Assembly (NCBI RefSeq): GCF_963921235.1
Contig: NC_086100.1
Span: 21,328,001-21,392,000, forward strand
From: Mobula hypostoma
Taxonomy: Eukaryota
Reading direction: 5' to 3'
DNA length: 64,000 bases
The notes under the pieces were generated by a model that was not told the origin of the DNA, made no database searches, and was given only the letters and a program-made list of their open reading frames with translations. The position numbers were made by a program, and so were the translations under genes. Shown here piece after piece: positions 1 to 64,000 of the stretch. Position 1 is the stretch's first letter, and each line of letters opens with the position of its first letter.

Positions 1-175
1 ACTTCCCCCCCCCACCTTCTAGTCCAGCTTCTTCCCCCTTGCTCACCAGACTCAATGAAGGCTCTTGTCCTGAACCATCGACTATTTATTCCTCTCCATA
101 CATGCTGCGTGACCTTCCACGTTACTCCAGCATTTTGTGTGTGTTCAAGATTTCCAACATCTGCAGAATCTCTTA
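1..175 (+). mobile_element. 3' end (pseudo-LTR) fragment of Penelope-like family A, degenerate hammerhead region
   Basis: Matches the recurrent unit (..TGAAGG..GAA..TCGAC..ATGCTGC..CTCCAGCATTTTGTGTGTG..TTCCA.CATCTGCAG) that follows GIY-YIG-coding sequence at 25771-25950. Confidence 0.65.
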
Positions 176-319
176 CAGTTACAGCTATCATTTTATGTCT
201 AGGACTCTTCGTTCTTTAATCTCAGCTTCTATATAAATGATGATATTCTTACAACTCTTCATAATCTGAATAGACACAGCAATTCTGCAGATGCTGCAAT
301 AATTTGAGCAACTGATATT

Positions 320-632
320 AGATGCTGGAGGAACAGGACAAGTCAGGCAGCAATATGGAGGCAAACGAACAGTTGACATTTCAGATCAAGACCCTTCATC
401 AGGACTGATGGCTCTAGGTCTGAAACACTGAGTACTTATTCATCTCCACAGATGCAGCCTGACTTAGCACATAGAACAGTACACCACAGTAAGGCACTTT
501 GGCCCAAGATGTTGTGCGGTACTTTAACCTACTCAAAGATCTATTTACTCCTTCCCTCCCCATAGCCTCTTATTACCTCGTACACATCAATCAACTCATT
601 ACTTGCTGAGTTCCTCCAGCATTTTACGTATG
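320..632. mobile_element. Inverted (fold-back) Penelope-like family A pseudo-LTR pair, interrupted by a CR1-type tail at about 468-565
   Basis: GATGCTGGAGGAA..GTCAGGCAGCA on the left arm is mirrored by GATGCAGCCTGAC and TGCTGAGTTCCTCCAGCATT on the right; minus-strand CTGATGAAGGGTCTTGATCTGAAATGTC at 375-402. Confidence 0.6.
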
Positions 633-789
633 TTGATCATTATCTGTTTAGGTTAGCTTCTGTTTTATCTTCTCCTCTTACGACCTGAATTTCTCTTCAG
701 GAATGGTCAGTAGGGACTTGTTTCTCTTTCCACAAATGTTGCTTGGCTGCTGAGTACTTCTGGCAATTTTTTTTAAAACCAGCTTAGGA

Positions 790-1652
790 GCGAGGACATG
801 CAATGGCTCAATGGTGGAACATCAACAACCTCTCACTCACTGTTAGCAAAGCCATGGAGATGATTATTGACTTCAGGAGGAGGAAACTAGAGGTCTATGA
901 GCCAGTGCTGATCGAGGTATTAGAGGTGGAAAGAGTCAACAACTTTAAACTCCTTGGCGTTATCATTTTACAGGATCTGCTCTGGGTCCAGCACTTAAGT
1001 GCCATTACGAGAAAAGCACAGAAGCACTTCTACTTTCTTCGAAGTTTGCAAAGATTCGGCATGTCATCTAAAACTTTGACTCATTTCTATAGATGTGTGG
1101 TGGAAATTATATAAACTGGTTGCATTATGACTTTTTATGGAAACACCAATGCCCTCATACGGAAAAGCCTACAAAAAGTAATGGATATGGCCCAGTCTAT
1201 CACAGGTAAAGCTCTCCCCACCATTGAGCATATCTACACAGAGAGTCTTTGCAGGAAAGCAACATCCAACATCATGGGCCCTCTACCCAGCTCATGCTCT
1301 CTTCTCACAGCTGCCATTAGGGAGAAAGTACAGGCACCTCAGGACTCACACCACCAGGTTCAGGAACAGTTATTACCCCTCAACATTCTTAAACTTCACT
1401 CACCCCATCACTGAACTGTTCCCACAACCTATGGACTCACTCTCATCTCATGTTCTCAAAATGTTTATTGTTTTTTCTTGTTTTTTCTCTTTTGTTCTGT
1501 ATTTGCAGTTTGTTGATGTCTTTTGCTCGTTTGCTTGTCTTTCTATTGTGTTTCTTGTATTTACTGTTAATACCAGCAAGAGGATGAATCTCAGGGTTGG
1601 ATATAGGGACATATATGTATTTTCATAATAAATTTACTTCGAACTTTGAACT
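790..1652 (+). mobile_element. Rex1/Babar-like LINE, 3' part of ORF2 plus 3' UTR, decayed
   Basis: ORF 803-1114 has NNLSLTVSK..EMIIDFRR..VERV..FKLLGV..RKAQKHFYFLR..FYRC, typical of the post-RT region of fish Rex1/Babar; ends AATAAA..(ACTTTGA)n. Confidence 0.8.
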
Positions 1653-2032
1653 TAACCAATTGACTCATTGTAGGATGATCAATAAATCCATGCTGCAATG
1701 TCATTAACATAATGATATCAAACAGCTTTGTAGGAAGCACCACGTGACTTCAGCTAATGATTCATTGTATTTCAAGTGCCAGCAAGTTGCTGGAAGTCAT
1801 GTCCCAATATGGGCGAGATAAACTGATTTTCCAGCATGGCTATTAAGGTCTTGGTGGGAGATAGCCAGAAAGATGAAAGCCCCAAGAAAACCCCAAGGGT
1901 ATGTTGTGAGTCATTTGTGAGAACTGCAACTAAAGTGGACTAGAATCAATTCCAGAAAGTGGGATCTGGTGTCACAAGAAATTTAACTACCTCAGGGTCA
2001 GTGAATACATCATTATATCTCATTGCCAAAAG

Positions 2033-2210
2033 TCCATAACATCATATGACATAGGAGCAGAATTAGGTCTGTTCTGCCACTCTTGGCAGATTTGTTATCC
2101 CTCTAAACCCCATTCTCCTGCCTTTCCAGAGAACCTTTGATGCCTTTACTAATCAAGAACCTATAAACCTCTGCTTGAAATGTACCCAGTGACTTGGCCT
2201 CCACAGTCAT
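2033..2210 (-). mobile_element. CR1 LINE 3' terminal fragment
   Basis: CCATAACATCATATGACATAGGAGCAGAATTAGG tail and 3' UTR shared with 13447-14060 and 22455-23945. Confidence 0.7.
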
Positions 2211-2707
2211 TATTACTCACCAATGCGCTACCAGTCAGTTGAGCTAATGGTCCTATACCAGTCATTCACCAACATTTTCTTTCTGTCTTACTTCTATCTA
2301 AAATTCAAATGCCCAACCAAACCCTCACACAGTAACCATCGATCCAAACTCTATGTCCACACCTCTCACTAGATGAGCGCAAGTCTTTCAACCCATGGTA
2401 AGCACATCACCCAAATACATTGCACTGAACTCACAAAAATACTTCTCTGCCTTCTGAAGAAATGTATGGAGTATAATTAGCACCACTAACACCAGCTGAG
2501 CAGGGATTTATGTGGTTCTTGTCCCGCAGAATTGGAAGTCCCAGGTACAGTAATGTATGAAAATGGCAAGTTCATGATACCAGCACTCAACGGTATTTTG
2601 AGATTTCCAATGTGGTCATGATTTTCTAAGATGTTGCTGGAAGGGAGAGAGGGTTCTATGGAGCAGTGCGAACCAGATGAGTCGAACCAGGTGAAGAACC
2701 CAATATC

Positions 2708-2895
2708 AGAAACATGAAAAATCTGCAGGTGCTGGAAATCCAAGGCAACACAGACAAAATGCTGGAGGAACCCAGCAGGTCAGACAGCATCCACAGAAAG
2801 GAATAAGTCACAGTTGATGTTTCAGGCCAAGACACTTCATCAGGACTGGAAATAAGATGAGAAGTCAGAGTTAGAAGTTCGGAGGAAGGGATCAG
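2708..2895 (-). mobile_element. Penelope-like family A pseudo-LTR with hammerhead motif
   Basis: Minus strand reads CAGTC-CTGATGA-AGTGTCTTGGCCT-GAAA-CATC-AACTG at 2811-2848. Confidence 0.75.
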
Positions 2896-2989
2896 CTTCC
2901 TCAGCAGATCAAACAGTTTCCTCAACATTTATAGAATATTACAGCGCAGTACAGGCCCTTTGGCCCTTGATGTTGTGCTGGCATAAAAA

Positions 2990-3262
2990 TATTAGAACAT
3001 AAGAAATAGGAGCAGGAGTAGGCCATCTGGCCCATCAAGCCTGCTCCGCCATTCAATAAGATTATGGTTGATCTGGCCATGATCTTGCCACCTACCTGCC
3101 TTTTCCCCAAAACCTTTAATTCCCCTGCTATGTAAAAATATATTTACTGAGGTAGTCTCCACTGCTTCATTGAGCAGAGATTTCCACAGATTTACCATTC
3201 TCTGGGAAAAGGAGTTCTTCGTCATCTCCATCCTAAATCAACTCCCACAAATCTTGAGGCTA
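2990..3262 (-). mobile_element. CR1 LINE 3' terminal fragment
   Basis: ORF 2992-3231 (FSQRMVNLWKSL..GIKGFGEKAG) is a CR1 ORF2 C-terminus; same subfamily as 35271-36706. Confidence 0.85.
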
Positions 3263-3609
3263 TAACCTTTTAAGCTACACAAAGAGCAATCTAACCTTTC
3301 CCTCCTACATATCCTTTTTTTTTCTTTCATCCATGTAGCTATTAGTGGCTATTAAATGTCCCTAATGTATTCAGGTAAATGGAAGAAAGCTATTTGGAAG
3401 GGAAAGGTTAGATAGAGCTTACAGTATGTTAAAGGGTCAGCACAACTTTGTGGGCTGAAAGGCCTGTACTCTGTTGTACTGTTCTATATTCTAAGTACCT
3501 GCCTCCACCATCAAACCCAGCTGTGTATTCCCTGTACTTACCACTCTCTGAATAAAAGATTATACTCTACTTTCCTCCAATCACCATAAAAGTATTATAT
3601 TCACCATTC

Positions 3610-4255
3610 CAAAGGTTCAGAGATTCTTTTTATTAGCAAACTATGTATGCATACTGAGATTTGTCTTCTCAAGATAGCTATGGAACACAGAAAACCACAG
3701 AAGTAGTAGAAAGAAAGACATCAATCCACTCTGTCGTCCTCTAGTTGCAATCTCCCTCTGCATGAAAAGAAAAAAGAAACAAAAACTCACAATCCCAAAC
3801 CCGCCCAAGCTCTCCCTCGCACAAAAACTAACAGAACACCCACATGGAGAAACAACAGCAAGAAGATCAAATTCCAAACCCCAGCGTGCCAATTGGCAAC
3901 AAGAAAGAATGAGTGAGAACACGAAAAGGAGAACTGAAAGAGCCGCTCGCTCTCCTCCACATTTGCCTCGATGTTTCAATCTTCCTCAACGCTTTAATCG
4001 GTGAGAAATATAGTCAATCATGTCTCCTTATCTCATCTCTGCACGTCTCCTTGTGGTAGCTTGTGCCTGAATTTCTCTCCTGGACTTTTCTTAGGAACAG
4101 CAGAACACTAACTCACTTGATCAAACTACAAACTGTAAACCCCAGGCACCAACAGTTTCAAAAACAAAATTAAGATAAGAAGAATAAGTAGAAAACATAG
4201 AAAAATTGAAATGATTGACTATTTTGAAGATGTCGCCCGAGGAATCATTGTTCAC
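3610..4255 (-). repeat. Unclassified non-coding retroposon-like element
   Basis: Left end resembles a LINE-type 3' tail also seen at 26537-26630; no RT homology recognised. Confidence 0.3.
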
Positions 4256-4257
4256 TG

Positions 4258-4812
4258 GCACATTCTTGACCACCATCTCCACACTAGGAAAAAGCTGCTG
4301 GCTGTTGACTCTATCCATGCCTCTTATCATCTTATATAGGTCTATCAAGTCTCTTCTCATTGTCCTTTGCTTCAAAGATAAAAGCCCCAGCTCATTCAGT
4401 CTTTCCTCATTATACAAGTTTTCTAATCCAGGCAGCATCTGTTAAATTTCCTCTGCACTCCTTCTAAAGCTTCCACATCTTTCCAATAATGAGGTGACCA
4501 GAACTGAACACAATACTTCAAGCAACACACACAAAAAATGCTGGTGAACGCAGGAGGCCAGCCAGCATCTATAGGAAGAGGTACAGCTGACGTTTCGGGC
4601 CGAGACCCTTTGTCAGGACTGGCCTGCTGCGTTCACCACATTTTTTGTGTGTGTTGCTTGAAATTCCAGCATCAGCAGATTTCCTCATGTTTGCGTTTTT
4701 AAAAACAATACTTCAAGTGTGGTCTAACCAGAACTTTATAGGGCTGCAACATTACCTTGCAACTCTTAACTCAGTTCCCTGATTGATGAAGAACAATACA
4801 CCATAGGCCTTT
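4258..4812 (-). mobile_element. CR1 LINE ORF2 fragment, host of the 4523-4704 insertion
   Basis: ORF 4121-4438 starts MLPGLENLYNEERLNELGLLSLKQRTMRRDLIDLYKMIRG; host sequence resumes after a 13-bp TSD. Confidence 0.85.
4523..4704. mobile_element. Short fold-back Penelope-like family A insertion with 13-bp TSD
   Basis: TSD ACAATACTTCAAG at 4510-4522 and 4705-4717; inverted arms ACACACAAAAAATGCTGGTGAACGCAG / CTGCGTTCACCACATTTTTTGTGTGTG; minus-strand CTGACAAAGGGTCTCGGCCCGAAACGTC at 4589-4616. Confidence 0.85.
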
Positions 4813-4819
4813 ATGTCAA

Positions 4820-6050
4820 CAATATTCTTGCTGACAATCAGCATGCTTTTAGGAAGTATAGATCATGGAAGTCTCAGTTTATCCTGACAATAAGTGACCT
4901 GGCCAAGAACTTTGATTACAATGTTTCTCCAAAGCATCTGATGTTATTCCCCACCAAAGATTACTTAGGAAGCTCGACTTCTACAGTTTTCGCTCCAATA
5001 CTAAAAGATGGATTTTCAGTTTCTTGACAAAACATCTTCAATGTGTGCATGAATGGAAAAAGTTCTAAATGGTGTCCAGTGTTAAGTGGTACACCCCAGG
5101 GTACAGTGCTGGGCCCACATTTGTTTTTACTTTACATTAATGACATCCACAAAAAAGTCACAAGCACCACCAGACTGTTTGCTGATGATTGTTTGATATA
5201 CCGGCCAATTAAATCAACTGATGATGAAGGTGCTCTCCAAAAAGATCTTGATGGTATGGTTGAGTGGTCTCAACAATGGGGCATGCAGTTCAGTCCTTCC
5301 AAGTATGAAACCATGCATTCAACCAGGAAGAGAAAACCAGGTAAAACATCATATAAACTCCTAGGTGTCACCCTTGAAGAAACCAAACATAGCAAGTACC
5401 TTGGTATCAAAATCCAGAATGATCTACGCTGGAATAGTCAGACGCATCATGCAACAGTGAATGCAACAGGAGTCCTAGATTTTTTGAGACACAATTTTCA
5501 TCATTATTCAGCTTCAGTCAAGGAGAAGTTGTACCTCACCATTGTTAGGCCACATTTGGAATATGCAGTTGCTGCGTGGGACCCATACACAAACAAAAAC
5601 ACTACTTCCATCGAGCGAGTCCAAAGACAGGCAGCCCGATTTGTCACAAATACCTATGAAAGAGAAACGAGTGTTAGACAACTTTTAAATTCATTAAAGT
5701 GGAACTCTGTCCAAGATAGACGTGAAGCACACTGCCTGACATGTTTTTGGTCAGCTATACATAGACTACCAATCCCGCATCAAACCCAAACCTATTAGGA
5801 GCAGACGTGGGCACTCAACTCAATTTGAAATACAAACTACCAAGTAAGATGTTTACAACAATTCATTTTTCCCCCTGCACAACTAAAGCATGGAATAATC
5901 TTAATCCTAACACAGTCACACAACCAAACCCAATTAAATTTAAGGCAGCTTTTCTTCTTCAAAAATGTCCTTCTTAAGCCTACCCTCCGCCACCTCCGGT
6001 TTAAATTCCATGCGGAATATTTTGGAGGATCAAGAACCAAGAACCAAGCC
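4820..6050 (+). mobile_element. Divergent CR1-clade LINE, RT domain to 3' end, 5'-truncated
   Basis: ORF 5043-5798 has SGTPQGTVLGPHLFLLYIND, FADDCLIY, KYLGI, VRPHLEYA..WDP; ends in (AAGAACC)n at about 6032-6048. Confidence 0.85.
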
Positions 6051-6137
6051 AATTCTGAATTTGTGCAGTGAATTTCTTTGGATAAAACGTTTCATAACTT
6101 TCTGAATAAGTCTACAATGGGGAACCTTGATGAACAC

Positions 6138-6940
6138 GAAATAACTCTTGTCAGGTTTCCAGCCAGGTACAGGTATCGATTTTAACAAACATTTCATTGA
6201 CACACTCCGCCATCTTCATCAGGGTTAATGCTTGGATGTGTCTAGTCTGGTGGTATTTATACCCCCATCATCCACTCCTCCTGATTGGTTAGTCCTCATC
6301 CAAACAGGTTTCCACTGTCCCACCTTGTTTACAATTGAATTCCAGCTCTTACTTGGAGTGAGACCTTTGTCTTTGTTAAAATTCCATAAACCTGGGATTC
6401 AGGAGAGCTGGTGTTTACAGGATTCCCTGTGAATACAGAGCAGCATACATCAACCAGACGGCACACATGGTGGAAACCCACATCTAGCAGCACAGGAGGT
6501 GTGTACATTTGGTGTACCTGGAGAAATTGGCATTAGCTGATCATTGCATCCACAATGGCCATAGGATTGACTTCAACCGATCAAAACTACTGTGCCACGG
6601 CAATGACTTTTGGGACCACGTGATGAAGGAAGTTGTTGAAATTAAACTGAAGGAAAAGAATTTTAACAAAGACAAAGTTTTTACTCTAAGTAAGAACTGG
6701 AATTCGAGTGTAAACGAAGTGGGACAGTGGAAACCTGATTGAATGAAGACTAACCAATCAAGAGAGATGGATGATGGGAGTATAAATGCCATCAGTCAAG
6801 ACATGCCCAGACATCATCCCTGATGAAGATGGGAGAGTATGTCATTGAAACTTCAGTTAAAATTGATACCTGTACCTAGTTGGAAGCTTGAGAAGAGATT
6901 ATTCATCACATATACCGGGAAAGCTCTAGATCCTTTTGCA
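6138..6940 (+). mobile_element. Penelope-like element family B: GIY-YIG C-terminus plus pseudo-LTR, with an upstream inverted pseudo-LTR
   Basis: Arms of about 245 bp (6140-6384 and 6658-6905) are inverted copies; flanking near-direct repeat CTTGATGAACAC (6126-6137) / CTTGTTGAACAC (6941-6952); TATAAA and hammerhead motif in each arm. Confidence 0.9.
6407..6742 (+). pseudogene. Penelope GIY-YIG endonuclease remnant
   Basis: Reads AGVYRIPCEYRAAYINQT..*..LALADHCIHNGHRIDF..KEVVEIK..NFNKD, in frame with ORF 6509-6742, with one internal stop. Confidence 0.85.
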
Positions 6941-7039
6941 CTTGTTGAACACCTTACTAAGATCTGTCTATCTTGCTCTACTTTCATCAATTTATTTCGT
7001 CACATCCTTGGAAAAGTTAATCACGTTCATGACACACAA

Positions 7040-7935
7040 CCTGCCCCCTTACAAAGCCATGCCGAAGATCACTAATCAGACTATGCTTCTCCAAATGCTC
7101 ATGAATCACGTCTCAAAGAATCCTCTCCATTAATTTGCCCACACTGATGGAAGACTCACTGGTCTATAATTCCTAGGATTATTGCTATTATCCTTCTTGA
7201 ACAAAGGAGTAACATTTGCCGTCCTACATTTTCTGTACTACTCTTGCAGGCAGTGAAGATGCACAGGTCATCATCAGTAGTGCAGCAATCTCTTCTCTCC
7301 TTTCCTGTAGTAATCTGGAGTATGTACCGTTTGGCTCCACGAACATTCCTATCCTAATGTTTTTCGGAATTTCCATGCCTCTTTCTTATCCACAATATGT
7401 TCCAGCACATTAGCCTATCTTAAGCTGCCTAGACATTTATGAACATCCTTCTCACATGAGAATACTTCATGAAGCAAAGCCTCCTCGGTGTCATCCAACT
7501 CCAGGGACAGGTTTGCTCTTTTATCTCTGACCCGCCCTACCCTCACACTATTCACCCTTTTGTTCTTTACATACACGTGGAATTCTTTTGGGTTTTCCTA
7601 CTCATCAATGTCTTCTCATGTTCCCTAGAGATCAAGCTCTGGTTCCATCATCCTGTCATAATTTTCTTGCCTCAATGGGGCAAACTTATGCAGAACCCAA
7701 TTCAAGTGCTCACTCAACAACCTCCACATTTCTGTTGCTCATTTCCCTGAGAACATCAGTTCCCAATTTACTATCCTGAGCTCCTGCCTAATAGCATCAT
7801 AATTAGGTCTCCCCCAGTTATATACTCGCCCAAATCATCATGTCCAAGGCTATGCTAAACGTAAGAGAGTTGTGGTCACGATCTCCGAAATACTCACCCA
7901 CTGAGAGATCTGTCACCTGACCAGGTTCATTGCCT
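7040..7935 (-). mobile_element. Old decayed CR1 ORF2 fragments (endonuclease-RT linker region)
   Basis: Patches similar to 45860-46040 (GACTCACTGGTCTATAATTCCTAGG, CCTTCTTGAACAAAGGA) and a GDRDHN-like endonuclease end near 7870-7890. Confidence 0.6.
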
Positions 7936-8444
7936 ACTTACGTATGCTGGGAAATTCAAGCAGGTTCATGTTCCTGCACTGGACCCCACATGGAGCCAGG
8001 AGTGGACTGTGACGGGGGAATTGCAGGTGGAGCCCAATTGGCAAGTTCAAAAGTCCCATACTTCCATGCAGGCACTTGTTGGCAAGTCCTAGCCTGTTAT
8101 GAATTTTACCGTTTGGCCTCCTTGGAACAAGAAGAAAGGTTAGTGTGCGGAGCTAAAGAACATGATATCACTTCCCTAGGATCTAATACAAATTGACCGT
8201 TTGTGTCTATGTTCTAATAACTGTCCAGTATACACATGTGTTCACAGTCTAGAGAATACAGTAATCAATAATAAACTTCTTTTTTCCTATGTTGTCATGA
8301 AGATTTTGAAGATTTTCTCATAGTCATTTTAAAAGAATTGGTATAATTTTTTAAAAAATGAAGAAATATTATTCTTGGCTTCTGTCTGAAGTTTCCCCAT
8401 AGTTAGCTGTTCATGATTGATGAGTGTGGTATTGGTAATAGTAG

Positions 8445-8905
8445 GATCAATCACTCAAGTCGAGTGTGATGTTCTCCTAGGGGGCTGTCCATTGGTCAGT
8501 CCTCGGGTGGTTGTAGAGGATGATCTGGAATCCACATAACTGGGATGTTAGGGGAGGTTAGCTTAATCAATAACACTTGTGAGTGACTTTGTTTAATGTG
8601 GGGAGACTGATACATAGGTAGCCACCACATGGACCTTGACACATCAGGGTCAGTGGCATGGAATGCAGGATGACTGGGGACCCTTTACTGCTGCATTCTT
8701 CCTCTGCCTTCACTACTGTGGTAATGTGTCATCATCTTCCGCTTGTTCCGGTCTTAGTTGGATCACTGTTTGTCCGGAACCTTCCCTTGACCTTACCACC
8801 ATGGGTGACGCTTCCAGGAGCTAAATGTCAGACAGCATCGTCCTTGGGATCTCAGGATCTCACGAGGCTGTCCACCGTGACAAGGTGTCGATCCTCAGAG
8901 AAAAA
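8445..8905 (-). mobile_element. Non-autonomous RTE-like derivative (5' UTR-like end plus 3' tail), copy 1
   Basis: Minus strand starts ..CACCTTGTCACGGTGG..CTCCTGG..GTCACCCATGG..GGTTCCGGACAAAC, resembling RTE/Expander 5' UTRs; homologous to 17385-17670 and 61980-62650; no ORF. Confidence 0.55.
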
Positions 8906-9424
8906 GTATCCCATTGATACGTTGAATGCTGTAACATGATGAATGTATAATATTACACAGAAAGGTTACTGTGGGAATTGGAAAGGCTACAGAAATGCGT
9001 AAAGGGGGATTTCCTATAACTGGAGCCAAAGCAGAAGTGGCTTAACTTTGCAGAGATCTGAAATGGTTGATTTCACTTTCAAACATCAAAAGCACTTACC
9101 TTGATGAGTATAAAGCTGACATTAATAATTCAAAATCAAATAATTAGAATCACAAGCCTGTAGAGAGTGTATACATGAAAAAAGAAAAAGGCACAGTCAA
9201 ACTCATTGATTTAGGGGATGAAGATTGCATGTCTGGTTCTACAGTCAAGAATTCATGATGACGATCTTCTAATCTTCCAAGTAGTAAAAATACTTTGTAT
9301 CTCCATTAGTGACAATGGTCCCCTTTAAGGATTAATTTTCAGTGCAACAGCAAATGCACTTAGCGCCAAGTTTGTGAGAGTACACAAAAGGGCCGATCTC
9401 ATCTGTTCCCTCAATACCACCGCT

Positions 9425-9990
9425 TTGGACAAGAAAGTACAGCAGTAACTCCACTTCCTAAGGAGATTAAGCACCATCGAGTGTGTTCTGGCCAACTGCA
9501 TCACCGTCTAGTACAGCAATTGAATACAAATCCCTGCAAGGGATTCTAAGGAATGTTGAGAGGATCATCAGGGTTTTTTTTTCCACCCGTCAGAAATACT
9601 TTTCAGGAGCCTGCATACGCAGGGCCCTCACTATTGTCAATGAAGCCTGCCATCCATCCAACAATCTCTTTGACCCCCGTACCATCAAGCATTAGAACAA
9701 GAACAGCTAGGATAGGAAACAGTGTCTTACCCCAGAATGTAGGACTATGGGACTCCCTGCCGCCATCCAGGTCTCATCACGTACTGTTTACAAAATCGGT
9801 ATATTGTTTGCTTGTTAACTTGTGGCATAACTGTACCATATCATTTGTTAATTTATTTGTGGTAATATGACTTTATATGTTGTTATTTTAGGGTTATATG
9901 TACTGTGTTGTGCAACTTGGTCTGGAGAAACTTTGTTTTGTTTGGTGGTATACATGTTCACGGTTGAATGACAATAAAATGATCTTGAAT
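9425..9990 (+). mobile_element. Rex1/Babar-like LINE 3' fragment, decayed
   Basis: QQ.LHFLRRL-like and HPSNNLFDP..SIRTRTAR.GNS.LPQ.V.L remnants; tail GACAATAAA..CTTGAA. Confidence 0.65.
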
Positions 9991-10819
9991 CAAAAGTTAA
10001 ATCAAGATGTTGTCATATGATGTCCCACAATGCATTACTACCACTTGCAGGGCATTTATTTGTTTTTGAGAAACATACTCCAGAATACCTTCCAAATACC
10101 CTTATTAATTAAATTGTAAAGGAATGGAAAGGGTGGATGAAGGGAGTGGAATGTCCAAATGAAATGGTTAACATTGTTTTACGCCACTGTCGCTTTGACC
10201 CATATTAAACTTAAAACATGATTTCTCTGAAAAATATAAATCTTCCCGCAGTTTCTGGGAAAAGAAACTGCTCAGTCATCAGGATCTGGTATAAAGGCAA
10301 TAATAATTCCAAAGATTCATTTTCATCTGCTTACACAGTGTGACTTCTTTACACAATACAGAAACAATATTCAGGAAATTAAGACAAAACTACTTTCTTT
10401 GAACCATTCAATTTGCATTAAGAATGTTTTTACAGCAGGCAGAAAAATTACTGATACTGTAGAATAAAGCATACTCCACTGAGCTTCCTAGTTAGTGAAT
10501 ATAACATGAGCAAATATGTTTATGATCTATGAACAGAGAGTCCGAATGCTTTGGCCATTCAATACAAATGGTAGAGGAAGCAATGGTGTTTTATATTTTC
10601 AAAAGAAGCACAAAATAATGCTGAATAGATCATTCTAGTCATAAACCCAAGTTTAAAGAATTACCAGACGATATGTTGGACCATCTTGTAACTTTTTAAA
10701 TGTACAGCGACCACTTTATTAGGGAGCTCCCATGTTTGTGGTCGCTCCTGCTGTAGCCCATCCACTTCACGGTTCATACTGCTGTGATTCAGAGATGCTC
10801 TTCTGCACATCACTGTTGT

Positions 10820-11556
10820 AATCAGAATTAGGTTTATTGTCACTGGCATGTGTTGGGAAATTTACTAACTTAGCAGCAGCAGTACAATGCAAAACATGTT
10901 AATGTAGAAAGAACAAAATAAATAAATCATTTATGGTAAGTATATATATGTATATTGAATGGACCAAAATAATGCAGGAAGGGAAATAATATTTTTTTTA
11001 AAAAGTGAGGTTAGGTTCATGGGTTCAATGTCCATTTAGGAATCGAATGACAGAGGGGAAGAAGCTGTTCCTGAGTCGCTGAGTGTGTGCCTTCAGACTT
11101 CTGTACTTCCTTCCTGATTGTAACAATGAGAAGAGGGCATGCCCTGGGTGATGGGGCTCCTTAATAATGGTTGCTGCCTTTCTGAGGCATCGTTCCTTGA
11201 AGATATCTTGGGTACCACAGAGGCTATGAACTTCTGTTGCTTCTTTTGGTCATATGCTGTAGCACTCCCCCCACTGCCACCCCCCACACCCCATACCAGA
11301 CAGGGACGCAATGTGTCAGAATGCTCTCCACGGTAAACTATAAAAGCTTTCAAGTGTTTTAGTCTCTTCAAACTCCGAGTGAAATGTAGCCACTGTCTTG
11401 CCTTCTTTATAGCTACATCAACATGCTGGGACCATGTAGATCCTAAGAGATCTTGGCACGCAGGAACTTAAAATTGCTCACTATCTTCACTTCTGATCCC
11501 TCTATGAGGATTGGTTCATTTTCCCCCATCTCACCCTTCCTGAAGTCCACAGTCAG
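10820..11556 (-). mobile_element. Rex1/Babar-like LINE 3' fragment
   Basis: ORF 11443-11661 ends VDFRKG..PILIEGSEVKIVSNFKFL; tail ATCAGAATTAGGTTTATTGTCAC. Confidence 0.75.
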
Positions 11557-11721
11557 CACAGCCACCACAGAGGGATGAATATTTATCATCATACAGAAGC
11601 TGAGGATAAATAGTGTAAATTGGATCAACTGTCTGTGTGACAACCTGAAGAATGAATACAAGTAATTATTTTATTATGACAGCCTACAGCTTCTCAAGTG
11701 CCTAGAAATTCCTCAATCTCC

Positions 11722-12770
11722 ATCACATCTGCTCTCAGGATGAGGCTTTTCATTCCAGAACTAAGGAGATGTCCTCCTTCTTGAAAGAAAGGGGCTTCCC
11801 TTCCTCCACCATCAACACTGCCGACAACCGCATCTCTTTCATTTCACGCATGTCTGCCCTCACTCCATCCTCTCGTCATCCCACCAGGGAGAGGGTTCCT
11901 CTTGTCCTCACCTACCACCCCAACAGCCTCTGCATCCAGCAAATAATTCTCCATAACCTCCACCACCTCCAACTGGACCCCACCGAGCACATCTTTCCCT
12001 CCTCCCACTTTCTGCTTTCCGTAGGGATTGCTCCCTTGTCTACTCATCCCTCTCACTGATCTCTCTTCTGGCACTTATTCTTGCAAGCGGTACAAGAGCT
12101 ACCCCTGCCCATGCACCTACTTCCTCACTACCGTTCAGGGCTTCAAAGAGTCCTTCAAAGCAAGGTGACTTCACATCTGTGAGTCTGTTGCGGTCTTCTA
12201 CTGTATCCGGTGCTGCCAGTGTGGTCTTCTGTATATTGGTGCCCCTTCACTAAGCAACTACGCTCCATCTGCCAGAGAGTGGGATCTCCCAGTGGCCACC
12301 CATTTTAATTCCACATCCCATTCCCATTATGACATGCCAGTCCATGGAATATTCTACTGTCTTGATGAGGCCTCACTCGGTTTGGAGGAGCAACACCTTT
12401 TATCCCGTCTGGGTATCCTCCAACCTGATGGAATGAACATCGATTTCTTGAACTTCTGGTAATACCCCACCCCCTTCTTCACCATAACCCGTTCCAGTCC
12501 CTCTCTCACCTTATCTCCTTTCCTTCCCATCTCCTCTCTCTGGTGCTCCTCCCCACTTTCTTTCTTCCATTGCCTTCTTTCATCTCCTATCAGATTACTC
12601 CTTCTCCAGCCCTCTATCTTTTACACCAATCAACTTCCCAAATCTTTACCTCTTCCCTTCACACACACCCCCCCCCGCCTCTCCCGGTTTCACCTATCAC
12701 CTTGTGTTTCTTCCTCCCCTCCCCCCACCTTCTGACTCCTCATCTTTTTCTCTCCCGTCTTGATGAAGGT
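11722..12770 (+). mobile_element. Penelope-like element family A: RT thumb, linker and GIY-YIG remnant, 3' UTR and start of pseudo-LTR
   Basis: ORF 11769-12059 has FLKERGFPSSTI..RVPLVLTYHP; about 12178-12240 reads CESVAVFYCIRCCQCGLLYIG; later LPVATHFNS..EEQHL..RLG.LQPDGMN; ends at TCTTGATGAAGG. Confidence 0.9.
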
Positions 12771-13174
12771 ATTACTTTGTGGAACGTGCAAAACATATTC
12801 AAACAATTACCATCATGTCCATAGAAAGTATGAAAATAACATTTATTTATATAGTTTTAAAATGGTAAATCATTTTAATATACCTTGAAAACTTTTAACT
12901 CCTGTCTAAATTTGCAAGTTAATAACAGAACATACCAGAAACACAAACTAAATGTAAATGACTTCCAGAAAAGAAACGGTGAAAGCACATATGAATGGCC
13001 ACACTGTTCAGGTCCATTCTAATTTCTTACTTTTGCAACTGTCTCCCTGCTTCGGTCATCTTGATAACTTCTGAAAATAAGGTGGAACAATCCCAAGAAC
13101 TGAAAGCACCAGAATCGATAATTTCTGTAGATCATGTGTTTATGCATTCAGATACAAGGATTTTCATTGAACTG

Positions 13175-14375
13175 TGACAGACTTCTATTGATGCACAGTG
13201 GAGACTATCCTAACTAGTTGCATCACAGCTGGTGTGAAAAAAAAACAAAGGCCAAGATTGCAAAAGACTACAAAATGATACAAGGAGCACTGCCATAAGA
13301 AAGCAGCATCCATCATCAGGGACTCATCCCCACCCATTAAAGCCATGCCCTCTTCTCACTTCTGCCATCTGGAAGGAGATTCAGGAATATTAATTCCCAC
13401 ACTACCAGGTTCAGGTACAGTTATTACCCATCCATCAGTCTCCTAAACCATAAGACCATAAGACCATAAGACAAAGGAGCAGAAGTAGGCCATTCGGCTC
13501 ATCGAGTCTGCTCCGCCATTTTATCATGAGCTGATCTATTTTTTCCTATTTAGTCCCACTCCCCTGCCTTCTCACCATAACCTTTGATGCCCTGGCTACT
13601 CAGATACCTATCAATCTCTGCCTTAAATACACCCAATGACTTGACCTCCACTGCTGCCCCTGGCAACAAATTCCATAGATTCACCACCCTCTGACTAAAA
13701 AAATTTCTTCGCATTTCTGTTCTGAAAGGGCGCCCTTCAATCCTTAAGTCATGCCCTCTCGTACTAGACTCCCCCATCATGGGAAACAACTTTGCCACAT
13801 CCACTCTGTCCATGCCTTTTAACATTCAAAATGTTTCTATGAGGATTCCCCTCATTCTTCTAAACTCCAAGGAATACAGTCCAAGAGCGGACGAACGTTC
13901 CTCATATGTTAACCCTCTCATTCTCGGAATCATTCTAGTGAATCTTCTCTGTACCCTCTCCAACGTCAGCACATTCTTTCTTAAATAAGGAGACCAAAAC
14001 TGCCCACAGTACTCCAAGTGAGGTCTCACCAGCGCCTTATCGAGCCTCAACATCACATCCCAACCAGTGTGGATAACTTCACTCACCTCATCTCCAAAGT
14101 GATTGCACTAATTATGGAGTCACTCTCAAGGACTCAAAAACCCATGGTGTTAATATTATTTTATTTACTTATTATTAATTATTATTATTTTTTTTGTATT
14201 TGCACAGATTGTCTTGTTTTGCATGTTGGTTAATTGTCAGTGTTTGTATTTAGTGTTTCATTGAAATTATTGTATTTCTTTGTTCTACTGAGAATCACCA
14301 CAAGAAAATGAATCTCAGGGTTGTTTATGGTGATATACATATATGTACTGTATTAATAAATTTACTTCGAAATTT
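13175..14375 (+). mobile_element. Rex1/Babar-like LINE 3' part, interrupted by CR1
   Basis: Homologous to 1080-1650; host reads TCCTAAACCA..CAACCAGTGTGGATAAC across the CR1 insertion. Confidence 0.75.
13447..14060 (-). mobile_element. Young 5'-truncated CR1 LINE
   Basis: ORFs 13550-13825 and 13826-14086 (RPHLEYCGQFWSPY..ERVQRRFTRMIP..FFSQRVVNLWN); (CCATAAGA)3 tail. Confidence 0.92.
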
Positions 14376-14379
14376 ACTT

Positions 14380-14515
14380 TACATCAAAGGGTATGGGGAG
14401 AAGGCAGGGCAGTGGGGATGACTGGACGAATTGGATTAGCCCATTATTGAATGGTGGAGCAGACTCGATGGGCCGAATGGCCTGCTTCTGCTCCTATATC
14501 TTATGCTTTTATGAT
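14380..14515 (+). mobile_element. CR1 3' terminal fragment
   Basis: ATCAAAGGGTATGGGGAGAAGGCAGG..GGCCGAATGGCC..CTGCTCCTATATCTTATG. Confidence 0.8.
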
Positions 14516-16624
14516 CGTAAACCGGGAATATCACTGCATTTGGTGTGAGTTTTTAATAAGAACCAAAAAGAGAGCCAAATCCTTCTGGAAGGCAATGAAA
14601 TTATATAGATAAAACCCTGAAAAGGCTGCCACAGCCAGTATTCAGGAAGGAACTCTGTAAAGAGGGCCAGTGGTGTGAGTTAATATCTAATTGCTGAGAA
14701 GGCTCATGAAGTATAATGGCGACACTTTGCCAAGTCTTATTTAGTGTGCAGGACACTATATTTCAGCTTGTGACAGTTTTAGTTTTATCCTGATCCCTGC
14801 AGGTCAAAATGTCAGCGCTGCTGAAAAGAAGACAAAGAACAGAAGAAGTGAAGTATGTGGAACATGCCGATAAATTAATGTTAAATTATTAAAGCATGAT
14901 TGGAAATATCGTTATTTTTCACAGCTGTCAGTTTAACTATGAAGGCATCAGCACATTGAACTAGTTGCTGCTTTTTCATAATTGAGCCCTTAGCTTCTAG
15001 CTGTGCCCCACAGCCTTTCATTAATCACCAGGACTGAAGTTCAGCCATACAGTGACAGCACTGAATGAGCAAAGTATTTTACAGGTACGATCAGCATTGG
15101 TTTCCAGCACATGATCCTCGACTGAAGCTTTTCCAAATCTGAGTTAAAGGAGAATTAACTAAGCCTTCGTGCTAAGGTCAAACCCTTTACATTACACACT
15201 GATCTCTCCATTTAATTACCGTCAACGTTTCTCAATCGATTCTTGATTCATTAGTAAAAGCACGCTGTGCTTACTTATTCAAACTACCTGGACTGCCAAG
15301 TTTTACATGGGTAAAGAACGTCATTCCGGATTCTTTCCTATTTAATTCAGAGGCATTACGAAGAGGGCAAAGGAAAGGCATTACATTACATAATGTCTTT
15401 ATGGATGTATTTACAGAAGAACATTAAGTGTCAAGATTGAAATGAGTTAAAGAAAACAACTCATGAAAGAATGATTACATTATTGTCATATTTTTCCTCC
15501 CTTGATGTTTGCAAAGAATCTATATAGCAGCTTTATAAGGAGGTGACATCATGATATTTATTCAGTCTACGTGACTGAGCAGAGAAATTGCTGACTGGAG
15601 GATTAAGAATCAGTAGGGAAACAAAATCATTCAGCTGAGAGAATGCCAAATTAGTGATAATGAAATGATGGCTCTGAGGTGACCCCTTGGTTTCTTTCTG
15701 ACCTGACTTGACCTTATCTTCCTTTCTCCCGTTTCCACCAAAGACTAAATTGAATCCAACTTGCATTAGTCAAAATTTAAAGCTTAAATGGTGTCTAATG
15801 ACTCATAGGCCCACAAGAAAGAAAAAAATTGACAGTATCATAAATAAGATTAGAAGTGGCAGAATCGACCATGGCCTCTGAACCTACTGTGATCCAAAAT
15901 AGTTTAAAATTTGTACATTGCCCGATTTAATCTCTAATGAATTGCTATTAGCTTATCAGATGATGGCAAATTCAAGGACATGAAACACTTCATGCCTGAA
16001 TATATTGTACTGTTAAACCAATTAGGTCGAGTTATGTTGATTTTTGAATATATTATTGGATCTGTTGTACCTTTGACCATGTTATTGTTTTACATGATGT
16101 ATTATTGAATTTATTCGCATCTGGTCGCATTGGACAGATGAGTGCCTGGTTACGTTGTACTGTTGAACATTCTGGTGATTAGAAATACTATACAGTTCAG
16201 CATATTGACTCTGAAAATAAAGGATTCGGAATTACAAGCTATAAAAGTGGGATTGAGTCCATTAGTAGCTTTCACCATTCAATCCAATGGGAACATGAAA
16301 GGCCATACAACTGCACAAGCCTCCTCTGTCATTCAGTAAGATTGTGATGTGATTTGGTCTCAGCTTTGTTTTACTGTCTGATCCTCACAATCTTCGATTC
16401 CCTATAAAATGGCTGTCTATTCCAGCTTCACGTGCAGGGCCAAGGGGAAGTTATCACACTTTTATAATGATGAAGATTATCTTTATGGGGTTTATACCTC
16501 TGCTGAGCGTCTAACAAAATAAATAAAATATTACAATATTATCCAGCCTGAGAATGGGTGAGTTTCTCATGAAATAGAATAAAAATATGTTCCCACTGCT
16601 CCCTATTTTGTTTGTACGTTTTTA

Positions 16625-16855
16625 CTGTGGGTTCCCACATTCAAAATGCATATGGGTTAGTAAGGGTTAGTAAGCTGTGGGCATGCTCTGTTGGCATTGG
16701 AAGCATAGCAACACTTGCTGCTGCCCCCTGCACATCCTCGGACTATTTTGGTCATTGACACTAATGATGCATTTCACTGTGTGTTTTGGTGTTCATGCAA
16801 CATGCAAAGCTAATCTTTACCTGTATGTATATGCTTATCTTTATCTATAGACCTT
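16625..16855 (+). mobile_element. SINE 3' half, V-SINE/L2-tail-like, decayed
   Basis: CCCACATTCAAA..GGTTAG..GCATTTCACTGT..AAAGCTAATCTTTA pattern; judged by recognition only. Confidence 0.4.
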
Positions 16856-17384
16856 CCAAAACTGATCCATGTAGCAATTCCTTTGGAATTTCTAGTCCTC
16901 TTTTTAAGATTTTTAGCCAGGATTGCTATGACTGATATCATAAGCATCACCAATGAGATAATTAGAAATTTTATTTTCTCAGAGCCACAATACAGGAAGT
17001 TCTAGCTGATGATGTAACTACCCAAATCTCCTTTCCTCAAAGGTCACAGGAATTCCTGATGACTATACCAATGCCTGATCTACTTGGCGCATTCCCATGA
17101 AGTACACTGGGTTCTTTCCAAAAACATAGATGTTCTTCAGACTCGTTGGTGATTATTATGGCGTGGCAACTCCCATTCCAGCATTCAGTTCCCACTTGTC
17201 CATGAATATTCCCACACAACTCTTGGCACGAGCATTCTGTGCTGAGAAACAAATTTTGCACGCAGATATATTTTTGTGGCTGTTCAAAAACTGCATACAT
17301 AATTTTATGCTTTTGGCCACCAGTGCAATGAGAGATGACAGGATGGTGTTATTGCCAAACAAAAGCTTGTGAAGCAGTGATCAA

Positions 17385-17670
17385 TAGTAGTGGTGTGATC
17401 ATTCACACCAAGTATGATGTTCTCCCATAATGGAGAATAACTGTGCATGACTTAGTTTAGCAAGGGGAGACTAATGCATGGGCAACCAACCAACAGTCTG
17501 ACAGATCAGGCTCAGTGTGCATTGGCATGGAATTTATATTGTATACATTTCTCTGACATGAAATATGCCTACTGAAACCTGTTGAATGCAAGAAGACTGG
17601 GAACCTTTCACCGCTACAGATTTCCTCTGTCTTCACTGCCATTGTGATGTGACATCACCTTCCGCAGCTC
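17385..17670 (-). mobile_element. Non-autonomous RTE-like derivative, copy 2 (partial)
   Basis: TGATGTTCTCC..GGGGAGACTAATGCATGGGCAACC..GACTGGGAACC..TTCCTCTGTCTTCACTGCCATTGTGATGTG aligns with 8465-8740. Confidence 0.6.
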
Positions 17671-18029
17671 CTCCGATGAGGTTGAGACAAATCGAAACAG
17701 AAGATGCTAGAAGTATTTGTGGGGGAAGGGGGAATGGTGTTGATGTTTCAGCTCAGGCAGGGTTCTGATGGAAGATCATTGACCTGAAAGATCAAATCTG
17801 TTTCTTTCTCCACAGATGCTACTTTACCTCTTTGCTGTCTGCATTTTCTACTTCCAACATCTACAGTACTTTGCTTTTGGATAATGAACTGGGTGCTGGT
17901 GTTATTAGGCAGGATGTTTAATTCCCTGATGATTTACTAAAACTTTATTGTTGTGAAACAGGTTTAAACATGCACCATGAATGTCATTTCACACACCTGC
18001 AAAGAGGGGTAACCTCAATGATACGTCTC

Positions 18030-18375
18030 AATTGAGTGGACATGGAGAGGATGTTTCCTATGTCGGGGCAGTCTAAAACAGAGGACACAACCTCAGAATA
18101 GAGGGGTGTTCATTTAGAACAGAGATCAGGAGTAATTTCTTTAGCCAGCGTGGTGAATCAGTAGAATTGGTGGCCACAGGTGGCTGTGGAGATCAAGTCA
18201 TTGGGTATGCTTAAGTCAGAAGCTGATAGATCCCTGATTTGTCAGGGCAAGAAGGGATACAGAGAAAAGGCTGAAGACTGGGGCTGAGAGCGAAAACAGA
18301 TCAGTTATGATGAAATGATGAAGTAGACTCAATGGGCCAAATGGCCTAATTCTGCTCCGATATCTTATGGTCTTG
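18030..18375 (+). mobile_element. CR1 3' fragment
   Basis: GTGGACATGGAGAGGATGTTTCC..AATTTCTTTAGCCAG..CTGCTCCGATATCTTATGGTCTT. Confidence 0.85.
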
Positions 18376-18776
18376 TGAAATAGGGAATCTACTATTGTCA
18401 AAATAGTGCTTTTTGCATTATTCAACATTGTACTTTAGGGTATTGGTGATATTTCTGTCCTCCAGTCCATATTTTTGTTAGTATACCTTTCCCCATCTCT
18501 GGAGACATTAAACTCAAATATTCCACCAAAAATCTCTGATGAGCAAATATCTTTATTGTCACAACAGGCTCAATAACTTGCCATTGAATGTCATTATATT
18601 GTATCCATGGAGAATTCATCTGGATTTCTAGGGCAGTATTTAGCAGAGGAAGGAAGGAAAAATTGGAAAAGGAAACCAGCTTATGTTACATTGTGATTTT
18701 TCCCAGAGCAGGCGATGGAGAACCTCAGAATATATGGATTCCCATCCCACATCACTAAAGGCATACAAGTCATATA

Positions 18777-19446
18777 CAGTACCGTGCAAAAGTCTTAGGC
18801 ACATACTGTATATATAGCTAGAGTTTTGCACAGTACTGTAGTAATTTTATGTATTGCACTGTACTGCTGTCACAAAAGAAAAAAAAACAAATTTCATGAC
18901 ATATGGAAGTGACGATAAACCTGATTCTGATATGGGTCTCTTTTGTGGACTCTCAAATGTACGATTTCTGAATTTAATATGAATCTGTAATTATAGCAAG
19001 TGTGTGTCTCCTTTTTTTGAAAAGAGGGACATGTTCAGTTTTTACTGCAATCAGAATGAAGAGCAAAGGAACTGCAAGCTTTCAGGAGTGACAGTGCAGA
19101 GGTCAATCCTCTGAAGGGGGGCAGGGAGAGGGGAAATCATGCTTGTGAAAAGGGGAAGGGAGCAGGAAGCACCAGAGTGACATACTGTAATAATCAACAA
19201 ACCAATTGTTTGGAATCAAATAATCTTGTCTGGTGTCTCAGGTCTGGGTGTGTGTGCACCTGCACCACCCACCGACCATGTCTGCACTCCTTCTCTGCCA
19301 CCTGTCCCACACCCTTCCGGCAAGCACCACTCTCACCATTCCCAACATCCTTCACTCCTGCCAGATTTACAAGCTTGTTCCCTACTCCACGTTGACAAAC
19401 GCAGTACTGTGCAAAAGCCCTAGCTATAGATATGTGCACAGTACTG
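18777..19446. mobile_element. Composite non-autonomous Tc1/mariner-type element, copy A
   Basis: TA|CAGTACCGTGCAAAAGTCTTAGGCAC ... GTGCACAGTACTG|TA; palindromic end units 18777-18838 and 19402-19446; interior homologous to copy B. Confidence 0.8.
18950..19113 (-). repeat. 164-bp inverted duplicate of 19652-19815
   Basis: Reverse complement aligns end to end with scattered substitutions; absent from composite copy B. Confidence 0.92.
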
Positions 19447-19468
19447 TAACCTAAAGACAGATCGCATG

Positions 19469-19603
19469 ACCATAAGACATAGGAGCAGAATTAGGTCACT
19501 CACCCCATTGAGTCTGCTCTACTATTCTATAATGGCCGATTTATTATCCCCCAACTCTATTCTCCCGCCTTCTCTGCATAACCTCTGACACCCTTCCTAA
19601 ATC
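19469..19603 (-). mobile_element. CR1 3' terminal fragment
   Basis: ACCATAAGACATAGGAGCAGAATTAGG..GAGTCTGCTC. Confidence 0.8.
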
Positions 19604-22454
19604 AAACAGCAACTGCAAAACGGAGAGAACAAAACGCTTACTCACAGATCACAAAGGGTTGACCTCTGCACTGTCACTCCTGAAAGCTTGCAGTTCCTTT
19701 GCTCTTCATTCTGATTGCAACAAAAAGTGAACACATCCCTCTTTTCAAAAAGAAGAGACACACACTTGCCATAATTACAGATTCATATTAAATTCAGAAA
19801 TCAGACATTTGAGAGACACTACTTCCAACAAGTCATTGACCAGCGAGAAGAGAAACATTTTTTTACTTTCTTCTTGTTGGCTGGAAATCCACCTTAGGAA
19901 TGCTAAAAAATACTGCCAGAAAATTTCAGAATTATAACTTCAAATGAATTGACAATATCTAGATTCTAAACTACTTCAGAAAATGAAGAAAAGCAAAGGC
20001 AAAATACAAAGACATTTTTTTATTAATTTACTGATTATTGTCAAATCATATCCTGACATTAGCCTAAACTATTTTATTATTAGGGCAAATATTCAACAAT
20101 AAATCACCCTGAACAATTATGCCCTCATCCTGAGCCTTTTGCTTTCACAATTCTCTTCACTAAACTACTGGTTTCCAAGTTTTTTCCAAACGCATTTTTA
20201 TTTTTCGCCGATTTTATCCCAAGGTGTTGCATGTCAAAATGTAATGGATGTATTGAAACAGCCCTCTTTCAGATAACAAATTATCAACTTCATCGAGGTT
20301 CATTAATTATGTCATCTAATTGGATTGAGGCAGGTGCAAAATACTTTAGACGAAGTGGTCATTGGCAGAGAGGCCTTAGCACAAGTTTTTCTATTAGAAA
20401 CCAGCATGTCTCCAGACTCCTGGAATTACTCTGTACTTATTGATTAATGGCCATAATTTATTACAGTGCAGAGAATCTTGCATTGAGTTAAATGTGCGAT
20501 TAATCAATTTTCCATCAAATTATGAACAGCAGTACTGTTGAAGGAGACAAAACGCCAAGTGAATTTTTCCCATGGCTTTGTGAGCCTAAGGTATGTGGGC
20601 ATCTAGTTTAGAGGAGTTAATGATTGTCTTTCAGTAGTTTAATACTTCCTGCCACACTGATAAATGTCATGACTACAAATAGGCCATAGCCAGTAGTGAT
20701 GGAAAGACCACCGTGCACATGTTTCATAGCTGGCTTCCTCTGATATAAAGACATGCATTCCTTTTTTTTTTAAAAGTCCACTTCGCGACAGTTTATTAAT
20801 GCAAAATACATTGTTGCCTTTAGCTCTCGATATATCATGGTTATGTCAGCAATATTATATTACGTTGATAACTGATCCTTTGAAAGCATTCCTAAGGCGA
20901 CAAAAAGATAGATTTTGATATTTTTTAAAATAACATCTCATTTTTAAGTCCTCTTTAAAGCAGCCGGCTAGATTCATATGTCTTTTGGAATGATAATTTA
21001 AATTTGGTTCCCTCGCACTTTAATTCAGACTAAAACACTTTTTTAAAAATATAATAACTGTTGAATCACTACATCTGTTGTGAATTATAGTTGGCACACC
21101 ATATAAGGGTTATGACATTTCTGCTGTAACCATGTTCTGAAACATTGTGAATATTGCCAATGACACGTTTCTCTCAATTATGGTACTTGTGACTTTTCTG
21201 AACTGCAGCATCTTCATGCAGCCAAATTAAAGCTATATTTGCTTAACATGCTGATCCAACAGTCAAGATGCTTTACCCTGACATTAAATCACTTGAGGTG
21301 TAAATCCCAGGGGAGAGGCACACAGATACAAGTGACTTCAGAGGTTCTGCAGCTACTTATGTGTGACTACACTGTGAGTGAGAGGTGCATGAGGAACAGG
21401 GTGGACATTATATAAAATAAAGTGTGATATTTTTGATTTTTATATCGAATCTCATTTAGTTTTAGTTTTCTTCGCTATCTTATCATGCTTGATAATATCA
21501 GGTATTTTCCATTATTACAAGAATTTTGATAAAGAGATATTTATCTTTCAGTCTCTACATTGTTCCATAAAGCGATATCAATAATGACAGGATAATTCAA
21601 ATTTATGTTAGCATTAAAATTTAATAACATTTACCAGTTCACTGCACTGACACCAATGACCAGTACATTCCACAAACATATGGGACCAATCAGAAATCAA
21701 TTTAAGCATTTTGAAACTGAATTCTTTATTAAAATGCAGGAAAATGTAAATTTCTGCGTGGTTAATGTTTAATGCCAACACAGAGTTTCACTATTGGCTA
21801 AAAAAAAACACAAGATTTTTTTTGTGTTTTATTTTCTTCTTTTATTGGTCAGAATGAGAAGCATCAAGCCCAACACTGACATAACGAGGTAGAGGAGTGA
21901 TGGACTTATATGATCTCACCATAGTACAGGCTAAAGAGAAGATCAGGGTACTGTACTTATTCATACAGAGAAACTGAGTTATTCTGAGCTAGGACCTAGG
22001 AAGAATAACATAATGGGATAAATGTAGAATGAGTTTGAATCGTTGACATTGACACAGTGGGCGAAAGGCCCTGTGTTTGTTTGGTATCTCTCTATGATCC
22101 TATATTTTGAGGTGATTTTATATTAAGCACTTACAGTACTGCACAGAAGTCATAGCCACATATATATAGCTAGGGTGCTTAAGAATTTCACAGTGCTGTA
22201 GTAATTTGATGTATTGCACTGCTCTGCTACCACAAACACAGATTTTGTGACATATGTGAATGATGATGAACATGATTCTGATATGGGCCTCTATTGTGGA
22301 CTGAGAGTGGGATGGGGACAGAAAAGGGGAATCATGGCTGGGAAAAGGGGATGGCAGCAGGAAGCACCAGAGGGACATTCAGTAATGATCCACAAACAAA
22401 TTGTTTGAAATCAAGTGATCTTACCTGGTGTCACAGCCGTGGGTTTTTCTGCAC

Positions 22455-23945
22455 CCATAAGACCATAAAACATAGGAGCAGAATTAGTCCATCTGGCCCA
22501 TCGAGTCTACTCCACCATTCAATCATGGCTGATTCCTTTTTTCAATCTGCTCCTCAACCCCAGTACCCGGCCTTCTCCCCGTAACATTTGATGCCATGTC
22601 CATCAAGAACCTATCAACTTGCCTTAAATATACCCAATGACCTGGCCTCCACAGCTGCATGTGGCAACAAGTTCCACAAATTCACCACCCTTTGGCAAAA
22701 GAAATTTCTCCACATCACTGTTTTGAAAGGGTGCCCCTCCGTCCTGAGGTTGTGCCCTCTTGTCCTAGACTCTCCCATCATGCAAAATATCCTTTCCACA
22801 TCTACACTGTCTAGGCTTTCAACATTCAAAAGGTTTCAATGAGATCCACCCTCATCCTTCTGAATTGCAGTGAGTACAGAACCATAGCCATCAAACGTTC
22901 CTCGTATGATAACCCTTTCATTCCTGGAATCATCCTTGTGAACCTCCTCTGGACCGTCTCCAATGCCAGCACATCTTTTCTAAGATGAGGGGCCCAAAAC
23001 TGTTCACAATACTCAAGGTGAGGCCTCATCAGTGCGTTATAAAGCCTCAGCATCACATCCTTACTCTTGTATTCTAGACTTCTTGAAATGAATGCTAATA
23101 TGGCATTTGTTTTACTCACCACCAGCTCAACCTGCAATTTAACCATCAGGGTGTTCTGCCCAAGGACTCCCAAGTCCCTCTCAATCTCAGATTCCTGGAT
23201 TTTCTCCCTGTTAAGAAAATAGCCTGCACATTTGTTTCTACTAATGCATGACCATGCATTTTCCAACATTGTATTTCACTTGCTACTTTCTTCCCCTTCT
23301 CCTAATCTGACTAAGTCCTTCTGCATCCTACCTGTCTCCTCAACACTACCTGCCCCTCCACCAATCTTCATATCATCTGTAAACTTGGCAACAAAGCCAT
23401 CTATTCCATCATCTTTTTATATAGGCATCTGTTAGTCTCGTGAGACCATGGACTTGCGCCTTGGAAGGTTTCCAGGACGCAAGCCTGGCAAGGTTGAATG
23501 GAAGACCGGCAGTTGTCCATGCTGCAAGTCTCCCCTCTCCACACCACCGATGTTGTCCAAGGGAAGGGCACTGGGGCCAATACAGTTTGGCACCAGTGTC
23601 ATCGCAGAGCAATGTGTGGTTAAGCACCTTGATCAATGACACAACACGCTGCCTCAGCTGAGGCTCGAACTAGGGACCTTCAGATCACTAGACCGACACC
23701 TTAACTACCTGGCCACGCGCCAACACATCTAAATGTTTCCATCATCTAAATCATTTATATACAGAATAAAAATCAGTTGTCCCAACACCGACCCCTGTGG
23801 AACACCACTAATCACTGGAGCTAACCAGAATAGGATCCATTCATTCCCACTCGCTGCCTCCTACCAATCAGCCAATGCTCTAATCATATTAGTAACTTTC
23901 CTATAATACCATGGTCCCTTAACTTGGTAAGCAGCCTCATATGTG
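22455..23945 (-). mobile_element. CR1 LINE, RT to 3' end
   Basis: ORFs 22614-22829 and 22826-23269; CCATAAGACCATAAAACATAGG tail; GVPQGSVLG-coding complement at about 23780-23805. Confidence 0.9.
23415..23726 (-). mobile_element. tRNA-derived SINE inserted in CR1
   Basis: Minus-strand head GGCGCGTGGCCAGGTAGTTAAGG (A box) ..AGTTCGAGCC (B box); flanking direct repeat TTCCATCATCT at 23404-23414 and 23737-23747. Confidence 0.8.
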
Positions 23946-24777
23946 ACACCAGCACCATCCCCCATGAGTAGCACTCCTTCTCTGCCACCTGTACCACACT
24001 CCATCCTCACCATTCCCAACATGCTTTTCTCCCGCCAGATTTACAAACTCGCTCTGCACTCCACAATTAACAAATACAGTACTGTGCAAAAGTCTTAGGC
24101 ACCCCAGCTATAGCTGTATATATATGTGACTAAAACTTCTGCGCAGTACCATAATTCCATCAGCTAGTCCCACTTGTCTGTTTTTAGGCTATATTCCTCG
24201 CAACCATTCTTATCCATGTATCTGTCCCATAGCCTTTTAATTGCTTTTCATGGATCTCCCTTAGCCATTTTCTCTGGTAGCTCCTTCCATATTTCTGACC
24301 ACCCTCTGGGTAAGAAAGTTATCCCCTCTCCCCCTAAATCTATGTCCTTAGAATCAGTATTGGTGACACCCGACATAGATTGGGAGACCGCTTCACTGGG
24401 AATCTACACTCCATTATTCAGAACAAGCAGGATCTCCCAGTGGCCACCCATTTTAATTCCTATTCCCATTCCGATATGTCCATCCATGGCCTCTTCCACT
24501 GTCACGATAAGGCCACACTTAAGTTGGAGGAACAACACCTTAGATTCCTTTTAGGTAGCTGATAACCCGATGGCGTGAACATTGATTTCTCAAACTTCCA
24601 GTAATGTCTCCCCACCCTTCACCATTTCCCATTCCCTTTTCCCTCTCTCATGTTAACTCCTTGCCCACACATCACCACCCTCTGGTGCTCCTTCCCCCCA
24701 CCCCACCCCTTTTTCTTTCTTCCATGGCCTTCTGTCTCTTTCACCAATCATTTCCTAGCTCTTTGCTTCATCCCTCC

Positions 24778-25765
24778 TGTGGTAAATCATGTATATATGT
24801 TGTAACTCGGTTACCTGTCTGGACACACACCTCTGCTGACTGTCCCTGTGGCTCCTCCCACAGAGTCCTGTATAAAGGTGTTCGCCTTGCCCCTCCCCCT
24901 CAGTCCAGGGGCAGACACTCACTGTGGAGGTCGTATTGTACAGCGAATAAAAGCCTTTCAGTATTTTACCAAACCTCAGTCTTTTGGAGTAATTGAAGGT
25001 GCTTCAATTTTATTCACTGTACGTTTTAAAACATGGAACAGGCCTTGAGACCAGAAAAATTAGACCTCAATCCGCAAACACCTGAAGCTGGAAACGCTTT
25101 CGAACGCTGGCTGGCCTGTTTCAAAGCGTATCTAGAGGAGATTAAAGCGACCAACCCCATAGCGAAGCACAGAGTTCTACTCTCCAGGGTCAGTCCACGG
25201 GTCTATTCACTGATCAGAGACCAGCCAAACTACGACGGCGCAATGAACGCACTCAAAAGATAATACCTGCGGCCGATAAACAGCATCTATGCTCGGCACC
25301 GTTTAGCGACACGACACTCCCATACCGGGCGCAACGCACACGCACGAGGGGTTACCGACGCCTAACGTGCTGGCACCTGAAGTCAGGCCGGAGCCAGCAC
25401 AACCGCCATCGCCGGTGCTACGTAGATCACAGCGACGGACTCGACCGCCTGATAGACTTAACCTGTAAATATACTTCTTGTAAATATTGTCAGTCACTTC
25501 ACCCCGCGGGACTCTTTTTAAAAAAGGAGGGGTGAATGTGGTAAACCATGTATGTATGTTGTAACTCGGTTACCTGTCTGGACACAACCCTCTGCTGACT
25601 GCCCCTGTGGCTCCTCCCACAGTTTCCTGTATAAAGGTGTTCGCCTTGCCCCTCCCCCTCAGTCCGGGGGCAGACACTCACTGTGGAGGTCGTATTGTAC
25701 AGCGAATAAAAGCCTTTCAGTATTTTACCAAACCTCAGTCTTTTGGAGTAATTGAAGGTGCTTCA
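24778..25765 (+). mobile_element. Internally deleted Gypsy LTR retrotransposon, 988 bp
   Basis: Two 229-bp LTRs (24778-25006, 25537-25765) with TG..CA ends and about 8 differences; TSD CCTCC (24773-24777, 25766-25770); polypurine tract AAAAAAGGAGGGG before the 3' LTR; TATAAA and AATAAA in each LTR. Confidence 0.95.
25033..25468 (+). pseudogene. Gypsy gag N-terminus joined to the extreme pol C-terminus
   Basis: MEQALRPEKLD..FERWLACF..LKR*YLRPINSIYARHRLATR, then a frame change near 25310-25316 to ..PVLRRSQRRTRPPDRLNL*, a typical Gypsy integrase tail. Confidence 0.8.
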
Positions 25766-25949
25766 CCTCCCCCTCAAAGTTTCACCTATCCTCTGGTGTT
25801 TCTCTCTCCCTTCCCTCCATGTTTCAAATCTACTCCTCAGCTCTTTTTTTACTCCAGTCCTGCCAAAGGGTTTCAGCTTTGACTGAAACGTTGATTTTCC
25901 ATAGATGCTGCCTGGCCTGCTGAGTTCCTCCAGCATTTTGTGTGCGTTG

Positions 25950-26057
25950 ATCAGAATCAGAATCAGGTTTAATATCACCAGAACATGTCATGAAATTTGT
26001 TGTTATGCAACAGTAGTACAACGCAATAGATAATAACAAAAATATGAATTATGGTAA

Positions 26058-26113
<56 letters not shown>

Positions 26114-26536
26114 ACATATATATTAAAAAGTTAAATTAAATCAGAGGTGCAAAGAGAGAAGAACAAAGTAGTGAGGTAGTATTCATGGGTTCCTTGTCCA
26201 TTCCGAAATCTGATGGCGGAGGGGAAGGAGCTGTTCCTGAATTACCGAGTGTGTGCCTTCAGGCTCCTGTACTTCCTCCTTGATGGTATCAATGAGAAGA
26301 GGGTATGCTCTGGGTGATGGGGGTCCTTAATGATGGATTCTGTCTGTTTGAGGCATTGCTCCTTGAAGATTTCCGAGATGCCTGAGTGCCCATGATGGAG
26401 CTGAAGGATTTTACAATTTTCTGTGGCTTATCTTGATCCTGTGCAGTGCCACCACCCCCCCACCCACCATACCAGTCGGTGACACAGACAGTTGGAATGC
26501 TCTCCGCGGTACATCGGTTGAAATTTGCAATCGTCT
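25950..26536 (-). mobile_element. Rex1/Babar-like LINE 3' fragment
   Basis: Homologous to 10820-11350; (ATCAGA)n tail. Confidence 0.75.
26058..26121. repeat. (TG)n(TA)n microsatellite
   Basis: Directly visible; more than 20 TA units. Confidence 0.97.
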
Positions 26537-27030
26537 TCGGTTCAATGGTTCATTAATATCAGAGAATTTACACAGTATAAACCTGAAATCCTTCCCCTTT
26601 GCAGACATCCACAAAACAAGAAAACCCTTAAATAGCAAAGCCCCCAAAGGGACTATGATCTAGCCCTATCAAAAACTGCAGTGCATAACCCAGCACTTTG
26701 ACCTGCTCTCTCTCTCTCACTAACAAGAGAGGGAGGTGGCACCCTTTCCTCAGCGAGAGGGGAGACCAAAAGGCAGCTCGCTGTTTCAAAGTTACAGGCT
26801 GCAGCATCTCTTTTATTCTGTTTTCCTGACTCAAGAATTGGCGGCAAACTCTCCCTCTCTCACCGCCGAGAGAGAGAGAGAGCAACCTCCGAGAGCAGAG
26901 GCCTCCAGCAGCCGCACCCACTGCCTCGATGTTCCGATCTCCTGCGGCACTTCAGTTGCTGACACTGGTGAGAAATTAAATCCACAGGGCCATGCCATGA
27001 CATACCAAATCTCCTCAAACTCCGAATGAA
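26537..27030 (-). repeat. Unclassified non-coding retroposon-like element
   Basis: GGTTCAATGGTTCA tail-like left end similar to 3610-3700; internal imperfect inverted CT/GA runs. Confidence 0.3.
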
Positions 27031-27034
27031 GTAT

Positions 27035-27495
27035 AGCTTGTTCTTGATTCCCCGACCCTCAGAAAAAGACTGTGTGCATTCACTGTATCTATGCCCCTCA
27101 GGATTGTATACACCTCTACAAGATCATCCCATGTTCTCTTATGCTCCAATAAATAAAGTCCTAATCTGCTAAACTTCTGTTCATCCCTCAGTCCATCGAG
27201 TTGTGGCAACATCCTCGTAAATCTCCTTTGCACTCCTTCCACCTTAATGACATCTTTCCTATGGCAAAGTGACCAAAGTTAAATACAATATTCTAAAAGC
27301 CTCATCTTATACAACAGCAACAAAACATACAACTTCTTTACTCAAAGTCCTGCCTGATGAAGGCCAGCATGCTAAAATCCTACTTTCTCTCTGTAATGAC
27401 ACTTGCCAGGAGCCACGTACTCGCACCCATGCGTCTCTCTATTTTCCAAAACTCACCACTACTGTTCACTGTGAAAGTCCTATTCTCACTTGGAG
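27035..27495 (-). mobile_element. CR1 ORF2 fragment, decayed
   Basis: ORF 27015-27242 MEGVQRRFTRMLPQL..LGLYLLE..DLVEVY. Confidence 0.8.
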
Positions 27496-28779
27496 CTTCT
27501 TTCTTTTCCTTCTCCTGCAATAGCTCTTACCATCTCTCCACACCTCTTCAAGATTCCCCTTAGATTCACCCATTTACCAGATTTCTGAGGGATGAATGAA
27601 TTAACTGCTTGAACATAGCTGATTGGTGTCAGTAACTTTTCAATTCTTTGTAGATTATGGACATGTGGCACTGTTGTGGTGACCATTTTGCATCAATTTC
27701 CCAATAGAAGACAAACTCTCCAGTTGATATAATTTAGATTAGCAACCGGAGTAACAAGTCTCTGTAGAGATCAGCTAAAATCCTTATAGTTGATTCTATG
27801 TTTTTTTCCCCCATTTAAAACATGTATAACCCATGCAGGAAAAATTATGTTGGCATTGAAAGGCAAAAATCTTCATTCATGTTTAATAAAGACGCAATTA
27901 ATAAAATTCTGAAGTCAACATTTTTTCATATCCAACTGAATAATAAACTTTATGACTTCAGAATGTACCTTGGCTATTTCTAAATTAAGATTTGGCCACT
28001 GGACTTTGGTGAACTTGAGGTCTATATTCAATCATGATGTCTAAGATCTTGGCCATCTTTTCTAGGATTCTAAGGTGGAAGTGAAGTAATGTGGTTCACA
28101 AATCTGAAGAAAGATGTTATAGAGTCTTGGTATTGTAAAATAATGAAGAAGAAATATAAATTTTATTCTCCAAGTATGCTGTAAACTTTGGATAGTATAG
28201 ACTAAATTTCCTAGTCTGGAACAGATGATAAACTTGATGTATTTTTACATTCTAATACTAAAGGTTGGAAGGATGGAATTGGGTTATAGTAGTAAAAATT
28301 TCAAGTATTCTTTATTTCAGATTTCACATGATTAAAGTGACTCATTTTCTGTCTTGACATTTTGAAAAATCAACTTTCAAAAAAGGCAAACAACCTTAAT
28401 AATTTTTGACAAATTCTCTTCCTTTGTTGATAATATTGGCTGTATTAAGCTCAATGAGTTAGTGTTCTCTTCAGCAGAGACCAAATAAAAGTAATGAAGC
28501 AATAGGGTGCACCCTTTCAGATTGGGAAGATTTGTGGTTGCATCCATTTTCTACAGAGTTACAAGAAGATTTGGAACATTGCAGGCCAGCATAAAGAATA
28601 GATTCCCACTGACAATCCATGTGTAGTGAGCAAAATGGCTTGCAGCTTTGGTTTTACATGTGATGTCCTCTCTCGACCGGCCAACATTCAAAGTTTAAGT
28701 TCATATGAGGAGCAATCAATGGACAACTGGACAGTTCGATATGGAGCTACACGTCAGAACAGCAGAGAAGGAATAGTTT

Positions 28780-29130
28780 GGTGAGGTACAGAATGCACTT
28801 CTGCTATCAGACTGAAAGTTTAAACCTGACTCAAGACCAAAACACATAACCTATGCTGACAATTCAGTCCTCTATTAAACAAGTGCCACTGTTGTAGCTG
28901 AGAGTATCAATCAAAACCCCAGCTGCCTGAAGGTAAAGTACTTTCCCAAGAAGAATAAGAGAGTTTACTCAGTGCCTTGCCAAAGTTTATGCCACAAACA
29001 ATATCATAAAAACAAATTACTTGGCCATTCTCTTATTGTGAAACAATGTGTTTGTTAACTAACATCCTTCATTTTTCAAAGCAGTCTGACATTATATAGA
29101 GCCACATACAATCATTTGTATGATCTAAGC
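28780..29130 (+). mobile_element. Ancient Deu-domain SINE remnant (AmnSINE1/SacSINE1-like)
   Basis: AAGAAGAATAAGAGAGTTTACTCAGTGCCTTGCCAAAGTTTATGCCACAAACAATATCATAAAAACAAATTACTTGGCCATT resembles the recalled DeuSINE body; highly diverged. Confidence 0.45.
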
Positions 29131-29140
29131 AGTGTCCAAG

Positions 29141-30665
29141 AACCATAGAACCATAGAGCACTACAGCACAGAAAGCAGGCCATTCGGCCCTTCTAGTCTA
29201 TGCCAAAACTTTATTCCGCTAGTCCCATTGACCTGCACCCAGTCCATAACCCTCCAGACCTCTCTCATCCATGTATCTATCCAATTTATTCTTAAAACTT
29301 AAGAGTGAGCCTACACTTACCACGTCAGATGGCAGCTCGTTCCTCACTCCCACCACTCTCTGAGTGAAGAAATTCCCCCTAATGTTCCCCCTAAACCTTT
29401 CCCCTTTCACCCTAAAGCCATGTCCTCTCTTATTTATCTCTCCTAATCTAAGTGGAAAGAGTCTACTCGCATTTACTCTGTCTATACCCTTTATAATTTT
29501 GTAAACCTCTATCAAATCCCCCCTCATTCTTCTATGCTTCAAGGAATAAAGTCCTAACCTATTCAATCTTTCCCTGTAACTCAACTCCTGAAGACCCGGC
29601 AACATCCTAGTCAATCTTCTCTGCACTCTTTCAGTCTTACTGATATCCTTCCTATAGTTAGGTGACCAGAACTTCACACAATACTCCAAATTTGGCCTCA
29701 CCAATGTCTTATACAACCTCACCAGAACATCCCAAATCCTATACTCAATACTTTGGTTTATGAATGCCAGGATGCCAAAAGCCTTCTTTACAACCCTGTC
29801 TATCTGTGACGCCACTTTCAGGAAATTATGTATCTGAACTCCCAGATCCCTTTGTTCCTCCACACTCCTCAGTGCCCTACCATTTACTGTGTATGTCCTA
29901 CCTTGATTTGTCCTTCCAAAATGCAACACCTCACACTTGTCTGCATTAAATTCCATCTGCCATTTTCTGGCCCATTTTTCCAGTTGATTCAAATCCCTCT
30001 GCAAGCTTTGAAAGCCTTCCTCGCTGTCCACAATGCCTCCAATCTTGGTGTCATCAGCAAACTTGCTGATCCAATTCACCACATTATCACCTAGATCATT
30101 GATATAGACAACAAACAACAATGGTTCTAGCACAGATCCCTGAGGCCCACTACTAGTCACAGGCCTCCAGTCTGAGAAGCAATCATCTACTACCACTCTC
30201 TGTCTTCTCTCACACAGCCAGTTTCGAATTCAGTTTACTACCTCTCCATGGATATCTAGTGTCTGAATCTTCTGAACTAACCTGTCATGTGGGGCCTTGT
30301 CAAAGGCCTTACTAAAGTCCATGTAGACAACATCCACAGCCTTTCCTTCCTCCACTTTCTTGGTAAACTCCTCGAAAAACTCTACAAGATTCGTTAAACA
30401 CGATCTACCATGCACAAAGCCATGTTGACTATCCTTAATCAGCCCTTGGCTGTCCAAATACTTGTATATCTGATCTCTCAGATCACCTTCCAATAATTTA
30501 CCTACTACTGATGTCAGGCCTGTTATTACCTGGTTTACTTTTGGAGTCTTTTTTAAACAACGGAACAACATGAGCTACCCTCCAGTCCTCCAGCACTGCA
30601 CCTGTGGCTAAGGACAATTTAAATATTTCTGCCAGGGCCCCTGCAATTTCTATACTAGTCTCTCT
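29141..30665 (-). mobile_element. CR1 LINE, RT to 3' end, fairly young
   Basis: 325-aa ORF 29219-30196 with PQGSVL, YIND, KFADDTK, RPNLEYC; upstream ORF with QHGF..SCLTNL..DFSKAFD; (AACCATAG)n tail. Confidence 0.95.
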
Positions 30666-30897
30666 GGAACAATATGTGTGTGCAATAAATGCTAAACTCA
30701 GTTTATTCTTTAAAGAAATCAAAGTAAACTTATTGAATGGATCTTGATTTTACTGGTTTGGGTTCAGAACCCATATGCACTACCTACAAATTCCATTCCT
30801 CACCAGAAGGCTGGTTTTGCCAATCAGGCCAGGGAATCAGGCACAGCAGCAGAACAATTCTCAAGTACAAGAGGTTCTGCTAATGCTGACAATCCAG

Positions 30898-31042
30898 AGC
30901 AACTCACACAAAGTGCTGGAGGAACTCAGCAGGTCAGTCAGCATCTTTGGAAAAGAATAAGGAGTTGATCTCTTTCCACTTCAATGTCTTTCCTTAGACA
31001 CAGACGGGCCTATTGAGTTGCTCCAGCATTTTATATGGGTCA
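30898..31042. mobile_element. Old fold-back Penelope-like family A pseudo-LTR remnant
   Basis: GCTGGAGGAACTCAGCAGG on the left arm, GAGTTGCTCCAGCATTTT on the right; hammerhead core lost. Confidence 0.6.
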
Positions 31043-31659
31043 CATGAATGATTCTTCTTTCAGTTCACAATTTGGTGAGTAAGGCGACTTTTCCAACTTA
31101 TTTTCAGTCGTAATGTCCTCTACCCACATGCCAACATTTGCATTTCACGTTCCTGTAGAGAACTACCAATTGACAAGGTGCTGACACGATCCTTGTTATG
31201 GAGTCACATGTCAGTCAACCAGGAGAATAATGGAGGAGGAATAATTTAGTATATCTATCTGCTAAAGTAACTATAGACTAAGATAAGAATGTCTTTGATA
31301 TTCATTTATAAAGTAGTGCCAAAAACAGTATTAAAATAAATAATAGATTTGGAAAAAATTAAAATTAAGAAACACTTTTAAATAATTAGACATATTACAC
31401 CAATCAAAAACAACGTACAATAATTTGCCAGTTTGATTCTTTGCTTTCTGCAGATTTACCATTCTCATTGAAATGGAGGCACTTAATACTCTACAGCTAG
31501 GACTCGAGAGCAGATTTCACACAAGATGTTGGTGAATGTCACCAAGAACCCACCCCACTGCTGAAATGCAGTTGGGAAATGGCTGTTGGTGTTCACCTTG
31601 TTTGGATGAGCCTCCACACTAATATGCAAGTCCTGAAACTTTTGTTAACAATGTTGACA

Positions 31660-31825
31660 GCTCCATATTAGCACTACGCTATACAGTACAGGTGACCTGG
31701 GTTCAATTCCCGCCACTGCCTGTAAGGAGTGTGTGCATTCTCCCCGTGATGGCATGGGTTTCTTCCAGGTGCTTCGATTTCCTCCCACAGTCCAAAGGCG
31801 TAACATTTGGTAGGTTTATTGGTTG
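31660..31825 (+). mobile_element. V-SINE (HE1/MER6-like) 5' part
   Basis: B box GGTTCAATTCC followed by a V-domain-like TTCTCCCCGTG..GGGTTTCTTCCAGGTGCTTCGATTTCCTCCCACAGTCCAAAG. Confidence 0.8.
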
Positions 31826-32670
31826 CAAACAGTGAAGGGGCGAGTGATGGGGAGGCGAGTTCGGGGGCTGGGCCGAGACGGTGTATTGCAGAACTGTTGC
31901 AGATCGAGTTCCAATGTCCATCCAACTGGCCCGGGTGTGAGGTTGGATTGCTGTGGGTTTTGAGTGGAGAAGTCAGGGTGCAGGCAGAGGAGGTTCAGTG
32001 TTCATACAATTGGCCCAGGTGTAAGGTTGAATCGCTCTGGGCACCAAGCTGATCTGAAGAGATTGACAGCAGCTTCGGGTTGGGTAGCGAATTCTGGGCC
32101 CAGAGCCTTTCTTTGCAGTTGGATCCTAGTGTGAGGTACAATTCACTGTTTAGACAGTTTAAATGCCAGACCAGGTCAGAGCCGGGAGTTGATTTTACTT
32201 GCTCTCCGTGATCTTCACTCCTCTTTCCAAGGTGCTGGAGCCTTTCGTTGTTCGGTTGTTTGGTCAATTTAAATGCCGGCCCAGATAGATTGAAAAGTGT
32301 TAGAATCTGATCTGATTTTGCTCGTTCTCCCTGATGGTCACTTCTCTTTCCATGGTACTGAGGCTATGAAGACTGCCCCAGCTGCTGTGCTCAGTGCCTG
32401 CTAATATAATGAACTGACAAGCGAGGCTTTGGGCCTACACTGGGCTGCTCCATGGTTCAGTTCTGAGGACTCAGTTTTGGTTTTGAGTGTTATTCTTTAC
32501 TTCAGCTGTTTGCATGATTTTTTTTTTCTTTCTGTTGCGCATCGGGTGTTGGTCTTTTATTTTTATTTTTTTCTTTAATGGTTCCTTTCAGGTTTCTTAC
32601 TTGTGAGTGAACAAATCTGAAGGTTGTATAATTTATACATTCTTTGATAATAAATGTACTTGAATCTTAG
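31826..32670 (+). repeat. Unclassified element ending in a Rex1/Babar-type 3' tail
   Basis: 32520-32668 matches the tails at 1500-1650 and 14200-14370; body has internal direct repeats and no RT homology. Confidence 0.45.
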
Positions 32671-34120
32671 ACCATAAGACATAGGAGCTGAATTAGGCCA
32701 TTCAGCCCATCGAGTCTGCTCCACCCGTCCATCATGGCTGATCCCAGATCCCACTTAACCACATACCCCTGCGTTCTTGCCATACCCCTTGACACCATGA
32801 CCAATCAGGAACCTATCAACTTCTGCGTTTAATATGCCCATGGACTCTACCTCCACCACAGTCTGTGGCAGAGTATTCCACATATTCACTACTCTTTGGC
32901 TAAAAACGTTCCACCTAAAAGTTCCACCAACAATGGTTGCCCCTCAAATTTGAAGCTGTGCCCTCTAGTTCTGACACCTCCACCATAGGAAACAACCTCT
33001 CCACATCCACCTTATCTAGTCCTTTCAATATTCAGTTGGTTTCAAGGAGATCCCCACACATTCTTCTAAATTCCAGTGAGTGTATGCCTAAAGTTGCCAA
33101 ATGCTCCTCATATGTTAACCCCTTCATTCCCAGAATCATCTTCATGAACCTCCTCTGGACTCTCTCCAATGACAATGCATCTTGTCTCAGATATGGGGCC
33201 CAAAACTGTTGACAATACTCCAACAGTGGCCTGCCAAGTGTCTTATAAAGCCTCAGAACTATCTTCTTGCTTTCACATTCTATTTCCCTTGAAATAAATG
33301 CCAATATTGTATTTGCCTTCTTTATCACAAACTCAACCTGGAAATTAACCTTCTGGGAGCCTTGCATGAGGACTCTCAAGTCCCTCTGCGCCTCTGATGT
33401 TTGAACCTTCTCCCCATTTAGATAATAGTCTGCGCTATATTTTACCAAAATGTATTATCATACATTTCCCAACATTGTATTCCATCTGCCACTTTTTTGC
33501 CCATTCTTTCATTTTGTCTAAGCCCTGCAGCAATCGTATTGCTTCCTTGGTATCTAATAACCCCTCCACCTATCTTTGTACCATCTGAAAACTTTGCCAC
33601 AAAGCCATCAATTCCATTATACAAATCATTGACAAACAATGTGAGAAGTAGCAGCCCCAATACAGACCCCTAAGGAACGCTACTAGTCACTGGCAGCCAA
33701 CCAGAAGAGGCCCCCTTTATTCCCACTCGCTGCCTCCTGGCTGTCAGCTATTCCTCTATCCATGCCAATATCTTTCCTGTAATGCCACAGGATTTTATCT
33801 TGTTAAGCAGCCTCATGTACGGCACCTTATCAAATACCTTCTGAAAATCCAAGTAAATGACATCCACTGCCTCTCCTTTGTCCAAACTGCTTGTTACTTC
33901 CTCAAAGAACTATAAAAGATTTACCAGACAAAATTTCCCTTGACAGAAACGATGCTGACTTTGACTTATTTTATCATTGATCTCCAAGTACCTTGAAACC
34001 TCATCCTTAATAATAGACTCCAACACTTTCCCAACAACTGAGGTTAGGCTAACTGGCCTATAATTTCCTTTCTTTTGCCTTCGCCTCATCTTAAAGAGTG
34101 GAGAGACATTTGCAACCTTG
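32671..34120 (-). mobile_element. CR1 LINE, RT to 3' end, frameshifted
   Basis: ORFs 33032-33448 and 33442-33660; ACCATAAGACATAGGAGC tail. Confidence 0.9.
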
Positions 34121-34329
34121 AATTATTGTAAATTTTCCCATGATTCAGCTCAGATTAAACTGGTGGGTTGCTAGGTGGCATGGCTCGTAGGGCCAGGAGG
34201 GACTATTCTGCGCTGTATCTCAATAAATGAAATAAATAAATGTAAATGATTGTACTTGCCAGTAAAATATCAGCCAATGATTTTAATGGATGGAAAACTA
34301 TGTTAGAACGTTGTCATTCAAAATTCATA

Positions 34330-35100
34330 CTTCAAAGTTCAAGGTAAATTTATTATTAAAAATTATGTACATTTATAAAATGTATAAAAATAATTATGTA
34401 CATTTACAAAAATTATAAAAGTACATTTATGTTACTATGTACTACCTTGAGATTCAGTTTCTTGGCAGCATTTATAGAAAGAGATGGATAGAGCTCTTAA
34501 AGATAGCGGAATCAATGGTTATGTTGATAAGGCAGGAAATGGATACTAATTGTGGATGATCAACCATGATCATAGTGAATGGTGGTGCTGGCTCGAAGGG
34601 CTGAATGGCCTACTCCTGCACCTATTGTCTATTGTCTATAAAATGAAATGCAATAGAGTTCAGGAGCCTGATATTTGTAGAATAATAACTGTTCCTGAAA
34701 CTGATTATCTGGGGCCTAAGGCTTCTGTACCTCCTGCCCAATGATAGTACTGAGAAGAGGGCATGGCTGTGATGATGGAAGTCTTTGACAATGGATGCTG
34801 ATTTCTTGTGACAGAGCTCCATGTAAATGTGCTCAATGGCTATGAGGGACTAGGCTGTATCCACAACTTTTTGTAGGCTTTTCCAAGCCTGGGCATTGGT
34901 GCTTCCATGCCAGGCTTTGATGCAACCAGTTCGAAGACTCTTCACAGTGCAGCTATAGTAATATCTCAAAAATTTTGCAACCATGTCAAATCTAAACACA
35001 CTTCAAAGAAAGCAGAGGTGCAGAAACGCATTCTTTATGATGACATGTATGTGCTGCTCCCAGGACAAAACCTCTTACAGGTTAATGCCAAGGAATGTAG
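34330..35100 (-). mobile_element. Rex1/Babar-like LINE fragment with a plus-strand CR1 3' end inserted at about 34478-34640
   Basis: ORF 34622-34822 (KSASIVKDFHHHSHALFSVLSLGRRYRSL); CR1 tail (CTATTGT)n. Confidence 0.7.
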
Positions 35101-35270
35101 AGTCTCCCTGTCAGGCCTGCACAGGCAGGCTTCTCCCAGTCTCCACCCAGCTAATAGGAGTCATCGGCTACTAATTTCTGACATTGCTTGCAGCCTATTT
35201 CAACCCAGTTCTCATACGAGCTAGCCAGCCTCAATCAATTTCTCCTAGCCTTCAGTTGTCTTGCTGTGTT

Positions 35271-36706
35271 AAGAACATAAGAAATAGGAGCAGGAGTAGG
35301 CTATCCGGCCCATTGAGCCTGCCCTGCCATTCAATAAGATCATGGCTGATCTGTCTGTAAACTCAGCTCCATCTACCTGCCTTTTCCCCAGAACCCTTAA
35401 CTCCCTTACGATGTAAAAACCTATCTAACTGTTTCTTAAACATATTTAATAAAGAAGCCTCAACTGCTTCCCTGGGCAGAGAATTCCACAGATTCACCAC
35501 TCACTGGGAAAAACAGTTTCTCCTCATCTCCATCCTAAATCTTCTCCCCTGAATCTTGAGGCAATGTCCCCTAGTTCTAGTCTCACCTACCAATGGAAAC
35601 AACTTTCCTACTTCTATCTTATCTATCCCTTTCAAAATTTTGTATGTTTCTATAAGATCCCCTCTCATTCTTCTGAATTCCAGAGAGTATAGTCCCAGGC
35701 GACTCAATCTCTCCTCATAGGTTAACCCCTTCTTCTCTGGATTCAACCTGGTGAACCTCCTCTTCACTGCCTCCAAAGCTAGTATATCCTTCCTCAAGTA
35801 TGGAGACCAGAACTGCACACAGTACTCTAGGTGCAGCCTCACCAGTACCCTGTATAGTTGCAGCATGACTTCCCTGCTCTTGAATTCAATCCCTCTAGCA
35901 ATGAAGGCCAAAATTCCATTTGCCTTCTTAATAACCTGTTGTACCTGCAAGCCAACTTTTTGTGACTCATGAACAAGTACTCCCAAGTCCCTCTGCACAA
36001 CAGCATGCTGCAATCTTTCACCATTTAAATAATAATATGCTCCTCTATTATGCCTTCTAAAGTGGATGATCTCCCATTTACCAATGTTGTATTCCATCTG
36101 CCAGACCTTGGCCTACTCACTTAACCTATCTATATCCCTCTGCAGACTTTCCACATCCTCTGTACAATTTGCTTTTCCACTCAGTTTAGTGTCATCAGCA
36201 AATTTTGCTACGCTACACTCAGTCCCCTCTTCCAAATCATCAATGTAAATGGTAAACAGCCCTGGGCCCAGCATCAACCACTGTGGCACCCCACTCACCA
36301 CTGACTGCCAACTGGAGAAACACCCATTTATACCAACTCTCTGCCTTTTATTGGTTAACCAATCCACTATCCATGCCAATACACTTCCTCCGAGCATGCA
36401 TCTGTATCTTATTTATAAGTCTCTTGTGCGGCACCTTATCGAACACCTTCTGGAAATCCAAGTATACAACATCCACCTGTTCCCCTCTATCCACTGCACT
36501 CATTATGTCCTCAAAGAACTCCAGTAAGTTTGTCAAACAGGACCTGCCCTTTCTGAATCCATGCTGTGTCTGTCTAATGGAACGTCTCCTTTCTAAATGT
36601 TTTGTTATTTCTTCCTTAATGACAGCTTCAAGCATTTTCCTGAATACAGATATTAAACTAACTGGCCTATAGTTGCCCGCCTTTTGCCTACATTTTTTTT
36701 TAAAAA
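35271..36706 (-). mobile_element. CR1 LINE, RT to 3' end, nested in the Gypsy 5' LTR
   Basis: ORFs 35501-36097, 36113-36397 (KFADDTK) and 36348-36635 (DFQKVFDKVPH); AAGAACATAAGAAATAGG tail. Confidence 0.93.
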
Positions 36707-38264
36707 GTGTCTGTTCTCTCTTGTTTTGTGGCCCCTCATGAATTGTTGTTCTTTAGTTTATTGGTAAAATATTGTTCACTGCTAAATCATCTCTGCTGCT
36801 CTGCTTATGGGTCAAGCCTTCTCCACAGTTCCAGACAGGATGAGTGAACCAGCAATTGACCCAACAGAATATGCTCACCAAAAGGAAGTCATCTCCTTAA
36901 TGAGTGCACTATCCAATAACAGCAGGAAACCATATACTCTCCAACCTCAACCAATGTACCATTTTGTTACAGCAACCCTGTGCCAGTTAACTTCCTTCTT
37001 CAGACCCCAGATTCCAGTGCCCGAATGCTTCAATGGATCCCGAACATGATGCCTGGACTTCTTGTCCCAGTACATCCTGCACTTTAAGCTGCAGCCATCC
37101 CTGTATGTTACATTTGTTGTCTCTCTCTTGACTGGTCGAGCTCTGACGTGGGCCATTGCCAACTAGGACAATAAAACCACCATCTTCAAAAATATGAGGA
37201 ATTCACCACTGGGATGGAATGGGTTCTCGACCATGTGGGAAGTGGAAGGGAGGCAGAGGATCAGATACTTAGCCCACTGCAAGGCTTGCGCTCAGTGCCA
37301 GATTACACGGTGGAATTCAGGACCCTGGTGGTGGGGCGTGGCTGAAATGCGGAAGCACTTCTGGCCCATTACCATAATGACCGCTTGGAGCACTTCAAAG
37401 ATGAGCTGTCTACCCACTAACCTCAAACCTTATCGTTCTAGCCCTCCGTATTGACAAGCATCCAATGGAAAAACACTCCAGATCTCCTGCCAGTACCCTA
37501 GTTCCATTCCCAGAACTATTTCAGACTGCAGGACCCTAACCAGCAATGCTTCTAGAACCCATGCAGCTAAAGAGAGCTCCCTTAACTCCCTCAAGAGTGA
37601 GATCGTCGGTGGGAAAACAATTTGTATACTTATTGCAGAGAAGCTGATCTCCCACACATCAAGTGCCCACTGTGTCAGGGAAAACTACACAACCAGGTAG
37701 AGACAAGAGGCCTTCTCTCTGGTAAGCCTCTCCCAGCCCCTTGTTTCGGCACTATAGCCCAACTCACTCTCTCTGTCATCCTCTACACCCTGACGGCTCT
37801 ATATGAACAGGTGGCTCTGGTGGATTGCAATGCAGCAGGCAACTTTCTGGACCAGGCTCTGGGTGTGCAGCTTGGAGTCCCTACCGAGCCTACCTCACAC
37901 CCCTTCTGCATCACAGCCATCACTGGACTTCCTTGGGATCTGGGACGTTCAGAGCATGCACACAGCCTGTGTACATGAGCATTGGAGAGCACCATGTGTC
38001 CATCCAATTCCCCCTTTTCAACTCACCCAACACTCCTCTCATCATGGGTTACCCCGGCTCTCCACTCAGGATCTCACGAATCTCACTTTGCCTGGTAATT
38101 GTGTTCACTGCCGAGTTGAGGACCCACCTGCCCCCAACCCCAGCTGACATCATCCTGTGAATCTGTGGAGATTCAGAAAACCCTCAACCTCACTGAGCAC
38201 CCTCAGGAATACCATGACTTTGCCATCGCCTTTAGTAAAAAGGAAGCCAGCACCCTCAACAAGA

Positions 38265-38385
38265 GAAATTCTGAAGGTACTGGAAATCCAAGCAACATAC
38301 ACAAAATGCTGGAGGAACTCAGCAGGCCAGGGAGCATCTGTGGAAAAAGAGTACAGTCGATGTTTCAGGCCGAGACCCTGCAAGT
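38265..38385 (-). mobile_element. Penelope-like family A pseudo-LTR fragment inside the Gypsy element
   Basis: GCTGGAGGAACTCAGCAGGCCAGG..CAGTCGATGTTTCAGGCCGAGACCCT. Confidence 0.8.
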
Positions 38386-39239
38386 GGAATCTGTGTGAGT
38401 AGCCAGCACCTTGACATCTTACAGACCACATGACTGCATGACTGGCCTCCTCTTAGGCACCACGCCTCTCTGAGGTTGTCTGTACCCTTATTTTGTCCTG
38501 AGACACATGTCATGAATGACTACGTTGCCAAAGCACTACAGCATGGCTTCATTCAGCCATGCCGGTCCCCAGCTAGTGCAGGATTCTTCTTTGTCTAAAA
38601 AAAAAGATGGGGGTCTTCATCCTTACGTTGACTACCATGGACTCCATCAGTTCATTGCAGCCTAACCTCAAAGTGACCAGTCCAATTTCTCCAACCAGCA
38701 GCTCTTATTTACTATTAAATCATCTTTTCTGCTCTGCTTCTGGGTCAAGCTTCCCCTGCATTTCCTGACACTCCCTTGAAATTCAGGCATTGGCATAACT
38801 AGTGTACAATTTGATAAAACAAAAACAGCTACATTTTAATCTCTGCTTCAATTATTGCTTCTAAAAGTGATATTACATATTTTCAACCTATTGAATACAG
38901 ATCACCATAACTGACTAATCGAATCCCAAATAAATAGTTAATGTTCCTCATATACTTTTATTTCTAAACCTCACCTGTCAATACCAAGTGATGAACATAG
39001 AATTGTCCAAGCCAATGACTGTTTCTCCATTCATGTTAATTCCAATCTATTCCACTGACAGCCATCCGTTACTTCTTTTCCAAATTGCTTCCTTGGTGCT
39101 GTTATCAGCCATATTAGTTTACAAAAAACAGTTTATGACCAATTCCAGATGTTGAGAAAAGATAATACAAATGATTTTAAAAAAGGATCCTCCAGTTACT
39201 TGGAGTTCTTTTAACCGTTCGGCTCAACCACTTTGAGCC

Positions 39240-39722
39240 ACCGTGGTTTTCAACCTAGACCCACCTATCTGCACACAGACCAAAGCTCTCCATACCTCTC
39301 TCATCCATTTACCTATCAAAACCTCTCATAGATGTTGCAACTGAACCGGCACCTACCACTTCTAATGGCAACTAGCTCCACACTCACACCACCCTCTGAG
39401 TAAAGACGCCTCCCCTCTCAGATAATCCTCAAATATTTCATCTTTCACCCTAAATCAGTTCTAATCTCACCCAACCTGAGGGGGAAAAGGCCTGTATGCA
39501 TTAATTTGTATGCCTCTATAAGATCTGCCCTCATTCTCCTGTGGTCCAGGGAAAAAAGCCCTAACTTGCTCAACTTCTCTCTATAACTCAGCTCCTCAAG
39601 TCCTGGCAACGTTCCTGTAAATCAGGGATTCACAAACTTTTTATGCTATGGACTCCTACCATTAACCGAGGGGTCCAGTACTTCAGGTTGGGAACCCTGC
39701 TGTAAATAATCCTCTGCAGCTT
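39240..39722 (-). mobile_element. CR1 3' fragment, decayed
   Basis: Homologous to 29230-29630. Confidence 0.75.
39623..39699. mobile_element. 77-bp hAT-type MITE with perfect 8-bp TSD
   Basis: CAGGGATTCACAAAC ... GGTTGGGAACCCTG; TSD CTGTAAAT at 39615-39622 and 39700-39707. Confidence 0.85.
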
Positions 39723-39774
39723 ACCAGCACCCAACTTACATAAAGCATCATTAAAAGTTGGTGAAGATCAATGT

Positions 39775-40255
39775 GGCTGTATCAAATTTCATTAGCCGCC
39801 TGTGGAAGTGGAGGAGCTAGTGAGCTTTCTTGGCTGTAACATCAGTGTGGTGATGTTCGCTCCTAGGAATCTGAAACTCTCAAACTTCTCGACCTCTGCA
39901 CCATTGATGTAAATGGGAGCATGTGCACCAACCCCTTTCCAAAAGTTAGTGACAAGCATTTTTGTTTTGCTGACACTGAGGAAAAAGTGGGCACCATAAC
40001 ACTATGTTCTCTATCTCCTTTCTGTACTCCAGCTCATTGTTATTTGAGGTAGACCTGCAATGGAGGTAACATCTCCAAACCTGTAGGTGGAGTCAGAGCA
40101 GAATCTGGCCATGTAGTCATGAGTGTATAGGAATAGAGACGGGGGCTGATGTTGCAGCCTTGTGGGGCACCAGTGTTAAGGATAATCGTTGTGGAATTAT
40201 TGCTGCCTATCCTTACTGATTGTGGTCAGTTGGTCAGGAAGTCAAAGATCTGGTT
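39775..40255 (-). mobile_element. Rex1/Babar-like LINE RT fragment
   Basis: Minus strand encodes DFLT..PQSVRIG..TGAPQGC.ISPPS-like and VEKFESFRFLG-like stretches. Confidence 0.65.
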
Positions 40256-40374
40256 TCTGGATCTATAGCCACTCATTCACTATTCTCTTCGGAGATCTGC
40301 TATTTTGAATAAAGACTATTATAACTCCCAGTTACAGTTTCCATTTTGCTCAATTAAGTCAGTCGCAACACTGC

Positions 40375-41005
40375 CCTCCATTTGCCCCTCATGATCTCAC
40401 AGGTTTCTATCAGGTCACCTCTCAATCTCCTGTGTCCTCCTGAAAAAAGACCCAGCGTACACAAACTTCTCCTTGTAACTCAGGCAACATTCTGCACAAT
40501 CTCTGCTGCATTATTTTGAGTTCAATAACATCTTTCCCATTACAGGGTGAGCAAAATTTTACAGAAGACTCCAAGTGTGGCCTTGCCCGCACCTTATCCG
40601 TCTACAACATAACTTCCATACTCGGTGCCCTAAGTGATGCAGGCTGCCGCGAGAAGCGCTTCTTCATCACCTTATGTACCAGTGATACCATTTCTGCAAA
40701 TGATGCACTTGCATTCCCAGGTCTCCGTTTTCCATAACACTCTCAAGGCCAAACCATTCACTGTAAAAGTTCTACTTTCATTTGAACTCCCAAAATGCAA
40801 TTCCTCACATTTATCTGAATTGAAGGCCATTTGCCAATCCTTAGTTTGCATACCTAACTGATCAAGATCCCCCTGTCATTTTTCATATTCTTCTACACTA
40901 CCTGCAACAACACCTATTTTGGTATCATCCTCAAGCATGCCTTGTAGATTCATTTCCAAATCGTTCACATAAATTACAGACAAGTATCTGAATGCAGTCC
41001 CCTGC
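40375..41005 (-). mobile_element. CR1 ORF2 fragment, old
   Basis: Similar to 29500-30150 (CCAAAATGCAA..CACATTTATCTGAATTGAA; GGTATCATC). Confidence 0.65.
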
Positions 41006-41119
41006 TTATTGGCTTTCCTTGCCTCCAGTCTGTAATTTTAACTGAGATACGTTTGGGGAGCAAGGATATATCCCTGCTAGGACTAGATGTTGAGTTGTGA
41101 AGGTGCAGGAGAAAGTTAA

Positions 41120-41775
41120 CTAGCAGGTTGAGTTGGTGGTAAGGAAGACAAAGGCAATATTACCATTCAATTTGAGTAGACTGGAATATAAAAGTGAGGA
41201 TGTAACGCTAAGGCATTGATCACACCACAGTTGGAGAATTATAAATAGTTCTGGATCTGGTAGCTAAGAGAAGATATGCTGGCATTGGAAAGGGTCTCGA
41301 AGAGGTTCACGAGAATGATCCCAGGAATGAAATGGTTAATGCATAAAGCGTGTTTGAAGGCTCTGGGCCTGTACTCACTGGAGTTTAGATGAATAAAGGC
41401 AACCTTATTGAAACCTATCGAATGTTAAAGATCCGAGATAGATTGGATAAGGAGAGGATGTCCCTATAGAGTGGAATCAAGGGCCTGAGTACATAGTTTT
41501 AGAGTAAAAGGATATCCCTTTAGAAAGGAGATGAGGAAGAATTTCTTTCGTTGTTGGGTGGTGAATCTGTGGAATTCGTTGCCACAGATGGCAGTAGAGG
41601 TCTAATATTGAGCATATTTAAAGTGAAGGTTGATAGGTTTTTGATTAGTAAGAGTAGCAAAGGTTACAGGGAGAAGGCAGGAGAATGGTGTTGAGAGGGA
41701 TAATAAATCAGCCTTGGGCAGCCACAATGGGCCAAATGGCCTTATTCTGCTCCTATGGCTTATGGTCTTATGGTC
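41120..41775 (+). mobile_element. CR1 3' part
   Basis: GAGGTTCACGAGAATGATCCCAGGAATGAAA..GTGGTGAATCTGTGGAATT..CTTATGGTCTTATGGTC tail. Confidence 0.85.
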
Positions 41776-43499
41776 CTTGCACCACCGGGAGGAGCAAGAA
41801 TGTGCCTTCAGGAAAACCGCCACCCAAGGAAGATTTGAGTGCCTATCCATCAGTTTCTGTCAGCACCTCAGCCAAAATTTTCTCCTTATGTCATCCTGGC
41901 TTTTTGTCAGTCCACTTCAGTGCAAGCCAGAGACATTATCCAATGGCCCATTAACTCCAGAAGTTGGCAAGCAGCATGCCAAGGAGGTTAAGACAATGAA
42001 TACTTGCGTTCCACCACTCATATGAACAAGCTACTGGTTTTAACATTTCATAATATTGTACCCATTCTTTGTGCAAACGCCATTTCTCACCATCTTTAAA
42101 CTGGTTTCTGTTTTAATGTCCGTGATCCAGTGACATATCTAAACTCTCCTCTGCTATTAGCTGAGGGCAACAGCAATGCCACACCCTGAGAAATAATTTT
42201 AAAAAGTGATTGTCTGAATATTTCTCTGCTAAGTATATCTCCGTGTGTGGCAGCTCATTTTGTTCACTGCAATATTTTTCTTCTAGAGGAAAAATAAAGA
42301 AAAGCTTCTAACAAAAACGTACACACCTCGAAACACTGCAAATGCATAACAAGGGTATTCTTGTTAAAGGTACTCCTGCTGAGAATAACACAACCACCTG
42401 AAGATAAATACAATTTGTCCAAATATGCAAAAGGAAATAATTAATTTTACAGCATCCAGATAGCTGAATGCTCAATAATTGGTTAAATTGATCATTTTTA
42501 CAACTGGGCACTAATGCATTCATGTCTCTGATTAGCTAGCAGTATAACAATTAAGTCACTAATAGAAATAATGCCAAGGATTCTCAGAACAGATTTTGTT
42601 AATACCCAATGACATAAAGAACAATTCCCCCTTTAATTTTTAAATATCGTGATCGTAAGAGAGTAGCAAAGAATTGATAATTGCAGCCAGTATTGAAGTC
42701 TATTAACTCTACATATGTTTGTTGTCATTCCATTATCAGGAAGATTACCTTGAGCAGAGCTAGTTAAAATGCAATAAAAGAAAATCTATGTTATTTCTAA
42801 TTTAAATAACTTTGACAATTAAGTTGCTTCAAGGAGTTTCCACCTAGTATATTCTGAGACAGTGGTTCCCGTCTTGCAGTTTGCAGTATTTAGGCAAATG
42901 GCCCAATTTGTTGTTTAAAGAACAAAATAAAATTTCAGTTTCTCTCTGTAATGATACCTTGCTGCTTTTATTCCAATTGCAAATGAATGATTGCTAAATT
43001 GGACAAAATGCAGTGGGAGAAATCACTGCCGCCTGACCCTCATGGCCAGCTGGCCACTGAACTAGTCTTTGTTTTTCATATCTGGAGTATAATTTAGCGA
43101 AGCACAGCAGTTTGATGAAAAATGTGACATTTTTACAATCATGTTAAGGCATGCAAGCTTACCATTTGCACCTGGTGGTGAACCTGTTTAATTCATTGCC
43201 ACAGACAGCTGTGCAGGCCATGTCACTGGGTATATTGAAGACAGAGGTTCATAGGTTCTTGATTAGTAAGGGTGTCAAAGAGAAGGAGGTGGGGGAGGGA
43301 AAAGAGAGAGGTGATGGGTAGGTCATGAGGTCAGAGCAGAGGAAAGGAAGCAGACAAAAGAATGGCCAAAATGATAGAGAACAAATTTAGGGGTAGGGGG
43401 GTGGAAAGAAGGATGTGGCTATTGGAAATTATAGAAAATGATGTTCATGCCTGCACTGAATATAAGGTATTGCTTCTCCAATCTGCATTTCGCTTTGTC

Positions 43500-43830
43500 A
43501 TCCACCCCAGGATGACCAGACACCCATTCAAAAAATGCTTTTCTCAAGCAGTGAGGCTCATCAACACCTCCCTCCATGAACCCATGGAGAGTTCACAACC
43601 CTCGTCCACAACTACTTCATTATGTCCTGTCAGTCACCTTATTAACAAACACCACTCCTGCGCCTAGTGTCACTTTCTGAACATACAATCAATCTATATA
43701 TATATATAAGCTATCTTATGTATTTATATTTATTGTAGATTTTTTAAGCTGCATTGGATCTGAAGTAACAATTATTTCATTCTCCTTCACACTTTTGTAC
43801 TGGAAATGGCATCAAACAAATTTGAGTCTT
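43500..43830 (+). mobile_element. Rex1/Babar-like 3' end
   Basis: RMTRHPFKKCFSQAVRLIN C-terminal motif followed by a UTR-like tail. Confidence 0.55.
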
Positions 43831-43856
43831 TTGTGTGTGTTGCTCAAGACTTCGGT

Positions 43857-44323
43857 CATGTTTTGTAACTTTAAAATATTAAATTAATTCAAATAAAGAT
43901 GCGAGACTCTGAATTACGGGTGCAACTTTGTCAAGGTGCGCATGTATTATGTGGTAGCGTGATGATATATGTAATTAATACATTTATACATGTAACCAGT
44001 AAGAAGAAGAAGAAGAAGAAAGCCCTTAACTCCAAGTGGAGTCACTGGGATGCGTCATGATGGCGTTTTTTTTAGCAGGCTCTCTTATTTTTACAAGGCC
44101 AAGTTGCATGCTCGACACTCAACCCAGCACGGATGGAAAGTGTGCAAGGGAGCGAGCTGGATTTGAACTCAGGAGCCTTCGCTCCGAAGTCCGGCACTGA
44201 TGCCACTACGCCACCAGCCAGCTAATGTAACCAGTAATTAATTATTAAAACAAACAAGAATACTTAATCAAGCAATCTATATACAAGATTACTCAAATAT
44301 TATTGAAATATTAAATACATAAC
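43857..44323 (-). mobile_element. Possible AT-rich solo LTR hosting the SINE
   Basis: TGTTTTGTA..TACATAAC terminal similarity; no clean TSD found. Confidence 0.3.
44003..44224 (-). mobile_element. tRNA-derived SINE with (TTC)n tail and 13-bp TSD
   Basis: TSD ATGTAACCAGTAA at 43990-44002 and 44225-44237; A box TGGCGTAGTGG; B box GAGTTCAAATCC. Confidence 0.9.
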
Positions 44324-44609
44324 TTCCACTTTTGTTTGAGATTTGCAACATCAACAGTTTGCAGTTTCCAAAGTAATTGGACTTATTATGCTTAATACAT
44401 GTAAATTATGCAATAAGGTCAACTTACTCATTTTAAATTCTGCTGTTGATTATTTCCAGGTTAATGAATAATTATTAGGAAATTGGTTCATAAGCATTCA
44501 GCTGAGCATGTTTGCTTTTTCTCCCATGTTTTTCCAAAGACTAATGGTACCATTGGCCAGCCAACAAAAAAAATCTGAATTTCCAGAAATATCCCGTAAC
44601 TTTTCTTGT

Positions 44610-46048
44610 TAACATAGAACATAGAAATCTACAGAACATTACAGGCCCTTAGGCCGACCATGTAACCTACTCTGGAACTGCCTAGAATTTCCCTAGCGCA
44701 CAGTCCTCTATTTTTCTAAGCTCCATCTACCTATCTAAGAGGTTCCTTAAAGACCCTGTTGTATCTCCTTCCACCATCACTACCAGCAGTGCATTCCACA
44801 CACCCACCACTCTCTGCGTGAAAAACTTACCCTTGACATACCCTCGGTACCTATTTCCAAGCACCTTAAATCTATGCCCCCTCGTATTAGTTTTTTCAAC
44901 CCTGGGAAAAAACCTCTGGCTATCCACACAATCAATGCCCCTCATCATCTTATATACCTCTATCAGGTCACCTCTCATTGTCCATAGCTCCAAGGAGAAA
45001 AGGCCAAGTTCACTCAAGCTATTCTCATACGTTACACCCTCCAATCTTGGCAACATCCTTGTAAATCTCCTCTGCACTCTCTCTGTAGGATCCACATCCT
45101 TCCTGTAGTGAGGTGAGCAGAAATGAACACAGTACTCCAAGTGGGGTCTGACCAAGGTTTTATATAGCTGTAACTTTACCTCATGCCTCTTGAACTCAAT
45201 CCCAAGGTTGATTAATGCCAAAACACCATATGCCTTCTTAACAACATTGTCAACCTGCGCAGCAACTTTGAGTGTCATATGGACACTGACCCTCAAGATC
45301 TCTCAGATTGTCCACACTGCTAAGATTCTTACCATTAATATTATATTCTGTCTTTAAATTTGACCTACCAAGATGTACCACTTCACACTTACCTGGGTTG
45401 AAATTCATATGCCACTTCACAGCCCAGTTTTACATCCTATCGATGTCCCACTGTAACCTTTGACAACCCTCCAGAACACCTCCAACCTTTGTGTCATCAG
45501 CAAACGTACTAACTCACCCTTCTACTTCTTCATCCAGGTCATTTATAAAAATCACAAGAGGAGGGGTCCCAGGACAGATCCCTGTAGAACACCACTGGTC
45601 ACCGACATCCATGCAGAATACGAATCATCTATACTCACCCTTTGTCTTCTGTGGGCAAGCTAACTCCGGATCCACAAAGCAAGGTCTCCTTGGATCCCTT
45701 GCCTCCTTACTTTCTGAAGGAGCCTTGCATGGGGAATCTTATCAAATGCCTTACTGAAATCCGTATACACTACATCCATTGCTCTAACTTCATCAATGTG
45801 TTTTTTAACTTCCTCAAAGAATTCAATCAGGCTCGTAAGGTAAAACCTGCCCTCGACAAAGCCATGCTGACTATCCCTAATCAGATTATGTCTCTCCAAA
45901 TGCTCATAAATCCTGCCTCTCAGGATCTTCTCCAACAACTTGCCCATCAATGAAGTAAGGCTCACTGATCTATAATTTCCTGGGTTAGCTCTACTCCCTT
46001 TCTTAAACAAGGGAACAATATTTGCAACCCTCCAATACTCCGGTACTG
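44610..46048 (-). mobile_element. CR1 LINE, RT to 3' end
   Basis: ORFs 44727-45296 and 45660-46064; (AACATAG)n tail. Confidence 0.92.
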
Positions 46049-46519
46049 TAACAGTACAAAACATAACAGTAATGAGAAGAGGGCATGCCCTAGATGGTGA
46101 AGCTACTTAGTGATGGAGAGATAAACAGAGTAAAAGTTTTAGTATGAAGAACCTTCATCATCTGAAACGTAATTTTGTTTCTTGTTCTCAGATGCTGTCT
46201 GACCTGCCGAGTGTTCACAAAATTTTCTGTTTTATATTTAAAATTCCAGTGCTTTTAGCCAAGTGTATGTACAATGGAGTAATTGTTTTGGCTCATTATC
46301 AAACAGTTTAGAACTTTATCAATTCACATGTCAATGTACTGATTAATAACTAATACTTTTACTTAAATGTCTATCCATTTGCTGTCATGACTGCTTGTTG
46401 CATGGATACTGAATAATCCAGTTTTTTCATTCTCTAAATATACTTCCAAATTATAATTTGTCATTTTGTTTGTCATTTTGAATTGTCTCTAAAATTGCTT
46501 CTATTCCTTGTCTTAGAGC

Positions 46520-47462
46520 TATAGAGTCATAAAGTACAGCAGTAATGAAACAGGTCCTTTCGCCCATCTAGTTCATGTGGCCTAATCTTCTGCCTAGGCC
46601 CAACTACTAACACCCAGAACATCACCCTCCATACCCCTCTCTTCCATGTGCCTAAATAAAGCCTGTATGCACTCACCCTGTTTAGACCCCCTCTACTTCT
46701 GTATACCTCTGTGAGATCTCTCCTCATTCTCCTGCACCCAGGGAATTAAGTCCTAACCTATTCATCCTTTTCCCTATAATTCAGTCCTCAAATCCCGGCA
46801 ACATCCTCGTCAATTTTCTCTGCGCTATTTCAAGCTTATTCATATTCTTCCTGTACGTAGTTGACAGCAATTGTACAGAATGCCCCAAACTCAGCCCCAA
46901 CAGCATTTTATACAACTTCAATATAGCATCCAAATTTCTGTACTCAGGGTTGAGAAGATCTGCCGATGCCGATAATCAAATGAATGAGCGGTCTTGATGG
47001 AGTGTCTCGGCCCAAAACATCGACTGTTTAATCTTTTCTGTAGACGCTGCCTGGCCTGCTGAGTTCCTCCAGTATTTCCTGGGTGTTGCTCTGTACTCAG
47101 AGTCCTGATTTGTGAAACCAAAGTGCCCTTTACACACTATCTACGTTTGATGCTAATTTCAATAAATTATGGACCTGGATTCCCATGTCCCTTTCTTCTT
47201 CCGCAGGTCCCTCCCATCCAATGTGCAAGTCCTACCCTGGTTTGTCTTCCCAATATGCAACACCTTACACTTTTCTACATTAAATTCTATCTGCTGTTTT
47301 TCAGCACATTTTCCCATCTGGTCCAGATTACTTTACAAGCTTTGATAGCCTGCCTCAGCGTCCACTATATCTTGGTGTCATCAACGTATTTGCTAATCCA
47401 GTTTATAATACATCACCTAAATCATTAATATAGATGATAAACACCAGCACAGATTCCCTGCG
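46520..47462 (-). mobile_element. Decayed CR1 with a Penelope-like pseudo-LTR fragment inserted at about 46990-47090
   Basis: CR1 homology to 29150-30140; insert TTGATGGAGTGTCTCGGCCCAAAACATCGACTG..GCTGAGTTCCTCCAG; CTGTACTCAG occurs on both sides. Confidence 0.75.
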
Positions 47463-47532
47463 GTACAGACTTGTATCTGCAGATTTGACCTTTCGTTTGG
47501 TGACTGAATCACTTAGCTATCTAAAATGGTGA

Positions 47533-47627
47533 ATGATGATGTTAGCTACCAACTGAATTGATGTCACCATAAGACTAGTGAGTGACAGCCATGATGATGT
47601 TAGCTACCATCTGAATTGGTGTCACCA
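47533..47627 (+). repeat. Local duplication of a 35-37 bp unit
   Basis: ATGATGATGTTAGCTACCA(A/T)CTGAATTG(A/G)TGTCACCA occurs twice, about 58 bp apart. Confidence 0.9.
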
Positions 47628-48069
47628 GCCCATCTCTGACTCAACTAAACACTGCAAGCATATTAGTCACTTGTGATGGATGAAATTCTTTAGCTTCCTT
47701 CGATAGCATTTCTATCAATACAGCGATTCAATTGTGTGTTTCAATGTCAGATTATACATGCTTGGCAATTCTCACTGCAATCAATCGTCTACCAGTCCAC
47801 AAAAAGGCACGATCCAAGAAAGTCCCAAAATTACAATGCGAAGAAAACTTCTAACTTGAAAATAATTGCCTTACCTTTTTCTGTCTTCTTACCTTCATTT
47901 ATTACTTTAGACTATTTTGAGCAACAATGAACTACAGTAAACTTCCAATTTATGCCAAAAACACTTTTTCATGGCACTACAAGATCATGCCATATATTTT
48001 GGTCCAATTTCTATTAGTTATGCCATCTTGTCTATGCTCACAAAGCATCAGATTGTTCTGAATTCCATA

Positions 48070-49636
48070 CAGTGCCTATAAAAAGTATTCACCACCCCCT
48101 CCCCCGGAAGATTTCATGTTTTATTACTTTACAACATTAAATCACAGTAGAATTAATTTGGCATTTTTTTAACTGATGAACAGAAAGACTCATTTGGCTC
48201 AAAGTAAAAACAAAGTGATCTAAATTAATTACAAATATAAAACATGAAATAATTGTTTGCATAAATATTAACCACCCCCCCCCCCTTTAATATGACACAC
48301 CAACTCATCACTGGTGCAGCCAAATGGTTTTAGAAGTCATATAATTAGTTAAATGGAGATCTGTTTTTGGAAACCTGTGTTTCTATTGATTGTAGTCAAA
48401 ATACAACTGTATCTGGAAGGTCTAACTGCTGGTGAGTCAGTATCCTGGCAAAAATTACACCATGAAGACAAAAGAACACTCCAAGCAACTACACAAAGAG
48501 GTTATTGAAAATCACAGGTCAGGAGATGGATACAAGAAAATTTCCAAGTCATTGAATGTCCCTTGGAGTATAGTTAAGTTCCTTATCAAGAAAAGGAAAG
48601 AATATGGCACAGCTGTAAATCTGCCTAGAGCAGGCTGTCCTCAAAAAGTAAATGTCTGTGCAAGAAGGGTACTAGTGAGGGAGGCCACCAAGAGATCTAT
48701 GACAACTCTGGAGGAGTTACAAGCTTCAGTGGCTGAGATGAGAGAGACTACACATACAAGAACTGTTGCCCAAGTGCTTCACTAGTCATAGCTTTATGGG
48801 ATAGTGGCAAAGAGAAAGTTACTTTTGAAAAAAGCTCTCATGAAATCTCGGCTAGAGTTTGCCAGAAGGCATATGGGAAAACGTTCTATGGTCTTATGGA
48901 ACCAAAATTGAGCTTTTATGCCATCAGACTAAAAACACACCATCCCTACTGTGAAGTATGTTGGTAGCTGTATCATGCAGTGGAGATACTTCACTGCAGC
49001 AGTCCCAAGAAGGCTTGTGAAGGTAGAGGGTAAAATAAATGCAGCAAAATACAGGGAAATCCTGGAGGAAAACCTGATGCAGTCTGCAAGAGAACTGCAA
49101 TTTGGGAGAAGATTGCTTTCTAGCAAGACAATGACCCCAAGCATAAAGCCAAAGCTACACAGGAATGACTTAAAAACAACAAATTTAATGACCTGGAGTG
49201 GTCAAGTTGGAGTCCAGACCTCAATCCAATTGAGAATTTGTTTCTGGACTTGAAAAGGGCTGTTCACTCATGATTCCCATGCAATCTGACAGAGATCGAG
49301 CAGTTTTGTAAAGAAGAATGGGGAAAAATGGCAGTGTCCAGATGTGCAAAGCTGATAAAGACCTATCCACTCAGACTCAAAGCTGTAATTGCTGCCAAAG
49401 GTGCATCTACTAAATACTGACTTGAAGGGGGTGAGTAATTATGCAACCAATTATTTTGTTTAATAATTGTAATAAATTTAGGCCAATTTGTAGAAATTTG
49501 CTTTCACTTTGACACGAGTGTTTTCAATTGATCAGTGTTAACATCGCCAAATTAAATCCACTGTGATTCAATGTTGTAAAATAATAAAACATGAAAATTT
49601 CCAAGGGGGGGAGGTGCATACTTTTCATAGGCACTG
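48070..49636 (+). mobile_element. Near full-length Tc1-family DNA transposon with long IR/DR-type TIRs, inactive
   Basis: TA|CAGTGCCTATAAAAAGTAT ... ATACTTTTCATAGGCACTG|TA; imperfect TIRs of about 210 bp; transposase remnants inside. Confidence 0.95.
48462..49420 (+). pseudogene. Tc1 transposase pseudogene
   Basis: MKTKEHSKQL..GYKKISKSLNVP.S.VK..GTAVNLPRAG.P.K (paired-like domain); TVKYVGSCIMQW; QDNDPKH and SPDLNPIENL motifs in shifted frames; ends AKGASTKY*. Confidence 0.93.
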
Positions 49637-49891
49637 TAACATTGCCTTTTTCTCCAATTTTCACAATGTTGCTTGTTTTAAGGAACATGTCTAAGCTTAA
49701 TGGTTTTTGATGTTTGTCTTACGTGTCAGGGCTCCAGTTATAACTTTTAGAGGGAAGCCTGTTTCACTTCTCTTCAGTGATGACACAGCTAAATTTGGTG
49801 GGTGCAATGGTTCAGTAATATTCAATGTCATTTTCATTTGATACTGTGGGTCGCTACTTACACTCCCAATGGTATATACACACACTTTGGA

Positions 49892-49974
49892 CAAGGGTTT
49901 CCCAACCTGCGGTCCATGGACCCCTTCCTTAATAGTATTGGTCCATGGCATAAAAAAAGGGTTGGGAATCCCTG
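49892..49974. mobile_element. hAT-type MITE, second copy in opposite orientation
   Basis: CAAGGGTTTCCCAACC ... GGTTGGGAATCCCTG; interior is the reverse complement of 39623-39699; TSD degenerate. Confidence 0.75.
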
Positions 49975-50014
49975 TTTAGGCAAACTAAGCAGTATAAGAA
50001 AACATTGTGTAAGA

Positions 50015-50955
50015 CAAGACCATAATGCCATAAGGCATAGAAACAGATTTAGACCCTTTGCTCCATTGAATCTGCTTGGCCATTCCATCATGGCTGATTT
50101 ATTATTCCTCTCAAAATCATTCTCCTTCCTTCTCTGTGTAGACTTTGACGCCTTGACTTATCACAAACCTATCAACATCTGCTTTAAATGTACCCAGTGA
50201 CTTGACCTCCACAACCATCTATGGCAATGAATTGTAAGGAGTCAGCTACCTCTGCAGTGTTATTTTCCAGCAGTCCGATATCCACTCACACCTCTCTTTT
50301 ATTCTTTTACCAAAAAGCTTTTGGTATCCTCTTTGATATTATTGGCTTGCTTACCTTCACATTTCATCTTTTCTTTCTTTATGGTTTTTTCAGTTGCCTT
50401 CTGTTGGTTTTTAAAAGCTTCCTAATCTTCTAACTTCCCACTAACTTTTGATGTATTATACACCTTCTCTTTTGCATTTTACGTTCTCTGACTTCCCTCA
50501 TCAGCCACAATTGCCTCATCCTCCATTAAGAATACTTCTTCTGAATGTATCTGCCTTACACCTTCCGAATTTCTCCCAGAAGTTACAACCATTGCTGTTT
50601 TGCTATCATCCCTGCTTGAGTCCCCTTCCAATCAGTTTTGGCCAGCTCCTTTCTCGTGCCTCTATAATCCCCTTTACTTCACTGTAATACTGATACATCC
50701 GACTTTAGCGTCTCCTTTTCAAACTGCATCATGAATTCTATCATATTATGATCACTGTCTCCTAAGGGTTCCTTTACCTTAAGCTCCTCAATCAAATCTT
50801 GTTCATTACACAAACCTAATCTATAATTGCCTTTTCCCTTGTGAGTTCAACCACAAGCTGCTCTAAAAAGCCATCTCATAGGCATTGTACAAATTCTGTT
50901 TCTTAGTTTCCAGCACCAATCTGATTTCCCCAATCTACATGCATGACTATTGCAA
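50015..50955 (-). mobile_element. CR1 fragments (3' tail 50015-50230; endonuclease/linker 50240-50955)
   Basis: Aligns with 56190-56420 and 58565-59040. Confidence 0.8.
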
Positions 50956-50984
50956 CATTGGGCACAATGTCATATCAGTGTCGC

Positions 50985-51680
50985 AAGTAGAACAGTATAG
51001 CATAGCAACAGGCCATGAGGCCCACAATGTTGTACTGTACCAGCTAAATAGTAAATCAAAAATACCCAAACACTAATCCCTCCAACCTACACCATATCTA
51101 TATCCTGCCATCTTCTTTCCATCCATGTGTCTATCCGTATATCTCTTAAAAGTCTCCAGTTATTTGTCTCCACCATATACAGTATGACACTCTGAGTAAA
51201 AAAACTTAACCCTCATATTCCCCAAGAACCTATCCCCTCTCACGTTCAATGCATGCCCTTTGGCATTAGATATTTCAACCCTGCAAAACAGATACTCTCT
51301 GTCCGTTCTGTCTATGTCTCTCATAATCTTGTAAACCTCTACCTGATCTCCCCTCAGCCTCCAGTGCTCCAGAGAAAACAACCAAAGTTTGTCTAGGCTC
51401 TTGTGATAGCACACGATCTGTAAACCAGTCAGCGTCCTGGTAAAGCTCTTCTGCACCTTGTCCAAAGCCTCAGTATCCTTCCTGGAGTAGGGCAGCCAGA
51501 ACAGTTCGCAATACTCCAGATGTGGCCTGACCAGAGTTTTATGAAGTTGCAAGATGTCTAGACTTTTGAATACAGTGCTTCAACTGATAAAAGTAAACAT
51601 TACATAAGCCTTCTTAAACACCTTATTGACCTGTGTAGCCACTTTCAAAGAGTACTGAACTTGGATCCCAAGATCTTTCA
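50985..51680 (-). mobile_element. CR1 3' part
   Basis: ORF 51160-51552 MQLHKTLVRPHLEYCELFWLPY. Confidence 0.85.
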
Positions 51681-52129
51681 AAAATATCAAAATAAAATCA
51701 TTTGAGATCATTCTTACAAAGGAATCAATCTTTTCAAAAATGTGTTAAGTTACATTATATACAGTATACATTTCAAAAGCTTGTGGTATATCCCCACACA
51801 AAATACTTAAATCTCTGTACATGCCAGGTCTTCAACCTCCTGCTATAGACTGAGTGTTTCTGTCAATGTTAAAATGTCATGAAACAGGCACTCTACGTGA
51901 CTGCCCTATCATGCTGGAGTGTAACATTGACACACAGAGTGAAAACTGTGTACAGTACTTATTACATTTTAATACAATAAATCAAAATATATGAAGTATC
52001 AAATATGGCATATTTAATTACCAGAAGTTAGAGAAATTGATTTTCATGCTGTCAGATGGCATATGAGGTGTCGCTTCTCCATCCGGAGAGTGGCCTCATC
52101 ATTTCAGTAGAGGTGGTTATGGACTGACA

Positions 52130-52632
52130 TGTATTGAATTGAATTGACTTTATTGCTTACATCCTTCATATACATGATGATTAAAAAACTTCAGGTTACA
52201 TCTCTGTCTAAATGTGCCATGTGCAATTAATAGTAATCTATAATAAATAATATGTACAACAGGATAGTCAATCTAACATAGAAATGCAGTTGTTAGCATG
52301 AATTAAGCAGTCTGATGGCCAGATGGAAGAAGCTGTCCCAGAGCCTGTTGGTCCTGGCTTTTATGCTGAGGTACCATTTCCCAGATGTTAGCAGCTGGAA
52401 CATTTTGTAGTTGGGGTGACTTAGGTCCCCAATGATCCTTTGGATCCTTTTTACACACCTGTCTTTGTAAATGTCCTGAATAGTGGGAAGTTCACATCTA
52501 CAGATGTGCTAGGCTGTCTGCACCACTCTCTGCAGAGTCCTGCGATTGAGGGAAGTTCAGTTCCCACACCAGGCAGTGATGCATCCAGTCAGGGTCCTCT
52601 CAATTGTGCCCCAAGAGAAAGTCCTTCGGATT
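52130..52632 (-). mobile_element. Rex1/Babar-like LINE 3' part
   Basis: (ATTGA)n tail; minus strand encodes LLTSGKWYLSIKARTNRLWDSFFHLAIRLLN. Confidence 0.7.
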
Positions 52633-52634
52633 TG

Positions 52635-52860
52635 GGGAATGGGAGTGAGGATTAGATTAAAATGGTTGAGCTCCGGGAAATCCTACTTGTTGCAGATGGA
52701 GCAAAGGTGCTCGACAAAGTGGTCTCCCAATCCACGTTGGGTCTCCAATGTAAAGGAGGCCACACCAGGATAACGGATACAGTAGATGTCCCTGACATAC
52801 TCACAGGTGAAGTGTTGCCTTACCTGGAAGGACTGTTTGGTGCCCTGAATGGAGATGATA
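52635..52860 (-). mobile_element. Penelope-like family A GIY-YIG fragment
   Basis: ORF 52683-53027 ends QGTKQSFQVRQHFTCE..IYCIR..ETQRGLGDHFVEHLCSI. Confidence 0.8.
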
Positions 52861-54434
52861 GAGGAAATGAATGGGCTTTTAGATTTCTGTGTTAGGTTAG
52901 GCCAGATTTCATGATTATATGGTAAACTATTTAAAAAATCTGAGGCAAAGAACATGGAAAGAGTTTGATTCCAGTAGCTGACAAGTTTCAAGTTAGGAGC
53001 CAGAGATACAACATGAAATCCAAGCAATATGAAAGTTGCTGCTCAGAAAGGATTGTAAGATTTACTTCACTTCTAAGGTGTACAAATAAGGCTGCAGGAG
53101 AAAATATATCAACGTTCAAAATTAGATTGTGGGATATGTGGATAACATCATTCTGAAGCAAGAGTAAATGCGATGGAGATGCCTTGGTTATATATAGGGT
53201 AAACATCAATGTGATCATATTGAACCCAATTATCAATCCCTGGGTTCCACTGTTATCTAAGACGCTGATTCATGTGTTATGTATTCCAGAATGTTCTTTT
53301 CATTTCATATTCCTGTGCCTATATTTTTACTATATGTCAAATGTTTCTGTGTTATTATTTTTGTGCAAAATTCCAGCATGGTTGAGATGTATATTTTGTT
53401 ATTACAATTATTTGCTCAGTCAGGTATCCTGCTGCTCAAAAATTAGTGCTTCAAGGATATCAGACTTCTTGGAATTAAACATGCTACAAATGCAGAACTG
53501 ATCCACTAATATCTGAATGACTAACAGTGCAGTCAGACTTGCTGCGATCAGTTTTAACTGCAAGGAGATTAATCAGGGAAATTTTATGTGTAACCATCCC
53601 CCACCCTAAAGTGATTTTCTATCCATTGGTTCATGAATTTACCTGAGGTGCATTTTCTGCTTTACTTATTTCAGGTTTCCAGCATTTACTGTTTCTCTTT
53701 TATCTCTGCTGAGAAAGTAAACAGTACTTTTCTTCAGCCCAGCAGTAAAGTTAATGGCTTGATTATATAACGTGTACTGTGTGTTAAGTCTTTCCAGTCA
53801 ACTGATAGACTTCAATTACTTACATTTAAGGTTTTCCCTCTAATTTTCTTCCTTTCCTTATCTTCCTTCAAGCCTTTCCAAGGAACTCATGCAAGTTGAC
53901 CTTGTGTCTTTGTGAGCCCCAATTTATTAAATGTCATCAGTACTGCAGTGTGAACCTTGTTATTAAAACTCAGCAGCATCCTTAAACAGAGAATGGGCCC
54001 AGGAGAGATTGTATGGGCGATGGTTCAAAAAAAAAACAGGAAAGAAGGTTTAAATAAATTGATGTTTCATTATCACTGATGGTTGTTTGTCTTTCTTTAA
54101 ATAACATTCTGTATGAACTCCTGACAGACAATAACATGCTGTACTCATGGTCACATCAAATACATGCTAATACCATCTATGAACCTTTAAGGGTGTCATT
54201 CTAAATAAATTCAATAGGTTCTTTTGTCCCTGTCATGTGCAAAGATAATAAATATATGACAGAGTGAATGATACTTAGTCAATAAAATTACACAGATTTT
54301 TTTCTGTTTCATCCTCTGTCTCTTTTGATGTTCAGTGAACTTGACTTTGATTAACCTAGCTCCTTCCTTTGCATAATGGTATCCGGATTTTATCCAGGCC
54401 AACTCCTCTCAAAAGCTGCCCATTGGTATATTAG

Positions 54435-57400
54435 ACCTTAAGACATAGAAGCAGAATTAGGGCCATTTGGCGCATCGAGTCTGCTCCACCATTCAGTCAT
54501 GACTGATCCTTTTTTTTTCCTATTTTCTCCTTAACCCCAGTTCCTAGCCTTCTCCCCGTAACTTTTGATGCTGTGGCCAATCAAAAACCTATCAATCTTT
54601 GCCTTAAATACGCCCAACAACCTGGCCTCCACAGCTGCATGTGGCAACAGATTCCACAGATTCACCACCCTTTGGCTAAAGAAATTTCTCTGCATCTCTG
54701 TTTTGAAAGGGCACCCCTCTATCCTGGGGCTGGCTAGCTTGTCCTAGACTCTCCCACCATGAGAAACATCCTTTTCACATCTACTCTGTCTAGGCCTTTC
54801 AACATGCAAAAGGTTTCAATGAGATCCTCCCTCATCCTTCTGAATTCCAGTGAGTACAGACTCAGAGCCATCAAACATTCCTCATATAATAACCCTTTCA
54901 TTCCTGGAATCATTCTTGTGAACCTCTTCTGGACCCTCTCCAATGCCAGCACATATTTTCTAAGATGAGGGGCCCATAACTGTTCACTATACTCAAAGTG
55001 AGGTCTCACCAGTGCTTTTTAAAGCCTCACCATCACATCCTTGCTCTTGTATTCTAGACTGCTTGAAATGAATGCTAACATGCCATTTGCCTTCCTCACC
55101 ACCGACTCAACCTGCAAGTTAACCTTTAGGGTGTTCTGCACAAGGACTCCCAAGTCCCTTTGCATCTCAGAGTTTTGGATTTTCCCCCTGTTTAGAAAAT
55201 AGTCCACACATTTATTTCTACTACCAAAGTGTATGACCATGCATTTTCCAACATTCTATTTCATTTGTCACTTTCTTGCCCGTTCTCCTAATCTGTCTAA
55301 ATCCTGCATCCTACCTGTTTCCTCAACACTACCTGCCCCTCCACAAATCCTCGTATCATCTGCAAACTTGGCGACAAAACCATCTATTCCATTATCTAAG
55401 TCATCTATATACAGCATAAAAAGTAATAGTCCCAACACCGACCACTGCGGAAAATCACTAGCCACTGGCAGCCATCCAGAAAAGGATCCTTTTATTTCCA
55501 TTCACTGCCTCCTACCAATCAGCCAATGCTCTAACCATGTTACTAACTTTCCTGTAATACCATGGGCTCTTAACTTGGTAAACAGCCTCATGTGTGGCAC
55601 CTTGTCAAAGGCCTTCTGAAAGTTCAAATATACAACATCCCCTTTATCTATGCTACTTGCAATCTCCTCAAAGAATTACAGCAGGTTCGTCAGGCAGGAT
55701 TTTCCCTAAAGGAAACCATGCTGACTTTGTACTACCTTGTCCTGTATCATCAAGTACTCCATCACCTCATCCTTAACAATCGACTCGAACATCTTCCCAA
55801 CCACTGATATCAGGCTAAGAGGTATATAATTTCCTTTCTGCTGCCTTCCTCCTTTCTTAAAGAGTGGAGTGACATTTGCAATATTTCCAGTCTTCTGGTG
55901 CCATGCCAGAGTCCAATGATTTTTGAACGATCATTTTTAATGCCACCACCATCTCTAATGCTACCTCTTTTAGAACCCTTGGGTGCAGTTCATCTGGTTT
56001 GGGTGACTTATGTAGCTTTAGGTCTTTTAGCATTTTTGAGCACCTTCTCTCTTGGACAAGTAACTGCACCCACTTCTCTTCCTTCACGTACTATAATATC
56101 AGGCATACTGCTAGTGTCTTCCACAGTGAACACTGATACAAAATACTCATTTAGTTCATCACCCATCGCTTTGTCACCTGTTATTATTTTTCCTGCCTCA
56201 TTTTCTAGCAGTCCTATACTCACCCTCATTTCTCTTTTGTTTTTAACATACTTGAAAAATCTTTTATATCCACTTTGATATTATTTGCCTGCTTGCTTTC
56301 ATATTTCATCTTTTCCCTTCTAATGACTTTTTCAGTTGCTCTCTGTAGGTTTTTAAAAACTTCCCAATCCTTTATCTTCCCACTAATTTTTGTTTTGTTG
56401 TATGCCCTTTCTTTTGCTTTTACAATGCCTTGTTCTCTGGCAAAGATGTGATCGGTAGGTGGGAAGCCTTCAAAGGAGAAATTTTGAGAGTGCAGAATTT
56501 GTATGTTCCTGTCAGGATTAAAGGCAAAGTGAGTAGGAATAAGGAACCTTGGTTCTCAAGGGATATTGCAACTCTGATAAAGAAGAAGAGGGAGTTGTAT
56601 GACATGTATAGGAAACAGGGAGTAAATAAGGTGCTTGAGGAGTATAAGAAGTGCAAGAAAATACTTAAGAAAGAAATCAGGAGGGCTAAAAGAAGACATG
56701 AGGTTGCCTTGGCAGTCAACGTGAAGGATAATCCAAAGAGCTTTTACAGGTATATGAAGAGTAAAAGGATTGTAAGGGATAAAATTGGTCCTCTTGAAGA
56801 TCAGGGTGGTCGGCTATGTGCGGAACCAAAGGAAATGGGGGAGATCTTAAATAGGTTTTTTGCGTCTGTATTTACTAAGGAAACTGGCATGAAGTCTGTG
56901 GAATTAAGGGAAACAAGTAGTGAGATCATGGAAACTGTACAGATTGAAAAGGAGGAGGTGCTTGCTGTCTTGAGGAAAATTAAAGTGGATAAATCCCCGG
57001 GTCCTGACAGGGTGTTCCCTCGGACCTTGAAGGAGACTAGTGTTGAAATTGCAGGGGCCCTGGCAGAAATACTTAAAATGTCGCTGTCTACAGGTGAGGT
57101 GCCCGGAGGATTGGAGAGTGGCTCATGTTGTTCCGTTGTTTATAAAAGGATCAAAAAGTAATCCGGGAAATTATAGGCCGGTAAGTTTAAAGTCGGTAGT
57201 AGGTAAGTTACTGGAGAGAGTACTAAGAGACAGAATCTACAAGCATTTGGATAGACAGGGACTTATTAGGGAGAGTCAACATGGCTTTGTGCATGGTAGG
57301 TCATGTTTGACCAATCTATTGGAGTTTTTCGAGGCGGTTACCAGGAAAGTGGATGAAAGGAAGGCAGTGGATATTGTCTACATGGACTTCAGTAAGGCCT

Positions 57401-59072
57401 TTGACAAGGTCCCGCATGGGAAGTTAGTTAGGAAAATTCAGTCGCTAGGTATACATGGAGAGGTGGTAAATTGGATTAGACATTGGCTCAATGGAAGAAG
57501 CCAAAGAGTGGTAGTAAAGAATTGTTTCTCCAAGTGGAGGCCTGTGACTAGTGGTGTGCCACAGGGATCAGTGCTGGGTCCATTGTTATTTGTCGTCTAT
57601 ATCAATGATCTGGATGATAATGTGGCAAATTGGATCAGCAAATTTGCTGATGATACAAAGATTGGAGGTGTAGTAGACAGTGAGGAAGGTTTTCAGAGCC
57701 TGCAGAGGGGACTTGGACCAGCTAGAAAAATGGGCTGAAAAATGGCAGATGGAGATTAATACAGACAAGTGTGAGGTATTGCACGTTGGAAGGACAAACC
57801 AAGGTAGGACATACAGGGTTAATGGTAAGGCACTGAGGAGTGCAGTAGAACAGAGGTATCTGAGAATACAGATACAAAATCCCCTAAAAGTGGCGTCACA
57901 GGCAGATAGGGTCGTAAAGAGAGCTTTTGGTACCTTGGCCTTTATTAATCAAAGTACTGAGTATAAGAGCTGGAATGTTATGATGAGGTTGTATAAGGCA
58001 TTGATGAGGCCGAATCTAGAGTATTGTGTTCAGTTTTGGTCACCAAATTACAGGAAGGATATAAATAAGGTTGAAAGAGTGCAGAGAAGGTTTACAAGGA
58101 TGTTGCCGGGACTTGCGAAACTCAGTTACAGAGAAAGGTTGAATAGGTTAGGACTTTATTCCCTGGAGCGTAGAAGAATGAGGGGAGATTTGATAGAGGT
58201 ACATAAAATTATGATGGGTATAGATAGAGTGAATGCAAGCAGGCTTTTTCTTCTGAGGCAAGGGAAGAAAAAAAACAGAGGACATGGGTTAAGGGTGAGG
58301 GGGGAAAAGTTTAAAGGGGACATTAGGGGGGCTTCTTCACACAGTGGTGGGAGTATGGAATGAGCTGCCAAACGAGGTGGTAAATGCGGGTTCTTTTTTA
58401 ACATTTAAGAATAAATTGGACAGATACATGGATGGGAGGTGTATGGAGGGATATGGTCCGTGTGCAGGTCAGTGGGACTAGGCAGAAAATGGTTCGGCAC
58501 AGCCAAGAAGGGCCCAAAAGACCTGTTTCTGTGCTGTAGTTTTTCTATACTTTCTATGGTTTTCTATGACTTCCCTTGTCAGCTATGGCTGTACTATTTT
58601 ACCATTTGACTACTTCTTCATTTCTGGGATATGTATGTCCTGCACATTCCTTGTTCTTCCCAGAAAGGCACTCCATTGCTGCTCTGCTGACATCCCTGCT
58701 GGCAGCTCCTTCAAGTTCCAGCTTAGTTTGGCCAACTCCTCTCTCGTACCACTGTAATTTCCCTTACTCCACTGAAATACTGCTACATCAGACTTTACTT
58801 TCCCCTGTCAAATTTCAAGTTGAACTCAATCATATTGCGATCACTGGTTCCTAATGGTTCTTTTACCTTAATCTTCCTAATCACCTCCAGTTCATTACAT
58901 AATACCCAATCCAGTATAGCTGATCCCCTAGAAGGTTCAATGACAAACTGCTCTAAAAAGCCATCTCTTAGGCATTCAACAAACTCACTCTCTTGAAATC
59001 CATTACCAACCTGATTTTCCCAATTGACCTGCATGTTAAAATCTCCCATGACTACCATAACATTGCCCTTAT
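54435..59072 (-). mobile_element. Long CR1 ORF2 (endonuclease to 3' tail), interrupted by an opposite-strand CR1
   Basis: ORF 58795-59058 has VMGDFN..ILDWVL..LGTSDRNMI (APE endonuclease); RT ORFs at 55019-56229; tail near 54435. Confidence 0.93.
56425..58566 (+). mobile_element. Young CR1 LINE (2.1 kb, 5'-truncated) nested antisense in an older CR1
   Basis: Overlapping ORFs 56430-57161, 57040-57738 and 57680-58363 form ORF2 with frameshifts; (TTTCTATG)-type tail; same subfamily as 29141-30665. Confidence 0.95.
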
Positions 59073-60164
59073 GGTTTCACCTACAAGTCTTTAATCTTCA
59101 TTTACTTAAATTCGATCAATGTTCATCCCTTTGAACTTGATTCTACTCTAAACAAAAGGTTAGATCTAATAATCTAAATAACAATTTAAATCAGTTCCTT
59201 GTATTGTTCTGCTATTCATCTAAATTTTTGAGAACCATTATTATTGTTCCCTTAGTCCTTTCCCCATTGGCATCTTGGCTCACCTCATTCTCTCTAGAAT
59301 AAGTTCCATCCATCATTGGGTCAGGAACATCCTGATTATGAAAACTCTCTTGAATGGACTTCAGAATTGCCACTTCTCCTTCATTCTAATAATATTCCAA
59401 TCAATGTTATGAGAGTCAAATTCTTCCACTATTGCCATTCCATAGTACTGTACCTCTTTATGATTTTCCTGAAGATTCCTCCATTGTTCACCACTTGGTG
59501 TTTTATATAATGAGCAGAGCATTGGTACCCCTCCACCTTATTTCTTAAGCTGAACCCAATAGATTATGTCTTTACCTCTTTAATGCCACTCTCTCCCTCC
59601 ATCATATTTTCACAAATCAGTGTAATCACATATTAGTTCCTCTCTATTCTCTCTAGAATTTCCTAAATACCTTGCTTCAGTTATCATCTTCACATAATAT
59701 TTGTGGCTCACCAACCTCATCGCAATTGCTGCATTTATAAACATGTATTCTAAATTCTTTTCTGAGTTTCCCAAAATCTCTTCTAATTGCCTCCTTGGAT
59801 AATGGGGTTGGGTTTACCATTCCAGAATTCTTGAGCACAATCTCCAACTTCTGGAAGGATTGCAAAATTTCACCCTACCTCTCAGCAATTAGGGATATGC
59901 AGCCTGTCTCTTTGGGTTAAGCAAGGGTTCCATTCCTCAGAACTACCCATAAAGAAATCTCTTCATAAAATAGAAACATGTTTTTCCTACAGTAATCTAT
60001 ATTGTAGCACCTGGCATATTCTTGCTGGAATTCTTTTATTTTATTGTATGGTCACCCTCACCAGCCCTAATGTACAGTCTTCAACCTTAAATGTTGACAT
60101 AGGAGATATTAGATGGATGGGAATCAGGAGGGAGGAGGTAGATACGAGACAGGTGCAGGAAGTA

Positions 60165-60270
60165 GGATGCAGAATATAGAAGCTAGAAGATAGAAGGTTG
60201 CAGATAGAAGACAATAGGAGATAGAAGGTAGAAGATAGAAAACAGAAAGAGAAGTTGAAAGATAGAACAG
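60165..60270 (+). repeat. Degenerate purine-rich tandem repeat (AGATAGAAG-like)
   Basis: Directly visible; abuts a minus-strand CR1-like tail at 60262-60470. Confidence 0.7.
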
Positions 60271-61624
60271 GACAGCACAGTATGGGTTCTTAAGCCAACA
60301 ATATTATGCCAACCTATAATCATTCTAACACTTCCCTCCTATATAGCCCAAAACCCTCCACTTTTCCTACACTGATATGCCAATTTAAGTGTTTCTTAAA
60401 TGTTCCTAATGTATCAGTCCCTAACACCTTGACCTCTCCCTTAAACTTTCCTTCACTCACCTTAAACTGATGAAACTAACGCTATTTCATTCTTCACTGA
60501 TGCAGCCTAACGTGATAGTTTTCCAGGATTTTCTGTGTTACTCAGGAGCGTCTTGCTGAACTGTACCTCAGTTTTCAATTTGTAATATCTTTTGTTTTCA
60601 ATCCTCTGGGGGGGGCAGATTTCTTTCCATGCCTGTACCTTTGGTCAGGGGCTTTATTTAGGTGTTTCTTCAAAGCTTTGCCCCTCTTCACTCAGGTAGG
60701 TCTGTGAAAATATTAAACATTGGACCATTGCCTTGTTATTGAAGAGAATAATTGAACCCATGGTAATGGGTTTATTCAAGCCTGTTTCAGTCTAGAGTGA
60801 ACTGGGTGATAACATTGTGATTTATGATCGTTTTCCATTCTTTTTCTACAGCAGTTCCAGCTCCTGAGAAAAACCTGGACTTTTGCCCATTCCCATGTAA
60901 TGAAGTTGGAGTATCAAGTTTCTGAATGAATTCACCAGTGTGGCCTCTGTTTGAGTTTGTAAATTTTGGCAGTGGTGCAAAAAACCTGAGAACTTGTCAT
61001 CCAATTCTTTAAACCCAACTCACATGTCAGCTGTACTGAATTCAAAATAATGTAATGTCCTATTATTAAAATGAGAGGTTATGAAGGAGGGAAAGGTTAG
61101 ATTCATATTAGAGTAGGTTAAAATATGGGCATAATATCATTGGCCAAAGGGTCCGTACCGTGCTGTAAAGTTCTATGTTCTATCCTCATAGAAACCTTCT
61201 GATCAAAAGGACATGTATAATCTATAATTGTAGCAGTTCTGATACATTACCCTTAAGCAGCACCAGCAGAATTTTATAATGACTTATATTTTATTTAAAC
61301 ATTATTGGAAGATTCAGCTACTGGATCTGTTTTAACGGTGTAAGGTGTTGAGCACACTCATACAAGGTGATGATCATTTCCATACAGCATTTCTGAGGGA
61401 TAATCATGATGTGCCTTCTCATTTATTCTGAATGAAATACTAATTGGGAGTAAGCACATTGCAACAAGTATACTGTACTTCAATTTCTTCATTTGGTTGA
61501 TTGCAATATTCATTTTTACTATTGCAATTGAAGCAATTATTCAGGCAAAATGCCAAGACCAGGATATTGCTGCTGTTACATACTGCCTTTGCTTGAATGC
61601 CATTTTTGTCTCAATATGCTCATT

Positions 61625-61950
61625 CACAGCCTATGAACGTCACTGGCATTACCAGCATTTATTGCCTATCTTTAGTTGCCCAAGAACAGAGAAGGTCAGT
61701 AAGGGTTAATTGATGGTTCTAGGGTCACACATAAGCCAGAGTGGGTAAGGATATCAGATTTGCACCACCCAGATTGCATTTGTGAACCAGGTAATTTTTT
61801 TTACAACAATCCAATGTTTTCATATTTCCCATCACTGTGACTAGATGCTTTACAATTCATATCCATTTAATTATTTGAGTTGAATTGCCCAACTGTCATG
61901 GTGAAAATCAACTTCAAGGTTCTGGGTCAATAGTCCAGAAATTTGGCTAT
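61625..61950 (-). mobile_element. SacSINE1-like SINE remnant
   Basis: ACGTCACTGGCATTACCAGCATTTATTGCCTATCTTTAGTTGCC is the complement of the recalled shark SINE tail GGCAA.TA.GGATGGGCAATAAATGCTGG. Confidence 0.5.
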
Positions 61951-62034
61951 TACTTTAGTAGTAAGTAGAGCAAGTACTTGTGCTGTGTATGACGTTCTCC
62001 CGAGGGGGTTATCCACTTAATAGAGAACACCTGT

Positions 62035-62323
62035 TTCATCAAAGTTGCTGGTGAACGCAGCAGGCCAGGCAGCATCTCTAGGAAGAGGTATAGTTGATGT
62101 TTCAGGCTGAGACCCTTCGTCAGGTCTAACTGAAGGAAAAGTTAGTAAGAGATTACTAACCAAATCTCTTACTAACTTTTCCTTCAGTTAGTTCTGACGA
62201 AGGGTCTTGGCCTGAAACGTCCACTGTACCTCTTCCTAGAGATGCTGCCTGGCCTGCTGCGTTCACCAGCAACTTTGACGTGTGTTGCTTGAATTTCCAG
62301 CATCTGCAGAATTCCTGTTGTTT
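62035..62323. mobile_element. Fold-back Penelope-like family A insertion (long hairpin)
   Basis: Arms of about 116 bp (62039-62154 and 62163-62278) are near-perfect reverse complements around an 8-nt loop; flanked by ACACCTGT at 62027-62034 and 62324-62331. Confidence 0.92.
62194..62221 (+). ncRNA. Minimal hammerhead ribozyme core (best-preserved catalytic core of family A)
   Basis: CTGACGA-AGGGTCTTGGCCT-GAAA-CGTC carries the CUGANGA and GAAA boxes and a GUC cleavage triplet; mirror copy on the minus strand at 62096-62123. Activity not demonstrated. Confidence 0.7.
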
Positions 62324-63727
62324 ACACCTGTGTTTCAGTTTGTTTAATGTGGGGAGGCTGATGCATGGGCAGCCACCACACGATCCTTGACAGAACCGGG
62401 TCAGGGTCCAGTGGTATGGCGTGCAAGATGACTGGGGAGCCTTCGCTGCTGCAGCCTTCCTCTGCCTTTACCGCCGTTGTGATGTGTCATCATCTTCTGA
62501 CAACTACACTGTTGAGGTCCTGATTAGATGGCTGTTTGTCTGGAACCTCCCTCTTGACATCACTGCCATGGGTGACCCTACAAGGAGCTAAGCTCCAGAT
62601 GACATCAATCTCAAGATCTCAGAATCTCTCAAGACTCTCCACCTGATCAATTAATAGTTGGAAGGTTTCTGTACTCAAAGAGTCAGCTCTACAACATTAA
62701 TTATCAGTATCTGGGAACTTTGCCTCCAGTAACTTTCAGACTAGTGTATAAAAAGTTATCTAGAAAAATACCACATGTGTGTGAAGTCACCCAAGTGACA
62801 GAAAAAACAACATAACTATAAGAGATCAGTCAGATTTGTTAGGAATAGTCAAAGAACAGCAAGAAGAATGACAGAAAAATAGGGTGACTTGAATCTATTC
62901 CTCTGACTTCAATTTCTATTCAGATGATTTGTTCATACGCAGTTCATTGGTATCTCTTTTTAGTTTATAGGAATTATACCTCTGTTTTAGAAATTCTTGG
63001 TGTTTTAGAAATTGTTTACAATTTGAAAAGCTTTTATAAAATAGAATACCTCTGAGAGTTTTAAAGGTGCATTAAGAATTTTGTCTGGATTTAAATATGT
63101 ATCACTAAAAATGAAATGACCTAATTAAACTACTTTGTTAGCTGAAAGTATCTCCTTGGTAGGGATGCGGGACCCATCACTCAATTAGTGGGTATTAACA
63201 GCTAAACTCACTATGGAGAATAAAGAAGGTCGTGAACCAGCCTTTGAAGATTGGGAGGTTACAGTATAACCTCACTTTAGTAAGGGTACCCAAAGCTCTG
63301 TATATTGGGTAGGGCTTAAGACTTCGCTTGAGTTTAGAACTTCGTGATCAGCAAGCCCAAACCATCACAGTGTAGGTAGAAGGGATTAGTTTAGTTAGGA
63401 AGTTCAGTTTGCACAACATTGTGGGCTGAAGGGCTTGTTCCTGTGCAGTATGCTGTTTAGAGAGTTTAGGGGAAAGCGAAAATAGAGTCACAAGCACCAC
63501 TCAATGCCGAGTAAATGTTACTGTGACTGATTTTTCTTTTTTTTTGGTTTAAAAATTCCATTTGAGACATGAATGGATGAGATGGATCACAGAGGCATAG
63601 AATAGTTACAGTACAAATGGACAAGTGCGGGAGATTAACTCCGATAGGCAATTTGACCAGTATTGATGATTGGAACTCAAGGCCAGTTTTTACACTATAC
63701 AGTTTGAGTGTTGAATCGGGGATGGGT

Positions 63728-63871
63728 NNNNNNNNNNNNNNNNNNNNNNNNNNNNNNNNNNNNNNNNNNNNNNNNNNNNNNNNNNNNNNNNNNNNNNNNN
63801 NNNNNNNNNNNNNNNNNNNNNNNNNNNNNNNNNNNNNNNNNNNNNNNNNNNNNNNNNNNNNNNNNNNNNNN
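63728..63871. other. Assembly gap (144 N)
   Basis: Run of N. Confidence 1.
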
Positions 63872-64000
63872 GAGTGAGATTGTGAAAGAGAAGGACTTTC
63901 TCTTGTTCTCTGTTCTTCCTTTGAATACTTGGCTAATATTTGAAAGTCAGTACTGGACTTTCTTTCATGTTTCTTTGAGGTAGTGAACACTTAAAGCAGA

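What the first reader, a model, noticed from the sequence alone, without database searches (positions are those of the whole stretch)
24938..25022. Gypsy element with no tRNA PBS: the post-LTR 15-mer pairs with its own LTR over the poly(A) signal
Seen: after the 5' LTR ends at 25006 there is no TGG-type PBS. Instead TTTTATTCACTGTAC (25008-25022) is the 14/15 reverse complement of GTACAGCGAATAAAA (24938-24952), which contains AATAAA and lies about 65 nt downstream of TATAAA (24871). Known: Tf1/sushi elements self-prime through 5'-end/PBS pairing, and HIV-1 hides its 5' poly(A) signal in a hairpin. Inference: this gag does not look sushi-like, so it may be a separate self-priming lineage. Because the partner strand exists only after the 5' LTR, one duplex could both supply the primer and silence the 5' poly(A) site while leaving the 3' site active.
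Basis: partly seen in the sequence, partly recalled or inferred. Interest (0 to 1): 0.8.

Follow-up and report, generated by a model that had tools for sequence, protein, structure and literature searches.

The report
Self-priming Gypsy retrotransposon, poly(A)-signal primer
A small, broken copy of a ray retrotransposon has, where the tRNA primer site should be, a sequence that pairs with the element's own poly(A)-signal region; the same layout, kept by matching changes on both sides, occurs in relatives from nematodes to sharks, so this animal-wide Gypsy lineage probably primes its own reverse transcription.

Summary
The 15-mer at 25008-25022, one base after the 5' LTR, is the 14/15 reverse complement of 24938-24952, which holds AATAAA. 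None of about 20,000 random 30-mers matched as well. The one mismatch is private CpG decay: nearly all other copies in four sequencing runs carry G at 25016, giving 15/15.

The element is not a full Gypsy. It is a 988-bp internally deleted copy with 229-nt LTRs, a 5-bp target duplication, a gag start and a pol tail.

Relatives found by gag or by RT share the layout: LTR ...CA, one base, then an 11-20-nt arm complementary to an LTR segment that usually ends in AATAAA or ATTAAA. I found 33 distinct arm pairs, in rays, Trichinella and many contigs from metagenome samples. Outside the hexamer, 95.6% of positions pair, against 58% when arms are permuted. A small RCCU...AGGY hairpin usually follows the LTR arm.

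The lineage is Ty3/gypsy (RT-RH-IN) with no chromodomain, so it is not Tf1/sushi. The best reading is tRNA-independent self-priming. Masking of the 5' poly(A) signal is plausible but untested, and the transcription start is unknown.

I found no published description. First readers of this scan noted self-priming signatures elsewhere in this genome; those notes are unchecked.

The parts
24773..24777 (+). Target-site duplication CCTCC, left copy
   Evidence: The same 5 bases follow the 3' LTR at 25766-25770. Empty-site joints 24772->25766 skip 993 = 988+5 in paralogous copies of the host repeat.
24778..25006 (+). 5' LTR, 229 nt, TG..CA
   Evidence: Direct repeat with 25537-25765, 221/229 identical.
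24871..24876 (+). TATAAA, possible TATA box; function not shown
   Evidence: Read directly. A sizeable share of family copies read A at 24871, giving AATAAA. No conserved TATA at a fixed distance in relatives.
24938..24952 (+). LTR arm GTACAGCGAATAAAA, the proposed self-primer; holds the poly(A) hexamer AATAAA at 24946-24951
   Evidence: 14/15 complement of 25008-25022 in this copy and 15/15 in the family majority. Homologous arms in 32 other families.
24953..25006 (+). Rest of R plus U5; forms a hairpin (GCCUUUCAGUAUU.. / ..AGUAAUUGAAGGUGC) stacked on the primer duplex, U5-IR-like
   Evidence: Fold of 24902-25045, -38.6 kcal/mol, z = -2.4. An RCC start occurs in 25/33 families and a hairpin starting within 2 nt in 26/33.
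25007..25007 (+). Single spacer base (A) between LTR end and PBS
   Evidence: The same CA + 1 nt spacing is seen in all relatives, mostly A.
25008..25022 (+). Self-complementary primer-binding site TTTTATTCACTGTAC; A at 25016 is a private CpG-decay change
   Evidence: 25016 A->G in about 95-100% of contig depth in four runs; 25023 G->A is the majority in three of the four runs.
25033..25309 (+). gag N-terminal remnant (76-aa ORF to a private stop at 25261-25263, then in-frame gag sequence up to the deletion point)
   Evidence: ORF list. 87% identical to P0001 and 57-67% to ray proteins. 25261 T->C in nearly all other copies. Loose ends at 25309/25313 mark the deletion.
25310..25468 (+). pol C-terminal tail remnant (..PSPVLRRSQRRTRPPDRLNL, stop)
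   Evidence: Translation. 50% identity, E 3e-13, to the C-terminus of the Hypanus gag-pol protein P0126.
25520..25536 (+). Polypurine tract AAAAAAGGAGGGGTGAA directly before the 3' LTR
   Evidence: Read directly. GGGG(T/A)GAA precedes the LTR in relatives too.
25537..25765 (+). 3' LTR. Its copy of the arm (25697-25711) has no complementary partner downstream
   Evidence: The sequence after 25765 is the TSD and host repeat.
25766..25770 (+). Target-site duplication CCTCC, right copy

Best explanation
The site is the primer-binding site of a tRNA-independent, self-priming Ty3/gypsy retrotransposon. In the genomic RNA, the 15-16 nt that follow the 5' LTR pair with the R segment ending in AAUAAA(A). 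A U5 hairpin stacks on this duplex.

[quoted passage not shown] The freed 3'-OH would then prime minus-strand strong-stop DNA through U5. At plus-strand strong-stop synthesis the primer is copied back, so the PBS is rewritten from the LTR arm in every cycle, which keeps the two arms complementary.

This copy is a dead, internally deleted member of a very abundant ray family. The family belongs to an animal-wide, non-chromoviral Gypsy lineage that shares the layout.

Shown: the complementarity, its position, its covariation, the adjacent hairpin and the protein classification. Inferred: cleavage, priming and PBS regeneration. Weaker inference (about 0.35-0.4): the duplex exists only downstream of the 5' LTR, so it also hides the 5' copy of the poly(A) signal while the 3' copy stays open.
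For: - Position and statistics in the window.
- The family majority restores perfect pairing.
- The same layout (..CA + 1 nt + arm) occurs in L002 (15/15, 17 with one mismatch), L001 (14/15), L005 (15/15), L003 (11/11) and Trichinella L007 (15/16). In L007 the two other LTR copies are not followed by the arm.
- The layout is present in 33 of 49 RT-selected metagenome loci that had a gag-like hit and enough upstream sequence; most of the other 16 hits lay inside pol.
- There are 33 distinct arm pairs. Positions 7-14 pair at 95.6%, against a mean of 58% and a maximum of 68% over 2000 permutations.
- Close relatives differ by double changes: L015/L016, L010/L018, L008/L010.
- The PBS follows the hexamer variant: AATAAA pairs with TTTATT and ATTAAA with TTTAAT.
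- Control: 23 sense-strand against 1 antisense-strand signatures in 488 kb, and the antisense one is an inverted copy of the same kind.
- In many families the gag ATG begins 0-3 nt after the arm, leaving no room for another PBS.
- A conserved RCCU..AGGY hairpin lies next to the duplex, as in the structure required for Tf1 priming (titles cited in PMC4600332 and PMC7175516).
Against: - There is no RNA 5'-end, cleavage or cDNA data. The only runs available were assembled contigs, which cannot show starts.
- If transcription starts about 30 nt after TATAAA (24902), the primer would carry a 36-nt 5' extension. This differs from Tf1 and is awkward for plus-strand transfer.
- Covariation could in principle be maintained by selection on a regulatory hairpin alone.
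- No host tRNA set was available, so a fragment primer could not be excluded by direct comparison (one search found no tRNA genes in the window).
- In the L008/L010/L018 family the arm ends in GTTAAA and a separate AATAAA lies in the loop, so the arm is not always the poly(A) signal.
Confidence: 0.75

Rival explanations
1. This is the same self-priming, but exactly of the Tf1 type. The transcript starts at the 5' edge of the LTR arm (about 24937-24938), not 30 nt after TATAAA. The primer is then the capped first 15-16 nt. The 5' AAUAAA would lie about 9-15 nt from the cap and be inactive by proximity, so masking by the duplex would be redundant.
For: - The PBS is recopied from the whole primer each cycle, so the sharp 5' edge of the complementarity (11-20 nt, family-specific) should mark the primer's 5' end. 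This follows from the known plus-strand strong-stop mechanism and from Tf1, where the first 11 nt act as primer (PMC7175516).
- No TATA-like motif lies at a conserved distance in relatives.
- TATAAA is replaced by AATAAA in part of the ray family.
- Very short LTRs (138-165 nt) leave only 84-113 nt before the arm.
Against: In the window and in L001 a TATA-like box lies 58-67 nt before the arm. That is too far for vertebrate TATA-directed initiation at the arm edge. No start-site data exist.
Confidence: 0.4
2. The duplex is only a regulatory or packaging hairpin (poly(A) masking, dimerisation or encapsidation). Reverse transcription is primed by something else.
For: - The hexamer is sequestered in the predicted stem only in the 5' context.
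- Retroviruses are known, from my own knowledge, to control 5' poly(A) use by RNA structure.
Against: - The arm sits exactly where a PBS must be, 1 nt after U5.
- No alternative PBS exists between the LTR and gag. In many families the gag ATG follows the arm immediately.
- One family carries its canonical AATAAA outside the arm yet keeps the duplex.
Confidence: 0.12
3. The PBS binds a host RNA, such as a tRNA fragment or another small RNA ending in ..UAAA, and its resemblance to the LTR is secondary.
For: A loose consensus exists among invertebrate families (..AGTTGA[A/T]TAAA). Half-tRNA priming is known in copia elements (PMC6317226).
Against: - The arm sequences differ widely between families and always change together with their own LTR: window, L001, L002, L005, L011, L013, L028 and L059.
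- There was no Rfam match.
- tRNA 3' ends finish in CCA, not UAAA.
Confidence: 0.03
4. The inverted repeat is a chance match or an assembly artefact.
For: None beyond the A/T-rich composition of half of the arm.
Against: Searches give the statistics. The repeat recurs in independent assemblies and in four sequencing runs.
Confidence: 0.01

Closest known systems
Tf1/Tf2 (S. pombe) and Tj1 (S. japonicus) self-primed reverse transcription
   Same: No tRNA PBS. The sequence right after the 5' LTR pairs with an upstream segment of the same RNA. A stem-loop lies next to the duplex. RNase H is expected to cut at the end of the duplex (PMC7175516, PMC4600332).
   Different: Tf1 uses the first 11 nt of the transcript; here the arm is 11-20 nt, ends in the poly(A) hexamer, and its relation to the RNA 5' end is unknown. 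Tf1 is a fungal chromovirus; this lineage is found in animals and has no chromodomain.
sushi-ichi and the vertebrate Tf1/sushi group
   Same: Vertebrate Gypsy elements predicted to self-prime (cited in PMC6317226 and PMC4600332).
   Different: Sushi elements are chromoviruses with a Retrotrans_gag/DUF4939-type gag. This family has a gag N-terminus like DUF7083, no chromodomain, and RT relatives annotated as 17.6/gypsy-like.
Other predicted self-primers: Tcn1, Maggy, Skippy, Cft-1, Boty, Grasshopper, Afut1, and the plant Ty1/copia TAR lineage (Houba, Osr-1)
   Same: Self-priming is inferred from LTR/PBS complementarity (PMC6317226, PMC6934838).
   Different: Those are fungal or plant elements, chromoviral or copia. 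The papers I could read report no overlap of the primer with the poly(A) signal.
Structure-based control of the 5' poly(A) signal in retroviruses (HIV-1 poly(A) hairpin, foamy viruses)
   Same: AAUAAA lies in R and is placed in a stem. In the foamy-virus case, as here, the occluding partner is present only in the 5' context (from my own knowledge, not checked in a paper here).
   Different: There the partner is not the PBS and priming uses tRNA. Here one duplex would do both jobs, which is untested.
Mag C (SURL-containing) group of animal Gypsy LTRs (Benachenhou et al. 2013, PMC3601003)
   Same: Short LTRs (mean 174 nt), a conserved AATAAA, termini TGTNATRT...AYANAACA, and hosts across animals including vertebrates. 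Many relatives here have TGTAATGA.. starts and ..ACAACA ends.
   Different: Membership was not tested by phylogeny. The window LTR itself starts TGTGGTAA and ends GCTTCA. That paper analysed LTRs only and does not mention the PBS complementarity.

Membership tests
Self-priming LTR retrotransposons (mechanistic class defined by Tf1) | No tRNA-complementary PBS next to the 5' LTR | tested here: met
   No TGG-type site lies between 25007 and the gag ATG. The only TGG is ATGG of the start codon, and the bases after it differ among relatives. A full host tRNA set was not available; ARAGORN found none in the window.
Self-priming LTR retrotransposons (mechanistic class defined by Tf1) | The PBS position is complementary to an upstream segment of the element's own LTR or leader | tested here: met
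   14/15 here and 15/15 in the family majority. 33 distinct families show covariation.
Self-priming LTR retrotransposons (mechanistic class defined by Tf1) | The complementary segment is the very 5' end of the transcript | not testable with these tools
   Only assembled contigs of possible RNA runs were available, so no starts could be read.
Self-priming LTR retrotransposons (mechanistic class defined by Tf1) | A stem-loop adjacent to the primer/PBS duplex (U5-IR-like) | tested here: met
   Predicted in the window. A hairpin starts within 2 nt of the LTR arm in 26/33 families, and 25/33 have an RCC start. These are predictions, not probing data.
Self-priming LTR retrotransposons (mechanistic class defined by Tf1) | RNase H cleavage of the RNA duplex, and cDNA primed from the cut end | not testable with these tools
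   This needs biochemistry or cDNA-end sequencing.
Tf1/sushi clade (chromoviruses) | Chromodomain at the integrase C-terminus | tested here: not met
   No PF00385 at E<=0.1 in P0125, P0126 or P0129, which extend more than 200 aa past the integrase core. None in L003 pol, nor in the precomputed Pfam lists of the 120 RT relatives. The window's pol tail matches the P0126 tail.
Tf1/sushi clade (chromoviruses) | RT groups with Tf1/sushi in a phylogeny | not tested
   No Tf1 or sushi reference sequences could be obtained. Named relatives are labelled 17.6/gypsy-like, never Tf2-like. That is weak evidence.
Ty3/gypsy (Metaviridae) | Domain order PR-RT-RNase H-integrase, with LTRs TG..CA and a short TSD | tested here: met
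   Domain order in P0067, P0126, P0129 and L003. The best solved relative is Ty3 Gag-Pol 7q5b, E 1.8e-56. LTR ends and a 5-bp TSD.
Mag C / SURL-like lineage | Short LTR with TGTNATRT..AYANAACA termini and a conserved AATAAA; RT groups with SURL | tested here: inconclusive
   The termini of many relatives fit (against the table in PMC3601003). The window LTR fits poorly. RT phylogeny was not done.
Structure-occluded 5' poly(A) signal | The hexamer is base-paired in the 5' leader but free at the 3' end, and 5' site use rises when the stem is opened | tested here: inconclusive
   The first half is met in silico (the 3' LTR has no partner). The functional half is not testable here.

The most novel reading that the evidence does not exclude
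A whole animal-wide, non-chromoviral Gypsy lineage, found from cnidarians and nematodes to sharks and rays, has given up tRNA priming. Its primer is the R segment that ends in its own poly(A) signal. One duplex would then do three jobs. It would supply the primer. It would hide the 5' poly(A) signal while leaving the 3' one open. It would also rewrite the PBS from the LTR in every cycle, which should make the lineage insensitive to host defences aimed at tRNA-type PBS sequences, such as 3'-tRNA fragments. That could help explain its great abundance in ray genomes.
Probability: 0.3. Interest if true: 0.8.

Novelty: new variant of a known kind. Interest (0 to 1): 0.66.

Why it matters
Self-priming has been tied almost entirely to the Tf1/sushi chromoviruses and a few fungal and plant lineages. 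These data suggest it is the rule in a large, old, non-chromoviral Gypsy lineage of animals.

If so, standard annotation that looks for a tRNA-type PBS would score these elements as lacking one.

The constant placement of the primer on the poly(A) hexamer, next to a conserved hairpin, gives a compact RNA module of about 70-120 nt. With it one can test directly how an LTR element distinguishes its two identical poly(A) signals, and how RNase H makes a primer from its own RNA.

It also predicts that these elements escape PBS-directed silencing by tRNA fragments.

Tried and rejected
- **DNA of close relatives.** Ray and shark relatives (P0001, P0003, P0009, P0011, P0129) sit in chromosome-scale or very large files, so no DNA was returned.
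- **Metagenome scans.** The broad gag alignment A2 had no usable conserved stretch. The first metagenome scan, with A3, found nothing. The second, with the pol alignment A4, gave 80 loci.
- **Start-site mapping.** Both run searches returned only assembled contigs, with none on record as RNA. The single read-laying run gave no begin or end table.
- **Inr motif.** An initiator-like TCAGTC is shared by the window and L002, but the alignment shows the two are not positional homologues. I dropped it as evidence for a start at 24902.
- **Rfam and tRNA.** Rfam gave nothing relevant on 24000-26500. ARAGORN found no tRNA genes in the window.
- **Pfam on the 76-aa gag piece.** Only sub-threshold hits, including DUF7083 at E 0.26. 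The Atlas feature search gave retroelement-gag-like clusters only.
- **Literature.** Eight full-text searches found no report of self-priming in Mag-like or non-chromoviral animal Gypsy elements, nor of a PBS overlapping the poly(A) signal. The key older papers (Levin 1995; Lin and Levin 1997 and 1998; the Esnault and Levin review) are not held, and others (Butler 2001) were cited in papers I read but not consulted, so an earlier description cannot be excluded.
- **LTR pairs.** Several blastn LTR pairs at contig ends were assembly overlaps, not LTRs (L008, L009, L019, L022, L023). I replaced that approach with a gag-anchored search.
- **RT phylogeny.** No formal tree against reference clades was made, because no reference sequences could be brought in.

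Full report
**1. What is at the site**

The window holds a short LTR element. The 5' LTR is 24778-25006 and the 3' LTR is 25537-25765. Each is 229 nt, they are 221/229 identical, and they run TG..CA. The element is flanked by a 5-bp duplication, CCTCC.

Contigs from paralogous copies of the surrounding host repeat join 24772 to 25766. They skip 993 = 988+5 bases, which confirms the ends.

Only 530 bp lie between the LTRs:
- the site in question;
- a gag start, a 76-aa ORF at 25033-25263;
- a deletion junction at about 25309-25313, marked by loose ends in several runs;
- the last 52 codons of pol;
- a polypurine tract at 25520-36.

So this is an internally deleted, dead copy, not a full Gypsy element. 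The stop at 25261 and the A at 25016 are private to this copy. CpG observed/expected is 1.12 in the internal part against 0.26 in the window, so the insertion is fairly young.

**2. The observation**

TTTTATTCACTGTAC (25008-25022) begins one base after the LTR. It is the 14/15 reverse complement of GTACAGCGAATAAAA (24938-24952), which contains AATAAA.

None of about 20,000 random 30-mers from the window reached 14/15 against this LTR. A scan of the whole window on both strands, for 'CA + 1 nt + an arm of at least 12 nt complementary to a segment 15-95 nt upstream', found only this site.

Contigs from two DNA runs and two possible RNA runs, from two organisms, read G at 25016 in about 95-100% of depth. 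They read A at 25023 in most. The family majority therefore pairs perfectly over 15-16 bp, and the mismatch here is CpG decay after insertion. More than 12,000 contigs of one DNA run lie on the element, so the family is very abundant.

**3. Relatives**

The gag piece finds proteins in manta-type assemblies (87% identity), stingrays, catsharks and hound sharks. More distant hits are unnamed metagenome proteins and a Trichinella polyprotein.

DNA could be fetched for six such loci:

| Locus | LTR arm | PBS arm | Match |
|---|---|---|---|
| L002 | TCAATGCTAATAAAA | TTTTATTAGCATTGA | 15/15 |
| L001 | TTTCTGTTCAATAAA | TTTATTAAACAGAAA | 14/15 |
| L005 | TTTTACAAGATTAAA | TTTAATCTTGTAAAA | 15/15 |
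| L003 | TGTTGATTAAA | TTTAATCAACA | 11/11 |
| L007 (Trichinella) | CTTTTAACTGAATAAA | TTTATTCAATTAAAAG | 15/16 |

In all of these the arm starts one base after ..CA. The sixth locus, L006, holds only the LTR end and a PBS starting TTTTATT. In L007 the arm follows only the 5' LTR; the two other LTR copies are followed by unrelated sequence.

A second, independent sample was drawn by RT rather than by gag. The pol alignment A4 retrieved 80 metagenome loci:
- Of the 49 loci with a gag-like hit and at least 140 nt upstream, 33 show the signature just before the gag ATG. Most of the other 16 had only spurious hits inside pol, or a PBS-like TTTATTTTGCTAAA whose partner missed the threshold.
- Signatures whose LTR arm ends in TAAA(A) occur in 23 loci on the sense strand and in one on the antisense strand. 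That one is an inverted copy of the same kind, with a perfect 19-bp duplex.

**4. Covariation**

Together there are 33 distinct arm pairs. [quoted passage not shown] In most of the rest it is a close variant (GTTAAA, TTTAAA, CATAAA). The PBS starts with the matching TTTATT or TTTAAT.

Outside the hexamer (positions 7-14), 95.6% of positions pair. When the PBS arms are permuted among families the mean is 58% and the maximum is 68%, over 2000 permutations.

Close relatives differ by double changes:
- L015 ..GTTTATTAAA / TTTAATAAAC.. against L016 ..GTTGATTAAA / TTTAATCAAC..;
- L010 against L018;
- L008 against L010.

The window and L002 differ at five positions of the arm, and all five are compensated.

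**5. A second conserved feature**

The bases right after the LTR arm are RCC in 25/33 families. In 26/33 a small hairpin, typically RCCU..AGGY, starts within 2 nt. In the window this is the longer stem GCCUUUCAG.. / ..UGAAGGUGC.

A stem-loop next to the primer/PBS duplex is what Tf1 requires for priming. This rests on titles and statements cited in PMC4600332 and PMC7175516.

**6. What lineage this is**

P0126 from Hypanus sabinus carries three things in one 1082-aa protein: the same gag N-terminus, RT-RNase H-integrase, and a C-terminal tail that matches the window's pol remnant at 50% identity, E 3e-13.

- The domain order is Ty3/gypsy, and the best solved relative is Ty3 Gag-Pol.
- No chromodomain is found at E<=0.1 in three long polyproteins, in L003 pol, or in the Pfam lists of 120 RT relatives.
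- Those relatives span rays, sharks, Trichinella, corals, an anemone, a crab, insects, a sea cucumber and a mussel.
- The gag N-terminus resembles DUF7083, weakly (E 0.26, below Pfam's cut-off) for the window piece and strongly for the distant gag relative P0109. Neither the window gag piece nor the full-length family gag P0001 matched Retrotrans_gag or DUF4939; one distant relative, P0045, has a weak Retrotrans_gag hit.

So the element is not a Tf1/sushi chromovirus. LTR length and termini of many relatives resemble the 'Mag C' (SURL-containing) group of Benachenhou et al. (PMC3601003), but I made no tree.

**7. Mechanism**

The best-supported reading is self-priming of the Tf1 kind. In Tf1 the first 11 nt pair with the PBS and RNase H cuts between nt 11 and 12 (PMC7175516).

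The arm sits exactly where a PBS must be. No other PBS fits between the LTR and gag; in many families the ATG follows within 0-3 nt. The partner varies with the element's own LTR, which rules out a common host primer.

Because plus-strand strong-stop DNA copies the primer, the PBS would be rewritten from the LTR arm each cycle. This explains the near-perfect covariation. It is an inference from the established retroviral mechanism.

The same logic suggests that the sharp 5' edge of the complementarity marks the primer's 5' end. The TATA-like boxes 58-67 nt upstream in the window and in L001 argue the other way. No conserved TATA is seen in other families, and part of the ray family reads AATAAA at 24871. 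The start site is therefore open.

**8. The poly(A) idea**

In the predicted 5' leader the hexamer is inside the duplex. The 3' LTR has no partner downstream. The hexamer sits at the 3' end of the arm in most families.

This fits masking of the 5' site but does not show it. If the RNA starts at the arm edge, closeness to the cap alone could silence the 5' site. In the L008/L010/L018 family a separate AATAAA lies in the loop. I rate this part at about 0.35-0.4.

**9. Novelty**

Self-priming is known for:
- Tf1, Tf2 and Tj1;
- the sushi group;
- several fungal chromoviruses and Tcn1;
- the plant copia TAR lineage (PMC6317226, PMC6934838, PMC4600332).

Eight full-text searches found nothing on self-priming in non-chromoviral animal Gypsy elements, or on a primer overlapping the poly(A) signal. 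A recent survey of animal Gypsy elements searched only for tRNA-type PBS and left 361 of 1512 elements without one (PMC13524379). Key older papers were not available, so I class the finding as a new variant of a known kind rather than more.

First readers of this scan noted self-priming signatures in other pieces of the same genome. I did not check them and cannot say whether they are the same family.

Noticed in passing
window 24700-24777 and 25766-25850: The element is inserted into another very high-copy repeat. Contigs of paralogous copies show the empty site (joint 24772->25766) and many variant flanks.
   Followed up: partly
window 24871: A sizeable share of family copies read A instead of T, turning TATAAA into AATAAA (loose-end consensus ..CCCCTGAATAAAGG). 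The supposed TATA box is therefore not fixed in the family.
   Followed up: partly
window 24921, loose end in run X10: A divergent LTR subfamily in the second organism reads ..GGAGGTCACATTTTACTGCTAAT.. before the hexamer. This is a different arm sequence, and its PBS could not be seen.
   Followed up: no
window 26052-26121: A (TA)n microsatellite gives spurious weak miRNA-family hits (mir-297 and others) below the gathering scores.
   Followed up: no
L008, L010, L018 (loop between the arms): In this family the LTR arm ends in AGTTAAA. A separate AATAAA-like motif lies further down in the loop, so the arm may not be the poly(A) signal there.
   Followed up: partly
L040:1278-1359: Here the LTR arm ATTAAGTTTTGAAGA carries ATTAAG at its 5' end rather than a hexamer at its 3' end, yet it is still followed by the GCCT..AGGT hairpin.
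   Followed up: no
P0133; P0031 and its cluster: A Gypsy pol of this lineage is filed under a Rhizobiales metagenome-assembled genome as 'DDE-type integrase', which is probably animal DNA in a bacterial bin. Catshark gene models named 'nuclear envelope integral membrane protein 1a-like' begin with this gag N-terminus, so they are probably chimeric models.
   Followed up: no
L003/L004 and other metagenome contigs (L008, L009, L019, L022, L023): Contigs run pol-end, LTR, PBS, gag, or have identical ends of 123-184 nt. These are collapsed or circular-looking assemblies of multi-copy elements, so simple LTR-pair detection is misled.
   Followed up: partly
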